Positions 1 to 64,000 of a DNA stretch of 64,000 bases are shown here, piece after piece. Made by a program: the position numbers and the translations under genes. The stretch covers positions 110,370 through 174,369 of the forward strand of contig JAGXRX010000014.1 in the NCBI GenBank assembly GCA_018335655.1. The letters run 5' to 3'. This DNA comes from Erysipelothrix sp. Lineage in GTDB: Bacteria > Bacillota_I > Bacilli_A > Erysipelotrichales > Erysipelotrichaceae. Position 1 is the first letter of the stretch. Each line of letters starts with the position of its first letter. The notes beneath the pieces are model-generated. The model did not search any database. It had not been told where the DNA came from and saw only the letters and a list, made by a program, of their open reading frames with translations.

Positions 1-2
1 TG

Positions 3-248
3 AAAAACAATCATTTAAGCTTTTACCTACAAGACTTTTATGTTAAGACCCTCGCGGAGAATTTGATGTTCGAAATCAAAGTTGATAACCTACATGAATT
101 TTTTGAACATATGCAAACACTAAAAGTAACCTTTCCTGAAATTAAGGTTGGTGAAATCACAACCAATAATCAAGGTTTAGAGTTTCATGTTTGGGATCCA
201 TGTGGGGTGCTTTGGGTTGTAGGTGCTGCCAACAAGTATGCTGTATAA
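3..248 (+). CDS. 3' end of a gene cut by the window edge; possibly VOC/glyoxalase-fold protein
   Basis: The frame is open from position 3 (KNNHLSFYLQDFYVKTLAENL then MFEIK...), so the listed 63..248 ORF is only the tail. The C-terminal ...EFHVWDPCGVLW... weakly resembles the DPxG strand of glyoxalase/bleomycin-resistance proteins. Confidence 0.35.
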   Translation, partial: KNNHLSFYLQDFYVKTLAENLMFEIKVDNLHEFFEHMQTLKVTFPEIKVGEITTNNQGLEFHVWDPCGVLWVVGAANKYAV

Positions 249-305
249 TCTAAGCTATTGGTCGTATTTGATAATTTAAAGTAGTTGAAAAAACCATGAC
301 GCAAG

Positions 306-785
306 TCATGGTTTTACGCTTTTATGAAGTCTTAATGTACGAGCACTAAAACCTAATTTTTCATAGAGTTGAATAGCTTCATAAAAATCGACATGAACAG
401 CTAATTCAACATCGACAATATTTTGCTTTCTCATAAGCTCTTCTACATGATTCATAAGTGCATAGGCATGGCCTTGTTTGCGAAAGTCTGGATGAGTACC
501 TAAATCATGAATATAGGCAAAGTCGCGTTCTTTCAAAGCACCTTTTTCGCTCACATGTACCCACTCAACAATGATATAAGCCATCATTGTATCGTTGTTC
601 ATACATGCAAAACCTTGCAGTGTCTCTGCAAGTAATAATCTCTTCTTAAAAGCATGTGAATACATTGTGTCACTATCTTTATATAAAAGAGGATAGTGGG
701 TTAACGCTAGTTCCCCCACTATTTTTTTTAAAGAATTTAGTTGTAGGTAAGTTATCTCATCAGATATTGGAATTATAGTTGTCAT
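306..785 (-). CDS. GNAT family N-acetyltransferase
   Basis: Acetyl-CoA binding motif A is present (HPDFRKQGHAYALMNHVEE), and the size is typical for GNAT. The ATG at 785 is preferred over the TTG at 800, but the start is uncertain. Confidence 0.8.
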   Translation of the reverse strand: MTTIIPISDEITYLQLNSLKKIVGELALTHYPLLYKDSDTMYSHAFKKRLLLAETLQGFACMNNDTMMAYIIVEWVHVSEKGALKERDFAYIHDLGTHPDFRKQGHAYALMNHVEELMRKQNIVDVELAVHVDFYEAIQLYEKLGFSARTLRLHKSVKP

Positions 786-857
786 GTAGTCAGTATACAA
801 CTAAATACCATCTAAAAGTTGACTTATGACCTTATTCGTGAGAATTGACGCAATTTC

Positions 858-2018
858 CTACATACATTGATTTAAAATCATCATTACATCATTTTCATCA
901 AGAGGGAATAAGTGTTGTGTTAAGCGGCCAAGTTTCACCGCTGATTTTGCCATGACTTCAAAGTGTGTTGAGTCAATGTTAACTTCACGAAGTGTTAATG
1001 GTGCATTTAAAGATTTAAAGAACTCAATGGTTTTATCAATAGCTTCATAAGCAATTGAGGAATCATCTTTTTTAGAGTCAATACCCCAGACATTTACACC
1101 ATATCGTACAAAGATAGGCATCATCTCATCTTCTAAGATGAATCCTAACCATACAGGCATTAATATCCCTAATCCTAAACCATGAGTTAAATCATAGTAC
1201 GCGGAGAGTTCATGCTCAATAGCATGAATTGCCCAAGGACCTGGTTTTCCAACTCCAGTCAATCCATTGAGTGCTAAGGTAGACGCCCAAGCTAAGTTTG
1301 CACGTGCTTGATAATTAGTAGGTTCTTTTAGTGCAATTGGAGCATATTTAATCACAGCTTTCATGACTGCTTCACTAATTGCATCTTGCATAAATGTATC
1401 ATTGTCTGCTTTGAAGTAATTTTCAATGGCATGTGAGAAGGCGTCAATAGCTCCTGCTGCTGTTTGATTAGCCGGAAGTGTCATCATGTAAGTAGGATCA
1501 ATAATCGATGCGAAAGGAAGTGAGTTTTGACCTCCTGTGCCTTTTTTAATATTAAGTTGAGTATTAGTAATGACTGATCCACGATTCATTTCAGAACCTG
1601 TTCCTGAAAGTGTGAGGACTGTGACTAAAGGAGTAACTTCTTTAATCTTAGAAGCATTCTCAACAAGATCCCATATTGGACCATCATAATGTGCTCCTGC
1701 TCCCATAACCTTAGCAGCGTCAATTACACTACCACCACCAACAGCTAAGATTACATCAATATGATGTTGCTTACACAAGTCTGCGCCTTTTTGAACAGTG
1801 GTATGATGAGGATTAGGCTCAACACCTGCACAGTCTATAATGTTAAAATCAGTAAGTAATGAGAGAATGGTGTCATACAATCCTGAGCGTTTTATTGAAC
1901 CTCCGCCATAGACAAGAAGCACGTTCTTTCCAAACGGTGTGAGTAAACTAGGCAAATTGTTAATTTGATCTTTACCAAAATAAATCTTTGTTGCATTATC
2001 GAACACAAAATTATCCAT
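858..2018 (-). CDS. Iron-containing (group III) alcohol dehydrogenase, butanol dehydrogenase/YqhD-like
   Basis: 386 aa with the GGGSVIDAAK nucleotide-binding motif and His-rich metal site region (AFSHAIENY, AIHAIEHELS). Confidence 0.88.
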   Translation of the reverse strand: MDNFVFDNATKIYFGKDQINNLPSLLTPFGKNVLLVYGGGSIKRSGLYDTILSLLTDFNIIDCAGVEPNPHHTTVQKGADLCKQHHIDVILAVGGGSVIDAAKVMGAGAHYDGPIWDLVENASKIKEVTPLVTVLTLSGTGSEMNRGSVITNTQLNIKKGTGGQNSLPFASIIDPTYMMTLPANQTAAGAIDAFSHAIENYFKADNDTFMQDAISEAVMKAVIKYAPIALKEPTNYQARANLAWASTLALNGLTGVGKPGPWAIHAIEHELSAYYDLTHGLGLGILMPVWLGFILEDEMMPIFVRYGVNVWGIDSKKDDSSIAYEAIDKTIEFFKSLNAPLTLREVNIDSTHFEVMAKSAVKLGRLTQHLFPLDENDVMMILNQCM

Positions 2019-2135
2019 GATGATCTCGCTTTCTTTATTGTTAAGTTATCAAATACATCTTACCACAATTTTATCGTGACATTCATTGACAAAACCTAAT
2101 GACTTCTCTACACTTGTTTTATATGAGGTGATTGT

Positions 2136-3206
2136 ATGAATAAAATTCTAATTTTAGCTTCTCTTTTATTTTTAAGTGCTTGTTCACCTTCAACTCCTTA
2201 TGTCCCACCTGTTTCTGATGATTTAGATCTTAGTGAAGTAACTTTTATTAAGGTTGATTACCAAACTGCTTTTGAACAATGGCAGACACGTAATCTAATC
2301 ATTTCAGAAAGTGTTAATGTACTACGTACTCTAACAATTAAACCTCTTAAAGTGAGTGAAGTAGATATAAATTTATCACTATGGCTTGTTTTGTATAGTG
2401 AGGATAATAGTTATCAAGTTGCGAGAGCACTTGATAATTTATATGTTAAGGATGTTAATGCTGATCAATGGTATGTAAGTGACAATACATCATTTGATAT
2501 GATTTTTGGTTGGATTTATCCTGACTATCGACTAAAACTTGATCGTTATGAAGATTTATCAATCAAAGGCGCAGTCAATGAAGAATATAAATCACTTCTA
2601 CTCAATCAAGATTTGAATAACGTTATTTCAACATTACTCAATGATTCAGCTTGGACACCTCATCTTGAGCGTTTTGATGAGTCATTGTGGTATGACGCAA
2701 TTATCACGATGGTTAGTGGGGATACACTTTTCTTACTTGAAGATGAGTTAGGTTCGCTTTTATGGGTTGTTTCTGCAGATGAAAAAGCACATGGCTATGT
2801 TTTAGAAGGGTATGTAATTTCTAAACTAATCTCTGAAATGACACCTTCATTTTTGATGCAATACTTTAACTTCATGCTTATTGAAGCTGAACTAATCCCC
2901 GATGATTATGAAGAAGATGGTTTGAGAGTTGATCTTGATGAAATCATTTCTGATGAACTTATTGAGAACACAAGAATGGATGAATGGGTGGTAGCTGTTG
3001 ATATCCCCGCAGTAGGGCTTATGGTTGATTTAATTCTTCATGATGAGGTTTATTCTTATGTGTTTGCTCCTTGGCAAGAATCTGATCTTGTCATGGTAAG
3101 AAACAATATTCTACAAACCAATGATTTCTACTTAACCCCAGTCGGACTAGGAAAAGACTTAAGGGCTCGTATTGAAACCTATCTTGATATAACTCCTAAC
3201 CCATAA
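2136..3206 (+). CDS. Lipoprotein of unknown function
   Basis: Signal peptide with lipobox (LLFLSAC), GAGGTGA RBS, acidic mature protein. I recognise no family. Confidence 0.6.
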   Translation: MNKILILASLLFLSACSPSTPYVPPVSDDLDLSEVTFIKVDYQTAFEQWQTRNLIISESVNVLRTLTIKPLKVSEVDINLSLWLVLYSEDNSYQVARALDNLYVKDVNADQWYVSDNTSFDMIFGWIYPDYRLKLDRYEDLSIKGAVNEEYKSLLLNQDLNNVISTLLNDSAWTPHLERFDESLWYDAIITMVSGDTLFLLEDELGSLLWVVSADEKAHGYVLEGYVISKLISEMTPSFLMQYFNFMLIEAELIPDDYEEDGLRVDLDEIISDELIENTRMDEWVVAVDIPAVGLMVDLILHDEVYSYVFAPWQESDLVMVRNNILQTNDFYLTPVGLGKDLRARIETYLDITPNP

Positions 3207-3296
3207 AAATACTTAATTTAGAGTCAATTATTTGACTCTTTTATTTGATTCTTCTTTTCATTTATGATACAGTGTGTCGCAAGTGAGGTTTTTCAA

Positions 3297-3818
3297 ATGT
3301 CCCTATTTCATACACATCCTTTATTTCAAACATTCCTCGAAGAAAATGATGCGATTATTCAAACAGCAACTTTCCAAGAGCTACATAAATTTCACCAACA
3401 TCTACATACCTCACGTTTTGACCATAGTCTTAATGTTGCTTTTTTAGTTTTTCTAAAAACAAGAAATTCACCAATATACAAAGATGCTATGATTGGTGCA
3501 CTTTGTCATGATCTATTTATCTATAATCACTATGAAACATGTGAGTCAAAATGGAAGCATTTATTTGAACATCCTAAAGCTGCCCTTAACACCACAAAAT
3601 CTGTATATGAACTTTCTTCAATCAGTGAAAATATGATTTTGTCTCACATGTGGCCTTTATCATCAGTTGCACCAAAATCAAAAAGTGCGTGGTGGTTAGT
3701 GATGATGGACAAAATCGCTTCATTATATGAAATCTACACTCAAATTAATATTCGCTCATTACAATTCAGACCTCTTTTAGCACTTTTTGGTGTTGCGGTA
3801 CTCGTCCATCAGTTATAA
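3297..3818 (+). CDS. HD-domain phosphohydrolase family protein
   Basis: H...HD metal motif (FDHSLNVAF ... CHDLF) and a hydrophobic C-terminal tail. The start is moved to the ATG at 3297, which sits behind a GTGAGG RBS. Confidence 0.65.
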   Translation: MSLFHTHPLFQTFLEENDAIIQTATFQELHKFHQHLHTSRFDHSLNVAFLVFLKTRNSPIYKDAMIGALCHDLFIYNHYETCESKWKHLFEHPKAALNTTKSVYELSSISENMILSHMWPLSSVAPKSKSAWWLVMMDKIASLYEIYTQINIRSLQFRPLLALFGVAVLVHQL

Positions 3819-3837
3819 TAGTCTTACGAGGTAATCA

Positions 3838-4995
3838 ATGAAAAATTCTTTAATAAAACATAAACTGTGGCGTGGAAAGATTATTACGAAAGTTGTTCCA
3901 CTCCTAAAAACAAAAGAACATTTATCAATTGCATATTCACCCGGTGTTGCTGAGCCAGTTTTAGAAATTGCTAGAGACAAATCATTAGCATATGATTATA
4001 CATGGAAAGGCCATACTATTGCCGTTGTAAGCGATGGTTCGGCCATTTTAGGTTTAGGAAATTTAGGTGCAGAAGCATCACTTCCAGTGATGGAAGGGAA
4101 GGCAGCATTATTTAAAGTCTTTGGTGGAGTCGATGCTATTCCTATCGTGTTAGATACTCAAGATACTGAAGAGATTATCATGATTGTTAAGGCAATAGCA
4201 CCAGGATTTGGTGGTATTAATCTTGAGGATATTTCAGCACCACGATGTGTTGAAATTGAGAGAAGACTACAAGCTGAACTTGATATTCCAGTATTTCATG
4301 ATGATCAACATGGTACCGCAATTGTGGTATGTGCTGCACTCATTAATGGGTGTCGCCTAAGTGGTAAGAAACTAAGTGAACTTAAAGTTGTTGTGAATGG
4401 TGCAGGAGCTGCAGGAAGTTCAATTATTAAAATGATTCATGGATTAGGTGTAAATGATATCCAAGCCTTCAAACGTGATGGTATCATCCATAATAGTAAA
4501 CTTAATAAATATGACTTCTTAACGAAGGAACTATGTGAAGTTGTTAATCCAAATCAGCTATTATTAACATTAGAAGAAGCTTTTGTTGGTGCTGATGTAT
4601 TTATTGGGGTTTCCGTTGCAGATTGTGTTACACAAGCTATGGTTGCTTCAATGAATGATGATGCTATGGTCTTTGCCTTAGCAAACCCAAATCCTGAAAT
4701 ACCGTATGACTTAGCTAAAAAAGCTGGAGCACGTATGGTAGGAACAGGTCGTAGTGACTATCCAAACCAAATCAATAATGTTCTAGCATTCCCAGGACTA
4801 TTCAAAGGTGCATTAAATGTAAGAGCAAAAGCCATCACTGAATCAATGAAGATTGCGGCAGCTCATGGCATTGCATCATGTATAAGTGATGACGAACTCA
4901 ATGATGAGTATCTTGTACCATCTCCTTTTGATCCAAGAGTAGCGATTGCGGTAGCAAGTGCTGTAGAAGATGAAGTTAATAATCAAAAAAAGTAA
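3838..4995 (+). CDS. maeA: NAD(P)-dependent malic enzyme (short bacterial type)
   Basis: 385 aa with conserved malic-enzyme blocks: YSPGVAEP, VVSDGSAILGLGNLG, FGGINLEDI, VFHDDQHGTA, GAGAAG, ANPNPEI. Confidence 0.9.
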   Translation: MKNSLIKHKLWRGKIITKVVPLLKTKEHLSIAYSPGVAEPVLEIARDKSLAYDYTWKGHTIAVVSDGSAILGLGNLGAEASLPVMEGKAALFKVFGGVDAIPIVLDTQDTEEIIMIVKAIAPGFGGINLEDISAPRCVEIERRLQAELDIPVFHDDQHGTAIVVCAALINGCRLSGKKLSELKVVVNGAGAAGSSIIKMIHGLGVNDIQAFKRDGIIHNSKLNKYDFLTKELCEVVNPNQLLLTLEEAFVGADVFIGVSVADCVTQAMVASMNDDAMVFALANPNPEIPYDLAKKAGARMVGTGRSDYPNQINNVLAFPGLFKGALNVRAKAITESMKIAAAHGIASCISDDELNDEYLVPSPFDPRVAIAVASAVEDEVNNQKK

Positions 4996-5002
4996 TCGAC
5001 AA

Positions 5003-5041
5003 TAAAAATGGATAAGCATGATATGTGCTTATCCATTTTTT
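5003..5041. terminator. Bidirectional intrinsic terminator between convergent genes
   Basis: ATGGATAAGCA / TGCTTATCCAT stem (5008-5035), flanked by an A-run on one side and a T-run on the other. Confidence 0.8.
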
Positions 5042-5050
5042 GTTCTCTAT

Positions 5051-5959
5051 TTAATCTTCTAAGAACTTTAGACTACATTGTTGGTTGCTTAAATCCCAAA
5101 GTCCTTTTTGTAAAGAAGCATCATGAGCAAGTGATTTCATTTTAATATTTGTGGTTACTTCATTCTTTTTACCAGACTTAGGACCATAAAACATATCCGG
5201 TAAAGCATTTGGATCAAGACAAGCAACAATTAAGGGATAAGATCCTTGCTTAGCACTTGCTGCAAATAAACCAAAAATAGGTTTGATAAATCTCATCCAT
5301 GAAGCAGTTTCTACTTTATCAAAGAGGGATGTCATTGCAACTCCAGGGTGAGCACTAAGTGCAAGAAGTTGGTGAGAATCATTTTTCATTCTTTTATTTA
5401 ATTCATGAGTAAATAACAAGTTTGCCAATTTACTTTGAGCATATGCTTTAAATGATTGATAGGAGCGTGAAGTATAGTGAGGATCATTAAGATCTATGGT
5501 TGCTTGCATGTGAGCCATAGAAGAAACATTAATGATTCTAGCATGATCATTAAGATGACTATAAAGAAGGGCAGTAAGTCTAAAATGTCCTAAATGATTT
5601 ACACCAAACTGTGATTCAAAGTTGTCTTTAGTTAATGCATAAGGAACTGCCATAATTCCTGCATTGTTTAAGAGTATATCAATAGGCGGAAATGACTCTT
5701 TCACAACAGATGCAAAAGCATCAATGCTTTTTGAATTTGAGAGATCACATTCTAAAAAATGAATGGAAGCATTAGGAACTATTTCTAGGATCTTTGATTT
5801 TGCTTGTTCGCCACGTTGCATTGAGCGTACACCTGCAATCACAGTTGCATTTCTAGATGCAAAGAAAAGAGCAGCCTCATATCCTAAACCAGCATTTGCT
5901 CCTGTAATAAGAATAATCTTATGACTTAAATCTAAGGATTCATATTCAGAAAACTTCAT
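5051..5959 (-). CDS. Short-chain dehydrogenase/reductase (SDR), retinol-dehydrogenase-like
   Basis: TGANAGLGYE Rossmann motif, NNAG, and a YxxxK catalytic motif (YAQSK). The start is moved to the ATG at 5959, preceded by GGAGG; the longer ORF to 6031 has no RBS. Confidence 0.88.
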   Translation of the reverse strand: MKFSEYESLDLSHKIILITGANAGLGYEAALFFASRNATVIAGVRSMQRGEQAKSKILEIVPNASIHFLECDLSNSKSIDAFASVVKESFPPIDILLNNAGIMAVPYALTKDNFESQFGVNHLGHFRLTALLYSHLNDHARIINVSSMAHMQATIDLNDPHYTSRSYQSFKAYAQSKLANLLFTHELNKRMKNDSHQLLALSAHPGVAMTSLFDKVETASWMRFIKPIFGLFAASAKQGSYPLIVACLDPNALPDMFYGPKSGKKNEVTTNIKMKSLAHDASLQKGLWDLSNQQCSLKFLED

Positions 5960-6013
5960 AAAATGCCTCCATTGTGTTACGATTATGCCATTCAATATCA
6001 AGAGGAGTATATC

Positions 6014-6769
6014 ATGAATAGCACAATTCAAACCTTATTAAACCATAAAACAATACGCTCGTATCAATCAACGCCCATTCCTAATGAAGTTCTTAATACT
6101 TTGCTTGAAGTAGCGACGAGAACAGCTACTTCAAGTGGTATGCAACAAGCTTCAATCATTCATGTTAAGAATCAAGAGAAGAAAGAAATTATTGCGAAAG
6201 TATGTAAACAAGATTATGTCGCGAAAGCACCAGTCTTACTTATTTTTATAGTGGATCAGCATCGCAATCATCATATTGCCTTAGAAGTTTCACAAAAAGC
6301 AGAGCAAACCCATGATGTTGATCGCTTCTTTCAAGGGTTCACAGATGCAAGCTTAATGGCACAAAGCGTTGTGACTGCTGCTGAGTCTTTAGGATTAGGG
6401 ACAACATACTTAGGAGCAATCCACAATGATGATGAGACTGTCATTAAAACGTTGAATCTACCCAATCTAACTTATCCTGTTGTTGGACTACTTATAGGAT
6501 ATGCAGATGTACAACCCACATTAAAACCACGACTTGATATTTCAATGCGTGTCTTCGAAGATGAATATGTGTCCCATAAGGAATATATGCCCCACATTAA
6601 ATCAATGGATGAAGCCATGATGAATTATGTAGACACAAGAAATCCAGGGAGAACTATGCCTCCATTTAGTCAACAAGTGAGTGATCGCATGAACTATGCC
6701 AACCCTTTAAGATTAAAAATGGGACAAATTATTCAAAAACAAGGTTTCTCCTTTAATATCGAAGAATAA
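6014..6769 (+). CDS. Oxygen-insensitive NAD(P)H nitroreductase family protein (NfsA/NfrA-like)
   Basis: The N-terminus LLNHKTIRSY is typical of the nitroreductase family. ATG at 6014 behind an AGAGGAG RBS. Confidence 0.8.
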   Translation: MNSTIQTLLNHKTIRSYQSTPIPNEVLNTLLEVATRTATSSGMQQASIIHVKNQEKKEIIAKVCKQDYVAKAPVLLIFIVDQHRNHHIALEVSQKAEQTHDVDRFFQGFTDASLMAQSVVTAAESLGLGTTYLGAIHNDDETVIKTLNLPNLTYPVVGLLIGYADVQPTLKPRLDISMRVFEDEYVSHKEYMPHIKSMDEAMMNYVDTRNPGRTMPPFSQQVSDRMNYANPLRLKMGQIIQKQGFSFNIEE

Positions 6770-6771
6770 AA

Positions 6772-6797
6772 AAACATCTTGATTTCTCAAGATGTTT
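6772..6797. terminator. Bidirectional intrinsic terminator
   Basis: AAACATCTTGA tttc TCAAGATGTTT hairpin between convergent genes, with A-run/T-run flanks. Confidence 0.7.
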
Positions 6798-7152
6798 ATT
6801 CGTCTTTATCAAACACAAATATTATTTTATTTTCTACAAGCACATCTAGTGATATAAGATTTTGCTCAATGATCTCTTTGATACCAAATGATTTATAATC
6901 TGTGGTTCTTACAAATGAAATATTTCCGGATTTTAGGCAAGGAAGAGCATATACTACTCCATCTACTTCATGAATTTCTTCAATCACTTGGGCACACATT
7001 ACATCACCTTGAATGGTTTCATCATAAATAAAGAAATTATCAATCACAAGATATGGTGGGGCAAGTCTTGAAGTATCATTATTTTCTTTTGCCTGTCCAA
7101 CACATCCACTAATTATAAATAACATACTGACTAAGAGTAGTAATTTTCTCAT
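6796..7152 (-). CDS. Small lipoprotein of unknown function
   Basis: MRKLLLLVSMLFIISGC lipobox. ATG at 7152 preceded by AGGAGG. Confidence 0.6.
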   Translation of the reverse strand: MRKLLLLVSMLFIISGCVGQAKENNDTSRLAPPYLVIDNFFIYDETIQGDVMCAQVIEEIHEVDGVVYALPCLKSGNISFVRTTDYKSFGIKEIIEQNLISLDVLVENKIIFVFDKDE

Positions 7153-7305
7153 AATAACCTCCTTTGAGTTAATCCTAGTATATATGTTTAAAATACTCAT
7201 TGTGTTATATTGTGATAAGTTACATGGTTTTTAACATATTAAGCGTATTTTGATGTTTGTACATCATCATTGGAAAATTGGAGTATAATAACTTTTGAGG
7301 TACCT

Positions 7306-9144
7306 ATGGCAACGTCGTTAAAACACAAAATAGTTCGAGTAATAATTTCATTGATACTTATCCTAATTGCTTCATGGTTATCCATGGAAGGACAGAATCC
7401 AGTAACACTAACATTATGGTTTCTGGCTTTTGTGATTGGTGGATATGATAAAGCTATTGAAGGTTGGACGGAAACGATTAAGAATAAATCGCTTAATGTT
7501 GAGTTTCTTATGATTCTGGCAGCTACTGCTGCTTTTATAACGCAAGATTTCGCAGAAGGTTCAATCCTAATATTTATCTTTGCAACTTCTGGAGTTTTAG
7601 AAGAATATGCAAAATCAAAAAGTGAGAAGGCGTTTAAGGCACTATTAGAACTTTCTCCTCAAAAGGCAATTAAACTTGTGAATGGTCAAGAAATAGAAGT
7701 TGATATTTCTGATTTAAACATTGATGATCGTGTCATCGTTAAGGTTGGACAACAGGTACCCGTTGATGGGGTGATTGTTCAAGGAACTTCTACCTTAAAT
7801 GAAGCTGTGATTACTGGAGAATATTTGCCAGTGACTAAAACAACTTCTGATAAAGTTTATGCAGGTTCCATTAATGTTGAGTCTATTATTGAAGTTTTAG
7901 TTACAATTGATCCAAGTCAATCAGTTGTTAATAAGATTGTTGAGTTTGTGAAGGAAGCTCAAACTAAAAAGACAAAATCAGAAACATTTATTGATCATTT
8001 CGAAAGTATATATGTTTATGTAGTGCTTTTCATTAGTGGAGCATTCATGATCCTTCCACCACTATTTGGATGGTTACCGTGGGGTGATGCATTCTATCGT
8101 GGTGTTATCGTACTTGTGGTTGGATCACCATGTGCTGTAGTTGCATCCATTACACCAGCTATTCTCTCTTCACTCTCTAATGCAGCATCAAAAGGTATTT
8201 TGATTAAAGGTGGAGAATCTCTTGAAACCCTTAATGGTATTAAAGTAGTGATGTTTGATAAAACAGGAACCATCACTAAAGGTGAACCAATGGTTGAACA
8301 CATTGTTTATCAAAATAATGCTGATCAAGCATGGATTAATCAAGTAATGGTTAGTATGGAACGTCAGTCATCCCATCCACTTGCGAAAGCAATTGTAAGA
8401 CATTTCAAAGATATTGAAAGTATAGAACTTGTTACTAAAGAAGAAGCAGGATATGGATTAATCACTCAATTGGATGATGATACGATTCATATGGGACGAT
8501 TTGAAGGAAATGAAACTTGTGAATTTCAAGATATAAATGATTCAAGTGTCGTCAATTTAGTCATTAATCAGTTATGTGTTGCGAAGGTATTTTTAAAAGA
8601 TCAACTCCGTGATGGCACAAAAGAGACGATGCAATCACTTAAATCATTAGGACTTGTACCAGTACTTGTAAGTGGAGATCGTCAAGAAAGCGTTGAATCC
8701 ATGGCGACATTAGCTGGTATTGACCACGTTCATTATGAGTGTTTACCTCAAGATAAAGTTGCCCTTATAGAAAAGTATAAAGCTGATTTTGGACCTGTAA
8801 TGATGGTAGGGGATGGAATCAATGATGCCCCTAGTTTAGCACTTGCAAGTATTGGGGTTGCAATGGGGAGTGCAACAGATGTTTCACTAGAAACAGCAGA
8901 CATAGTATTGACACAAAACTCACTCAATGCCATCCTAAAACTCAAAGATTTAGCAAAACGTATGCGTAGTATTATTAATCAAAATCTAGCATTTTCAGTA
9001 CTAGTTATCGCAACTTTAATGGTAAGTAATGTATTTGGTTTGATTGCTTTGCCTGAAGGGGTTGTAGCACATGAATTAAGTACCATCATTGTCATTATCA
9101 ATAGTTTAAGATTACTAAGAGTAAACCTAGCATCTTCATCATGA
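7306..9144 (+). CDS. P1B-type heavy-metal translocating ATPase, SPC-motif (P1B-4, Co/Zn/Cd-like) subtype
   Basis: DKTGT phosphorylation site, GDGINDAP hinge, and a transmembrane SPC motif (VGSPCAVV). There is no N-terminal CxxC metal-binding domain. A late TM carries HELST. Confidence 0.88.
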   Translation: MATSLKHKIVRVIISLILILIASWLSMEGQNPVTLTLWFLAFVIGGYDKAIEGWTETIKNKSLNVEFLMILAATAAFITQDFAEGSILIFIFATSGVLEEYAKSKSEKAFKALLELSPQKAIKLVNGQEIEVDISDLNIDDRVIVKVGQQVPVDGVIVQGTSTLNEAVITGEYLPVTKTTSDKVYAGSINVESIIEVLVTIDPSQSVVNKIVEFVKEAQTKKTKSETFIDHFESIYVYVVLFISGAFMILPPLFGWLPWGDAFYRGVIVLVVGSPCAVVASITPAILSSLSNAASKGILIKGGESLETLNGIKVVMFDKTGTITKGEPMVEHIVYQNNADQAWINQVMVSMERQSSHPLAKAIVRHFKDIESIELVTKEEAGYGLITQLDDDTIHMGRFEGNETCEFQDINDSSVVNLVINQLCVAKVFLKDQLRDGTKETMQSLKSLGLVPVLVSGDRQESVESMATLAGIDHVHYECLPQDKVALIEKYKADFGPVMMVGDGINDAPSLALASIGVAMGSATDVSLETADIVLTQNSLNAILKLKDLAKRMRSIINQNLAFSVLVIATLMVSNVFGLIALPEGVVAHELSTIIVIINSLRLLRVNLASSS

Positions 9145-9222
9145 AGATGCTTTCTTCTACGCTTTTGTGATATTTCTAACAAAGTAGTTGTTAATTGTAG
9201 TAAAAGTCGTTATGATTGAAAT

Positions 9223-10404
9223 ATGTTAAGATTCAATAAAGCAATTGAAGAACTTTTAAATACTTTTCATGACCACGGTCATGAAGCTTTTGTGGTAGGT
9301 GGATGTGTTCGTGACACCTTACTTTCACGCTCAACTCAAGATATAGATATAAGTACTTCCGCAAGTATGAATGATGTTAAAGAGATTTTTAAGGATCAAG
9401 TGATTTCTGATTCTGGCATTGAGTATCAATCAATTACCCTTAATTTTAGTGATCAAGTATTTCAAGTTACATCATATCGACAAGATGTCGAATATACATT
9501 TCATCGCTTTCCAAAGACTAAGAAAGTGATCTCTTATCAAGAAGATGTATGGCGTAGAGACTTCACAATGAACGGATTATTTTGGAATCCACAAAAAGGA
9601 CTTGTTGATCTTGTGAATGGTCTGGATGCTATCGAAAAGAAGCAAATAAAAACGATTGATGATCCTTTAGTTCGTTTTGAAGAAGATGCACTTCGTATTT
9701 TAAGAGCAGTTCGCTTTGCGTGTGAACTTGATTTTGATATTGAAGAAAACACATATCACGCAATGTTTGAAAAATCAATGTTGATTAAATCTTTATCCCG
9801 TGAGCGTATCACCCAGGAAATGATAAGAGCATTTAAAGGGATCGCCTTTAAGAAACATTTAAAGACCATTAGACTTCTTTTTAGTACTGAATTTGAATTT
9901 GATTATTATTATGAAGATTTTAATTTGTTGCCAACAACCCATCCATTAATATCATTTCTACTAACTTTTAAATCAAAAACAATACCATTTAGTGACACAC
10001 TTAGTTATTTCTCCTTTAGTAAGAAAGAAAAAGAACTACTACTTTTAATGAATGAAAATGCATTTCATTGTCCAACCACAGATAAAACTCATATTAAGCG
10101 CATGTTGCAACGATGTAGCTTAGATGCCTTTGGAGGGATATGCCAACTTCATCAATCCATTGGAAATATCAATGAATCAACATTTCAAGAAATCATGCAA
10201 CAAGTTCAATCCATACATCTTAATGAAGAGCCCTATACTTTGGCTCACCTAAAGATAAAAGGCGATGAATGTGTTAGAAGAAAAATGGAACTTACGCAGA
10301 TCTCTTCATTTCTGAAATCATGTTTAGAGGATGTTATAGAGAGTCCTCAATTGAACACATTTGAATACTTAAGTGATAAACTTGATGAGTGGTTAAAAAA
10401 GTAA
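9223..10404 (+). CDS. cca: CCA-adding tRNA nucleotidyltransferase
   Basis: GGCVRD and DIDI catalytic motifs, RRDFTMN, and the ED...R.LRA..F block. Confidence 0.88.
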   Translation: MLRFNKAIEELLNTFHDHGHEAFVVGGCVRDTLLSRSTQDIDISTSASMNDVKEIFKDQVISDSGIEYQSITLNFSDQVFQVTSYRQDVEYTFHRFPKTKKVISYQEDVWRRDFTMNGLFWNPQKGLVDLVNGLDAIEKKQIKTIDDPLVRFEEDALRILRAVRFACELDFDIEENTYHAMFEKSMLIKSLSRERITQEMIRAFKGIAFKKHLKTIRLLFSTEFEFDYYYEDFNLLPTTHPLISFLLTFKSKTIPFSDTLSYFSFSKKEKELLLLMNENAFHCPTTDKTHIKRMLQRCSLDAFGGICQLHQSIGNINESTFQEIMQQVQSIHLNEEPYTLAHLKIKGDECVRRKMELTQISSFLKSCLEDVIESPQLNTFEYLSDKLDEWLKK

Positions 10405-10428
10405 ACCTAGGATTTAAACCTAGGTTTT
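10403..10428. terminator. Bidirectional intrinsic terminator
   Basis: AAACCTAGG ... CCTAGGTTT hairpin between convergent cca and the EAL gene. Confidence 0.65.
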
Positions 10429-12721
10429 ATAATAATATTGGTTTTGAGATATAGTATCCTTGAATTATTTCACATCCAATGGACTGTAGAGCTAAAGCTT
10501 GTTCTTGAGTTTCAACTCCTTCAGCAATAACAGTAAGGTTTAATGACTTAGCAATCGATAATATTGAAATAATAAGTGCCCTTGGATATTCATCAGATTC
10601 AACTTTTGATATGAATTCACGATCAATCTTAATCGTATCAATTGGAAGTTTTGCGATATAAATCAAAGAGGAATAACCAGTTCCAAAATCATCAATAGCA
10701 ATTCTAAATCCAAAGTTTTTCAATTTGAGTAAAATATCTTGCTTCGCATCGATATCAAGCATAGCAGCACTTTCAGTCATTTCAATCATGAGATTCTTAG
10801 GATTAAATCGAATTTCTCGCAGTGAGGTAAGTGCACATTCATAAAACCCTTGGTTTTGCAGTTGAAGGGGTGATACATTAACACACATGTATAAATTAGG
10901 ATCAACTTCATTAAGACGCTTCAGTTGTTTTGCGGCTACTCTAAGCACAAATCGTCCTATATCATGAATGTATCCTTTGGTTTCAGCTAATTTGATAACA
11001 TTGATGATTGGAATATTTTGATAATCTGGATTATTCCAACGAAGCAATGCTTCATATCCAATAATCTTTTTCTGACTCATGTGATAGATAGGTTGGTAAA
11101 CACAGTAGAATTCTTCACGCTCAATCGCATATGCGATGGCTTCTTCAAGATCTTGTTTTGCTAAGATGTCCAAGTAGATAGTTTGCGAGTAAAATATAAC
11201 GTGGGTAAAAGGATCAAGTTTTGCTTTATGCTTAGCTAATGTTGCTTGGCGAATTGCCATGTTTATAGTGCTGTTCTTTTCAAGCTTAGCAACCCCACAA
11301 CTAACATCTAGGTGAATTTCAATGGTAGATACTTGAAATGGTTGTCTAGATATAGCAACGATTTCTTCGACACGTTGACGAATCTCCAGCTCACTTCTCG
11401 CAATCATCGAACATATCATCTCATCTCCAAAATAACGCGCTATCATTTCATTCTCTTTAAGATAAGGTTGAATCATTAGAGACAATGAGCGAAGTGTGGA
11501 GTTACCAACATCATAACCATATAGACTATTAATTCGCTTAAAGTCATCAATCGATAATATTACCACATATACAAAATAATCTTCATCCATCATTGAATAG
11601 TTTAATCGAGGAATTTCATTGAGGAAACTAAAGAAATTATTAAGACCAGTAATTGGATCAATATAAGTCAACTCTCTAATTTGAGAAAGCATTTGATTAA
11701 AACTTTTTGAGGCTTCACCAATTTCATTTGGAGCGGATTCATCAGCTTTATAACTCAAGTTTCCTTTTTTAGCTTGTTCAAAGGCATTTTGTAACTTAAG
11801 AAGAGGTGTGATAATTGTGTTTGTTGAGATTAGTAAAATAATGATTAAAATAATCAATGCCATGATAAGCGAAATATTAATTGTGTCTGAAACGACAGAA
11901 ACTTTACTGAAAGCTTGTTGTTGATCAATACTTAAGATGAGCGTCCATCCATTTGTTGAGGGTATGGATGCATAGACATTAATCATTGTTTTGTCATCTT
12001 GTTTAAATGAGAAAGTTTTTTCATTAGAATTTGAGAATAGTGCAAAATCAAGACCTGTAATTTGGTTGAATGAAGTATCAATACTGATATTATCATCAGG
12101 ATGTGCAACAACATTGCCTAGATCATCAATAATCCAAGCAAAACCATCTTCTTGAAAAGTTATTGATTTAAGTATGTTATCAATGAATCGTGTTGAAACA
12201 ACCCCATTTACCAATCCTATGGTTTGATTACTATCATTTTTGATCGCATGAGACATTGTGATTATTGGATAAGGTTCAGGGATAAATGGACTAAAAAAAG
12301 GTCGAGATAAATAACTACCTTTTTGATTAATGAATATTTCTATGAATTGCCTCTGATTAGAAATATCAATGAACTGATCATATGTAGCCCATGCAAGTCC
12401 ATCAGGTGTTGAGAATGTAAAATTTCTAAATAGTTGTTGTCTCGTCATCGATAACAAGTAAGTTTGTATCTCTTCAAGTTCCATGGATACCATGACATTG
12501 GATAGCGAAATCATTTGAATTTGATTATCAAGACCTTGAATTTCATTACCGAGTTCACCAGCTCGTGATAAGGCAATTTCTTGATATTGATCAAGTACTA
12601 TGAGAGGGAGAGCTTTCAAACGCTCAGAAGCAACAAAACCTAATAAGATAAACACAACTGACATGACAATGACAAGCGTGAGTGTTATTTGAGTCTTAAT
12701 GGATCGCAGTTTTATCTTCAT
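10427..12721 (-). CDS. Membrane sensor protein with Cache-like extracytoplasmic domain, HAMP, degenerate GGDEF and intact EAL domain (probable c-di-GMP phosphodiesterase)
   Basis: An N-terminal TM, a roughly 250-aa loop, a second TM, then HAMP. The GGDEF site reads FGDEM. EAL motifs are intact: YEALLRW, DDFGTGYSSL, KIDREF, EGVETQEQ. Confidence 0.85.
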   Translation of the reverse strand: MKIKLRSIKTQITLTLVIVMSVVFILLGFVASERLKALPLIVLDQYQEIALSRAGELGNEIQGLDNQIQMISLSNVMVSMELEEIQTYLLSMTRQQLFRNFTFSTPDGLAWATYDQFIDISNQRQFIEIFINQKGSYLSRPFFSPFIPEPYPIITMSHAIKNDSNQTIGLVNGVVSTRFIDNILKSITFQEDGFAWIIDDLGNVVAHPDDNISIDTSFNQITGLDFALFSNSNEKTFSFKQDDKTMINVYASIPSTNGWTLILSIDQQQAFSKVSVVSDTINISLIMALIILIIILLISTNTIITPLLKLQNAFEQAKKGNLSYKADESAPNEIGEASKSFNQMLSQIRELTYIDPITGLNNFFSFLNEIPRLNYSMMDEDYFVYVVILSIDDFKRINSLYGYDVGNSTLRSLSLMIQPYLKENEMIARYFGDEMICSMIARSELEIRQRVEEIVAISRQPFQVSTIEIHLDVSCGVAKLEKNSTINMAIRQATLAKHKAKLDPFTHVIFYSQTIYLDILAKQDLEEAIAYAIEREEFYCVYQPIYHMSQKKIIGYEALLRWNNPDYQNIPIINVIKLAETKGYIHDIGRFVLRVAAKQLKRLNEVDPNLYMCVNVSPLQLQNQGFYECALTSLREIRFNPKNLMIEMTESAAMLDIDAKQDILLKLKNFGFRIAIDDFGTGYSSLIYIAKLPIDTIKIDREFISKVESDEYPRALIISILSIAKSLNLTVIAEGVETQEQALALQSIGCEIIQGYYISKPILL

Positions 12722-12723
12722 TT

Positions 12724-14070
12724 TTAATGGTTCTGATCTTTCTGACTACTTTTATATTTGTACATACGTTCATCGGCAACTCGAATCAATTCATAAATGG
12801 TACTTCCATCTTCATTGAAAGAGGCAATTCCATAACTCATTGATGAGTAAACCATTGAACCTTGATATTCGATTGGCGATTTCTTGAGTTCTTCATTAAG
12901 AAGTTCAAATTTTTCATATAGAAGGTCACAGTTTGCATTAAATAATAATCCAACAAACTCATCACCGCCATAACGTGCAAAAACATCACTTTCACGAATA
13001 CTTTGTTTAAGTAGATTAGAAACTAAAATAATAATCTCATCTCCGACTAAATGAGAATATTTGTCATTGACTGCTTTTAGATTATCAATATCTATCATGA
13101 CTAGATGAAATGATTCGCTATAACGTTGTGCTCTTTTAATAACGACATCACAATGTTCATCAAAGAAATGTCGATTGTATAACTTAGTTATACGATCAAA
13201 ACGTGATAGATAAGATTTTTCCTCATAAAGTAATCGATTTGTAATGGCAATTTCTATGGATTTAGAAATGAACTCAATAGACTTGACATCATCATCGTCG
13301 AAGGCAAAAGAGTGAAGAGAATCCACATTAATTAGTCCATAAAAAACACCTTGTAAGAAGATCGGCGCACTTAGTGTAGAGTGAATAAAGACTTCTTCGC
13401 CATACACAGTGGTCACTGGAATATAATTAGATAACTGCGTAGCATCATCAATCTTTACAATACGATTAAGTTTACCTTGAGTTTCATGGTAAATGAATGA
13501 TTGATCTAGTGGGAGTTTAAATGTTGAGACATCTTCACTATAGCCAACACTTGCTGCAGTATAAAAATGATCACCATCTAAAACCAGAATGGTTCCAAGT
13601 GTTGATTTATCAAGTGCTTTTAATGTGGTGTTCAATACAAGACTATAAAATGAATCAATATCGGTAATGTTTAATATTGAATCCGAAATTTCAATAATCA
13701 ATTCTCTAAGTTTTGTAAACTCATCAACCTTCTTAATGTAGCTTTTTCGATCAGTGATGTCTAGAAGAATCGCAAACAGTGCAGGTTTCTTTTCATATAT
13801 TACTCGTTTAATCTGTATATCAAAATAAAACGTTTCTCCAAATGAGTTTTTAACACGTATTTCTTGTCGTGGCAATGGGTTTAAATGATCAATGTCATGA
13901 TATAGATTATTGAACTGGTCATCTATTTTTTCTTCATTAATAGCATCTTGATAAAAAACGTTGGAATATAATAGTCTTTTCTCGTTGAAAACGACTATAG
14001 GCATTAATGTGAATCGCTCGAGTTGTTCTAGTGTTCGATGATCCAGTAAGTCAATGTGATTAAACTCCAT
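12724..14070 (-). CDS. Cytoplasmic PAS/GAF-containing diguanylate cyclase
   Basis: Intact RYGGDEF active site with an upstream RESD (RxxD I-site). It lies 3 nt upstream of the EAL gene, probably in the same operon. Confidence 0.85.
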   Translation of the reverse strand: MEFNHIDLLDHRTLEQLERFTLMPIVVFNEKRLLYSNVFYQDAINEEKIDDQFNNLYHDIDHLNPLPRQEIRVKNSFGETFYFDIQIKRVIYEKKPALFAILLDITDRKSYIKKVDEFTKLRELIIEISDSILNITDIDSFYSLVLNTTLKALDKSTLGTILVLDGDHFYTAASVGYSEDVSTFKLPLDQSFIYHETQGKLNRIVKIDDATQLSNYIPVTTVYGEEVFIHSTLSAPIFLQGVFYGLINVDSLHSFAFDDDDVKSIEFISKSIEIAITNRLLYEEKSYLSRFDRITKLYNRHFFDEHCDVVIKRAQRYSESFHLVMIDIDNLKAVNDKYSHLVGDEIIILVSNLLKQSIRESDVFARYGGDEFVGLLFNANCDLLYEKFELLNEELKKSPIEYQGSMVYSSMSYGIASFNEDGSTIYELIRVADERMYKYKSSQKDQNH

Positions 14071-14238
14071 GACATTTCCTCTACTTCATATGTAATCAAA
14101 TTATAGGTTATTTGTGGTAATATCGCAATAAATCAAACATAATCTAATTAATAAGAGAGGTAAATGAAGTAAGTTTGTTAGCACTTTTATGGTACTTATG
14201 CTTTAATGTATAATAGGACTATAAAAAGAGGTGTAGAT

Positions 14239-14685
14239 ATGAAATCAACATTTGTAATGTTAAAACCAGATGCTTTAGAAAGAAATCTTGTTGACTTGAT
14301 AATATTGGAGTTTCAACAAGCTGGATTCAATATTTTAAGACGTCAACTTGTGAATGTGAATGAACATACAATACTCAAACACTATGAAGAAGTTATTTCA
14401 CGAGTAAGTCTTCCAAACTTTAAAGAGAAAATTTTAGACATTTTTGTAAATCAAGACGTTGTGATTTTAGAAGTGACTAAAGATGATGATGTCGTGTCTA
14501 AAGTGCGAGAATTCATAGGAAAAACTAATCCAAAAGAAGCAAGCCCAAATTCAATACGAGGAAAATTTGGCGATGATGACATGAATGAAGCCATTGCACA
14601 AGGTCGATTAGTTCGTAATCTTGTTCATGCTTCAGATAGTGACGAGAGTGCACAAAGTGAATTAGCATTATGGTTCAAAGAGTAA
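14239..14685 (+). CDS. ndk: Nucleoside diphosphate kinase
   Basis: TFVMLKPDA start and the NLVHASDS active-site His block. ATG at 14239. Confidence 0.85.
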   Translation: MKSTFVMLKPDALERNLVDLIILEFQQAGFNILRRQLVNVNEHTILKHYEEVISRVSLPNFKEKILDIFVNQDVVILEVTKDDDVVSKVREFIGKTNPKEASPNSIRGKFGDDDMNEAIAQGRLVRNLVHASDSDESAQSELALWFKE

Positions 14686-14703
14686 GTGATTACTCTTTTT
14701 TTA
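14679..14703 (+). terminator. Intrinsic terminator after ndk
   Basis: AGAGTA agtgat TACTCT stem followed by a T7 run. Confidence 0.6.
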
Positions 14704-14758
14704 TTTAGAAGTCGTGAATAACATAAAAAAAGCATATCAAAAATACCGTAATTATATA

Positions 14759-15520
14759 CTATGGTTGGACAACAAAGACCTTTTTCAAATCTAAATATGT
14801 TTGCCACTCTTCATTGACTTTTTGATTTGTCACAATATAGTCAATGTCATCAAAGTTTGAAATGTATGCGAATGATGTTTTATCAAACTTTGTGTGGTCT
14901 ACAACTAAATATGTTTGATTTGAATGCTTGATGGCAATCTTGCGAATCTCAGCTTGCTGTTCATTGGAATCAGTAATACCAGAGTTTTGATGAATCGAAC
15001 GACATGAAATAAATGCCTTATCAACAAAGTATTGTTTTAAACTCTCTTCAGTATTTTTGCCAAGGAGTGACATCGAGCGACGATTGTAGATTCCTCCAAT
15101 CAAGAGTAAATGAATATCAGGTGAATCTGAGAGTAGATTTGCAATTTTAAGTGAGTTTGTAATGATTGTTATGCGTAAATTTTTGACTTTTGTGGCAATA
15201 TACAAAGAAGTCGTAGAGGCATCCAAAAAAATTGAATCTCCAGATTTGACATGCTTTGCACACTCAACAGCGATAATCTCTTTTTCTTTGACAAGGATGC
15301 GTTCTCTTAACGTAACGTCCACATCATCTTGGACTACATCATCAACATAAGCACCCCCATAAATACGCTTTAAAATGCCTTCTTTTTCAAGTTCTTGCAA
15401 ATCACGGCGAACGGTTTCTTCAGTAACCTCAAATCGCTTGGCAAGATCAGCGACAGAAACGCTTTTTTCTTCAGATATGATTTCTTTGATTTTGTTTCTT
15501 CTTAAAATGGCTAACATCAT
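14759..15520 (-). CDS. DeoR-family transcriptional regulator, divergent from the BMC operon
   Basis: N-terminal wHTH (SVADLAKRFEVTEETVRRDLQELE) plus a DeoR C-terminal sugar-phosphate sensor domain. Confidence 0.9.
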   Translation of the reverse strand: MMLAILRRNKIKEIISEEKSVSVADLAKRFEVTEETVRRDLQELEKEGILKRIYGGAYVDDVVQDDVDVTLRERILVKEKEIIAVECAKHVKSGDSIFLDASTTSLYIATKVKNLRITIITNSLKIANLLSDSPDIHLLLIGGIYNRRSMSLLGKNTEESLKQYFVDKAFISCRSIHQNSGITDSNEQQAEIRKIAIKHSNQTYLVVDHTKFDKTSFAYISNFDDIDYIVTNQKVNEEWQTYLDLKKVFVVQP

Positions 15521-15626
15521 AACACCTCTACTTTCAATAATTATTAATGTTATTGTAAACTTTATTCTTGAAAAAGTATACTATCAAATCTAAAAACCAC
15601 AAAAAACCAAATAAAACAAAAACAAA

Positions 15627-15655
15627 TTGACAAGAAACAAAAAGAGTGGAATAAT
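15627..15655 (+). promoter_or_regulatory. Candidate sigma-A promoter of the BMC operon
   Basis: TTGACA (15627-15632), a 17-nt spacer, then AATAAT (15650-15655) preceded by TGG. It lies about 35 nt upstream of the aldolase RBS. Confidence 0.55.
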
Positions 15656-15690
15656 ATACGTATCTTAAATTAGTAGATTGGAGGCACACT

Positions 15691-16503
15691 ATGGACATAG
15701 ATAAGAAGTACATGCCTGAGTTCGCGGCAAGAAAAGCGATTTGTGATATTGGGCGACGTATGTATGAAAAAGATTTCGTAGCAGCCAATGATGGAAATAT
15801 TTCAATTAAAGTTGGGAAGAATATGATTATTTGTACACCAACAGGAGTTTCAAAAGGTTATATGACACCAGATATGCTCGTTAAAATGAACATGAAGGGT
15901 GAAGTTATTTCTGGTAAGTTAAAACCATCTTCTGAAATCAAAATGCATCTACGTGTCTATCAAGAAAATGATACGGTGATGGCAGTCACTCATGCGCATC
16001 CACCGATTGCTACTTCTTTTGCAATTGCTGGAATTGAGTTGGATCAAGCACTATTACCAGAAGCAGTGGTGATGCTTGGTACAGTCCGTATTGCTCCCTA
16101 TGCAACACCTGGAACTCAAGAAGTACCAGATTCAATCGCTCCATTTTGTAAAACAGACAATGCAGTCTTACTAGCAAACCATGGCGCATTAACTTGGGGT
16201 AGAGACATTACAGAAGCCTATCACCGCCTTGAGTCTCTCGAATATTATGCCAAGATTGTGATGTACACATCCTCAATTATTGGAAAGACAAACTTGTTGA
16301 GTTGCTCACAGGTGAATCAACTTATTGATTTGAAGCATAAAATGGGTATTCACACAGGTGGGTTACCTACATGCTCAATTAGTGAGTCGAACATGGGACC
16401 ATTTCAAACCATTGAAGTTAAAGAATCCGAAATCAGTAAAGAACAGATGCTCGAACAGATTGCAGCGAAAGTAACGCAAGCTGTTTTAGCAAAATTGAAG
16501 TAG
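15691..16503 (+). CDS. Class II (zinc) aldolase/adducin-family enzyme with C-terminal encapsulation-peptide-like helix; candidate 5-deoxy-/5-methylthio-ribulose-1-phosphate aldolase
   Basis: FucA-like motifs: SSEIKMH, AVTHAHPP and ANHG (Glu and three His ligands). It has about 55 extra C-terminal residues ending in the amphipathic helix SKEQMLEQIAAKVTQAVLAKLK. GGAGG RBS. Confidence 0.85.
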   Translation: MDIDKKYMPEFAARKAICDIGRRMYEKDFVAANDGNISIKVGKNMIICTPTGVSKGYMTPDMLVKMNMKGEVISGKLKPSSEIKMHLRVYQENDTVMAVTHAHPPIATSFAIAGIELDQALLPEAVVMLGTVRIAPYATPGTQEVPDSIAPFCKTDNAVLLANHGALTWGRDITEAYHRLESLEYYAKIVMYTSSIIGKTNLLSCSQVNQLIDLKHKMGIHTGGLPTCSISESNMGPFQTIEVKESEISKEQMLEQIAAKVTQAVLAKLK

Positions 16504-16511
16504 GTGATCAC

Positions 16512-18011
16512 ATGAGTCAAATCACGCAACGCGATATTGAAATCATTGTTGAATCTGTTATGAAGAATGTGGAACGCAGCATGGAAGGCAAAAGTTCTAA
16601 CGTTTCTGTGAAAGCGCTACCACATCAAGGAAAACCATCTGCCACAAAATCTCAACTAGGAGTATTCCAAAACGCAGAGGATGCCATATTAGCTGCCCAT
16701 CAAGCATATCTTGAATACTCATCCAATTATCGATTGGAAGATCGTCGCAACATTGTTGAAGCTATTCGTCAAGTTGCACTCACTCATTTGGATGAATTAG
16801 CTCAGTTAACTTATGAAGAAACAAATATAGGTCGACTTGAAGATAAAAAATCCAAAATATTCTTGGCAGCCACTAAGACTCCAGGAACTGAAGATTTAAC
16901 AACTTCTGCAATTTCAGGAGATTATGGATTAACCATTGAAGAAAGAGCACCGTTTGGAGTGATTGGAGTTGTTACACCAGTCACAAATCCTGTGGAAACA
17001 ATTATAAACAACTCAATTTCCATGTTAGCTGCAGGGAATGCGGTGGTCTACAATGTTCATCCTTCTTCAAAATCATGTACATCCAAACTTGTGAATCTAA
17101 TAAATCAACAAATACAACTTGTTAATGGGCCAGCAAACCTTATTACAATGATAGCTAATCCAACCCTTGAATCGTTAGATGTTATCATGAACTGTCCAAA
17201 AGTCGCCTTACTGGTTGGAACAGGTGGACCGCGAATGGTTAAAACTTTGCTTCAATCAGGAAAGAAAGCTATTGGTGCTGGTGCAGGAAATCCACCAGTG
17301 ATTGTGGATGAAACCGCAGATATCGAAGCAGCAGCTAAAGCAATTATTGAAGGAACTGCCTTCGACAACAACATACTATGTATTGGAGAAAAAGAAGTAT
17401 TCTGTTTATCCCAGGTTTATGACAACTTAATCTATCATATGCTAAAAAATAAAGCATATTTCTTAAGTAAAGAAGAAATCAACAAGATAAAAGAAATCGT
17501 TTTAACTCAACATGAAGTTGAGGCAGCCAAAGGCTGTAGCCTTACTGAAAAGAAGAAAGAGTATCATGTGTCAAAAGATTGGGTTGGTAAAGATGCTCAA
17601 TTAATTCTAAAAGCCATTGGTGTGAATAAAAAAGATATCAATCTACTAATATTCGAAGCAGAGTTTGAAGACCCATTTGTTCAATTAGAACAAATGATGC
17701 CGATACTTCCAATTGTTAAGGTTAAAACCTTTGAGGAAGCTGTCCAATTGGCTGTTAAGGCTGAACATGGTAATCGTCACACAGCTTCTATCTTCTCTAA
17801 AAATATTGATCGAATGACTCAGTTTGCTCGAGCCATTCAAACAACGATATTTGTCAAGAATGCAGCCACCCTCGCAGGTGTTGGATATAAAGGTGAGGGA
17901 CACACGACATTCACCATTGCAGGTCCAACTGGAGAAGGTGTTACATCTGCGAAAACATTTACGAGAATTCGTCGATGCACTTTAGCAGAAGGAGGATTTA
18001 GGATAATGTGA
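16512..18011 (+). CDS. CoA-acylating aldehyde dehydrogenase (PduP/EutE family) with N-terminal encapsulation peptide
   Basis: Catalytic Cys context NNILCIGEKE and the GAGAGNPP block. The N-terminal amphipathic helix QRDIEIIVESVMKNVE is followed by a low-complexity linker before the catalytic domain. Confidence 0.9.
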   Translation: MSQITQRDIEIIVESVMKNVERSMEGKSSNVSVKALPHQGKPSATKSQLGVFQNAEDAILAAHQAYLEYSSNYRLEDRRNIVEAIRQVALTHLDELAQLTYEETNIGRLEDKKSKIFLAATKTPGTEDLTTSAISGDYGLTIEERAPFGVIGVVTPVTNPVETIINNSISMLAAGNAVVYNVHPSSKSCTSKLVNLINQQIQLVNGPANLITMIANPTLESLDVIMNCPKVALLVGTGGPRMVKTLLQSGKKAIGAGAGNPPVIVDETADIEAAAKAIIEGTAFDNNILCIGEKEVFCLSQVYDNLIYHMLKNKAYFLSKEEINKIKEIVLTQHEVEAAKGCSLTEKKKEYHVSKDWVGKDAQLILKAIGVNKKDINLLIFEAEFEDPFVQLEQMMPILPIVKVKTFEEAVQLAVKAEHGNRHTASIFSKNIDRMTQFARAIQTTIFVKNAATLAGVGYKGEGHTTFTIAGPTGEGVTSAKTFTRIRRCTLAEGGFRIM

Positions 18012-18355
18012 GTACATTAAATGAACAAGCTGCAGGTATATTAGAAGTTCTTGGATTCTCAGTTGCAATGGTTGCAATGGATCAAGCTGCGAAAGCTGCA
18101 GATATTAAAATTCTTGCAATCGATGTCAACAATCCATTGGCAGGAGACAAAGCAAAGATCCCCAATGTATTTATTGTTAAGTTTATCGGAAGTATTGACC
18201 ATGTTTCTACAGCTCTGCAAGTTGCAAAAGATACTGCACTGAAGTATCTAGATGAAAAAGACATCTCAACACATATGATTAGTGGAAACATACAAGAAAT
18301 GAAAAGCATGCTATCAAAAGGAAAAGTGTCTATTAAGACCAAGGAGGAAATATGA
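18008..18355 (+). CDS. BMC-H shell protein, divergent, with expanded pore loop
   Basis: Non-permuted PF00936-like order ([26 protein letters not shown]...). The KIGSG pore loop is replaced by [18 protein letters not shown] start overlaps the ALDH stop (ATGTGA). Confidence 0.75.
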
Positions 18356-18624
18356 AAGCATTAGGAATTATTGAAACTCGTGGATTAGCAGCAGCAATCG
18401 AGGCGGCTGATACAATGTTAAAAGCTGCCGACGTCACGCTTGTCGGAACCGAAAAAATTGGATCAGGACTTGTATCAGTTGTAATTCAAGGTGATGTAGG
18501 GGCAGTCAAAGCAGCAGTTGAAGCAGGTGCAGAAAATGCATCAAGACTTGGAGAAGTAGTTGCTGTCAACGTCATTCCAAGACCAGTTGAAGATTTGAAA
18601 AAGATTTTGGGTTTCATTGAGTAA
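18352..18624 (+). CDS. BMC-H shell protein (PduA/EutM-like)
   Basis: [28 protein letters not shown]...[10 protein letters not shown]...[10 protein letters not shown], the canonical hexamer sequence. AGGAGG RBS. Confidence 0.95.
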
Positions 18625-18629
18625 TCTGG

Positions 18630-18911
18630 ATGAATAAAGTAGAGTCCCTAGGGATCATTGATGTTTTGTACCTCACCACGGCATTAAGCTTAGTGGATGA
18701 AATGTGCAAAGCATCAAATGTGAAACTCATTGCATGTGAAGCTGCCTTGGGTGGGAAACTTGTAACGCTTTTTATTCAAGGGTCGGTATCGGATGTTCAA
18801 GAAGCGATTGAAGTCGCAAAAAATACATGTGATACAAAATTTGTGGGACGATGTAAAAATGCAGTAGTCATTTCGAAACCACATAAAGAGATTTTAAAAT
18901 TTATCATGTAA
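18630..18911 (+). CDS. BMC-H shell protein, divergent
   Basis: BMC-domain pattern SLGIIDV...LVDEMCKASNVKLI...GGKLVTLFIQGSVSDVQEAIE. The pore loop is AALGGK rather than KIGSG. Confidence 0.8.
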   Translation: MNKVESLGIIDVLYLTTALSLVDEMCKASNVKLIACEAALGGKLVTLFIQGSVSDVQEAIEVAKNTCDTKFVGRCKNAVVISKPHKEILKFIM

Positions 18912-18926
18912 CATTGGAGGAAAAAA

Positions 18927-19199
18927 ATGAAATCATTAGGAATAATTGAAACGCGTGGATTAACAGCTGCAATTGAAGCGGCAGACACGATGTTAAAAGC
19001 GGCAGATGTTAAAATTGTTGGAACTGAAAAAATCGGATCAGGACTAGTTTCTGTGGTCATTCAAGGCGATGTAGGAGCTGTTAAATCTGCTGTAGAAGCT
19101 GGAGCTGAAAATGCTTCAAGACTTGGTGAACTGGTTGCTGTTCATGTGATTCCAAAACCAAATAATGAATTAATCAAAATGCTTCCTTTCATCGAATAA
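18927..19199 (+). CDS. BMC-H shell protein (PduA/EutM-like), paralog of 18352..18624
   Basis: By my count, 76 of 90 residues are identical to the 18352 gene, with the same KIGSG pore. GGAGG RBS. Confidence 0.95.
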
Positions 19200-19202
19200 G
19201 AG

Positions 19203-19850
19203 ATGAGTATGGATTTAGCGAATCTAAAAAAAGAAATTACTGATCTTGTTGTCAAAGAAATGGAAGAAATGGGACTCTTATCTTTAAGTGTCCCTGTTTC
19301 CGTATCAGCACGACATTTACACGTAAGCCAAGAGCATCTTGAAATCTTGTTTGGTAAGGGGTATGAGCTGACGATACAGAAGCAGATATCTCAGCCTGGA
19401 CAGTTCGCAGCCAACGAAAAAGTAGATTTGATAACTAAAAAAGGAACAATTAAGGGAATTCGGATTTTAGGACCTGTTCGATCAAAAACACAAATCGAAC
19501 TTCCAAAATCAGATATTCGTCGATTAGGACTAACAGGAGATGTTCGTAATTCTGGTGATATCACTGGAAGTGAAGGGATTATGATTGTTGGACCAAACGG
19601 ACAAGTAGAACTCATGGAAGGTGTGATAATTGCAGATCGTCATATCCACATGACCCCCGCTGATGCACTTCGCTACGGTGTGCATGCTGGGCAACTTGTA
19701 TCTGTCAAAGTTCCTGGAGTCAAAGGTGGTTTAATGAACCATGTCACGATTCGAATTTCAGATAAATATGCACTCGATTTTCATATTGATACAGATGATG
19801 CCAATGCCTTCTTAATAGAAAACGGGCAGTGGTTAGAAATCATCAAATAG
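19203..19850 (+). CDS. pduL: PduL-type phosphotransacylase with N-terminal encapsulation-peptide-like helix
   Basis: Two PduL repeats (VSARHLHVSQEHLEILFG ... IADRHIHMTPADA). The N-terminal helix is DLANLKKEITDLVVKEMEEMGL. Confidence 0.9.
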   Translation: MSMDLANLKKEITDLVVKEMEEMGLLSLSVPVSVSARHLHVSQEHLEILFGKGYELTIQKQISQPGQFAANEKVDLITKKGTIKGIRILGPVRSKTQIELPKSDIRRLGLTGDVRNSGDITGSEGIMIVGPNGQVELMEGVIIADRHIHMTPADALRYGVHAGQLVSVKVPGVKGGLMNHVTIRISDKYALDFHIDTDDANAFLIENGQWLEIIK

Positions 19851-19859
19851 GAGGTCACA

Positions 19860-20105
19860 ATGAGACTAGGAAAAGTAATTGGGAATGTAGTATCATCCAA
19901 AAAAGTAGATGAATTGATGGGTATGAAATTGTTGACTGTCGAGCTACTCCACTCCACCAAGAAAGATGTTGTCATTGCAGTGGATAAAGTTGGCGCAGGC
20001 ATTGGGGATGTAGTAATTGTTACCCAAGGATCTGCTTGTTCTAATGCTTTTGATAAGCAAAAGCCCATTGATGCTTGCATCGTAGGAATTGTGGACAATC
20101 AGTAG
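19860..20105 (+). CDS. BMC-P pentameric vertex protein (EutN/PduN/CcmL family)
   Basis: 81 aa, with MRLGKVIGNVVSSKK...GAGIGDVVIV typical of PF03319. AGGAGG RBS. Confidence 0.92.
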   Translation: MRLGKVIGNVVSSKKVDELMGMKLLTVELLHSTKKDVVIAVDKVGAGIGDVVIVTQGSACSNAFDKQKPIDACIVGIVDNQ

Positions 20106-20106
20106 T

Positions 20107-21264
20107 ATGCAACCAAAACTAACAGTCTTGGCAGTTAGAGATCCTGCAATCAATGTGTATGTTGATTCGAAGTTTCAACTGTTACAGAAATTTTATGATG
20201 CTTATAATATTGAGGTAGATTTTCAAATTATTGAATGGGATCAATATTATCCTTCACTGATGGAAGTTTTTGAAGGAAAAAGAAAAGCTGACATTGTAAT
20301 GGTCGCAGGTCATTTTTGGTTACGTGATTTTGTCAATAAAGGTTTTTTAGCACCAGTAAATTATCCGAATTCAGCGGAATATTTTCAAGAAGACATATTG
20401 CCAGTCATTGCTGATGAGATGAGAATCGACGGTCAGACTTATTTATATCCATCTTTCTGTGATGGCCATATCATTTGTTATCGAAAATCTTTTGTTACAA
20501 ATGCATTAGGCCAACAGATTCCACAAGTCATCACAACCGATCAATACTTAGAGATATTAAGTACCTGTTCTACTCATCCAGACTTTAAAGGGATTTCATT
20601 TAGAGGTTCTTCGTCAGAAATATTTCTAGATGCACTTCCTTTTATGAGAAATCGAGGCATAGAAGTGTTTGATTCTTTCGGGAATATTCACTATGACGTA
20701 ACAAAGATGGTGAATGCACTTAATGACTATTTAACTTTAAAGTCTTATACAAGAAAAGAAGTTTCAACCTATGGTAACGATGAAGTGGCAAAGGATATTA
20801 AAGAGAATTTAGTATCATTTGGTGTCACCTGGGGTGGTCAACTAGGTGTTATTCTAGACGATGATTGCATAGATAAAGAAGATATAGAATTTGCAACTTT
20901 TAATACAGCATGGAATGTGACATGGAGTTTTGGTGTCGTTAATCTATCTTCACAGAAGCAAATGTGTGAAACATTTTTAGCCTACATTACAAGTCAAGAA
21001 GTCGATCGAATTGTTGGTAGTTATGCAGGATCGCCGGTAAGAAGAAGTACTTACATGCTAGATCAATCATTGTACCCATGGTATCCAATGCATCTTGAAC
21101 TCATCAATACTTATGGAAAACCACTGCCAAGTGTTTATGATGCAGGAACATTGCTCGGCGTGTTTTATCGACGAATCCATCAAGCTTTGATTCAAGAACT
21201 TTCGATAGAAGATGCATCCATTGCGATCGATAACGATCTTAAGTCAATACTTAAAGGAGAATGA
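20107..21264 (+). CDS. Solute-binding-protein-fold (family 1, MalE-like) protein lacking any signal peptide or lipobox
   Basis: The N-terminal lobe pattern is LTVLAV...LLQKFYDAYNIEVDFQIIEWDQYYPSLMEVFEGKRKADIVMVAGHFWLRDFVNKGFLAPVN. There is no hydrophobic leader. The ATG at 20107 comes right after the BMC-P stop. Confidence 0.6.
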   Translation: MQPKLTVLAVRDPAINVYVDSKFQLLQKFYDAYNIEVDFQIIEWDQYYPSLMEVFEGKRKADIVMVAGHFWLRDFVNKGFLAPVNYPNSAEYFQEDILPVIADEMRIDGQTYLYPSFCDGHIICYRKSFVTNALGQQIPQVITTDQYLEILSTCSTHPDFKGISFRGSSSEIFLDALPFMRNRGIEVFDSFGNIHYDVTKMVNALNDYLTLKSYTRKEVSTYGNDEVAKDIKENLVSFGVTWGGQLGVILDDDCIDKEDIEFATFNTAWNVTWSFGVVNLSSQKQMCETFLAYITSQEVDRIVGSYAGSPVRRSTYMLDQSLYPWYPMHLELINTYGKPLPSVYDAGTLLGVFYRRIHQALIQELSIEDASIAIDNDLKSILKGE

Positions 21265-21266
21265 GT

Positions 21267-22598
21267 ATGAAAGTGATTATCATCGGTGGTGTTGCTGCTG
21301 GAATGTCAGCTGCATCCAAGTTTCGCCGATTAAATCAAGAAGCTGAAATTGTTGTGTATGAAAAAGGTGGAACATTGTCTTATGGTGCATGTGGATTGCC
21401 TTACTTTATATCAGATGTCAATCAAGATGCGACGTTAATGCTTGCTAAAAGTCAAGAAGACTTTTTGAAGATGAACATTATTTGTCACTTATTTTGTGAA
21501 GTCGTTAAACTAGAAACAAACGATAAGAAGATTTTAGTTAAAAATCATAAAACAGGTCAGTTATTTATGGATCAATATGATCAACTCGTTATTGCAACAG
21601 GTGCATCTCCAATTGTTCCGCCATTTTTGAATGTTCACCTAGAAAATATTAAAACACTTAAAAGTTATGAAGATGGGTTTGCTATCAAAGAGATTCTAAA
21701 AAGACCAGAAATCTCAAAAGTAGCTATCATCGGTGGTGGATATATTGGTGTTGAAATGGCAGAAGCCTGTATTGAACTAAAAAAAGAAACTCGACTTATT
21801 GAGCTTATGCCAAGAGTGCTAACGTCGTTTGACAATGAATTTTCTGAAATGGCACAAAATGAGATGATTCAACATGGTCTACTTGTTTCACTCAATGAAA
21901 AAGTCATCTCATTTAAAGGAGATACTCGTGTTCGCTCTATCGTGACAGATAAAGGTGAATATCCAGTTGATTTTGTTCTAATGTCAGTAGGGATTAAACC
22001 CTCACTAGATTTTTTGAAGGATGTTGTAATTAATCGAGCTAAAAACGGTGCCATTGTAATTGATCGTGAGGGAAGAACTAGTGTTCCTGATATTTTTGCA
22101 GCTGGTGATTGTGCTGAAATCTATCATATGGCGAAGCAAGAGAATGCTTATATCCCACTTGGTACAACTGCGAATAAAATGGGTCGAATTGTTGGCGAAA
22201 ATCTGAATGGAAAACACAAAAAATATATTGGAGCACTTGGTTCTGCAGCCATTAAAGTGTTTGATATGGATTTTGCTCGCACTGGTCTTAGTGAGAGTGA
22301 AGCTACACAATTAGCAATCGAATATCAAACAGTGATGGTGAAAGTAAACAATCATGCAAGTTATTATCCCAATCCAACGCCAATTTGGATGAAACTTATT
22401 GTTGAAAAAGACTCTAGTATCATTATTGGTGCACAAGCTGCAGGTGCTAAAGATGTGGTTTTACGCATCGATATGCTAGCGATTGCGATTCAAGCAAGAA
22501 TGACATCTGAGGATGTTGGTTTTGCAGATTTATGTTATGCACCTCCTTTTGCAGGAGTGTGGGATGTGGTGAATGTAGCTGCAAATGCAGTAAAGTAG
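21267..22598 (+). CDS. Pyridine nucleotide-disulfide oxidoreductase, CoA-disulfide reductase / NADH oxidase family
   Basis: N-terminal FAD motif VIIIGGVAAG, a single redox Cys in SYGACGLPYF, and a second Rossmann motif IIGGGYIGVE. There is no rhodanese extension. The ATG at 21267 is preferred (AAAGGAGA RBS). Confidence 0.85.
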   Translation: MKVIIIGGVAAGMSAASKFRRLNQEAEIVVYEKGGTLSYGACGLPYFISDVNQDATLMLAKSQEDFLKMNIICHLFCEVVKLETNDKKILVKNHKTGQLFMDQYDQLVIATGASPIVPPFLNVHLENIKTLKSYEDGFAIKEILKRPEISKVAIIGGGYIGVEMAEACIELKKETRLIELMPRVLTSFDNEFSEMAQNEMIQHGLLVSLNEKVISFKGDTRVRSIVTDKGEYPVDFVLMSVGIKPSLDFLKDVVINRAKNGAIVIDREGRTSVPDIFAAGDCAEIYHMAKQENAYIPLGTTANKMGRIVGENLNGKHKKYIGALGSAAIKVFDMDFARTGLSESEATQLAIEYQTVMVKVNNHASYYPNPTPIWMKLIVEKDSSIIIGAQAAGAKDVVLRIDMLAIAIQARMTSEDVGFADLCYAPPFAGVWDVVNVAANAVK

Positions 22599-22607
22599 GT
22601 GAATGTA

Positions 22608-23423
22608 ATGAGTAAGGTAACAAATATTGAAGAGGCAGTACGACTTGTGCAAGATGGCATGATGCTTGGATTGGGTGGCAATGTATTGCATCGTAGTCCT
22701 ATGGCTTTTGTGCGTGAAATTGTTCGTCAAAAACGAAAGAATCTACGAGTTGTCAAAACAGCAGGTGGGCATGATGTGGATGTCTTAGCTGCATTCAACT
22801 GCTTGAAAAGCGTTGATGCAGGATTCATTGGTTATGAAACCGGATTTGGGCTAGCAAAATTCTATCGAAAAGCTGTTGAAGACGGTACTATTCAAGCGAA
22901 TGAACATGCTTGTTACACGGTAATGAGTGCTTTGCGTGCAGCGATGGCGAATGTCGGATTTATGCCTATTAAAGGTATGGTGGCTGGGGATTTAATTACA
23001 CAAAATGATTACTTTAAAATCATAGAAGATCCATTCACTCGTGAAAAAATCACGGTTGTCAAAGCAATAACACCTGATATTGCGATTCTTCACGTGCAAG
23101 AAGCGGATGAAGATGGTAATGGTTTTATCTTTGGTCCAAAATACGATGACATTTTATTATCCAATGCTTCCAAAAAAATCATCCTAACAACTGAGAAACT
23201 AATTCCTAAATCACGCAGTGCTATGAATTTCAAAAACGTCGATATTCCAGGATTTCTTGTAAGTGCGGTGGTTGTTGCGCCACGTGGAGCTATGCCTGGA
23301 AGCTGCGATGTGATGTACGATGTGGATTCTAAAGCACTCAAAGATTTCTTGAGCATTTCTGATTTAAAGGAACTTAATCTTTATTTACAAAAGTATGATC
23401 ATCAAGATCATCAATTTCGATAG
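22608..23423 (+). CDS. Family I CoA-transferase-like protein, subunit A (GctA-like)
   Basis: EAVRLVQDGMMLGLGG start and a length and pattern typical of glutaconate CoA-transferase alpha subunits. Confidence 0.75.
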   Translation: MSKVTNIEEAVRLVQDGMMLGLGGNVLHRSPMAFVREIVRQKRKNLRVVKTAGGHDVDVLAAFNCLKSVDAGFIGYETGFGLAKFYRKAVEDGTIQANEHACYTVMSALRAAMANVGFMPIKGMVAGDLITQNDYFKIIEDPFTREKITVVKAITPDIAILHVQEADEDGNGFIFGPKYDDILLSNASKKIILTTEKLIPKSRSAMNFKNVDIPGFLVSAVVVAPRGAMPGSCDVMYDVDSKALKDFLSISDLKELNLYLQKYDHQDHQFR

Positions 23424-23435
23424 GAGGTAACTGAG

Positions 23436-24173
23436 ATGCAAAATTATAATAAAAGCAAATCTATCCATCCTGCAGATGTGATGATTTTACAACTTGCAGC
23501 AGCAATTGAAGATCATGAAACCGTATTTCACGGAGTTTCGTCACAGCTTCCAATGATTGCAGCAAAGTACGCTAAAGCGAAGCATGCACCTAACTCGACG
23601 ATTTTAAATATTCCAGGTGGAGTGAATTCTAAAAGCCGTAATTTATCATCTTATTCTTCAGCAGGTAAAGAAGAGTGGTATGATAGTGAATCCATTTTTC
23701 CGCTTGAAAAAGTTTTTGATTTATCGATGAGAGGCAAGTTAGATGTGGCATTTCTAGGTGGAGTTCAATTTGATGAGTTTGGTAACGTCAATGCTTCAGT
23801 TATTGGAGACTACCGCAAACCTAAGGTTCGCTTACCTGGTGGTGCAGGAAGTGCTGTGTTGATTCCGACTGTAAAGAAAGCACTTATTTGGCGAACTAAA
23901 CATGACAAAAAGACATTTGTTCCGAAGGTAGATTTTGTGACTACTCGAGGGAATGTCTATAGAATTGTTACACCGTTGTGTACCTTTGGACAAGTTGGTG
24001 GAAAACTAGTGGTTCTCGAAATAAGTCCTTTATCTTCTAAACAAGAAGTTATTGAAAATACTGGGTTCTCTTTATCTCTTGATAATGTTTCGATTGGAGT
24101 GCTACCAACACAAGCTGAGTTGTTGCTTATTCGAAAAATAGATCCTCAAGGTCTTCGATACCTAGAATTCTAA
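23436..24173 (+). CDS. Family I CoA-transferase-like protein, subunit B (GctB-like), catalytic Glu apparently not conserved
   Basis: GGVQFDEFGNVNAS and LPGGAGSA blocks are as in GctB. At the position of the VESG catalytic Glu, this protein reads NIPGG (alignment by eye). Confidence 0.7.
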   Translation: MQNYNKSKSIHPADVMILQLAAAIEDHETVFHGVSSQLPMIAAKYAKAKHAPNSTILNIPGGVNSKSRNLSSYSSAGKEEWYDSESIFPLEKVFDLSMRGKLDVAFLGGVQFDEFGNVNASVIGDYRKPKVRLPGGAGSAVLIPTVKKALIWRTKHDKKTFVPKVDFVTTRGNVYRIVTPLCTFGQVGGKLVVLEISPLSSKQEVIENTGFSLSLDNVSIGVLPTQAELLLIRKIDPQGLRYLEF

Positions 24174-24196
24174 GTCAGTGGTGTTCACTGACTTTT
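24172..24196 (+). terminator. Intrinsic terminator closing the BMC operon
   Basis: AGTCAGTG gtgtt CACTGACT stem followed by a T5 run, immediately after the CoA-transferase B stop. Confidence 0.8.
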
Positions 24197-24291
24197 TCTT
24201 TTCTAGTTTTCGTGAATAATCAATTGCTTCAAGCTTATTACAACGAAACAAATAAAAACAACAAAAAACCAAAAAAATAACGAAAGATATA

Positions 24292-24320
24292 TTGCAAAAT
24301 GCAGAGTTTCAATGTATAAT
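24292..24320 (+). promoter_or_regulatory. Candidate sigma-A promoter of the ABC-importer/mtnK/mtnA operon
   Basis: TTGCAA (24292-24297), a 17-nt spacer, then TATAAT (24315-24320). Confidence 0.65.
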
Positions 24321-24322
24321 TC

Positions 24323-24337
24323 AGTTAAGCGCTTACA
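24323..24337 (+). promoter_or_regulatory. cre-like palindrome (possible CcpA site) just downstream of the -10
   Basis: AGTTAAGCGCTTACA compared with cre WTGNAANCGNWNNCW: the central AAGCGCTT and the right half match, and the left TG is mismatched. Confidence 0.4.
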
Positions 24338-24365
24338 ACATTTGTTGTGATAGCAAGGAGGAAAA

Positions 24366-25436
24366 ATGAGAAGATTTATATTGAGTTTAGTAACATTAAT
24401 GATGGTTTTAGCTCTAGCTGCATGTTCTGGCACAACAACTGAGAAATTCTATGAAGGAGCTCCAGGTGCGTTAGGAGAAAAAGAAGGTCGTATTAAAATT
24501 GCGGTTATTCGTAACTTAGGTGCGGACGAGCATACAGCACAATTTCTAGCAGGTGCAAAAGAAGAAGGTGAATCATTAGGATTTGTGGTCGATACTTTCA
24601 CTACAAACGGTGATGATGCACGCTTCGAAGATGTATTTAATCAAGCATTAACAGGTGGTTATGATGGAATTATTGTTTCACATGGTCAAAGCAATGCAGA
24701 AGCTTTAATTAAACAAGCAGTTGAAGCTGGAATTCAAGTTGTTACATTTGACACTGCTGGTGTAGTTGCGAATGTTACATCTACAGCTCAAGATGATATG
24801 TCTTTAGCTAGAGAATCACTACAAGCTTTAGTTGATGCATTCCCAGGAAAAACTCCAAAGATCTTCAAAATGTGGATTGCTGGATTCCCTCCAATGGAAC
24901 GTCGTGAAGTTGTTTATAGAGAATTTGTGAATGCTGGCAAAATCGAAGAAATCGCATTTGTCGGAGAAGTTGGAGACTTTACTAATATTGCTGGCTTAAA
25001 TGCAGACGCAATTGGATCACTACTTACACGTTATGGTGTTGGTGAAGTTGATGCTATTTGGGCTTCATGGGATGCATTTGCTACAGGTGCATTTACAGCT
25101 TTAAAAGAAAATAGTCGTACAGAAGTTAAAATTTATGGAATCGACGTATCCAATGCTGATTTACAAATGATGCAAGAAGCGAATTCTCCATGGGTGATGA
25201 CAGCTGCTGCAGATGCTAAACTAGTAGGAACATTGAATATGAGAATCTTAGCTAAGAAATTGGCTGGAGAAACGACTCCTGCAACATATGAAATCCCAGC
25301 AACAACTATTTATCAAGATGATTTGATGGAAGCTGGCGGAACTGTTACAGTTGCTACCCTTGAAGAAGTATATGATACTTGGGGCAAATCAGATGAATTC
25401 AATGAATCTTGGATGGATGCTTTAAGAAACAAATAA
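24366..25436 (+). CDS. Sugar ABC transporter substrate-binding lipoprotein (ribose/RbsB-type, periplasmic-binding-protein type I fold)
   Basis: Lipobox LALAAC. The pattern KIAVI...AGAKEEGE...DGIIVSHG is typical of RbsB/LsrB-like binding proteins. Confidence 0.85.
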   Translation: MRRFILSLVTLMMVLALAACSGTTTEKFYEGAPGALGEKEGRIKIAVIRNLGADEHTAQFLAGAKEEGESLGFVVDTFTTNGDDARFEDVFNQALTGGYDGIIVSHGQSNAEALIKQAVEAGIQVVTFDTAGVVANVTSTAQDDMSLARESLQALVDAFPGKTPKIFKMWIAGFPPMERREVVYREFVNAGKIEEIAFVGEVGDFTNIAGLNADAIGSLLTRYGVGEVDAIWASWDAFATGAFTALKENSRTEVKIYGIDVSNADLQMMQEANSPWVMTAAADAKLVGTLNMRILAKKLAGETTPATYEIPATTIYQDDLMEAGGTVTVATLEEVYDTWGKSDEFNESWMDALRNK

Positions 25437-25442
25437 GATCTG

Positions 25443-25470
25443 AAAAGGGAGAGGAAAACCTTTCCCTTTT
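25443..25470 (+). terminator. Intercistronic hairpin after the binding-protein gene (partial terminator/mRNA stabiliser)
   Basis: AAAAGGGAGAGG aaaa CCTTTCCCTTTT stem followed by a T-rich tract. This is a common way of over-expressing the SBP relative to the membrane components. Confidence 0.55.
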
Positions 25471-25495
25471 TCTTCAATTATAGGAAGGTGATCCA

Positions 25496-27016
25496 ATGAA
25501 TAATTTTGAGTTAAGCATGAGAAATATCACAATTGAATTCCCAGGCGTCAAAGCTCTCAACGAAGCAAAGTTAGATGTTCGTCATGGTGAAATTCATGCC
25601 TTGATTGGAGCAAATGGTGCTGGAAAATCAACAATGATGAAAGTCCTTTCGGGTTCATATACTCACTGGACTGGAGACATGTTTTTAAATGGAGAGCATA
25701 TCAATATCCGATCCGTCAAAGATGCAAAATCTCTTGGAATCGAAACAGTCTATCAAGAGGTTGATGTTGCTTTAATTCCTTATCTTTCTGTTGCAGAAAA
25801 TATCATGATCGATGAAATGATTATGGATATGCATGGAAAGCACTTTGTTAATTGGAAAGAAATTTCCAATAAAGCAAAAGCTGTTTTAAAGAAGCTCAAT
25901 GTCAATCTTCGTGTAAATAAAAAAGTTGAACATTGCACCTTAGCAGAGAAGCAGATGGTGCTTATTGCTCGGTCCATATCTAGAAATTGCAAATTGCTTA
26001 TTTTGGATGAACCAACTGCGCCTTTATCAAATAAAGAGGCAGATGAGCTATTCAGAATTGTGAAAGATTTAAGAGATCAAGGCGTTGCGATAGTCTTTAT
26101 ATCGCATCGATTGCCTGAAATTTTCAGTCTTTGTGATCACATTACAATTATGCGTGATGGTAAACACATTGTTGATATGCTAATTAAAGACACCAATCAA
26201 AAACAGGTTGTTGAATTTATGCTTGGTAGAAGTTTTGAAGAAAACTATCCAAAATATGAGGCAGAAATTGGTGATATTGCGTTTGAAGTTGTATCACTTT
26301 CAGACCGAAAAATGCTAAAAGATATTTCGATGCATGTTCGCAAAGGTGAAATCGTTGGAATAGCAGGATTAGTTGGTGCAGGTAAAACAGAACTCTGTAA
26401 AGCACTTTTTGGTGCTGAATCCATCCTTAGTGGTCAAATCAAAAAAGATGGACAGGTTATCAGTATTAAAAATCCAACTCAAGCAGTAAGACACAAACTT
26501 GCACTTGTTCCAGAAGAAAGAAGAAAAGAAGGTGTTCTTGTTGCCGAATCTGTTTATAAAAATCTAACACTTCCATCCATCCAACAATTTTCTAAATACA
26601 TGTTCATGTTACTAAGTAAAGAGCGAAAAGTTGCAAAAGAAATGATTCATGATTTAGGTATTAAAACTCCTACAGAAAATCAGAAGGTCAAAAATCTCTC
26701 AGGTGGTAATCAACAAAAAGTTGTTGTTGGAAAATGGTTAATTGCAGATGCAGATTTATACATTTTCGACGAACCAACCAAAGGTGTTGATGTGGGTGCA
26801 AAGAAAGACATCTTTGAACTAATTGGACGATTAGTCAATCAAGGGAAATCAGTCATCTATGCATCCTGTGAAAATGCAGAATTACTTAGTATTACAGATC
26901 GCATTTATGTGATGTATGATGGGCGGATTGTTCAAGAAGTTAAGACAAAAGATGCATCTGAAGATGAAATCTTATATTATTCTGCAGGAGGAAATAATTA
27001 TGAAAGACAGATTTAA
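25496..27016 (+). CDS. Sugar ABC transporter ATP-binding protein with duplicated ATPase domains (RbsA/MglA type)
   Basis: Two Walker A sites (GANGAGKST; GLVGAGKTE), an LSGGNQQK signature, and 506 aa. Confidence 0.9.
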   Translation: MNNFELSMRNITIEFPGVKALNEAKLDVRHGEIHALIGANGAGKSTMMKVLSGSYTHWTGDMFLNGEHINIRSVKDAKSLGIETVYQEVDVALIPYLSVAENIMIDEMIMDMHGKHFVNWKEISNKAKAVLKKLNVNLRVNKKVEHCTLAEKQMVLIARSISRNCKLLILDEPTAPLSNKEADELFRIVKDLRDQGVAIVFISHRLPEIFSLCDHITIMRDGKHIVDMLIKDTNQKQVVEFMLGRSFEENYPKYEAEIGDIAFEVVSLSDRKMLKDISMHVRKGEIVGIAGLVGAGKTELCKALFGAESILSGQIKKDGQVISIKNPTQAVRHKLALVPEERRKEGVLVAESVYKNLTLPSIQQFSKYMFMLLSKERKVAKEMIHDLGIKTPTENQKVKNLSGGNQQKVVVGKWLIADADLYIFDEPTKGVDVGAKKDIFELIGRLVNQGKSVIYASCENAELLSITDRIYVMYDGRIVQEVKTKDASEDEILYYSAGGNNYERQI

Positions 27017-27980
27017 GAAATTTAACTTTTTCGAATTTCTTTACAACTATGGCACAGTATTTACCATTTTCATTATGTTTGGTTTCTTTGCGGTCGTCAC
27101 GAATGGACGATTTCTACAATCAGGTAATTTAATCAACATACTTCGTGCAATGTCAATCGTCACGATTATATCAACTGGAGTGACAATATCTTTAGTTGTA
27201 GGTGGATTTGACTTATCAGTTGGATCGGTTGCATCAATGACTATGGCAATTGGTATTGCCATGTTTGTTTGGTATGATCAAAATATCATTGTTGCGATTG
27301 TTGCGGCACTCCTTGCAGCGGTTGTAATTGGGTTGGTTAACTCATTTATGATTATTAAATTTAACATTCCAGACATGCTTACAACCCTTTCTGCGATGTT
27401 TATATTTAACGGAGTCTCCACAACCTTCTCAAAAGGGAAAATTATTTCACAAAATATGATTATGTCAGATGGAAGTACATCCACAGGACTTATCCCTCAA
27501 GTGTTTAGAAACTTCGGGTCAGTTCCACAAATTATCATTATCATGGCAGCACTCGTGATAGTTGTTCATATTTTCCTCACTTTCACAAAACACGGAAGAT
27601 ATATGTATGTGGTTGGTGGCAATCCAGAAGCTGCTAGACTTTCTGGTGTTAATGTTCATAAGTACAAAACCATTGCCTATATTTTCTCAGCTATGCTAGC
27701 AGGTATTGGTGGTTTGTTATTGGCAGCTCGAATTGGTCAAGCAAATCCATCCGCAGGTGCAGGCTATTTAATGGAATCAGTTGCTGCAGCATTTATTGGA
27801 TTTTCATTTCTCGGAGCAGGTAAACCTAATGCGATTGGGACGTTTGTTGGAGCTCTTATGATGGTCTCATTATCAAACGGTCTTGTCATGATTTCGGTTC
27901 CATATTACTCCATGGACATAATAAAAGGTGTTGTGTTAGTATTAGCCTTAGCATTAACTTATTACAGAAAAAAGGATTAA
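27000..27980 (+). CDS. Sugar ABC transporter permease (RbsC/BPD_transp_2 type)
   Basis: Multi-TM protein with the conserved GGFDLSVGS block. ATG at 27000 behind GGAGG; the longer ORF from 26916 overlaps the ATPase gene. Confidence 0.88.
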   Translation: MKDRFKKFNFFEFLYNYGTVFTIFIMFGFFAVVTNGRFLQSGNLINILRAMSIVTIISTGVTISLVVGGFDLSVGSVASMTMAIGIAMFVWYDQNIIVAIVAALLAAVVIGLVNSFMIIKFNIPDMLTTLSAMFIFNGVSTTFSKGKIISQNMIMSDGSTSTGLIPQVFRNFGSVPQIIIIMAALVIVVHIFLTFTKHGRYMYVVGGNPEAARLSGVNVHKYKTIAYIFSAMLAGIGGLLLAARIGQANPSAGAGYLMESVAAAFIGFSFLGAGKPNAIGTFVGALMMVSLSNGLVMISVPYYSMDIIKGVVLVLALALTYYRKKD

Positions 27981-27992
27981 GGAGGATTTCAA

Positions 27993-36593: not shown

Positions 36594-38225
36594 ATGAAAA
36601 CAATGACGTCGTATTATATTAACACTTTGATTAAAATAATTAGAGATATTTCTCCTTCAAAGCAATGGGTTATATTCACACCTACCTTTAGTATTTCTAC
36701 ATGGATCACTAATGATGAACAGCTTTCATCTCAAAAGTTTGAGATTATTTCAGGTGCACATACAAATCGATTCAATAACGCACTAGAGCTCTTTAATAAC
36801 CGTCTTCTTAATGGATTAATTATTTCATATGAACAAACACTCAATCCTTCAAAATTCAACCAGATTATCGACACGATCAAAGGCATCGATGTTTTAATTC
36901 TCGATCAAGTTCATCGAGCTCATCTTCATTCTTTATATTATTCAATTGAAATGGAAGTGATGGCAAGGCAAGTTAGCACTATTCAACCTAAAGAGATCCA
37001 TCAGATTGTGGCTGCATACCAAGCACCCCTTAATATTAAAGAATCTATCATTCATCAGTTGAACCACCCAACACAAGTACTTTCATTCCCGTTTAATTTA
37101 CAAGCACTTATGACTCATATTTCGTCATTTAAAAGAGTACTATGGGTTGCACAATCATACAGTGAAGCAAATGCAGTGTCTGCATATCTTTCATATGCAA
37201 ACATTTCTCATGCATTGATACACAAAAAAGTAGAAGAATCTTTAAAAGTAAGCTTACAAGAAAGTTTTATTCATCATGAGTTACACTCATGTGTCACAAC
37301 TCTTGAGACACAATTGCCTCTTGATATTCAAGGAATCGATTGTGTTGTCTATACTTTTGATGTGAGAAGTGATCAAGTATTAAGTTTCTTCGTGCCTTAC
37401 ATTAACGAAAATGCCTCATGGATGATGATTGATTGGTTTAAAGCAAGTGATCTTAGTGTCTTAGGACATCCTATTAATCAAAATATGTTTGATTTTCTTC
37501 ATCATGTCTCAATGATAGAAGAGGGATGTTCAATGCGAGAAGCAGAAAGAACACTAAACATTGACTCATATGAGTTTGAGCGTATTATTAAGTTTTTAAA
37601 AGGACGATCTATCATTAAGAAAGTTGGTCTTAAGTATGTCATTGATCAAGCAGAAGCCATTCACGCTCTTTATGAAGAGGCCAGTGAGTCGTTTGTTGCT
37701 AAGCGTAGCTTCAATATCATTAAGAAGCTATACCCTTTAGAATCATTCCCACATGGTGTTATCTTTCCAATTAGTGCTAAGAAAATCATGCCAGTTGGAT
37801 TTTTTGATTTTACTACGATTCCAGATGATCTTAAGCATGAAGATGGGTTTATTTTTGCTTCAATTCCTGATATTTCAACAGTTCAAAACTTTGTAAGTAA
37901 TCATCACATCGAGTGTATCATTGATGCAACCGTACTTGAAAAAGGAAGTAATGAGAGTTTGTGGCTTAAATCGAGTGAGATTGAAGTACTACCAATTATA
38001 TCGGATAAAGTGATGAGTTCATTTGAAGCAAAGAATCCATACCAACGAGTTAAATTAGCGAAATCTATAGTAGACCAGATTACTTTTCCAGATCTTTCAA
38101 ATGTCAAACATGTATTAATAGTTATAAGGAATTACGATGAAGGTTGGTTGCTCAGCTCTTTGTGTATTGCACTTAAAAATCAGGCACCTCATGTGGTGAT
38201 TTATCCAATTTGTCTCAGGTTTTAG
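36594..38225 (+). CDS. RecQ-like SF2 helicase homolog with degenerate catalytic motifs (probable pseudo-helicase)
   Basis: The sequence is colinear with the RecQ core, but the motifs are altered. Walker A MPTGGGKS becomes TPTFSIST. DEAH becomes DQVH (VLILDQVHRAH). Motif VI QETGRAGRDG becomes VPYINENAS. The RecA2 region is recognisable (VLWVAQSYSEANAVSAYL...IDCVVYTFDV). Confidence 0.5.
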   Translation: MKTMTSYYINTLIKIIRDISPSKQWVIFTPTFSISTWITNDEQLSSQKFEIISGAHTNRFNNALELFNNRLLNGLIISYEQTLNPSKFNQIIDTIKGIDVLILDQVHRAHLHSLYYSIEMEVMARQVSTIQPKEIHQIVAAYQAPLNIKESIIHQLNHPTQVLSFPFNLQALMTHISSFKRVLWVAQSYSEANAVSAYLSYANISHALIHKKVEESLKVSLQESFIHHELHSCVTTLETQLPLDIQGIDCVVYTFDVRSDQVLSFFVPYINENASWMMIDWFKASDLSVLGHPINQNMFDFLHHVSMIEEGCSMREAERTLNIDSYEFERIIKFLKGRSIIKKVGLKYVIDQAEAIHALYEEASESFVAKRSFNIIKKLYPLESFPHGVIFPISAKKIMPVGFFDFTTIPDDLKHEDGFIFASIPDISTVQNFVSNHHIECIIDATVLEKGSNESLWLKSSEIEVLPIISDKVMSSFEAKNPYQRVKLAKSIVDQITFPDLSNVKHVLIVIRNYDEGWLLSSLCIALKNQAPHVVIYPICLRF

Positions 38226-38360
38226 CTAGTCCATATATTTACTCTCAAAGAGCTAATAGATTCAATATATGAATGTTTTGATGTGATAATCGTAAGTTGA
38301 ATTAGTGATTTGCTTGTGTGTGTTGGAGGGGTTTGGTAAAGTCAATATGAGGAAACTAAT

Positions 38361-38840
38361 ATGGCAACACACAACCACTTTGAATACTTTATCAAAACAA
38401 TCTCAACCCTTGATAAAACTTTTATATACAGTAAAAACGAGCATGAAGCATTGAAAGAATACATTGATAGCATTGATCAATCTAGTTTAATTCAGCGTAC
38501 TGTCACTGATTTACACATTCAAAATCAAAACTCAACACAACATTTGATCTTAACCCAACCACTTAATGAACTCCTTGATAAGGAGTTTCTTTCTCAATTC
38601 TATGAAAGTAAAACGGATGAAGTTCATTTTATGATGGTGTTTTCGGATAATGAAAGTGATTATTCTTCACATGTGAGAATTGTTGGAATGATAGCTCCTC
38701 AATTTACGTATCAAGTTATGGTTCGTCGTTTAAATCCTTTTGAGGAAGGACTTCTATTTACATTACAACTTGCACTATATACCATGTGGGAGGCTTCAAA
38801 GAAGGGTACTTATCCTTGGGTAACGTTAACGGATTACTAG
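38361..38840 (+). CDS. Hypothetical cytoplasmic protein
   Basis: 159-aa ORF with a plausible RBS (GAGGAAA). I recognise no motif. Confidence 0.5.
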   Translation: MATHNHFEYFIKTISTLDKTFIYSKNEHEALKEYIDSIDQSSLIQRTVTDLHIQNQNSTQHLILTQPLNELLDKEFLSQFYESKTDEVHFMMVFSDNESDYSSHVRIVGMIAPQFTYQVMVRRLNPFEEGLLFTLQLALYTMWEASKKGTYPWVTLTDY

Positions 38841-38973
38841 ATGAAGAAATATTCCTTAGTTTTATTTCTAGTTAAACGATTATCCAAAGCTATGATATCT
38901 TGATTAAATTCTAGTAAGTGATATGCTAATGATAGGGAAATTTATAAGCAGTTTGATGTAAAGGGGGAATATT

Positions 38974-39222
38974 ATGGGTGTTATCATTAAATGGTTTGGA
39001 CGTGCTTTGTGGATCATGGGTGTTGGGGGTAGTTTAATCGTTCTTTTTCAGTTTATTCGATACGGTGAAGGAACTACATTATCAGATAAGATTGTCTCTG
39101 CGATTGTATTGGGGTATTTATTTATTGCATTAGGTGAAATAATAATTCTTCTTGAGAAGAATCTTAAGCAAAACCAAGATCTGTATAAGTTATTTGAAAA
39201 TTGGGGAGGGGAAAACCAATAA
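38974..39222 (+). CDS. Small two-TM membrane protein, unknown function
   Basis: 82 aa with two hydrophobic helices and a G-rich RBS (AAGGGGGAA). Confidence 0.55.
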   Translation: MGVIIKWFGRALWIMGVGGSLIVLFQFIRYGEGTTLSDKIVSAIVLGYLFIALGEIIILLEKNLKQNQDLYKLFENWGGENQ

Positions 39223-39329
39223 TGGAAATTTTACTACTTTTAATTGTTATGTTCTTGTTTTCCATTACAGGGCTATTTATCTTAGGATATACATATAGCC
39301 TGGTGATGAAAAAATTATTTCCACGATAA
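39222..39329 (+). CDS. 35-aa hydrophobic peptide (not in the ORF track)
   Basis: MEILLLLIVMFLFSITGLFILGYTYSLVMKKLFPR. The ATG overlaps the preceding stop (TAATG). GGGGAGGGG lies 11 nt upstream, and a terminator follows directly. Confidence 0.45.
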   Translation: MEILLLLIVMFLFSITGLFILGYTYSLVMKKLFPR

Positions 39330-39355
39330 ACAACGAGATTCTCGTTGTTTTTTTA
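39329..39355 (+). terminator. Intrinsic terminator
   Basis: CAACGAG att CTCGTTG stem followed by a T8 run. Confidence 0.8.
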
Positions 39356-39430
39356 TGGATTTAGATGAGAAAACTTCAAAAAGATTGAAAAGTGTGTATA
39401 ATAGTTGCATGTGCAATTATTGGAGGACAT

Positions 39431-39868
39431 ATGCTACCCATTAACAAAACCATCTCTTTGATAGAGCGATATAACCTCGCTTTTCGTGATCATCAGTTTT
39501 CTCAGTTCAAGTTAAAAGGATATCAAGCTTCTTTTCTTATTGAAATTTCAAAGAAGGCGCAATACCCAATGGAATCTTTAATAGAAACAATGCATGTGGA
39601 TAAAAGCACAGTAACACGTGGTATTCAAGCATGTGTTAAATTAGGTTACGTGAATATCTCACATAGTGAATCAGATCGTCGTTATAAGCACTTAACACTC
39701 ACTCCATTAGGAACTTCCGTTAAAGATGAGTGTGTTCAAATTCTCAAACAACAACGTAGTTATTTAATGCAAGATTTTGATGAAGCTGCAGAAGCTCAAT
39801 TCTTAGACTATTTAAATCAATTGTTTACCCGTGCAAAGGAACTTTCCAACCATGAAGACCATATTTAG
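39431..39868 (+). CDS. MarR-family transcriptional regulator
   Basis: wHTH region SLIETMHVDKSTVTRGIQACVKLGYV...SESDRRYKHLTLTPLG. ATG at 39431 behind GGAGG. Confidence 0.85.
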   Translation: MLPINKTISLIERYNLAFRDHQFSQFKLKGYQASFLIEISKKAQYPMESLIETMHVDKSTVTRGIQACVKLGYVNISHSESDRRYKHLTLTPLGTSVKDECVQILKQQRSYLMQDFDEAAEAQFLDYLNQLFTRAKELSNHEDHI

Positions 39869-41564
39869 GTATTTAAAGCCATATCAATCAAAACTGTTTT
39901 TAGGCATTTTAATCAAAGCTGTTGCTGGTATTCTTGATTTAATGCTTCCTTTTTTACTTGCAGTTATTATTGATAGAATTATCCCTACAAAATCGATACC
40001 TTTAGTATTATGGTTTGGAGTAATGATGCTTGTGGCTGCTATCTTATCACTCACCTTTAATGTGCTTGCGAATCGTATATCTGCCAAAGTAAGTACTGAT
40101 GCAATCTTGGATTTAAGAAAAGATGGATATCGAAAGATTATGGCTCTACCTTCAAAGCGTGTTGATGAAGTAGGGCTACCATCACTTGTATCTCGTATGA
40201 CGACAGATACTTATCATGTGTATCGTTTCTTCAATGTCATGCAGCGTATGGGAATACGTGCTCCTATACTTCTAATTGGGGCTGTTATACTAATGGTTAT
40301 TATTGACTTTAATCTATCTATTATTATGTTAGTGATGTTACCACTTTTATTCATGGTTGTTGGGTTTATTACGGTTAAGGGAATCCCTTACTTTGATACA
40401 CTACAGCGCTCACTTGATGAACTTATTAAAGTAGTTCGAGAAAATCTTACTGGAATACGCATTATTAAAGCCTTTAATCAACAAGACAATGAAATCAAAC
40501 GCTTTTCAAATATTAATGAACTGACTTCAATGAAAGAACAGAAAGCTAACATTATTGTAGGATTACTTAATCCTACAATGGCGTTACTTCTTAATAGTGG
40601 GTTAATTATTATACTTTGGGTTGGGGCTAATAATGTTCTTAATGGAACTTCAAATGTTGGGTCAATTATTGCTTATATCTCATACTTCACGCTCATACTT
40701 AATGCGTTTTATGCACTTAATCGGATATTTTTACTTTCATCAAAGGCTAGTGCGAGTGCGAATCGTTTAACTGAACTTCTTGAAAGTGATGATCATGTAT
40801 CAATTATTCCTTCAGATAAGGATAGTAGTGATAATCGAGTCTTATCTTTTGAACATGTAACATTTGGTTATTTTGATCAAGAACCAACCCTCAAAGACAT
40901 TCATTTTGATCTTTATCCTCATGAGACTTTAGCAATCATCGGTGCAACAGGTTCAGGGAAATCAACACTAGCACAACTTTGTTTGCGACTCTATGATCCT
41001 CAAAGCGGAACTATTTCACTTCTAGGGCAAAATATTCAAAGCATACCTTTAAGTGAGTTAAGAAAATCATTCGCAGTTGTCTTTCAAAATGACACATTGT
41101 TTTCATTTACGATTGCCCAAAATATTCAACTTGGTGATGTGGTGAGTGATGAATTAATGATAACTTCGCTTAATCAAGCTCAGGCTGATTTTGTGCAGGA
41201 GTTACCTTTAAAGCTAGAAACTTCAGTGCAACGATCAGGGTCTAACTTCTCTGGAGGACAAAAGCAACGTCTTGTATTATCACGTGCATTTGCAAAAGAA
41301 GCGAAGGTTCTTATTCTTGATGATGCGTCAAGTGCTCTAGACTACATGACTGAATCCCTTATTTTCCAAAACTTAAAGTCAATGAAGCCTTTAAGTACGC
41401 TTTTAATTACTCAACGTGTTTCTTTAGCATTAGCTGCTGATAAGGTTTTAATGTTGGAAGCAGGGAAAATGGTAGGGTATGGAACACATAGTGAACTTAT
41501 GAAGACATGCATACCATACAAGCAACTTGTAAATATTCAGTTAGGAGGTGAAGCATATGAGTAG
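39852..41564 (+). CDS. ABC exporter half-transporter (TMD-NBD), degenerate-site partner of a heterodimer
   Basis: Walker A GATGSGKST and signature FSGGQKQR. Walker B is ILDDASS, with Asp replacing the catalytic Glu as in LmrC/BmrC-type subunits. Confidence 0.88.
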   Translation: MKTIFRYLKPYQSKLFLGILIKAVAGILDLMLPFLLAVIIDRIIPTKSIPLVLWFGVMMLVAAILSLTFNVLANRISAKVSTDAILDLRKDGYRKIMALPSKRVDEVGLPSLVSRMTTDTYHVYRFFNVMQRMGIRAPILLIGAVILMVIIDFNLSIIMLVMLPLLFMVVGFITVKGIPYFDTLQRSLDELIKVVRENLTGIRIIKAFNQQDNEIKRFSNINELTSMKEQKANIIVGLLNPTMALLLNSGLIIILWVGANNVLNGTSNVGSIIAYISYFTLILNAFYALNRIFLLSSKASASANRLTELLESDDHVSIIPSDKDSSDNRVLSFEHVTFGYFDQEPTLKDIHFDLYPHETLAIIGATGSGKSTLAQLCLRLYDPQSGTISLLGQNIQSIPLSELRKSFAVVFQNDTLFSFTIAQNIQLGDVVSDELMITSLNQAQADFVQELPLKLETSVQRSGSNFSGGQKQRLVLSRAFAKEAKVLILDDASSALDYMTESLIFQNLKSMKPLSTLLITQRVSLALAADKVLMLEAGKMVGYGTHSELMKTCIPYKQLVNIQLGGEAYE

Positions 41565-43347
41565 AATGGGCGGCCCTATTTCAGCGGCTATAGATAAACC
41601 AAAAGATGCTTCTAAAACCCTAAAACGTTTAGTGTTGTTTATGAGTCATGTGAAAGGGTGGTTACTTTTAGCACTAATTCTTTCACTTATGTCTTCATTG
41701 GCGCAACTTGTCGGGCCTTATTATATTGGTCTAATCTTTGATGTTTTAGATTCAAGTTCTGTTGATAAACTACCTCAAATTGCACAGATTCTCACGTGGT
41801 TAATTGGATTTTATATCTTAAGTGTTGCTTTACAATATACACTCTCAGTATTAATGATTGTGATTGCCCAAAAGGTTATTGTTAGAATGCGTGCTGCAGT
41901 GTTTAAGAAGTTTACAACACTATCAATATCGTATTTTGATCGTTATCAAATTGGAGATATGTTATCACGTATTTCTTATGACATTGACACAATAAATACT
42001 TCGCTTTCAGCGGATGTTATTGTTTTATTCTCATCCTTTGTGACGGTTGTTAGTGCGTTCTTTATTATGATGAGTATATCCTTACCTCTTCTTAGTGTTT
42101 TTGTTATTACGTTACCGCTATCTATTTATACAACCCGTAAACTTGCAAGACTTACACGACCATTATTTCGTACTCGTAGTGCGAAACTTGGCGATATGAA
42201 TGGTTACATTGAAGAAACAATCAGTGGACTTAAGACAATTAAAGCATATGCCGTTGAGCCTAATTTTATTGATGGCTTTGATGAAAAAAACTATGATGCT
42301 TCTATGGCATATTATCAAGCAGATTATTGGGGAAGTATTTCAGGTCCTGCAATTAATTTCATAAATAATATTTCATTAACTCTTATATCACTTGTGGGTT
42401 CTCTCTTGTATTTATTTCAAATTATTAGTATAGGAAATATTAGCTCATTTATACTGTATTCTCGTCGTTTTTCTGCACCGATTACTGAAGCTAGTAACAT
42501 GGTTGCAGAACTGCAATCAACACTCGCAGCTGCAGAGCGTGTTTTCAAAGTACTTGATGAAGATGGAGAACAAGAAACAGGGAACTTAGAGTTAATTACA
42601 CCACTAAGAGGTGATGTTGAGTTTGAAAACGTTAGCTTTAGATACGTCGACGACCAACCTATCATTAAGAATGTTAGTCTAAAAGTACCTGCTCAAAGCA
42701 TGGTTGCGATTGTTGGTCCAACAGGTGGTGGTAAGACAACACTTGTGAGTTTACTTATGCGTTTCTATGATCCTCAATCAGGTCAAATTCTCATTGATGG
42801 TCAACCTATTCAAACATGTACCCGTACAAGTGTTCGTCAAGCTTTTGGAATGGTACTTCAAGATAGTTGGTTATTTGAGGGTTCATTAAAAGATAACCTT
42901 ACATATGGTGCAATTGACATTACTGAAGACCGTTTATGGGAAGTTATTGAAAAAGTATCACTTACACACTTTGTGAAGTCTTCAAAAGATGGACTAAAGA
43001 CAATAATTTACGATGATGGTTCAAATCTTTCAAAAGGTCAAAAGCAATTAATAACAATTGCCCGGGCTATGTTACTTGATCGTCCCATGGTTATCCTTGA
43101 TGAAGCGACTTCCAATGTTGATACGATGACAGAAAAGATGATTGCATCCGCATTAAAGGAATTAACCACAAATAAAACATGTTTTATTATCGCTCACCGA
43201 TTGAGCACAATCGTTGCGTCTGATATGATAGTCGTAGTAGAAAACGGTGAAGTTGCTGAAGTGGGGACTCATCAAAGTCTTATGAGTGCAAAAGGCGCAT
43301 ACTATCGTTTATATAACGCACAATTCAATGAAGGAATTCAGCAATGA
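41557..43347 (+). CDS. ABC exporter half-transporter (TMD-NBD), consensus-site partner
   Basis: Walker A GPTGGGKTT and Walker B ILDEATS (Glu present). The signature is non-canonical (LSKGQKQ), which complements the degenerate site of the upstream subunit. Confidence 0.88.
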   Translation: MSRMGGPISAAIDKPKDASKTLKRLVLFMSHVKGWLLLALILSLMSSLAQLVGPYYIGLIFDVLDSSSVDKLPQIAQILTWLIGFYILSVALQYTLSVLMIVIAQKVIVRMRAAVFKKFTTLSISYFDRYQIGDMLSRISYDIDTINTSLSADVIVLFSSFVTVVSAFFIMMSISLPLLSVFVITLPLSIYTTRKLARLTRPLFRTRSAKLGDMNGYIEETISGLKTIKAYAVEPNFIDGFDEKNYDASMAYYQADYWGSISGPAINFINNISLTLISLVGSLLYLFQIISIGNISSFILYSRRFSAPITEASNMVAELQSTLAAAERVFKVLDEDGEQETGNLELITPLRGDVEFENVSFRYVDDQPIIKNVSLKVPAQSMVAIVGPTGGGKTTLVSLLMRFYDPQSGQILIDGQPIQTCTRTSVRQAFGMVLQDSWLFEGSLKDNLTYGAIDITEDRLWEVIEKVSLTHFVKSSKDGLKTIIYDDGSNLSKGQKQLITIARAMLLDRPMVILDEATSNVDTMTEKMIASALKELTTNKTCFIIAHRLSTIVASDMIVVVENGEVAEVGTHQSLMSAKGAYYRLYNAQFNEGIQQ

Positions 43348-44258
43348 TCAATATACTTTTCCAACAACTACTCGTTATGTTTGCCATGCTTGGTTTAGGA
43401 GCATGGATGAGAAAAAAAGGCATGATGAGTGAGACCACTTTTAAGGATTTAGGGGTGTTTCTCTTATATGTTATTTCACCAATTGTAGTTTTTAGAGGAT
43501 ACTTAGTGCCTTTTACTGACCTCAATACATCACGTCTTATCATGTCGAGTATTGTTTCACTTGTCCTACTATTAATGATTATTGCGATTGCCGCAATCAT
43601 TTATCGAAAAGATGGTCTAAGTATTTTCGCAAGTATATTTACAAACTCAGGGTTTATGGGTATCCCATTAGTTCTTGCTTTGTTTTCTCAAGAAGCAGTC
43701 TTTATTCTAAGTCCTTTTCTTTCATGGTTGTTTGTCATCCAATGGACCTTAGGCATTGTTGTTATCACTAAAGACATCACGACAATGTCCTTTAAGAAAG
43801 TTATTCTCAACCCAGTGATTCTTGCCACAATCTTTGGAGTTATTGTCTACGCTCTTCAAATTCATGTTCCTGAAGTGGTTAATGAATTCTTGAGTAGAAT
43901 CGGTGCGATGCTTATGCCAGTGGCTATGATTGTCTTAGGAAGCACATTTGTGAACATTTCATTCAAAAAAATGTTGAGAGATTCGCGAGTTTGGGTTATG
44001 GTGTTAGTAAGATTATTTGTTTTGCCACTTTTTGTGGTATTAGCGTTAACGTTTATTGCGAAGGACTATGAACTTGTAGCATATACACTACTTGTTGCTA
44101 TGTCAGCACCCATTGGTGCTAATGTGGCAATCTTAGCTCAGCAATATGATCGTGACACGCAGTTAGCTGCATCTCAAATCATGATGACAACTTTGTTTTC
44201 GATTATTAGTATGCCTTTAATGGTGTGGATAGCACAGATGCTATGGAGGAGCCTATGA
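43344..44258 (+). CDS. Auxin-efflux-carrier (AEC) family permease
   Basis: 304 aa, about 10 TM, with a pattern typical of the MleP/YwkB-like AEC family. ATGA overlap with the ABC gene. Confidence 0.7.
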   Translation: MINILFQQLLVMFAMLGLGAWMRKKGMMSETTFKDLGVFLLYVISPIVVFRGYLVPFTDLNTSRLIMSSIVSLVLLLMIIAIAAIIYRKDGLSIFASIFTNSGFMGIPLVLALFSQEAVFILSPFLSWLFVIQWTLGIVVITKDITTMSFKKVILNPVILATIFGVIVYALQIHVPEVVNEFLSRIGAMLMPVAMIVLGSTFVNISFKKMLRDSRVWVMVLVRLFVLPLFVVLALTFIAKDYELVAYTLLVAMSAPIGANVAILAQQYDRDTQLAASQIMMTTLFSIISMPLMVWIAQMLWRSL

Positions 44259-45064
44259 CATATCCGATTGTATTCTTTGATGTGGATGGAACGCTTTTAA
44301 ACAGCAGTAAGAAAGTTACGCCTTTGACACGTTTTACTCTTGAACTCCTTAAAGAACAGGATATTAAGTTGTGCATTGCGACGGGTCGTCCCATTAAGTC
44401 TGCAAGACTTGCAATGAAACTTCATGGGATTGATCATTTAATTAGTGGATATGTTTGTAATAATGGCACAGATACATTGAATCTTGTGTCTAAAGTACAT
44501 AACCAAAATCATCTTTTATCACGTAGCGATGCCATAAAAATCTTAAATCATGTTAAGTCTTTAAATCTAAATGCAATGATTTATGGGCAAGAACATCTTT
44601 ATGCATTTAAAATGGATGATACTGTTGATCGAATTTCTGATCAAAATCAACTTGAACCAGTGATAACGGATATCTTTAATCTTGAGTTTGAAACCACCCC
44701 AAAAGTATTGTTTATCGTTAATGAAGAAACTTCAGCTCAAATTCATGAATTTATGGCAAAAAATCCTTTAAAAGGATATCAGTCATTTATATCTCAAAGT
44801 GATTTGTATGAATTTGTTAATGATAAAGCAGGTAAGGGAAAAGGTGTGGTTGCGTTAGCTTCAGAATTTGGTTTTGAAGCAAAAGACATTATGGCTTATG
44901 GCGATGCTGAAAACGATCATGAAATGATTCAACTTGTCGGTCATGGCGTTGCGATGAGTAATGGGGATGAGATTCTTAAGTCTATTGCTCAAGAAGTATG
45001 TGCAAGTAATGATGAAGATGGAGTTGCATTCTCACTAATTCATCACTATCATTTATCTATTTAA
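44255..45064 (+). CDS. Cof-type HAD-IIB phosphatase
   Basis: FFDVDGTLL motif I, the ATGR block, and GDAENDHEM motif IV. ATGA overlap with the AEC gene. Confidence 0.88.
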   Translation: MTYPIVFFDVDGTLLNSSKKVTPLTRFTLELLKEQDIKLCIATGRPIKSARLAMKLHGIDHLISGYVCNNGTDTLNLVSKVHNQNHLLSRSDAIKILNHVKSLNLNAMIYGQEHLYAFKMDDTVDRISDQNQLEPVITDIFNLEFETTPKVLFIVNEETSAQIHEFMAKNPLKGYQSFISQSDLYEFVNDKAGKGKGVVALASEFGFEAKDIMAYGDAENDHEMIQLVGHGVAMSNGDEILKSIAQEVCASNDEDGVAFSLIHHYHLSI

Positions 45065-45089
45065 AAAGCGTGAAATTTTCACGCTTTTT
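45063..45089. terminator. Bidirectional intrinsic terminator
   Basis: AAAAAGCGTGAAA t TTTCACGCTTTTT palindrome between convergent genes. Confidence 0.8.
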
Positions 45090-45573
45090 CTTTAAGAAAT
45101 TTTTCGATTGAAGATGCTAACTGATCTGGTGAAGTCTGAGGACCAAAGCGTAATACTTTTGTTTGATTTTTATTGAGTAAGAACTTCGTGAAGTTCCATT
45201 CAATATCTTGGTTGATTTTATTCTTTACACCATAAATGCCTGTCGCTTTACCTTTGTCTTTAAGAAATACAAAGAGGGGGTGAGTGTTTTCTCCATTGAC
45301 TTCAATCTTTTCATACGTCGTAAATGTTGTTTGAAATTTGAGTTGACAAATGCTTGATGCTTCTTGTGCTGACTCTAAGGATTGTTTAAAAGTGTTTGAA
45401 GGAAAATCAAGAACTTCAAATCCTTGTTCACGATACGTTTCAAATAATGATTGAATGTTTGCGAATTGTGGAGCTAATCCACATCCTGTTGCAGAGTTAA
45501 AAATTAAACATACTTTTCCTTTAAATTGATCTAGATTGAATTCTTCGTTAGTTGCTGACTTAAATGTGATCAT
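45079..45573 (-). CDS. Glutathione peroxidase family (Cys type)
   Basis: NSATGCGLAPQF active-site block and the WNFTKFL motif. Confidence 0.88.
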   Translation of the reverse strand: MITFKSATNEEFNLDQFKGKVCLIFNSATGCGLAPQFANIQSLFETYREQGFEVLDFPSNTFKQSLESAQEASSICQLKFQTTFTTYEKIEVNGENTHPLFVFLKDKGKATGIYGVKNKINQDIEWNFTKFLLNKNQTKVLRFGPQTSPDQLASSIEKFLKEKA

Positions 45574-45725
45574 AAATAGTTTATCTCCTTAACTAAATTA
45601 TACATTATCTACTGAGTAATATGTGAAACAATGCTTTATGTACTCTCAGTATATATTCAACAATATGGAAACTTATTATTTCTTATTTTAAATGTCTTTT
45701 TATGTGTGATTAACCGTTTAACTAT

Positions 45726-45754
45726 TGATTAATCAGCACAAATTGAGTATGATG
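45726..45754 (+). promoter_or_regulatory. Candidate sigma-A promoter driving the C-rich-loop hairpin, copy 1
   Basis: TTGATT (45726-45731), a 17-nt spacer, then TATGAT (45749-45754). The hairpin begins 7 nt later. Confidence 0.55.
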
Positions 45755-45760
45755 ATGTAG

Positions 45761-45812
45761 GATATCCTTGCAACAATACCCCCCACCCACGTTCAAGGTA
45801 TCCCTTTTTTTA
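45761..45812 (+). ncRNA. Candidate small RNA or leader: hairpin with conserved C-rich loop plus U-tract, copy 1
   Basis: GGATA(T)CCTTG - loop CAACAATACCCCCCACCCACGTT - CAAGGTATCC followed by CTTTTTTT. No + strand gene lies upstream for it to terminate. Confidence 0.45.
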
Positions 45813-45868
45813 TGCTCAAAATAATTAAACACATTTCTATCCTTAAAGGAGTTTGATATACTACGCAT

Positions 45869-46894
45869 ATGAAGACAATTCTAATTAAAATAAACACTCA
45901 AAATATTGATGAAACTAAGATTCAACAAGCCAAGCAATTCATTCTTAATCATGAATGTGTTGCTATGCCTACAGAAACGGTTTATGGCTTAGCAGCCAAT
46001 GCTTTTTCACCACAAGCTATTTCACGGATTTTTGAAGCGAAGGGAAGACCAAGCGATAATCCACTCATTGTCCACATAAGTGATGAGGCAATGCTTCTTG
46101 ATTGCATTGATCAAGAAATAACTTTAGAGATTAGAACAATTATGAATGCATTTTGGCCTGGACCATTAACACTTGTCTTTAAGAAAAGTCATCGCATTCC
46201 AGATGTCGTGAGCGCTGGTTTACCAACAGTAGGAATACGTATGCCAAACCATCCTATTGCACTTGCACTAATTAAGGCATCATGTGTTCCACTTGCTGCG
46301 CCAAGTGCAAATATATCAGGAAAACCATCACCTACTAAAGCAAGTCATGTTTATGATGACTTAAATGGTAAGATTGCTGCAATCATTGAGGCTGATCAAA
46401 GTCACATCGGTGTAGAATCAACGGTACTTGATGTTAGTACATCACCTTTTACTGTTTTACGTAAAGGTGGTATCTCAATAGAACAATTGCAAATGATTGA
46501 TGCTGATATAAAGTATGATGATGCATTAGTTAACAATATAAGCACACCTAAATCTCCTGGTCAAAAATATAAACATTATGCACCTTCAAAGCCAATGTTG
46601 TTATTGGAAGGTAGTTTAGAGAATCAACTTGCCTACTTAAAGACAATATCAATGGATGATATCTTACTCATTAGTGTTGATGAAATCATTCAAAATATTA
46701 ACGTGCCACACTATTTTTCATTAGGTTCAAGACATGATTTTGAGAAGGCGATGAATGGTTTATTTGAGATTTTAAGAGAGAGTGAGTTTCTTTCTATTTC
46801 ATCATTAATTGTTACTGCATTTGAAGATTATGGATTAGGGGCAACACTCAATGATCGCTTACGAAAAGCAGCGAGTGAAAAGATTAATTTATAG
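45869..46894 (+). CDS. tsaC: L-threonylcarbamoyladenylate synthase (Sua5/YwlC type, TsaC domain plus Sua5 C-terminal domain)
   Basis: VAMPTETVYGLAANA, KGRP.DNPLIVH and APSAN.SGKPSPT motifs; 341 aa. Confidence 0.88.
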   Translation: MKTILIKINTQNIDETKIQQAKQFILNHECVAMPTETVYGLAANAFSPQAISRIFEAKGRPSDNPLIVHISDEAMLLDCIDQEITLEIRTIMNAFWPGPLTLVFKKSHRIPDVVSAGLPTVGIRMPNHPIALALIKASCVPLAAPSANISGKPSPTKASHVYDDLNGKIAAIIEADQSHIGVESTVLDVSTSPFTVLRKGGISIEQLQMIDADIKYDDALVNNISTPKSPGQKYKHYAPSKPMLLLEGSLENQLAYLKTISMDDILLISVDEIIQNINVPHYFSLGSRHDFEKAMNGLFEILRESEFLSISSLIVTAFEDYGLGATLNDRLRKAASEKINL

Positions 46895-46915
46895 AAGAAA
46901 ATATAGGTAAAACGC

Positions 46916-46944
46916 TTTACAAAATTATTCACCTTTGTTATTAT
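46916..46944 (+). promoter_or_regulatory. Candidate sigma-A promoter driving the C-rich-loop hairpin, copy 2
   Basis: TTTACA (46916-46921), a 17-nt spacer, then TATTAT (46939-46944). The hairpin begins 7 nt later. Confidence 0.55.
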
Positions 46945-46950
46945 TTATTA

Positions 46951-47003
46951 GGATATTCCATGACACTATTCCCCCCCACCCACGTTCATGGATATCCTTT
47001 TTT
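46951..47003 (+). ncRNA. Candidate small RNA or leader: hairpin with conserved C-rich loop plus U-tract, copy 2
   Basis: GGATA(T)TCCATG - loop ACACTATTCCCCCCCACCCACGTT - CATGGATATCC followed by TTTTTT. The architecture, bulged T and loop core match copy 1. Confidence 0.45.
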
Positions 47004-47082
47004 AATTATCTCAAGCACTTTCATTGTAAGGTGCTTGTTTTTTTTCATATACTAGTTTCGTTATAGAACGGGAGGATTAATT

Positions 47083-48777
47083 ATGAGAGAATCTTTATCG
47101 ATTGTTGTATCCGGTGAAGCTGGCCAAGGATTAGCAACAATCGAAGATTTTTTGGTTGAAGCATTATCGAAGGAATACTATGTATTTACATCAAAAGAAG
47201 TAATGAGTCGAGTTCGTGGTGGTAATAATACTTTCGAGTTGAGAGTCGCAACATCACCCATTCATTCACTACGTGAAACGATTGATTATCTATTTTTACT
47301 TAATAACAATTCGTTTTATCGCTTACCTAAACGTTTGTTACCAACAACGGTTGTCTTTGGTGAAGATGCGTTTGTGAGTGCTGAAGAAAAAGAGAAATAC
47401 AGTCTAAAGTATGAAATACTAGCACTAACTAAACTTGCTAAAGAAGCAGGTAGTAGAATTTTTGCGAACACAATTTTATTTGGTTACATTGCGGGGATGT
47501 TAGAACTTAATGTTAAGGTTGCTGAGCATCTTATTTCTAAGCGTTTTATTCATCGTGGTGAGCCAATTGTTGCTGACAATATATCTGCTTTCCATAAAGG
47601 ATATGAACTAGGATTGGCTTATGATGCACCACTAAAACTTAAGAAACCTGTGAGTGTTCCTCCATTCAAAGTTATTGATGGTAATAGTGCTCTAGGAATT
47701 GGACTTCTTGGAGGTGGAATCAATTATCTATCTTCCTATCCAATGTCACCTGGAACATCAGTCATGATGTATCTTATAGATAAAGCAGATGAATTTGGCG
47801 TTCTTGTTGAACAAGCAGAAGATGAGATTGCTGCACTAAATATGGCTCTTGGTGCTTCTTATGCAGGAGCACGTGCTATGGTCACAACTTCTGGTGGTGG
47901 ATTTGCACTTATGACAGAAGCTGTTTCACTTGCAGGGATTATTGAAACCCCAGCAGTCATCCATGTGGCTCAACGTCCAGGACCTGCGACAGGGCTTCCT
48001 ACTCGTACAGAACAAGGTGATTTAAATCTAGTTGTTTATGCAGGTCATGGAGAATTCCCGCGCATTGTGTTAGCACCTGGAAAACTTGAAGATGGGGTAT
48101 TACTTGCTCAAAAAGCATTTTGGTTAGCTGATAAATATCAAGTGCCGGTATTCATTCTTTCTGATCAATACTGGTTAGAATCATTAGGGCAAATGACATC
48201 ATTTGAATTAAGTGACAAATATATGGAATCATTCACTGTGATTTCAGATAAAGACTATAAACGATATCAGTTGACTGATGAAGGTATTTCGCCTCGTGCA
48301 ATTCCAGGATTTGGTGAAGGATTTGTTAAAGTGGATTCTGATGAACATGATGAATCAGGACAAATTACTGAAGACTTTGATGTTAGAATCGCCATGCAAA
48401 ATAAACGTATGCATAAACGTGAACTATTACTTGCTGATTATCAAGACGCAGAACTTATTGGTCCAAAAAACTATAAGAAACTTGTGGTAGGATGGGGATC
48501 AACATATGGTGTGCTTAAAGAATTCATCGAAACTACTTCGATTAATGATGTGGCATATCTCTATGTTAAACAACCTTTCCCACTCCCATTATCATTAAAA
48601 ACTTATTTTGATCAAGCAAATCAAGTCGTAGTCGTAGAGAATAATTTCACTGGTCAATTTGCAAACATTCTTACTTTAGAGTTAGGTGTTACAATCACAC
48701 AACGTGTAAATAAATACAACGGTGAACCATTCTTTATTGAAGAGATGAATAAAAAATTAGGGGAGGTATTAAAATGA
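47083..48777 (+). CDS. korA: 2-oxoacid:ferredoxin oxidoreductase, fused gamma-alpha subunit
   Basis: N-terminal POR gamma-like domain (VVSGEAGQGLAT) followed by the alpha core (SSYPMSPGT, EDEIAALNMALGASYAGARAM). Confidence 0.85.
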   Translation: MRESLSIVVSGEAGQGLATIEDFLVEALSKEYYVFTSKEVMSRVRGGNNTFELRVATSPIHSLRETIDYLFLLNNNSFYRLPKRLLPTTVVFGEDAFVSAEEKEKYSLKYEILALTKLAKEAGSRIFANTILFGYIAGMLELNVKVAEHLISKRFIHRGEPIVADNISAFHKGYELGLAYDAPLKLKKPVSVPPFKVIDGNSALGIGLLGGGINYLSSYPMSPGTSVMMYLIDKADEFGVLVEQAEDEIAALNMALGASYAGARAMVTTSGGGFALMTEAVSLAGIIETPAVIHVAQRPGPATGLPTRTEQGDLNLVVYAGHGEFPRIVLAPGKLEDGVLLAQKAFWLADKYQVPVFILSDQYWLESLGQMTSFELSDKYMESFTVISDKDYKRYQLTDEGISPRAIPGFGEGFVKVDSDEHDESGQITEDFDVRIAMQNKRMHKRELLLADYQDAELIGPKNYKKLVVGWGSTYGVLKEFIETTSINDVAYLYVKQPFPLPLSLKTYFDQANQVVVVENNFTGQFANILTLELGVTITQRVNKYNGEPFFIEEMNKKLGEVLK

Positions 48778-49628
48778 GTAAGTTTGATTTCAAACATGAT
48801 ATTGATATTGCATGGTGTCCAGGGTGTGGAAACTTCCCACTTCGCCAAGCAATTTTAAAAGCTCTTGAAGAATTAAATCTTGATCAAACTCAAGTTGTCT
48901 TTTCTTCAGGAATAGGTCAAGCGGCTAAAATGCCTCAATACATTGATGCTTCATACTTTAATGGACTTCATGGACGTGGATTAGCAGTTGCTCAAGCTAT
49001 TCAATCTGTTAATCCAAAACTTGTGGTTATTGCTGAAGGTGGAGATGGTGACATGTATGGAGAAGGTGGAAACCATTTCTTACATAATGTTCGTCGTAAT
49101 CCTAATTTAGCTCACATTGTACATAACAATATGATTTATGGACTCACAAAAGGTCAAGGTTCTCCAACATCTCCTAAAGGTTTAAAAACAACAACTCAAA
49201 TAAGTGGTGTCTATAATGAACCTTTAAACCCAGTTGCCTTAGCCTTAGCACTTGGAGCTTCATTTGTAGGACGTGCCTTTACAGGGGATGTTGAGAAGAC
49301 AAAAGAAATCATTAAAGCAGCAATTGCTCATGAAGGCTATGCAATTGTGGATATATTCCATCCATGTGTAACTTACAATAAAGTGAATACCTTTGCGTGG
49401 TATAAGAACAATTCATATTGGTTAAACCAAGAGGAACACAATCCTCAAGACTTTGGTGCAGCCATGAACCTTGCGCTTAATCAAGACAAGTTTGCGTTAG
49501 GCATCCTATATCAAAACAAAGAGAAAACACCGTTTCATAAAGCACATCCTTATTACGTGAATGATTCAACACCACTTGTTGATCGACCAAAACGTGATAT
49601 TGCGAAAGTTAATGCTTTATTAAAGTAA
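48774..49628 (+). CDS. korB: 2-oxoacid:ferredoxin oxidoreductase beta subunit (TPP-binding)
   Basis: WCPGCGNF cysteine motif and the GDGD...NN..YG TPP-binding motif. The start overlaps the alpha stop. Confidence 0.88.
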   Translation: MSKFDFKHDIDIAWCPGCGNFPLRQAILKALEELNLDQTQVVFSSGIGQAAKMPQYIDASYFNGLHGRGLAVAQAIQSVNPKLVVIAEGGDGDMYGEGGNHFLHNVRRNPNLAHIVHNNMIYGLTKGQGSPTSPKGLKTTTQISGVYNEPLNPVALALALGASFVGRAFTGDVEKTKEIIKAAIAHEGYAIVDIFHPCVTYNKVNTFAWYKNNSYWLNQEEHNPQDFGAAMNLALNQDKFALGILYQNKEKTPFHKAHPYYVNDSTPLVDRPKRDIAKVNALLK

Positions 49629-49640
49629 AAATCTATAAAA

Positions 49641-49670
49641 ACAAGTTGACTTCAACTTGTTTTTTTTTTA
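49641..49670 (+). terminator. Intrinsic terminator after korB
   Basis: ACAAGTTGA ct TCAACTTGT stem followed by a T9 run. Confidence 0.85.
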
Positions 49671-49700
49671 TTTTGTCCATTATTTTGATACAATAAGACC

Positions 49701-50879
49701 ATGAAACATGTAAGATTTAAGACAACACGACATCACACACACTCACGAAAATTCGATAGTATTTTTTTGAATCAGTATCCATTGGATACGATTCCATTAT
49801 GGGTTGCAGATATGGATATTGAGGTGGATGAGCGAATACTTCAAGGATTACATAGTTATCTCAATGAAAAGATTCTTGGGTATAATTTAGAGGACCCTAC
49901 GTATGCGCAAAGCATCGTTGATTATCTTCATCGTCGACATCAGTGTGATATTAAACCTTCTTGGATATTAACTACACCTAATGTGGTCAGTAGTATTAAT
50001 GCTTGTTTATTAGCACTAACTCAACCCAATGATGCCATTCTAGTCATTGAACCTGTTTATATGCCTTTCTTTAAGAGTGTTGAATCGACACAAAGAAAAG
50101 TAATCTTTAATTCATTAAGACCATCACCAAGTGGTTATGAAATGGATTTTGAAGATATGGAGTCGAAGATTATCGAACACAAAGTAAAAATGGTTCTATT
50201 TTGTTCTCCTCATAATCCTGTGGGTCGAGTTTGGCGCATAAATGAGTTAGAACAATTTCTTAATCTTATGAAGAAGTACGATGTTAAGATCGTGAGTGAT
50301 GAGATTCACATGGACTTTATTTTTGAAGGACATAAACATATTCCACTTCTTGGTTTAGATGATTCAGTCATTATGTTAATGTCAGCATCAAAGACCTTTA
50401 ACTTAGCCTCAGCTCACGTGTCACAAATTATTGTGAAAGATGGAAGAACTCGCAAGAAATTAATGGCTCTTTATCATCAACTTGGTTTATTTCATCATCA
50501 TGAACTAGGACTTCGTGCTACCACTATTGCTTACTCGCAATGTGATGACTATATTGATGAGTTATGTGAAGTTATTGAATCTAATGTTCAACTTATGGAA
50601 GATCTTCTTAAAGATAGTCCATTTAAAGTCATACCGATGGAGGGAACATATCTTGCGTGGATTGATATCACAAGACTTAATCTTACTTCCACACAATGTC
50701 AGAAAAGATTCATCCATGAAGCCAAAGTATGGTTACATGATGGGTCGATATTTGGACCAACAGGTGAGGGTTATGTTCGCGTGAATATCGCTACCTCACC
50801 AGAACAGCTTACAGAAGCATGTCAACGACTCTTAATGTGGGTCAAGGAGCACACTGATGAATCAAAGTCATCTCAATAA
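49701..50879 (+). CDS. PLP-dependent C-S lyase / aminotransferase class I-II (MalY/PatB type cystathionine beta-lyase)
   Basis: PLWVADMDI block, CSPHNPVGRVW, and the PLP lysine in SASKTFNLA. Confidence 0.85.
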   Translation: MKHVRFKTTRHHTHSRKFDSIFLNQYPLDTIPLWVADMDIEVDERILQGLHSYLNEKILGYNLEDPTYAQSIVDYLHRRHQCDIKPSWILTTPNVVSSINACLLALTQPNDAILVIEPVYMPFFKSVESTQRKVIFNSLRPSPSGYEMDFEDMESKIIEHKVKMVLFCSPHNPVGRVWRINELEQFLNLMKKYDVKIVSDEIHMDFIFEGHKHIPLLGLDDSVIMLMSASKTFNLASAHVSQIIVKDGRTRKKLMALYHQLGLFHHHELGLRATTIAYSQCDDYIDELCEVIESNVQLMEDLLKDSPFKVIPMEGTYLAWIDITRLNLTSTQCQKRFIHEAKVWLHDGSIFGPTGEGYVRVNIATSPEQLTEACQRLLMWVKEHTDESKSSQ

Positions 50880-51942
50880 AGCATTAGGAACAATTATTGT
50901 TCTTCTTGGATTGTATGTATTCTTCCGATATCTTTTAGGGTGGTTATTACCATTCTTTATTGCATTTGCAATTGTCTCATTACTACAACCACTCATCAAA
51001 GGTTTGGCAGTGAAGGCAAAAATAAAAACGGAATTAAGTGCATTTCTTGTGGTACTTGCATTCTATATTATCTTAATAAGTACAATTGGAATTGGACTGT
51101 TTGAACTGATGAATCAATCAACGCAAATGTTACTGTCCTTTCCAGAGTGGGTGAGTCAAGTAGTACTTCCTTCACTTATAGATATTTTAGAGCAAGCAGA
51201 AATTATGTTATTTAGAATTCTACCTCAAATGTCTTTAGATACTTTTGCGCCACTTTATCGACTATTAGAATCTTCTGAAAGTTTACTTGTCGCATTAACA
51301 CCGAATCTACTAATTATCGGTCAGGACATGTTAACGAGAATTCCAATCATATTGATTTCAACGATTGTTACGATTGTTTTGAGTTTTTTCTTAGCTATTG
51401 ATTTTGATATGATCAAAGCATTCGCTTGGCATCAACTCAATATAGATGTCCAACAATTTTTGATTCATTTCAATAATAAGTTTGCATCCACAGTCTTTAA
51501 AATGGGAAGATCTTATGCCCTCATCTTAAGTGCAACGTTTATTCAATTATTCATTGGTTTATTGATCTTGAGAGTTGAGTATGCTTTCTGGATTGCGTTA
51601 GGTATTGCATTGTTTGATATTCTTCCTGTTGTGGGTACTGGAGGTATAGTATTACCTTGGGCTACCATTGCCCTAATCTATGGTAATACCTATTTAGGAA
51701 TCGGTTTATTTGTGCTATATGGTGTGATTACCGTTGTTCGACAAATCATTGAACCTAAAATTATTGGTGATCAAGTTGGTCTACATCCAGTGGTAACGAT
51801 AACGTCTATGATTCTAGGAGTTAACATTTTGGGAGTCATTGGACTCTTTGGATTTCCGATTGTTTTATCAATTTTAGTCAAATTACAAGAAGAAGGAAAA
51901 TTTAAGTGGTTTAAGACAATTTCATCAAGCAAAGAAGTTTGA
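50857..51942 (+). CDS. AI-2E/PerM family membrane protein (YtvI-like)
   Basis: 361 aa, multi-TM, with the conserved C-terminal EPKIIGDQVGLHPVVT block. Confidence 0.8.
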   Translation: MNQSHLNKALGTIIVLLGLYVFFRYLLGWLLPFFIAFAIVSLLQPLIKGLAVKAKIKTELSAFLVVLAFYIILISTIGIGLFELMNQSTQMLLSFPEWVSQVVLPSLIDILEQAEIMLFRILPQMSLDTFAPLYRLLESSESLLVALTPNLLIIGQDMLTRIPIILISTIVTIVLSFFLAIDFDMIKAFAWHQLNIDVQQFLIHFNNKFASTVFKMGRSYALILSATFIQLFIGLLILRVEYAFWIALGIALFDILPVVGTGGIVLPWATIALIYGNTYLGIGLFVLYGVITVVRQIIEPKIIGDQVGLHPVVTITSMILGVNILGVIGLFGFPIVLSILVKLQEEGKFKWFKTISSSKEV

Positions 51943-51990
51943 AATAAGAAGTTGCGTGTGATAAAATGACACCTGAAGGAGACATCACTC

Positions 51991-52152
51991 ATGAAAAAAT
52001 ATCAATGCATAGCATGCGAATACATCTACGATCCAGAACTTGGTGATCCTGATAGCGGGGTTGAACCAGGAACTGCGTTTGAGGACATTCCTGATGATTG
52101 GTACTGCCCACTATGTGGAGTATCTAAAGATTCATTTGAAGTAATCGACTAA
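51991..52152 (+). CDS. rub: Rubredoxin (not in the ORF track)
   Basis: The 53-aa [53 protein letters not shown] carries both CxxC knuckles (CIAC, CPLCG). GAAGGAG RBS. Confidence 0.92.
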
Positions 52153-52163
52153 AACGTTGACGG

Positions 52164-52186
52164 CACAATCTATGGATTGTGTTTTT
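52164..52186 (+). terminator. Intrinsic terminator after rubredoxin
   Basis: CACAATC tatg GATTGTG stem followed by a T5 run. Confidence 0.75.
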
Positions 52187-52206
52187 ATTGAAAGGGAGAA
52201 CCCAAT

Positions 52207-52728
52207 ATGAATCCAATTATTTCGATTAAAACAAACCAACAAGAAACAATTATCTGTGAACTATTCCCAGAGATTGCTCCAATTAGTGTAGCGAATTTCG
52301 TCAGCCTTGTATCTAAAGGTTTCTACAATGGTCTTATCTTTCATCGTGTCATCCCTGGATTTATGATCCAAGGAGGCTGTCCACAAAAGAATGGAACTGG
52401 TGGGCCTGGTTATAGTATCAAAGGCGAGTTCAAACTCAATAAAGTTGAGAACTCACTTAAACACTCCAAAGGTGTTTTATCAATGGCACGCTCACAACAT
52501 CCTGATAGCGCTGGGTCTCAGTTCTTTATCATGCATCAAGATGCACCTCATCTTGATGGTCAATATGCAGCATTTGGTCAAGTGATTTCTGGGCTGGAAG
52601 TCGTGGATCGTATTGCGAAAGTATCTCGTTCACCTCAAGATCGTCCTCATGAAGAACAAGTCATGGTGAGTGTTGAAGTGCAACTTAATGGGTATGAACC
52701 TATCGAATTTGAAAAGTTCGCTCGCTAA
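52207..52728 (+). CDS. ppiB: Cyclophilin-type peptidyl-prolyl cis-trans isomerase
   Basis: [17 protein letters not shown]....DSAGSQFFI and FG.V..G motifs. Confidence 0.92.
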
Positions 52729-52793
52729 TTTAACAGCACCTTTACAGACAATTTTTTGAAATTGTGTTATTTTTAAAATGTGAGGTAAGAAAT

Positions 52794-53204
52794 ATGGTCA
52801 AAATAGCATTCGTATGTATACATAATTCCTGTCGTTCTCAAATGGCAGAAGGTTGGGCAAAGCATTTGTCTAATGGCCGTTTTGAAGTTTATTCTGCAGG
52901 GACAGAAGACTATCCTGAAGTTAAACCACTAGCACGTCAAGTGATGGAAGAAGCTGGTGTTGATATGTCAGGAAACTATCCAAAACTACTTTCAGATATT
53001 CCGACGTCCCTTGATGTATTAATTACAATGGGATGTGGCGTAGAGTGTCCTTTTGTGCCTACTAAGTTTAGAGAAGATTGGGGACTTACTGATCCTTCAG
53101 GTGGACCTATTGATGGGTTTAGAGAAACCCGCGATATTATCAAAGGTAAGGTCGAGGCTTTGTTTGAAGCCCTTGACAATGGAACACTATTTCAAGATGC
53201 ATGA
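52794..53204 (+). CDS. arsC: LMW-PTP-fold arsenate reductase (ArsC) family protein
   Basis: P-loop VCIHNSCRSQMAEG plus downstream Cys pair GCGVEC. No arsR or arsB is nearby, so a phosphatase role is not excluded. Confidence 0.7.
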   Translation: MVKIAFVCIHNSCRSQMAEGWAKHLSNGRFEVYSAGTEDYPEVKPLARQVMEEAGVDMSGNYPKLLSDIPTSLDVLITMGCGVECPFVPTKFREDWGLTDPSGGPIDGFRETRDIIKGKVEALFEALDNGTLFQDA

Positions 53205-53225
53205 GTTCACTCATGCATCTTTTTC
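53194..53225 (+). terminator. Intrinsic terminator after arsC
   Basis: AAGATGCATGAG ttca CTCATGCATCTT stem followed by a T-run. Confidence 0.8.
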
Positions 53226-53271
53226 TTGTATCACACCTTTAGGTTTGTTATTCTTAGAGTGAGGATTTAAT

Positions 53272-53814
53272 ATGGAAACAATAACAACAAGTCGTTTAAT
53301 ACTCAGAGCATTTAAGTTAAGTGATGCTGCTGATGAATTTGAATTTGCTTCATTAGATGAAGTAGGGTTTGGTGCGGGGTTTAAACCTCATCAAAATATT
53401 GAAGAAACCGAAAAGATACTTGCGCGATTTATTGCGCAAGATGAAGTATGGGCGATAGAACTGAAAGAAACAGGCCGAGTGATTGGAAGTATTGGGCTGC
53501 ATCCAGATAGATTTCGTGAAGAGTTAAACACTAAGGAAATAGGATATGTCTTGTCACCGCAATATCAAAAACAAGGATTAATGTTGGAAGCAGTGAATGC
53601 TGTGATTGATTTTGCATTTAATAAGCAAAACTTATCACTTCTAGCAGCGAATCATTTCTCATTTAACGAGGCAAGTCGCAAAGTTGTTTTAAAGGCAGGA
53701 TTTAACTATGATGGTATTATACGTCGAGCAAAATGTCTCTATGATGGAACGAAGGTAGATTTAATGATCTATTCCTTAGATAAGAAACAATACTTTAGTA
53801 AGGAGAGCAAATAA
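53272..53814 (+). CDS. GNAT N-acetyltransferase, RimJ/RimL-like
   Basis: The start TSRLILRAF..SD and QKQGLMLEAVNAVIDFAF are typical of the Acetyltransf_3 family. Confidence 0.8.
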   Translation: METITTSRLILRAFKLSDAADEFEFASLDEVGFGAGFKPHQNIEETEKILARFIAQDEVWAIELKETGRVIGSIGLHPDRFREELNTKEIGYVLSPQYQKQGLMLEAVNAVIDFAFNKQNLSLLAANHFSFNEASRKVVLKAGFNYDGIIRRAKCLYDGTKVDLMIYSLDKKQYFSKESK

Positions 53815-54122
53815 TGAAATCAATTGTATTACTATGTTCAGCGGGGATGAGCACTAATTTATTATTAAAGAAGATGAAACTTGCCGCATTAGAGTTTGGA
53901 GTGGATGTGCAAATTGAAGCACTACCACTAACTGCGGATACTTCTGTCTTTGACAAAGCAGATGTTGTTTTAGTAGGTCCACAAATTCGTAGTGAACTAA
54001 CAAAAATTCAAAGTGTGTGTCAAGGCAAAGTGGATGCTATCAATATTGTTGATTATGGAACAATGGATGGTGAAAAAGTTTTAGCTCATGCATTGCGCTT
54101 ATTAGGACCAAGTCATGAGTAA
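53814..54122 (+). CDS. PTS lactose/cellobiose-family EIIB component
   Basis: MKSIVLLCSAGMSTNLL with the phospho-Cys; 102 aa. Confidence 0.88.
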   Translation: MKSIVLLCSAGMSTNLLLKKMKLAALEFGVDVQIEALPLTADTSVFDKADVVLVGPQIRSELTKIQSVCQGKVDAINIVDYGTMDGEKVLAHALRLLGPSHE

Positions 54123-54432
54123 TGAGATCTTTGCGCTAAAAATCATCACTGAAGTAGGTACTGCACGAAGTTATTTTATCGAAGCCATTCGTAGTGCAAA
54201 AAATAATGACTTTATTGCAGCTCACGAGCAGCTTGAATTAGGTGACAAACACTATATTGCAGGGCATCGTGAACATACGAATCTTGTTGTTCAAGAATCA
54301 AGAGGAGAAGGGATTGAAATGACCTTACTACTCACTCATGCACAAGATTTACTAATGAGTGCAGAAGCCTTTAAAATTCTTGCCACTGAGTTTATTGATC
54401 TATACAAGTTATTTCATAAAGGACATCAATGA
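54115..54432 (+). CDS. PTS lactose/cellobiose-family EIIA component
   Basis: 105-aa helical protein with ARS...EAI..AK and a late H.QD..M block typical of PTS_IIA (LacF/ChbA). Confidence 0.85.
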   Translation: MSNEIFALKIITEVGTARSYFIEAIRSAKNNDFIAAHEQLELGDKHYIAGHREHTNLVVQESRGEGIEMTLLLTHAQDLLMSAEAFKILATEFIDLYKLFHKGHQ

Positions 54433-54445
54433 TGTTCTTTTTTTT
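54421..54445 (+). terminator. Intrinsic terminator
   Basis: GGACATC aat GATGTTC stem followed by a T8 run. Confidence 0.7.
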
Positions 54446-54499
54446 AGCATTCTAAGTTTATGAGCGAAATTGTGTGAAAATGCGATGAAATGCTCGAAA

Positions 54500-54531
54500 A
54501 ACATTGACAAATGTTGAATAATTGATAATAT
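54500..54531 (+). promoter_or_regulatory. Candidate promoter of the fructose operon with a palindrome over the -35
   Basis: AACATTGACAAATGTT contains TTGACA (54504-54509) inside an AACATT/AATGTT inverted repeat. TAATAT follows after 16 nt. Confidence 0.5.
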
Positions 54532-54582
54532 ATAGTCATAAACAATCATAAATAAGCAAATTCAATCAAAAGGAGATTCAAA

Positions 54583-55023
54583 ATGCTCACTAAAGAACTC
54601 ATCGTATTAGATTCAAATGCTAAAACAAAACTAGAGGTTATTGAATCATTAGCGAAGCTTGCACAACAAAACAATAAAGTGAGCGATGCTGACGCATTTG
54701 TTAAGGCGGTTTTAGCTCGAGAAGCAGAATATTCAACTGGAGTTGGATTTCATATCGCGATACCACATGGTAAAGATGAAGCAATCCTTGAACCAGTATT
54801 ATTGTATGCACGTGTCCAAGATGTTGATTGGCAGTCTATGGATGATCAACCAGTAAAAGCTGTATTCATGATTGGTGTTCCTGCTCAAAGTGAAGGACAA
54901 ATCCATTTACAAATTTTGGCGAAACTTTCTCGCTCACTTATGAAAGATGAATTTCGTGAAACACTGTTTAAGGCACAAAGCAAAGAAGAAGTCTTAAATT
55001 TATTTGAATCTTTATCCCTATAA
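54583..55023 (+). CDS. PTS EIIA component, fructose/mannitol (EIIA-2) family
   Basis: GVGFHIAIPHGK phospho-His block; 146 aa. Confidence 0.88.
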   Translation: MLTKELIVLDSNAKTKLEVIESLAKLAQQNNKVSDADAFVKAVLAREAEYSTGVGFHIAIPHGKDEAILEPVLLYARVQDVDWQSMDDQPVKAVFMIGVPAQSEGQIHLQILAKLSRSLMKDEFRETLFKAQSKEEVLNLFESLSL

Positions 55024-55043
55024 ATGAAAAGGAGGTAAAAATA

Positions 55044-55823
55044 ATGCTAGCCTCACAAAGAAAATCACTCATCATTGAACTTATTAAAAAGAATCAATTC
55101 ATTTCGGTTGCTGAGTTATCACAACAACTTAATGCTTCTGAAGCTACAATTCGCAGAGATCTAACATCTCTTGAACTGGCTGGAAAACTTGAGCGTACGC
55201 ATGGTGGTGCAACCTCGATTGAGAATATTCATCATGAAGAAAAAATGATTGAGAAACAAACACTCAATATTAAAGAGAAACTTTCCATTGCTCGTCGTGC
55301 ATTTTCATTACTTAAAGATTATCAAACAATCATTCTAGATGCTGGTTCAACAACTCAATTACTCGCTCGCCTTATCGGTGAGTCATCACTTCATTTAACA
55401 GTAATCACAAATGCAACAAGTCACTTTCCTGAATTAATTATGAATCCAAATGTTGAATGTTACCTTGTAGGTGGAAAGATTCGCTCAAACACCTTAGCAT
55501 GTGTTGGATCACTCGCCATTTCAAGCATGGCACGATTCAAAGCAGATATTGCCTTTCTTGGAGTCAATGGTATTAGTATTCAAGGTGAATTTACTACAGC
55601 TGATGTTGAAGAGTCTCTCATGAAAAGAGCGATGCTAGATCGAGCATCCAGTGTTGTTGTTCTAAGTGATCATACAAAATTCAACAAGCAATGGTTAAGT
55701 GTATTTGCCAATGCTCATGAAATTGATTTACTTATTTGTGATCAAGAAGGAGATAGTAAGTTTATATCCGACCTACAAGAAACAACAGAACTTAGTATCG
55801 ATGTTGTGAGTTATCCATCATGA
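55044..55823 (+). CDS. fruR: DeoR-family repressor (FruR-like)
   Basis: HTH VAELSQQLNASEATIRRDL, in fructose operon context. Confidence 0.85.
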   Translation: MLASQRKSLIIELIKKNQFISVAELSQQLNASEATIRRDLTSLELAGKLERTHGGATSIENIHHEEKMIEKQTLNIKEKLSIARRAFSLLKDYQTIILDAGSTTQLLARLIGESSLHLTVITNATSHFPELIMNPNVECYLVGGKIRSNTLACVGSLAISSMARFKADIAFLGVNGISIQGEFTTADVEESLMKRAMLDRASSVVVLSDHTKFNKQWLSVFANAHEIDLLICDQEGDSKFISDLQETTELSIDVVSYPS

Positions 55824-56764
55824 TACTCACTATTACAATAAACCCAGCCATAGATAAAACGATTGTTGTTGAGAAACTTAATGTAAACCATGTTAATCGT
55901 GTCTTAAGTTCACGCGAAGATCTAGGTGGTAAAGGAATTAACGTTTCAAAAGTACTGACTAAGCTAAAAGTTCCGACGATTGCGTGTGGATTCATAGGAA
56001 GCAAAAACTATGCTAAAGTATCTCAATTTGTCGATCATGAACAATTAGCAACTGACTTTGTATTGGTGGATGCAACGACTCGAACTAATACCAAGATTGT
56101 AGAAGTATCTTCTCAATCAACGACTGACATTAACGAACCAGGCTTTGAAGTAACACATAAAGAAGTTAATCAATTAAAAACTCTTATCCAAAGTGTTGCG
56201 AAAGAAGTCGATATGATTGTATTTTCAGGATCACTTTGTCAGGGGATGAGCCTTGAGCAATATGGTGATTTAATCAATGCTGCTAAAGAGCACACCCAAG
56301 TTGTCGTTGATGCTGAGAAACTTGCATTAGAAGAAGCACTTAAACACTCACCGCTTTTAATTAAACCAAATGTTGCAGAGCTAGAAGGATATTTACAAGT
56401 ATTCTTAAGAAACGAGAATGAAATGATTCAAGCTGCTCTTGATGTATTACGTACAAGTGGCACCAAAATGATGTTACTCTCTCATGGTGAATATGGTTCT
56501 TACTTTATTTCTGAGAAAATCGTCCTTAAAGCTGAAGCATTAAAAGTCGACGTGAAAAGTACAGTTGGTGCAGGAGACTCAATGCTAGCAGGATTTATCA
56601 GTGAGTATGTAAAGAGTGGCGATATCCGTGAATCACTAAAAGTAGCGACTGCGTGTGGAGCATTAGCAGTGTCTCAAGAGGGTACTCAATCCTTCACACT
56701 TGATGAAGTATTAGAATTAAAGAAACATGTCAAAATTAATGACATTGTAAGGAGAAATGTATGA
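55820..56764 (+). CDS. fruK: 1-phosphofructokinase (PfkB family)
   Basis: MILTITINPAIDKT start, GGKGINVS, and the GAGDSMLAGF ATP motif. Confidence 0.9.
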   Translation: MILTITINPAIDKTIVVEKLNVNHVNRVLSSREDLGGKGINVSKVLTKLKVPTIACGFIGSKNYAKVSQFVDHEQLATDFVLVDATTRTNTKIVEVSSQSTTDINEPGFEVTHKEVNQLKTLIQSVAKEVDMIVFSGSLCQGMSLEQYGDLINAAKEHTQVVVDAEKLALEEALKHSPLLIKPNVAELEGYLQVFLRNENEMIQAALDVLRTSGTKMMLLSHGEYGSYFISEKIVLKAEALKVDVKSTVGAGDSMLAGFISEYVKSGDIRESLKVATACGALAVSQEGTQSFTLDEVLELKKHVKINDIVRRNV

Positions 56765-57162
56765 AAGTACTAGGAGTTACCGCATGTCCGACTGGTATTG
56801 CTCACACTTATATGGCAGCAGAAGCTATTGAGCAAGCAGCAAAACGTCTAGGATTTGAAGTCAAAGTAGAGACTCGTGGTTCAGTTGGTGTAGAAAATGA
56901 ACTGACTGCTGACGATATCGCGAATGCTGATGTCATTGTCTTAGCATGTGATACCACGGTCCCAACAGAGCGATTTATTGGTAAGAAAGTAATTTCAGTG
57001 GGAGTCTCAGACGCAATTAAACGCGCAACAGAAATCATTGAAACAGGATTAACGAAAGAAAACTTTACTGGAACACTTGTAAACGAAAAAACAGTGAAGA
57101 AAGTCAAAGAAGGCGAAGAAGCTGAAGAAGGATTCTTTGCGAAGTTGTTTAAGAAGAAGTAG
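56761..57162 (+). CDS. PTS fructose-family EIIB component
   Basis: VTACPTGIAHTYMAAEA phospho-Cys motif. Confidence 0.9.
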   Translation: MKVLGVTACPTGIAHTYMAAEAIEQAAKRLGFEVKVETRGSVGVENELTADDIANADVIVLACDTTVPTERFIGKKVISVGVSDAIKRATEIIETGLTKENFTGTLVNEKTVKKVKEGEEAEEGFFAKLFKKK

Positions 57163-57240
57163 TCTAAACAAGGTATTCCATCATGATGGTGACCGCAATC
57201 ATCGTTGTGATTATACATTGAGAAGAGGAAAGGGAAAAAT

Positions 57241-58245
57241 ATGAAAACAAATTCTGTTTATAAACATTTAATGAGTGGCGTTTCTTACATGATTCCATTC
57301 GTAGTAGCAGGCGGTATTGCTATCGCTATCTCCTTCGCGTTCGGTTATGACGCGTTTCAAACTGAAGGTACACTTCCAGCTTATCTAATGGCAATTGGAG
57401 GCGGTGGTGGATTTGGACTGATGGTTCCAATCCTTGCTGGTTATATTGCTTATTCAATTGCTGATCGTCCAGGTCTTGCACCAGGGATGATTGGTGGTGT
57501 TATCGCAGGAAATATTGGTTCTGGTTTCTTAGGTGGAATCGTTGCTGGTTTCCTTGCAGGGTATGTTGTTTTAGCAATTAGAAAATATATCGTCCTTCCT
57601 AAATCACTACAAGGTATTATGCCGGTTCTAGTGATTCCAGTATTTGGTTCACTAATCGTTGGTTTATCAATCTTCTATGTTCTTGGAGCACCAATGACAT
57701 TCATAAACGAAGCTGTCGCAAGCTTCCTAAGTTCACTTTCAGGTGGAAGTGCAATTGTTCTTGGATTACTTCTTGGAACAATGATGGCCTTCGATATGGG
57801 TGGCCCAGTGAATAAAGCTGCGTATGCTTTTGGAACTTCAACACTCGTTTTAGGACAAGGCTCCGCAGTCATGGCTGCTGTTATGGCTGGTGGTATGGTT
57901 CCTCCTTTAGGAATTGGACTTGCAACACTATTATTCGCTAAGAAATTTGATACTGACCAAAAAGAAGCAGGAAAAGCTGCACTCGTTTTAGGTGCAAGTT
58001 TCATTACTGAAGGTGCTATTCCATTTGCTGCTGCTGATCCAGCACGTGTATTACCAGCAATCATGGTTGGTGGTGCTGTGGCAGGAGCATTATCCATGGG
58101 ATTAGGTGCAACACTTGCAGTACCTCATGGTGGATTATTTGTTATCTTTGCAGTCACAAATATCATTCAATACATTATTGCAATTGCTGCAGGAACAGTA
58201 GTGACAGCAGGCTTACTTGGTGTATTGAAGAAAGATATTGCATAA
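57241..58245 (+). CDS. fruA: PTS fructose-family EIIC permease
   Basis: Gly/Ala-rich multi-TM protein with the GGPVNKAAY and ITEGAIPFA blocks of FruA EIIC. Confidence 0.9.
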   Translation: MKTNSVYKHLMSGVSYMIPFVVAGGIAIAISFAFGYDAFQTEGTLPAYLMAIGGGGGFGLMVPILAGYIAYSIADRPGLAPGMIGGVIAGNIGSGFLGGIVAGFLAGYVVLAIRKYIVLPKSLQGIMPVLVIPVFGSLIVGLSIFYVLGAPMTFINEAVASFLSSLSGGSAIVLGLLLGTMMAFDMGGPVNKAAYAFGTSTLVLGQGSAVMAAVMAGGMVPPLGIGLATLLFAKKFDTDQKEAGKAALVLGASFITEGAIPFAAADPARVLPAIMVGGAVAGALSMGLGATLAVPHGGLFVIFAVTNIIQYIIAIAAGTVVTAGLLGVLKKDIA

Positions 58246-58265
58246 TATCCAACTGAATAAACAAT

Positions 58266-58292
58266 GATGTCTTGCGGGACATCTTTTTTTTT
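58266..58292 (+). terminator. Intrinsic terminator after EIIC
   Basis: GATGTC ttgcgg GACATC stem followed by a T9 run. Confidence 0.7.
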
Positions 58293-58316
58293 GGTAGTGT
58301 GAGTGTAGAGGTCACC

Positions 58317-59207
58317 ATGAAAACAATCAAACTTAATCAAAATATTGAAGTATCTAGAATTATTCAAGGGGCAATGAACTTTAGTCGAAACTCCTTTACC
58401 CCAAAAGAAGTGATGGAAATGATGGTCCATCGTATAGATCATGGGGTAACCACCTTTGATACAGCACAGATTTATGGCTCAGGTGATAATGAAGTTATTC
58501 TAGGTGAAGCACTTCAACTAAATCCTTCATTAAAAAAGCAAACCCAATGGATAAGTAAGACGGGGATTATTTTAAAGAAAGATCAACATAGTATAGCTCA
58601 TTATGATACACGAGCTAAGAGTATCATTACTTCATGTGAAGAAAGTCTAGAGAAACTAGGACTTGATTACTTGGATGTCTTTTTGATTCATCGCGAAGAT
58701 CCACTCATTGGTCATGAAGAAGTAGCTAGTGCCCTTGATGAATGTTTCAATAGAGGCTACATCAAATCATATGGTGTTAGTAACTTTGATCCACATAAAT
58801 TTGATGCTTTACAACACTTCACAAAACAACCACTCGTAACAAACCAAATAGAATTTAGTATTAATTGTTTTGAACACATTGACAATGGGAATTTCGACTT
58901 CCTACAAAAACATCATATTCATCCATTAATTTGGTCACCACTTGCTCAAGGTCGCGTATTTATTTCTCAAGATCCAGAATACCAAGCACTAAAAAACATC
59001 TTAGAAAGTCTTGCGCTTAAATATAATACAACGAGTGCAGCGATTGCCTTAAGCTTCATCATGCACCATCCTATTCAAGCCATTCCAATAATTGGGACGA
59101 CTCAAAACCAACGTTTTGAATCATTACTTGAAAGTATGAATATCAAACTTGAGCATGAAGACTGGTATCGAATTTATACCGCTCATCCTCAACGACGACT
59201 TCGATAA
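58317..59207 (+). CDS. Aldo/keto reductase
   Basis: FDTAQIYG, LDYLDVFLIHRED and SNF blocks. ATG at 58317. Confidence 0.85.
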   Translation: MKTIKLNQNIEVSRIIQGAMNFSRNSFTPKEVMEMMVHRIDHGVTTFDTAQIYGSGDNEVILGEALQLNPSLKKQTQWISKTGIILKKDQHSIAHYDTRAKSIITSCEESLEKLGLDYLDVFLIHREDPLIGHEEVASALDECFNRGYIKSYGVSNFDPHKFDALQHFTKQPLVTNQIEFSINCFEHIDNGNFDFLQKHHIHPLIWSPLAQGRVFISQDPEYQALKNILESLALKYNTTSAAIALSFIMHHPIQAIPIIGTTQNQRFESLLESMNIKLEHEDWYRIYTAHPQRRLR

Positions 59208-59210
59208 AAA

Positions 59211-59239
59211 AAACACTTTGAGTTATTCTCAAAGTGTTT
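59211..59239. terminator. Bidirectional intrinsic terminator
   Basis: AAACACTTTGAG ttatt CTCAAAGTGTTT hairpin between convergent genes. Confidence 0.8.
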
Positions 59240-59762
59240 GTGCATACACATAGGCATCTTCACCATAAATATCATAGCCCACAATAAGTGGTAAATCTTT
59301 CACAACTAGTTTCTTAATCGATTCAGGACCTAAGTCTTCATAGGCAATGACTTCTGAAGATTCAACACATTGTCCAAGATATGCTCCAGATCCTCCAATC
59401 GCGAGTAGATATACTGCTTGGTGGGATTTAAAGGCTTCTAAGACTGTTTTAGAGCGATAGCCTTTACCGATAATGGCTTTTACTCCATGGTCTAATAAGG
59501 TAGGTGTAAAAACATCCATGCGTGAAGATGTGGTTGGACCTGCTGAACCAAACTTTTGACCTGGAGGTGTAGGCGAAGGTCCTACATAGTAGATAACTGC
59601 ACCTTCTAAATCAAAAGGAGGAGTGTTGTTTTCAATGTCTTTAATGAGTCTTATATGAGCAGCATCACGTGCAGTATAAAGTGTTCCTGAAAACATAATA
59701 AAATCTTTCGCATGCAGTGATTTAATCTCTTCAATGTTTAATGGAGTTTGAATTGTTTTCAT
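59229..59762 (-). CDS. fumB: Fe-S type (class I) fumarate/tartrate hydro-lyase, beta subunit
   Basis: GTLYTARDAAH and GPTTSSRMD blocks; 177 aa. Confidence 0.85.
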   Translation of the reverse strand: MKTIQTPLNIEEIKSLHAKDFIMFSGTLYTARDAAHIRLIKDIENNTPPFDLEGAVIYYVGPSPTPPGQKFGSAGPTTSSRMDVFTPTLLDHGVKAIIGKGYRSKTVLEAFKSHQAVYLLAIGGSGAYLGQCVESSEVIAYEDLGPESIKKLVVKDLPLIVGYDIYGEDAYVYAQTL

Positions 59763-60601
59763 AGTGTGATATGGACATGGCGTGTCATATGACAGTTAAT
59801 ATTCACCGCAACTGGAAGCCCTGCAATATGTGTTGGGGCTGTTTTAATGAATAAATCAATCGCCGTCGTTTTACCTCCTAAACCTTGGGGACCAATGCCT
59901 GACGCATTAATCTTTTCTAACCAATCTCTTTCAAGATTAGCATAGCGCTCATCTGGATTGCGATCACCAACTTCGTTAAATAAAGCTTCTTTGGCAAGTA
60001 ATGCAGCTTGATCCATGGTTCCACCAATACCAACACCGACAACCATAGGAGGGCATGCATTAGGACCTGCAGTAAATACGGTGTTTAAAACAAATTCTTC
60101 GACTCCTTTTAGTCCATGAGCAGGTGTCAACATGGCTAATTTAGACATGTTTTCACTTCCAAATCCTTTAGCGCTTAATAAAATCTCACAACGATCATCA
60201 TTGGTCATCTCTATATGAACAACCGCTGGTGTATTGTCATTGGTGTTAACACGCTCTAGAAGTGGGTCTTTGACAATCGACTTACGCAAATAAGCGACAT
60301 CATAAGCTTCCTTAACTCCTTCATTGATCATATCAATGACGTAGTCTCCTTCGAGATGAAGTTGTTGACCTAGTTTTAAGAAGATGACGACCATTCCTGT
60401 ATCTTGACACATAGGAATATGTTGGTTTGAAGCAAGTTCTGAATTGTCTAAAAGAACTTTCAAAATAGCTTTACCAACTCCCATTTCTTGATCCATGTAG
60501 TTTTTAATGGCCTCTTCCATGGGTTTGGAATAGCGAAATTGAATGCTTTGACATGCTTCAAATACAGCTTGTTTAATTGCTTGGGTGTTAATCGTTCTCA
60601 T
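59759..60601 (-). CDS. fumA: Fe-S type (class I) fumarate/tartrate hydro-lyase, alpha subunit
   Basis: [10 protein letters not shown] and GVGIGGT blocks; 280 aa, overlapping the beta gene. Confidence 0.85.
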
Positions 60602-62027
60602 GATCTTGATCCTTGAGTTTTGTTTTTAAGAGTTGTTTACCCGATATACCTGGACGGGTTAATGACTTAGGTTTAAGAATGATATTCAAATCACGCTCAC
60701 TAAGTAATCCACTTTCTAAAATAACATCACGAAGTTTTCGACGCTCAATGAGTGCTTTTTGTGCCAACAATGAAGCATTCGCATATCCAATATGAGGAGC
60801 AACTGCAGTGATATTACCAATGGATGATTCAACCATTTCCTCACATCGTGCTTTATTTGCACTGACACCATCAATAAGATTTACTCTAAAGGTATCACAT
60901 GCATGGGTCATTGTTTCGATAGATTCAAAGAGTTTATAAAACATAACAGGTTCAAAAACGTTAAGTTCAAGTTGACCTGCCTCAGCGGCTTTTAAGATAG
61001 TGACATCATTACCAAACACATTAAAGCATACTTGGTTAACGACTTCCGCAATAACAGGATTGATCTTACCTGGCATAATAGAAGATCCTGGTTGTTTTTC
61101 AGGAAGATTAATCTCATTAAATCCAGCAAGTGGACCAGAAGCCATAAGACGAATATCATTACTCATTTTTGAAAGATTGACGGCACATGTTTTAAGTGAA
61201 GAAGAAGCCCATACAAACACATCAACATTGCGAGTACTATCCACAAGATCTCTTGCACTTGTGAGGGTGATACCACATACCTTAGAGAGTTCCTTAACCA
61301 CAATACGCTTGTAGTTTTCATCCGCATTGAGACCTGTCCCTACAGCAGTCGCTCCCATGTTCACTGATTTTAAATCATTAAAGGCAATCTTAATGCGTTT
61401 AATATCACGACCAATAGAAGTAGCGAATGCTTTGAATTCTTGACCAAGCTGAATAGGAATTGCATCTTGTAAATGAGTCCGCCCCATTTTTAAGACATCT
61501 TCAAATTCTTCACTTTTCTTTAGAAGAGAAACTTGAAGAAGTCGAAGCGATTCAAGTAAATCTTCAACTAAAAATATTGAAGCAAGTCGACCTGCACTTG
61601 GGTAGACATCATTAGTTGATTGGCCAAAATTTAAGTGATCATTAGGATGAATGTATTCATAAGTTCCTAATGGATAATTTGCAAGTTCATTAGCACGATT
61701 CGCAATGACTTCATTAACATTCATATGAGCAGAAGTCCCTGCACCACCTTGAATTGCATCCGTGACAAAATGATCATTAAGTAATCCATCAATGACCTCT
61801 TGGGCTGCAATTTGAATGAAATGTAGTCTTTTCTTATCAATATAACCAACCTTATGGTTTGAGATTGTGGCAGCAAGTTTAATCATGCCTAATGCTTTCA
61901 CCATCATTGGATGGATTGGCTTTAATGTAATCGGAAAATTGGTAAGTGATCGAACTGTTTGAGCTCCATAATAGGCATCAAGTGGCACTTCTACTAAACC
62001 AAGTGAATCTTTTTCTAATCGCGTCAT
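60588..62027 (-). CDS. aspA: Aspartate ammonia-lyase (aspartase/fumarase superfamily)
   Basis: GSSIMPGKINPVIAEVVNQV signature, closer to AspA (NPVVPEVVNQV) than to FumC. Also QGGAGTS and QSTNDVYP blocks. Confidence 0.8.
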   Translation of the reverse strand: MTRLEKDSLGLVEVPLDAYYGAQTVRSLTNFPITLKPIHPMMVKALGMIKLAATISNHKVGYIDKKRLHFIQIAAQEVIDGLLNDHFVTDAIQGGAGTSAHMNVNEVIANRANELANYPLGTYEYIHPNDHLNFGQSTNDVYPSAGRLASIFLVEDLLESLRLLQVSLLKKSEEFEDVLKMGRTHLQDAIPIQLGQEFKAFATSIGRDIKRIKIAFNDLKSVNMGATAVGTGLNADENYKRIVVKELSKVCGITLTSARDLVDSTRNVDVFVWASSSLKTCAVNLSKMSNDIRLMASGPLAGFNEINLPEKQPGSSIMPGKINPVIAEVVNQVCFNVFGNDVTILKAAEAGQLELNVFEPVMFYKLFESIETMTHACDTFRVNLIDGVSANKARCEEMVESSIGNITAVAPHIGYANASLLAQKALIERRKLRDVILESGLLSERDLNIILKPKSLTRPGISGKQLLKTKLKDQDHEND

Positions 62028-62101
62028 AAGTATTACCTCAGGTACATGTATTGTAACACTTTCTAACTTATTCTTAAATGGATGTATGGTATAATCATCC
62101 T

Positions 62102-63289
62102 ATGAATTCACTAAGATTTAAAAAAACATCGTCACTTTATTTTCTGTTTGTGCTCTTTTTTTTCGAGCTCATTGCGGCAAATCTAGCTCATCCAGCAACC
62201 CCAACGATCATTGTTGATCGACAACTTCCTTCTTCGACATTTGGTTATGCATTTGCGGCAATGGCTTTAGGAAGTTTTCTTTTTTCGCCTCTTTGGGCTT
62301 ATCTTAATGATCGAATTGGTCGAGTAAATGTCTTTGCGATAGGGTGTTATGGGTACGCATTTGGACAATTATTATTCTTATTTGCAACTCAGCTTTGGTT
62401 AATAGTCTTTGCACGATTTATTGCAGGTGTTTTTGTTGGGGGTGTTATGATGACCCAACTTGTAATGATTCTTGATCATTCAATTGCGAGTGATAGAGCT
62501 GTTAACTTATCTATCCATGCAACATTATTTACTGTTGGTGGTGCCCTCGGATACTTACTTGGAGGTTATTTAGCAGACATCAATATTTACTTAATGTTTG
62601 TCATTCAAGTGGTGTTACTTGCGTCAACTGGACTGTTAATGCACCTTTATTTCAAAGGCATAGATGTTTCACAAATCAAAGACAAGTCTTCTTCATTTAA
62701 TCCATTACGTTTCTTTAAACTCGTTATTCAAATCAAACCCGTAGAGTTTTTACTGTTTAGTGCTGTTGTGTTTCTTTCAATGATTGGAACAATAGCCTTT
62801 GATCAAATCTTTAATTTCTATCTTAAAGATCAATTATCATTTCCAGCATCCATGAATGGTATTATTAAAGCTGGTTTTGGGTTAATGTCACTTTTAGTGA
62901 ATGTTTCATTAGGACGACTTATTATTCAAAGACGTTGGTTTAAATTCCCACTGACAGTCGTACTCCTTAGTGCATCCACAATCTCACTTGTATTATTCTT
63001 TACACGTGACTTTACAATATTCATGAGTCTATCAGTATTATTCTTTATTCTAAATTCTTTGTATCTCATACTTGTGCAAGTATACTCAGGTCATATGAGC
63101 ATGTATGCTTCTAATGCAACGGTGATGGGATTATATAATGCTATAAGGTCATTAGGGATGGTTTTTGGTAGTTTTCTAGCAGGAAGTATCTATCAATTAA
63201 ATATTGCCTCATCATTTGGCTTTGCAGGGATAACTTTAGGTCTTTCAGCACTATTTTTCGTTTTCGCTGTAACCAAAAACAGAGTATAA
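62102..63289 (+). CDS. MFS transporter
   Basis: 12-TM pattern with the LNDRIGR motif between TM2 and TM3. The start is either ATG 62102 or ATG 62078; it is uncertain. Confidence 0.8.
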   Translation: MNSLRFKKTSSLYFLFVLFFFELIAANLAHPATPTIIVDRQLPSSTFGYAFAAMALGSFLFSPLWAYLNDRIGRVNVFAIGCYGYAFGQLLFLFATQLWLIVFARFIAGVFVGGVMMTQLVMILDHSIASDRAVNLSIHATLFTVGGALGYLLGGYLADINIYLMFVIQVVLLASTGLLMHLYFKGIDVSQIKDKSSSFNPLRFFKLVIQIKPVEFLLFSAVVFLSMIGTIAFDQIFNFYLKDQLSFPASMNGIIKAGFGLMSLLVNVSLGRLIIQRRWFKFPLTVVLLSASTISLVLFFTRDFTIFMSLSVLFFILNSLYLILVQVYSGHMSMYASNATVMGLYNAIRSLGMVFGSFLAGSIYQLNIASSFGFAGITLGLSALFFVFAVTKNRV

Positions 63290-63310
63290 TAGACTAAGGA
63301 GGGGCTATTT

Positions 63311-63994
63311 ATGTTGACATGTGAATATATCGCGCACAGTGGTTTTATCTTTGAGACATCAAAACATATTTTATTTTTTGATGTCGCATCAGGAACGATT
63401 CCTTCACATTATCTTAATTCTGAAAAGGAAAAGACAATATTTATCTCACATCATCATTGTAATCATTTTAACTCAAACATCGTTTCTTTAAACCAGCGGA
63501 TTATCGCATCATTAGATGTACCGCTTAGAGCATACTCAAACATTTTCTTTGTGAAAGCACAAGATAGTATTATTACTCATGATTTATCCATTAAGGTATT
63601 TAACTCAACGGACATTGGTGTATGCTTCTTAGTGAATACCCAAGAAGGCATTATATTTCATGCGGGAGATTTTAATTACTGGCATTGGAATCAAGAAGTA
63701 AGTCATGAAGAAAGTGAGTTAGCATATTTACAGTTTAGAAGTATTTTAGAAGATATTATTGGTCATCAAGTGGATGTGGCATGTTTTCCATGTGATCAAA
63801 GAATGGGCCATGATTTTGATTTAGGTCCATTAGAGTTTATTACAACCATTAAACCAAAGGTATTTTGCGCAATGCATCATCAGCATCAACAATCACTAGA
63901 ACCATTTGCGAAGAAAGCATTCGGTATTGATGCATCCATTCAGTTATTTCTTCCAACGGATTACAATCAAAAGATTGAAATCAGTTTGGAATAA
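63311..63994 (+). CDS. MBL-fold metallo-hydrolase family protein
   Basis: The metal motif region ISHHHCNHF corresponds to HxHxDH with Asn in place of Asp. A later HAGD block is also present. GGAGG RBS. Confidence 0.6.
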   Translation: MLTCEYIAHSGFIFETSKHILFFDVASGTIPSHYLNSEKEKTIFISHHHCNHFNSNIVSLNQRIIASLDVPLRAYSNIFFVKAQDSIITHDLSIKVFNSTDIGVCFLVNTQEGIIFHAGDFNYWHWNQEVSHEESELAYLQFRSILEDIIGHQVDVACFPCDQRMGHDFDLGPLEFITTIKPKVFCAMHHQHQQSLEPFAKKAFGIDASIQLFLPTDYNQKIEISLE

Positions 63995-64000
63995 TTAAAT

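What the first reader, a model, noticed from the sequence alone, without database searches (positions are those of the whole stretch)
45726..47003. Two paralogous promoter-plus-hairpin units with a conserved C-rich loop (CCCCCC(C)ACCCACGTT): candidate tiny sRNAs or leader attenuators
Copy 1 spans 45726-45812 and copy 2 spans 46916-47003. They share an identical architecture:
- a near-consensus -35 (TTGATT / TTTACA);
- an exactly 17-nt spacer;
- a -10 (TATGAT / TATTAT);
- 6 nt of spacer before the stem;
- a stem beginning GGATA with a single bulged T;
- a 23-24 nt loop containing C6-7 ACCCACGTT;
- the closing arm, then a T6-7 tract.

The stems differ by a compensatory change: CCTTG/CAAGG in copy 1 versus CCATG/CATGG in copy 2. 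Copy 2 also has one extra T-A pair. That is the pattern expected for a selected RNA structure.

Copy 1 cannot be the terminator of an upstream gene, because the neighbouring gene is divergent. Each copy lies 55-80 nt upstream of a + strand gene (tsaC/sua5, and korA).

C-rich single-stranded loops are the seed regions of Firmicute sRNAs such as RsaE/RoxS, which pair with G-rich ribosome-binding sites. Unusually G-rich RBS regions do exist in this window (AAGGGGGAA at 38961; GGGGAGGGG at 39203), but I could not derive a convincing extended duplex. I do not recognise this motif as a named RNA family.
Basis: seen in the sequence. Interest (0 to 1): 0.65.

Follow-up and report, generated by a model that had tools for sequence, protein, structure and literature searches.

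The report
Tiny C-rich-loop small RNA gene pair
Two copies of a very small, strongly conserved gene for a roughly 50-base hairpin RNA with a cytosine-rich loop flank the sua5 gene of an uncultured groundwater Erysipelotrichia bacterium. This is most likely a new family of base-pairing regulatory RNA, but nobody has yet shown that it is transcribed or what it targets.

Summary
Two units of promoter, hairpin and T-tract sit at window 45725-45811 and 46916-47003 on the + strand. They share an exact 17-nt core, CCCCCC(C)ACCCACGTTCA.

Comparative data:
- I found 16 distinct versions of the hairpin in about a dozen lineages of uncultured groundwater/subsurface Erysipelotrichia (KorA 68-94% identical, Sua5 62-77%).
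- In every version the core is invariant and the same bulged 12-15 bp hairpin forms.
- A T-tract always follows.
- A -35 box, an exactly 17-nt spacer of variable sequence, a -10 box and 6 nt precede the stem in 17 of 18 versions.
- Each genome has only 1-2 copies.
- No Rfam family matches, and there are no phage copies.

The downstream genes have their own conserved promoters: kor has TTGAAA/TTGTAA-17/18-TATACT, and sua5 looks leaderless. One lineage keeps the RNA although korAB is gone. A stand-alone small RNA therefore fits better than a leader attenuator.

Covariation is thin, with two fully compensated pairs. No RNA-seq data exist for this organism, and no convincing target was found.

Verdict: probably a new small RNA family of the known "C-rich loop" kind (functional analogues: RsaE/RoxS, 6C, RNAIII hairpin 14). 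Interest is moderate.

The parts
45708..45727 (+). Conserved near-palindromic block GATTAACCGTTTAACTATTG upstream of and overlapping the -35 of copy 1. Possible operator or UP element.
   Evidence: Nearly invariant in 7 species, including L107, which has no divergent gene upstream. Its function is inferred.
45725..45753 (+). Promoter of copy 1: -35 TTGATT, 17-nt spacer, -10 TATGAT.
   Evidence: The boxes and the 17-nt spacing are conserved in orthologues while the spacer sequence varies.
45760..45803 (+). Hairpin of copy 1: 13 bp with two 1-nt bulges and a 16-nt loop AAUACCCCCCACCCAC. The predicted transcription start is at or next to G45760.
   Evidence: covariance-model score 71.9 bits.
45805..45811 (+). 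T7 tract, the predicted 3' end (intrinsic terminator) of copy 1.
   Evidence: A T-tract is present in every homologue.
45854..45871 (+). Separate promoter for sua5: extended -10 TGaTATACT, then 6 nt, then the ATG. This looks like a leaderless mRNA.
   Evidence: The block TTTGATATACTACGC is invariant in 7 species. Leaderless initiation is inferred from the spacing.
45869..46894 (+). sua5/tsaC (threonylcarbamoyl-AMP synthase), flanked by the two RNA copies.
   Evidence: Pfam Sua5_yciO_yrdC plus Sua5_C.
46906..46921 (+). Conserved block GGTAAAACGCTTTACA (inverted repeat GTAAA-N4-TTTAC) that includes the -35 of copy 2.
46916..46944 (+). Promoter of copy 2: -35 TTTACA, 17-nt spacer, TG-extended -10 TATTAT.
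46951..46997 (+). Hairpin of copy 2: 14 bp with two bulges and a 17-nt loop UAUUCCCCCCCACCCAC.
   Evidence: covariance-model score 76.4 bits.
46998..47003 (+). T6 tract of copy 2.
47012..47045 (+). Canonical terminator (10-bp stem, 6-nt loop, T8) directly after copy 2. Its loop carries the -35 of the kor promoter.
   Evidence: It is conserved in the two-copy lineages, with a compensated stem change in L107.
47024..47053 (+). The kor operon's own promoter: TTGTAA, 18 nt, TATACT.
   Evidence: TTGAAA/TTGTAA with a 17-18 nt spacer occurs in most lineages and the -10 TATACT in all.

Best explanation
Each unit is a self-contained gene for a tiny RNA of about 50-55 nt.

A sigma-A-type promoter starts transcription at the first G of the stem. 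The whole transcript is one bulged hairpin. The same hairpin, with its U-tail, acts as the intrinsic terminator.

The apical loop displays an invariant C-rich sequence, (A/U)UU-C6-9-ACCCA, next to the invariant 3' strand CGUUCA.

The RNA most likely works in trans. The loop would pair with G-rich stretches of mRNAs, typically Shine-Dalgarno regions, to block translation or trigger decay. This is how the C-rich loops of RsaE/RoxS, 6C and S. aureus RNAIII hairpin 14 work.

The two window copies are paralogues of one ancestral gene that sits just upstream of the kor operon. The duplication goes together with the presence of sua5 between the copies.

Shown here: the conserved promoter architecture, the fold, the T-tract, the invariant core, the low copy number and independence from the downstream genes.

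Inferred: transcription, the exact RNA ends, base pairing as the mode of action, and the targets.
For: - **Distribution.** An exact-motif scan of 185,579 species genomes found real homologues in 9 Erysipelotrichia MAGs, 1-2 per genome and always at this locus. Every other hit was a chance match, all but a few of them in genomes of higher G+C.
- **T-tract.** A metagenome scan that did not require a T-tract or the outer stem still returned only copies with both.
- **Promoter.** All 18 distinct promoter-plus-hairpin sequences have a -35 box, exactly 17 nt of variable spacer and a -10 box. The -10 is followed by 6 nt in 17 of the 18 and by 8 nt in one.
- **Fold.** All 16 distinct hairpins adopt the same fold, -11 to -18 kcal/mol. 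Within-type RNAalifold gives -13.9 and -13.1 kcal/mol.
- **Selection on the core.** The 17-nt core never changes, while KorA is 68-94% and Sua5 62-77% identical, and coding DNA is 68-85% identical.
- **Variation at unpaired positions.** The bulged bases (C/T/A), the internal mismatch (U.U, U.C, G.U) and the length of the C-run (6-9) vary freely, as expected for unpaired positions. The variable C-run also rules out a coding sequence.
- **Covariation.** There are compensated U-A to C-G and U-A to A-U changes. Pairing is 82.5% against at most 51% for slid partners. The covariation score is 0.134 against 0.062, with 0 of 500 shuffles reaching it.
- **Independence from neighbours.** The downstream genes have their own conserved promoters. 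L085 keeps the RNA without korAB, and L098 has another gene inserted between the RNA and kor.
- **Precedent.** C-rich-loop small RNAs that bind mRNAs are documented (PMC6486639 for 6C; PMC5419742 and PMC10433868 for RoxS).
Against: - No transcript evidence exists. All runs that contain this organism are DNA metagenomes.
- Covariation is thin: only two fully compensated pairs, and none within the 10 single-copy-lineage sequences. RNAalifold on the mixed alignment fails because the 3' arm shifts register between the three types.
- The stems are themselves very conserved, so a constraint at DNA or protein level cannot be excluded.
- A 14-18 nt loop is unusually large for an intrinsic terminator, and the terminator scan did not call these hairpins.
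- No statistically convincing target was found in the 64-kb window. The kor 5' UTR is not complementary to the loop.
- In every context the RNA gene sits 15-60 nt upstream of a co-oriented promoter with a TATACT-type -10 (TAGACT in L085). This hints at some local coupling that the trans model does not explain.
Confidence: 0.5

Rival explanations
1. The unit is a cis-acting element: a leader, attenuator or insulator. In this reading the upstream promoter is a second promoter for sua5 or kor, and the hairpin plus U-tract is a regulated terminator. Alternatively, the unit insulates or modulates the adjacent downstream promoter. A factor that binds the C-rich loop would decide whether transcription reads through.
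For: - In all contexts the unit lies directly upstream of, and co-oriented with, a gene and its promoter with a TATACT-type -10.
- It is syntenic with kor in most lineages.
- The weak stem and large loop would make a leaky terminator that could be regulated.
Against: - No alternative antiterminator pairing was seen in longer folds.
- The downstream genes have their own conserved promoters.
- sua5 appears leaderless, so a read-through transcript would give it an unusual long leader.
- Copy 2 is followed at once by a strong canonical terminator.
- The unit is retained upstream of unrelated genes in L085 and L098.
- The loop is not complementary to the kor 5' UTR.
Confidence: 0.17
2. The RNA is made as proposed but acts by binding a protein rather than by base pairing. 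It would be a decoy or sponge for a protein that binds single-stranded C-rich RNA, for example a KH-domain protein of the KhpA/KhpB type.
For: - The loop is absolutely invariant, and so is the adjacent 3' stem strand CGUUCA, even where its 5' partner varies. This is stronger conservation than most small RNA seeds show.
- No target was found.
- KhpA/B are major small-RNA-binding proteins in bacteria that lack Hfq or ProQ function (PMC11039985).
Against: - The number of C residues varies from 6 to 9 between species and within populations, which is tolerated less easily by a specific protein pocket.
- No candidate protein gene is linked to the locus.
- Nothing was tested directly.
Confidence: 0.15
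3. The element works at the DNA level. It could be a recombination or insertion site, or cruciform-forming repeats that mark the boundaries of the sua5 insertion. It could also be an operator for a DNA-binding protein. In this reading the promoter-like boxes are incidental.
For: - sua5 is flanked by two direct copies, and lineages with one copy lack sua5 at this locus.
- The locus is rearranged around the element in L085 and L098.
- The outer stem GGATATCC is itself a palindrome.
Against: - The -35 and -10 boxes and the 17-nt spacing are conserved in three diverged promoter types with variable spacer sequence.
- The T-tract is on one strand only and the orientation is fixed.
- The variable C-run changes the spacing inside the putative site.
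- There is no recombinase or transposase nearby in the window.
- attC core sites (GTTRRRY at the outer ends) are absent, as the sequence shows directly.
- There are no copies in viral contigs with this architecture.
Confidence: 0.06
4. These are ordinary terminators or a chance similarity with no function of their own.
For: Copy 2 lies after the sua5 stop codon and could help to terminate sua5.
Against: - Copy 1 follows no co-oriented gene.
- The 17-nt core is identical in about a dozen lineages despite 15-30% divergence of coding DNA.
- The chance expectation for the motif is 0.19 per window.
Confidence: 0.02

Closest known systems
RsaE / RoxS (Rfam RF01820), the small RNA of Bacillales
   Same: - It is a Firmicute small RNA whose unpaired C-rich motifs pair with G-rich ribosome-binding regions.
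- It regulates central-metabolism and TCA-cycle genes (PMC5419742, PMC10433868).
- It has its own promoter and terminator.
   Different: - RsaE/RoxS is about 100-115 nt, with several hairpins and several C-rich regions. This RNA is one hairpin of about 50 nt.
- There is no match to the Rfam model, even at E <= 10.
- The loop sequence and the host lineage differ.
6C small RNA of Actinobacteria (Rfam RF01066)
   Same: The C-rich sequence is displayed in hairpin loops and binds several mRNAs without a chaperone (PMC6486639).
   Different: - 6C has two C-rich loops and occurs in high-G+C Gram-positives.
- There is no Rfam match here.
- There is no sequence similarity.
Hairpins 7, 13 and 14 of Staphylococcus aureus RNAIII (from my own knowledge of Boisset et al. 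2007 and related work)
   Same: A C-rich apical loop, including that of the terminator hairpin H14, makes loop-loop or loop-SD contacts with target mRNAs. This is precedent for a terminator loop acting as the seed.
   Different: RNAIII is a 514-nt multifunctional RNA. Here the terminator hairpin is the entire RNA.
Intrinsic (Rho-independent) terminator
   Same: A stem followed directly by a run of 5-9 T.
   Different: - The loop is 14-18 nt, not 3-8 nt.
- The stem is A+U-rich with two bulges.
- The loop sequence is invariant.
- A dedicated promoter lies 6 nt upstream.
- The terminator scan did not call these hairpins.

Membership tests
RsaE/RoxS (RF01820) | Match to the Rfam covariance model | tested here: not met
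   No hit at gathering score in the whole window. No hit at E <= 10 in 45600-47150.
RsaE/RoxS (RF01820) | Multi-hairpin RNA of about 100 nt or more with at least two unpaired C-rich motifs | tested here: not met
   The unit is a single hairpin with one C-rich loop, about 50 nt from the predicted start to the T-tract.
6C (RF01066) | Match to the Rfam model; two hairpins, each with a C-rich loop | tested here: not met
   Only one hairpin is present.
Any Rfam 15 family | Score at or above the family's gathering threshold | tested here: not met
   One search gave 0 matches in 64 kb. One search gave only irrelevant sub-threshold hits (sau-6072 on the neighbouring terminator, mir-317, SCARNA7).
Trans-acting base-pairing small RNA (generic) | Own promoter and own terminator, independent of neighbouring ORFs | tested here: met
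   The promoter architecture is conserved. All copies have a T-tract. The neighbouring genes have their own promoters. All of this is sequence-level evidence only.
Trans-acting base-pairing small RNA (generic) | A discrete transcript is detected | not testable with these tools
   Only DNA metagenome runs hold this sequence.
Trans-acting base-pairing small RNA (generic) | Conserved complementarity between the seed and target mRNAs | tested here: inconclusive
   The best candidates in the window are the G-rich ribosome-binding sites at 38963 and 39203. One is retained in L097, but each has a central mismatch and looks like a strong ordinary SD. The kor UTR is negative. Whole genomes were not available.
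Transcription attenuator / riboswitch leader | Lies in the 5' leader of the regulated gene, with mutually exclusive terminator and antiterminator folds | tested here: not met
   Independent promoters lie between the T-tract and the start codons. Longer folds show no alternative pairing. A second terminator follows copy 2.
High-copy intergenic repeat (REP / BOX / MITE-like) | Many copies per genome in unrelated intergenic sites | tested here: not met
   The window has 2 copies with the full covariance model and filters off. Each MAG has 1-2 copies on a single contig.
Integron attC site | R''/R' core sites (RYYYAAC ... GTTRRRY) at the outer ends of an imperfect hairpin; an integrase nearby | tested here: not met
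   Read directly from the sequence, the outer ends are GGATA.../...TATCC. AAC/GTT sits next to the loop, and GTTCAAG does not fit GTTRRRY. No integrase is among the neighbouring genes.

The most novel reading that the evidence does not exclude
This would be a minimal one-hairpin riboregulator: the RNA's only structure would serve at once as a 5'-end protector, terminator and seed-presenting loop. It would be kept as a duplicated pair, and its slippage-prone poly-C loop (C6-C9, variable within populations) would tune regulatory strength.

It could act on small hydrophobic-peptide genes with unusually G-rich ribosome-binding sites (window 38974-39331), somewhat like a trans-encoded type I antitoxin. 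Alternatively, it could titrate a poly-C-binding protein.
Probability: 0.1. Interest if true: 0.6.

Novelty: new member of a known kind. Interest (0 to 1): 0.4.

Why it matters
Nothing is known about RNA regulators in Erysipelotrichia, and this lineage is uncultured.

If the RNA is real, it would be one of the smallest bacterial regulatory RNAs: a single hairpin whose terminator loop is also the business end. It would come with a clean comparative data set of invariant loop, variable stem details, duplicated copies and conserved promoters.

It would also add an independent example of C-rich loops used against G-rich ribosome-binding sites in Gram-positives. The covariance model built here could be used to annotate groundwater metagenomes.

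The practical impact is modest until expression and targets are shown.

Tried and rejected
- **Rfam.** Gathering thresholds on the whole window and E <= 10 on the region found nothing relevant.
- **RNA evidence.** Two searches for sequencing runs and one read lay-down returned only DNA metagenomes from subsurface, groundwater, aquifer, soil and sediment. They give no information on transcription.
- **High-copy repeat.** Rejected.
- **Phage or mobile origin.** The two viral-contig matches to the 17-mer lack the hairpin context.
- **Small peptide.** Rejected because the C-run length differs by non-multiples of 3 between copies and species.
- **kor mRNA as a cis-encoded target.** Duplex energies for 14 species are no better than shuffled controls.
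- **Wider phylogenetic spread.** kor loci of an Erysipelothrix sp. lineage with different synteny (L109, L115) and of HGW-Firmicutes (L110, L114) have no copy, even with filters off.
- **RNAalifold on the mixed alignment.** It failed to recover the hairpin because the 3' arm shifts register between the three types. Within-type alignments recover it.
- **Literature.** Searches for the motif string, Erysipelothrix small RNAs and C-rich-loop small RNAs found no description of this element.
- **Known operators in the small RNA promoters.** I compared the promoters by eye with the Fur, PerR and cre consensus sequences and found no convincing match.
- **16S rRNA.** From memory, the loop is complementary over 8 nt to the 16S rRNA segment ACGUGGGU. 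I judged this compatible with chance and did not pursue it.
Full report
**1. Observation**

| | Copy 1 | Copy 2 |
|---|---|---|
| -35 | TTGATT, 45725-45730 | TTTACA, 46916-46921 |
| Spacer | 17 nt | 17 nt |
| -10 | TATGAT, 45748-45753 | TATTAT, 46939-46944, preceded by TG |
| Gap to stem | 6 nt | 6 nt |
| Hairpin | 45760-45803 | 46951-46997 |
| T-tract | T7, 45805-45811 | T6, 46998-47003 |

- The consensus promoter scan picked up both promoters on its own.
- The shared 15-mer CCCCCCACCCACGTT occurs only at these two places, even with three mismatches allowed. Shuffled sequence gives 0.19 matches.
- The hairpins fold at -12.1 kcal/mol (z = -2.9) and -14.5 kcal/mol (z = -4.5).
- One detail needs correcting. 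AAC/GTT in copy 1 and AC/GT in copy 2 also pair, so the loop is 16-17 nt and ACGTT is partly stem.

**2. Surroundings**

The gene order is:
- a membrane transporter and a HAD hydrolase (+ strand);
- a glutathione peroxidase (- strand, divergent);
- copy 1;
- sua5/tsaC (45869-46894);
- copy 2;
- a canonical terminator (47012-47037 plus T8);
- korA/korB-like 2-oxoacid:ferredoxin oxidoreductase (47083-49628).

The window has 35.6% G+C. Exact protein look-ups and sequencing-run searches place the organism in subsurface and groundwater metagenomes.

**3. Relatives**

- **Species genomes.** I scanned the 185,579 species genomes for CCCCCACCCACGTT followed by TTTT. This gave 91 stretches. The only ones with a hairpin context come from 9 MAGs labelled Erysipelotrichia, Erysipelotrichaceae or Erysipelothrix. 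The rest are chance matches, all but a few of them in genomes of higher G+C.
- **Metagenomes.** I scanned metagenome contigs with a pattern that fixed only the loop and the inner 3' strand. The true matches are all from low-G+C contigs, and every one has the outer stem and the T-tract.
- **kor loci fetched through KorA homologues.** These added five more loci with the element: L107, L108, L111, L112 and L113. Four loci lack it: L109 and L115 (an Erysipelothrix sp. lineage with different synteny) and L110 and L114 (HGW-Firmicutes).
- **Copies in the window.** A covariance model built from 14 copies finds only the two known copies in the window with all filters off. The next hit scores 18 bits, against 72-76 bits for the real copies.
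- **Copy number.** It is 1-2 per genome.

**4. What is conserved**

- **Divergence of the hosts.** The species differ substantially. KorA is 68-94% identical and Sua5 62-77%. Coding DNA is 68-85% identical.
- **Invariant core.** Despite this divergence, the core C6-9-ACCCACGTTCA is identical in all 16 distinct hairpins.
- **Common fold.** All 16 fold into the same shape:
  - GGA/UCC at the base;
  - a lower stem with one bulge whose position floats;
  - CC/GG;
  - a middle stem with one bulge or mismatch;
  - an inner AACG/CGUU-type stem;
  - a 14-18 nt C-rich loop.
- **Variable positions.** The positions that vary freely are the ones predicted to be unpaired:
  - the bulged base (C, T or A);
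  - the internal mismatch (U.U, U.C, or G.U in L108/L113);
  - the 5' part of the loop;
  - the number of Cs (6 to 9).

  The C-run also varies within one population. That variation excludes a coding sequence.
- **Promoter footprint.** Upstream, all 18 distinct sequences have a -35 box (TTGnnn, TTTACA or TTAACA), exactly 17 nt of unconserved spacer and a -10 box (TATGAT, TATTAT, TATATT or TACATT), often TG-extended. The -10 box is followed by 6 nt in 17 of the 18 and by 8 nt in one. This is the pattern of a real promoter.
- **Predicted transcript.** It would start at the first G of the stem, so the RNA would be a blunt 5'-paired hairpin with a U-tail, about 50-55 nt long.

**5. Structure statistics**

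The evidence here is positive but thin.

- On the model-fitted alignment, 82.5% of cells pair, against at most 51% when partners are slid. The covariation score is 0.134 against 0.062 in shuffles, with 0 of 500 shuffles reaching it.
- Only two pairs are fully compensated:
  - U-A to C-G in the lower stem of one copy-1 clade;
  - U-A to A-U in the middle stem, between the copy upstream of sua5 and the copies upstream of kor.
- There are also changes to wobble pairs (A-U to G.U, U.U to G.U) and one uncompensated loss, in L106.
- RNAalifold on the mixed alignment fails, because the three types differ by indels in the 3' arm. On single-type alignments it recovers the hairpin, at -13.9 and -13.1 kcal/mol.
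- The case for a functional RNA therefore rests mainly on conservation, the promoter and terminator architecture and the fold energy. It does not rest on covariation.

**6. Small RNA or leader?**

Several points argue against a leader or attenuator.

- **Own promoters downstream.** Between each T-tract and the next start codon lies a separate conserved promoter.
  - For kor it is TTGAAA/TTGTAA in most lineages, 17-18 nt, an invariant TATACT, and a 25-30 nt leader with GGAGG.
  - For sua5 it is TGaTATACT, then 6 nt, then the ATG. The 15-nt block TTTGATATACTACGC is invariant, which suggests a leaderless mRNA.
- **Second terminator.** Copy 2 is followed by a canonical terminator whose loop holds the kor -35 box.
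- **Synteny.** The common order is ABC transporters, glyoxalase, HAD hydrolase, a variable divergent gene, the RNA, korAB, aminotransferase.
- **Retention without kor.** L085 has lost korAB but keeps a perfect RNA gene in front of the aminotransferase. L098 has a lipoprotein gene between the RNA and kor.
- **No pairing with the kor leader.** The loop is not complementary to it.

One pattern is left unexplained. In every context the RNA gene sits 15-60 nt upstream of a co-oriented promoter with a TATACT-type -10 (TAGACT in L085). Some local coupling therefore cannot be ruled out.

**7. Origin of the pair**

- Lineages with sua5 at this locus have two copies flanking it: the window, L089, L107, L010, L012, L061 and L097.
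- L064 and L102 are short contigs that show only the copy upstream of sua5.
- Lineages without sua5 here have a single copy in front of kor: L020, L067, L086, L106, L108, L111, L112 and L113.
- The two promoters differ, so either only the hairpin was duplicated or the flanks have diverged since.

**8. Mechanism**

The best-supported reading is a trans-acting small RNA whose C-rich loop pairs with G-rich mRNA segments. Precedents are RoxS/RsaE (PMC5419742, PMC10433868), 6C (PMC6486639) and, from my own knowledge, the C-rich terminator hairpin 14 of S. aureus RNAIII.

G5 runs are rare in this genome. There are seven in the 64 kb outside the element itself, and only one lies at a ribosome-binding site: AAAGGGGGAAUAUUAUG at 38961, in front of an 82-aa membrane ORF. 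It is perfectly complementary to 9 nt of the copy-2 loop.

The next ORF, a 35-aa hydrophobic peptide, is preceded by GGGGAGGGG. L097 has the homologous peptide with GGAGGGGAAG upstream.

Both candidate pairings have a central mismatch or are short, and both sites resemble strong ordinary Shine-Dalgarno sequences. I treat them as leads, not as findings.

A protein-binding role is a live alternative, because the 3' stem strand CGUUCA is invariant even where its partner strand varies.

**9. Known families and novelty**

- No Rfam 15 family matches.
- The literature searches found no description of the element.
- It is not a member of RsaE/RoxS or 6C, since the model match and the architecture both fail. 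It plausibly works like them.
- I rate it as a new member of a known kind: a lineage-restricted small RNA with a C-rich loop.
- It is notable for its extreme compactness and the absolute invariance of its loop.
- Interest is moderate (0.4). The case is clean and testable, but the lineage is narrow and uncultured, and there are no expression or target data.

Noticed in passing
window 45854-45871; also L010, L012, L061, L064, L089, L107: sua5/tsaC appears to be a leaderless mRNA. An extended -10 (TGaTATACT) is followed by 6 nt and then the ATG. The block TTTGATATACTACGC is invariant in 7 species and there is no consistent Shine-Dalgarno sequence. The aminotransferase gene of L085 looks similar (TTGCAT, 17 nt, TAGACT, 6 nt, ATG).
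   Followed up: partly
window 46970-46977 (and 45779-45784): The poly-C tract in the loop ranges from C6 to C9 between species. It is also heterogeneous within one groundwater population: variants with one C more or one C less occur in run X3. Metagenome assemblies tend to break at the hairpins.
   Followed up: partly
window 38974-39222 and 39224-39331; L097 2641-2743: Two adjacent small hydrophobic ORFs (82 aa and 35 aa) have unusually G-rich ribosome-binding sites (AAAGGGGGAA and GGGGAGGGG). The 35-aa peptide (MEILLLLIVMFLFSITGLFILGYTYSLVMKKLFPR) is conserved in L097 with GGAGGGGAAG upstream, next to a 416-aa ORF that I take to be a transposase (assigned by eye, not tested). The peptide has the look of a small membrane peptide or a type I toxin.
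   Followed up: partly
L110 about 3940-3960 (upstream of korA): A relative without the RNA (HGW-Firmicutes-1 lineage) has a perfect Fur-box palindrome, TGATAATCATTATCA, just upstream of korA. This suggests that kor is iron-regulated there.
   Followed up: no
window 45708-45727 and 46906-46921: Strongly conserved near-palindromic blocks lie upstream of or overlap the -35 boxes of the RNA genes: GATTAANCGTTTAACTATTG and GGTAAAACGCTTTACA. They may be operators for an unknown regulator. By eye they do not fit the cre, Fur or PerR consensus.
   Followed up: partly
L085 1-3712, compared with L020, L111 and L112: In one lineage korAB is missing from the otherwise syntenic locus, so the RNA gene directly precedes the aminotransferase gene. 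In L098 a 123-aa ORF, apparently a lipoprotein (judged from its N-terminus only), is inserted between the RNA and korA. The divergent gene upstream of the RNA also differs between lineages: glutathione peroxidase, an HbpS-like protein, or none.
   Followed up: partly
window 47012-47045: The canonical terminator after copy 2 carries the -35 box of the kor promoter in its loop. Terminator and promoter therefore overlap. Its stem shows a compensated change in L107 (AAGGCAC/GTGCCTT versus CAAGCAC/GTGCTTG).
   Followed up: partly
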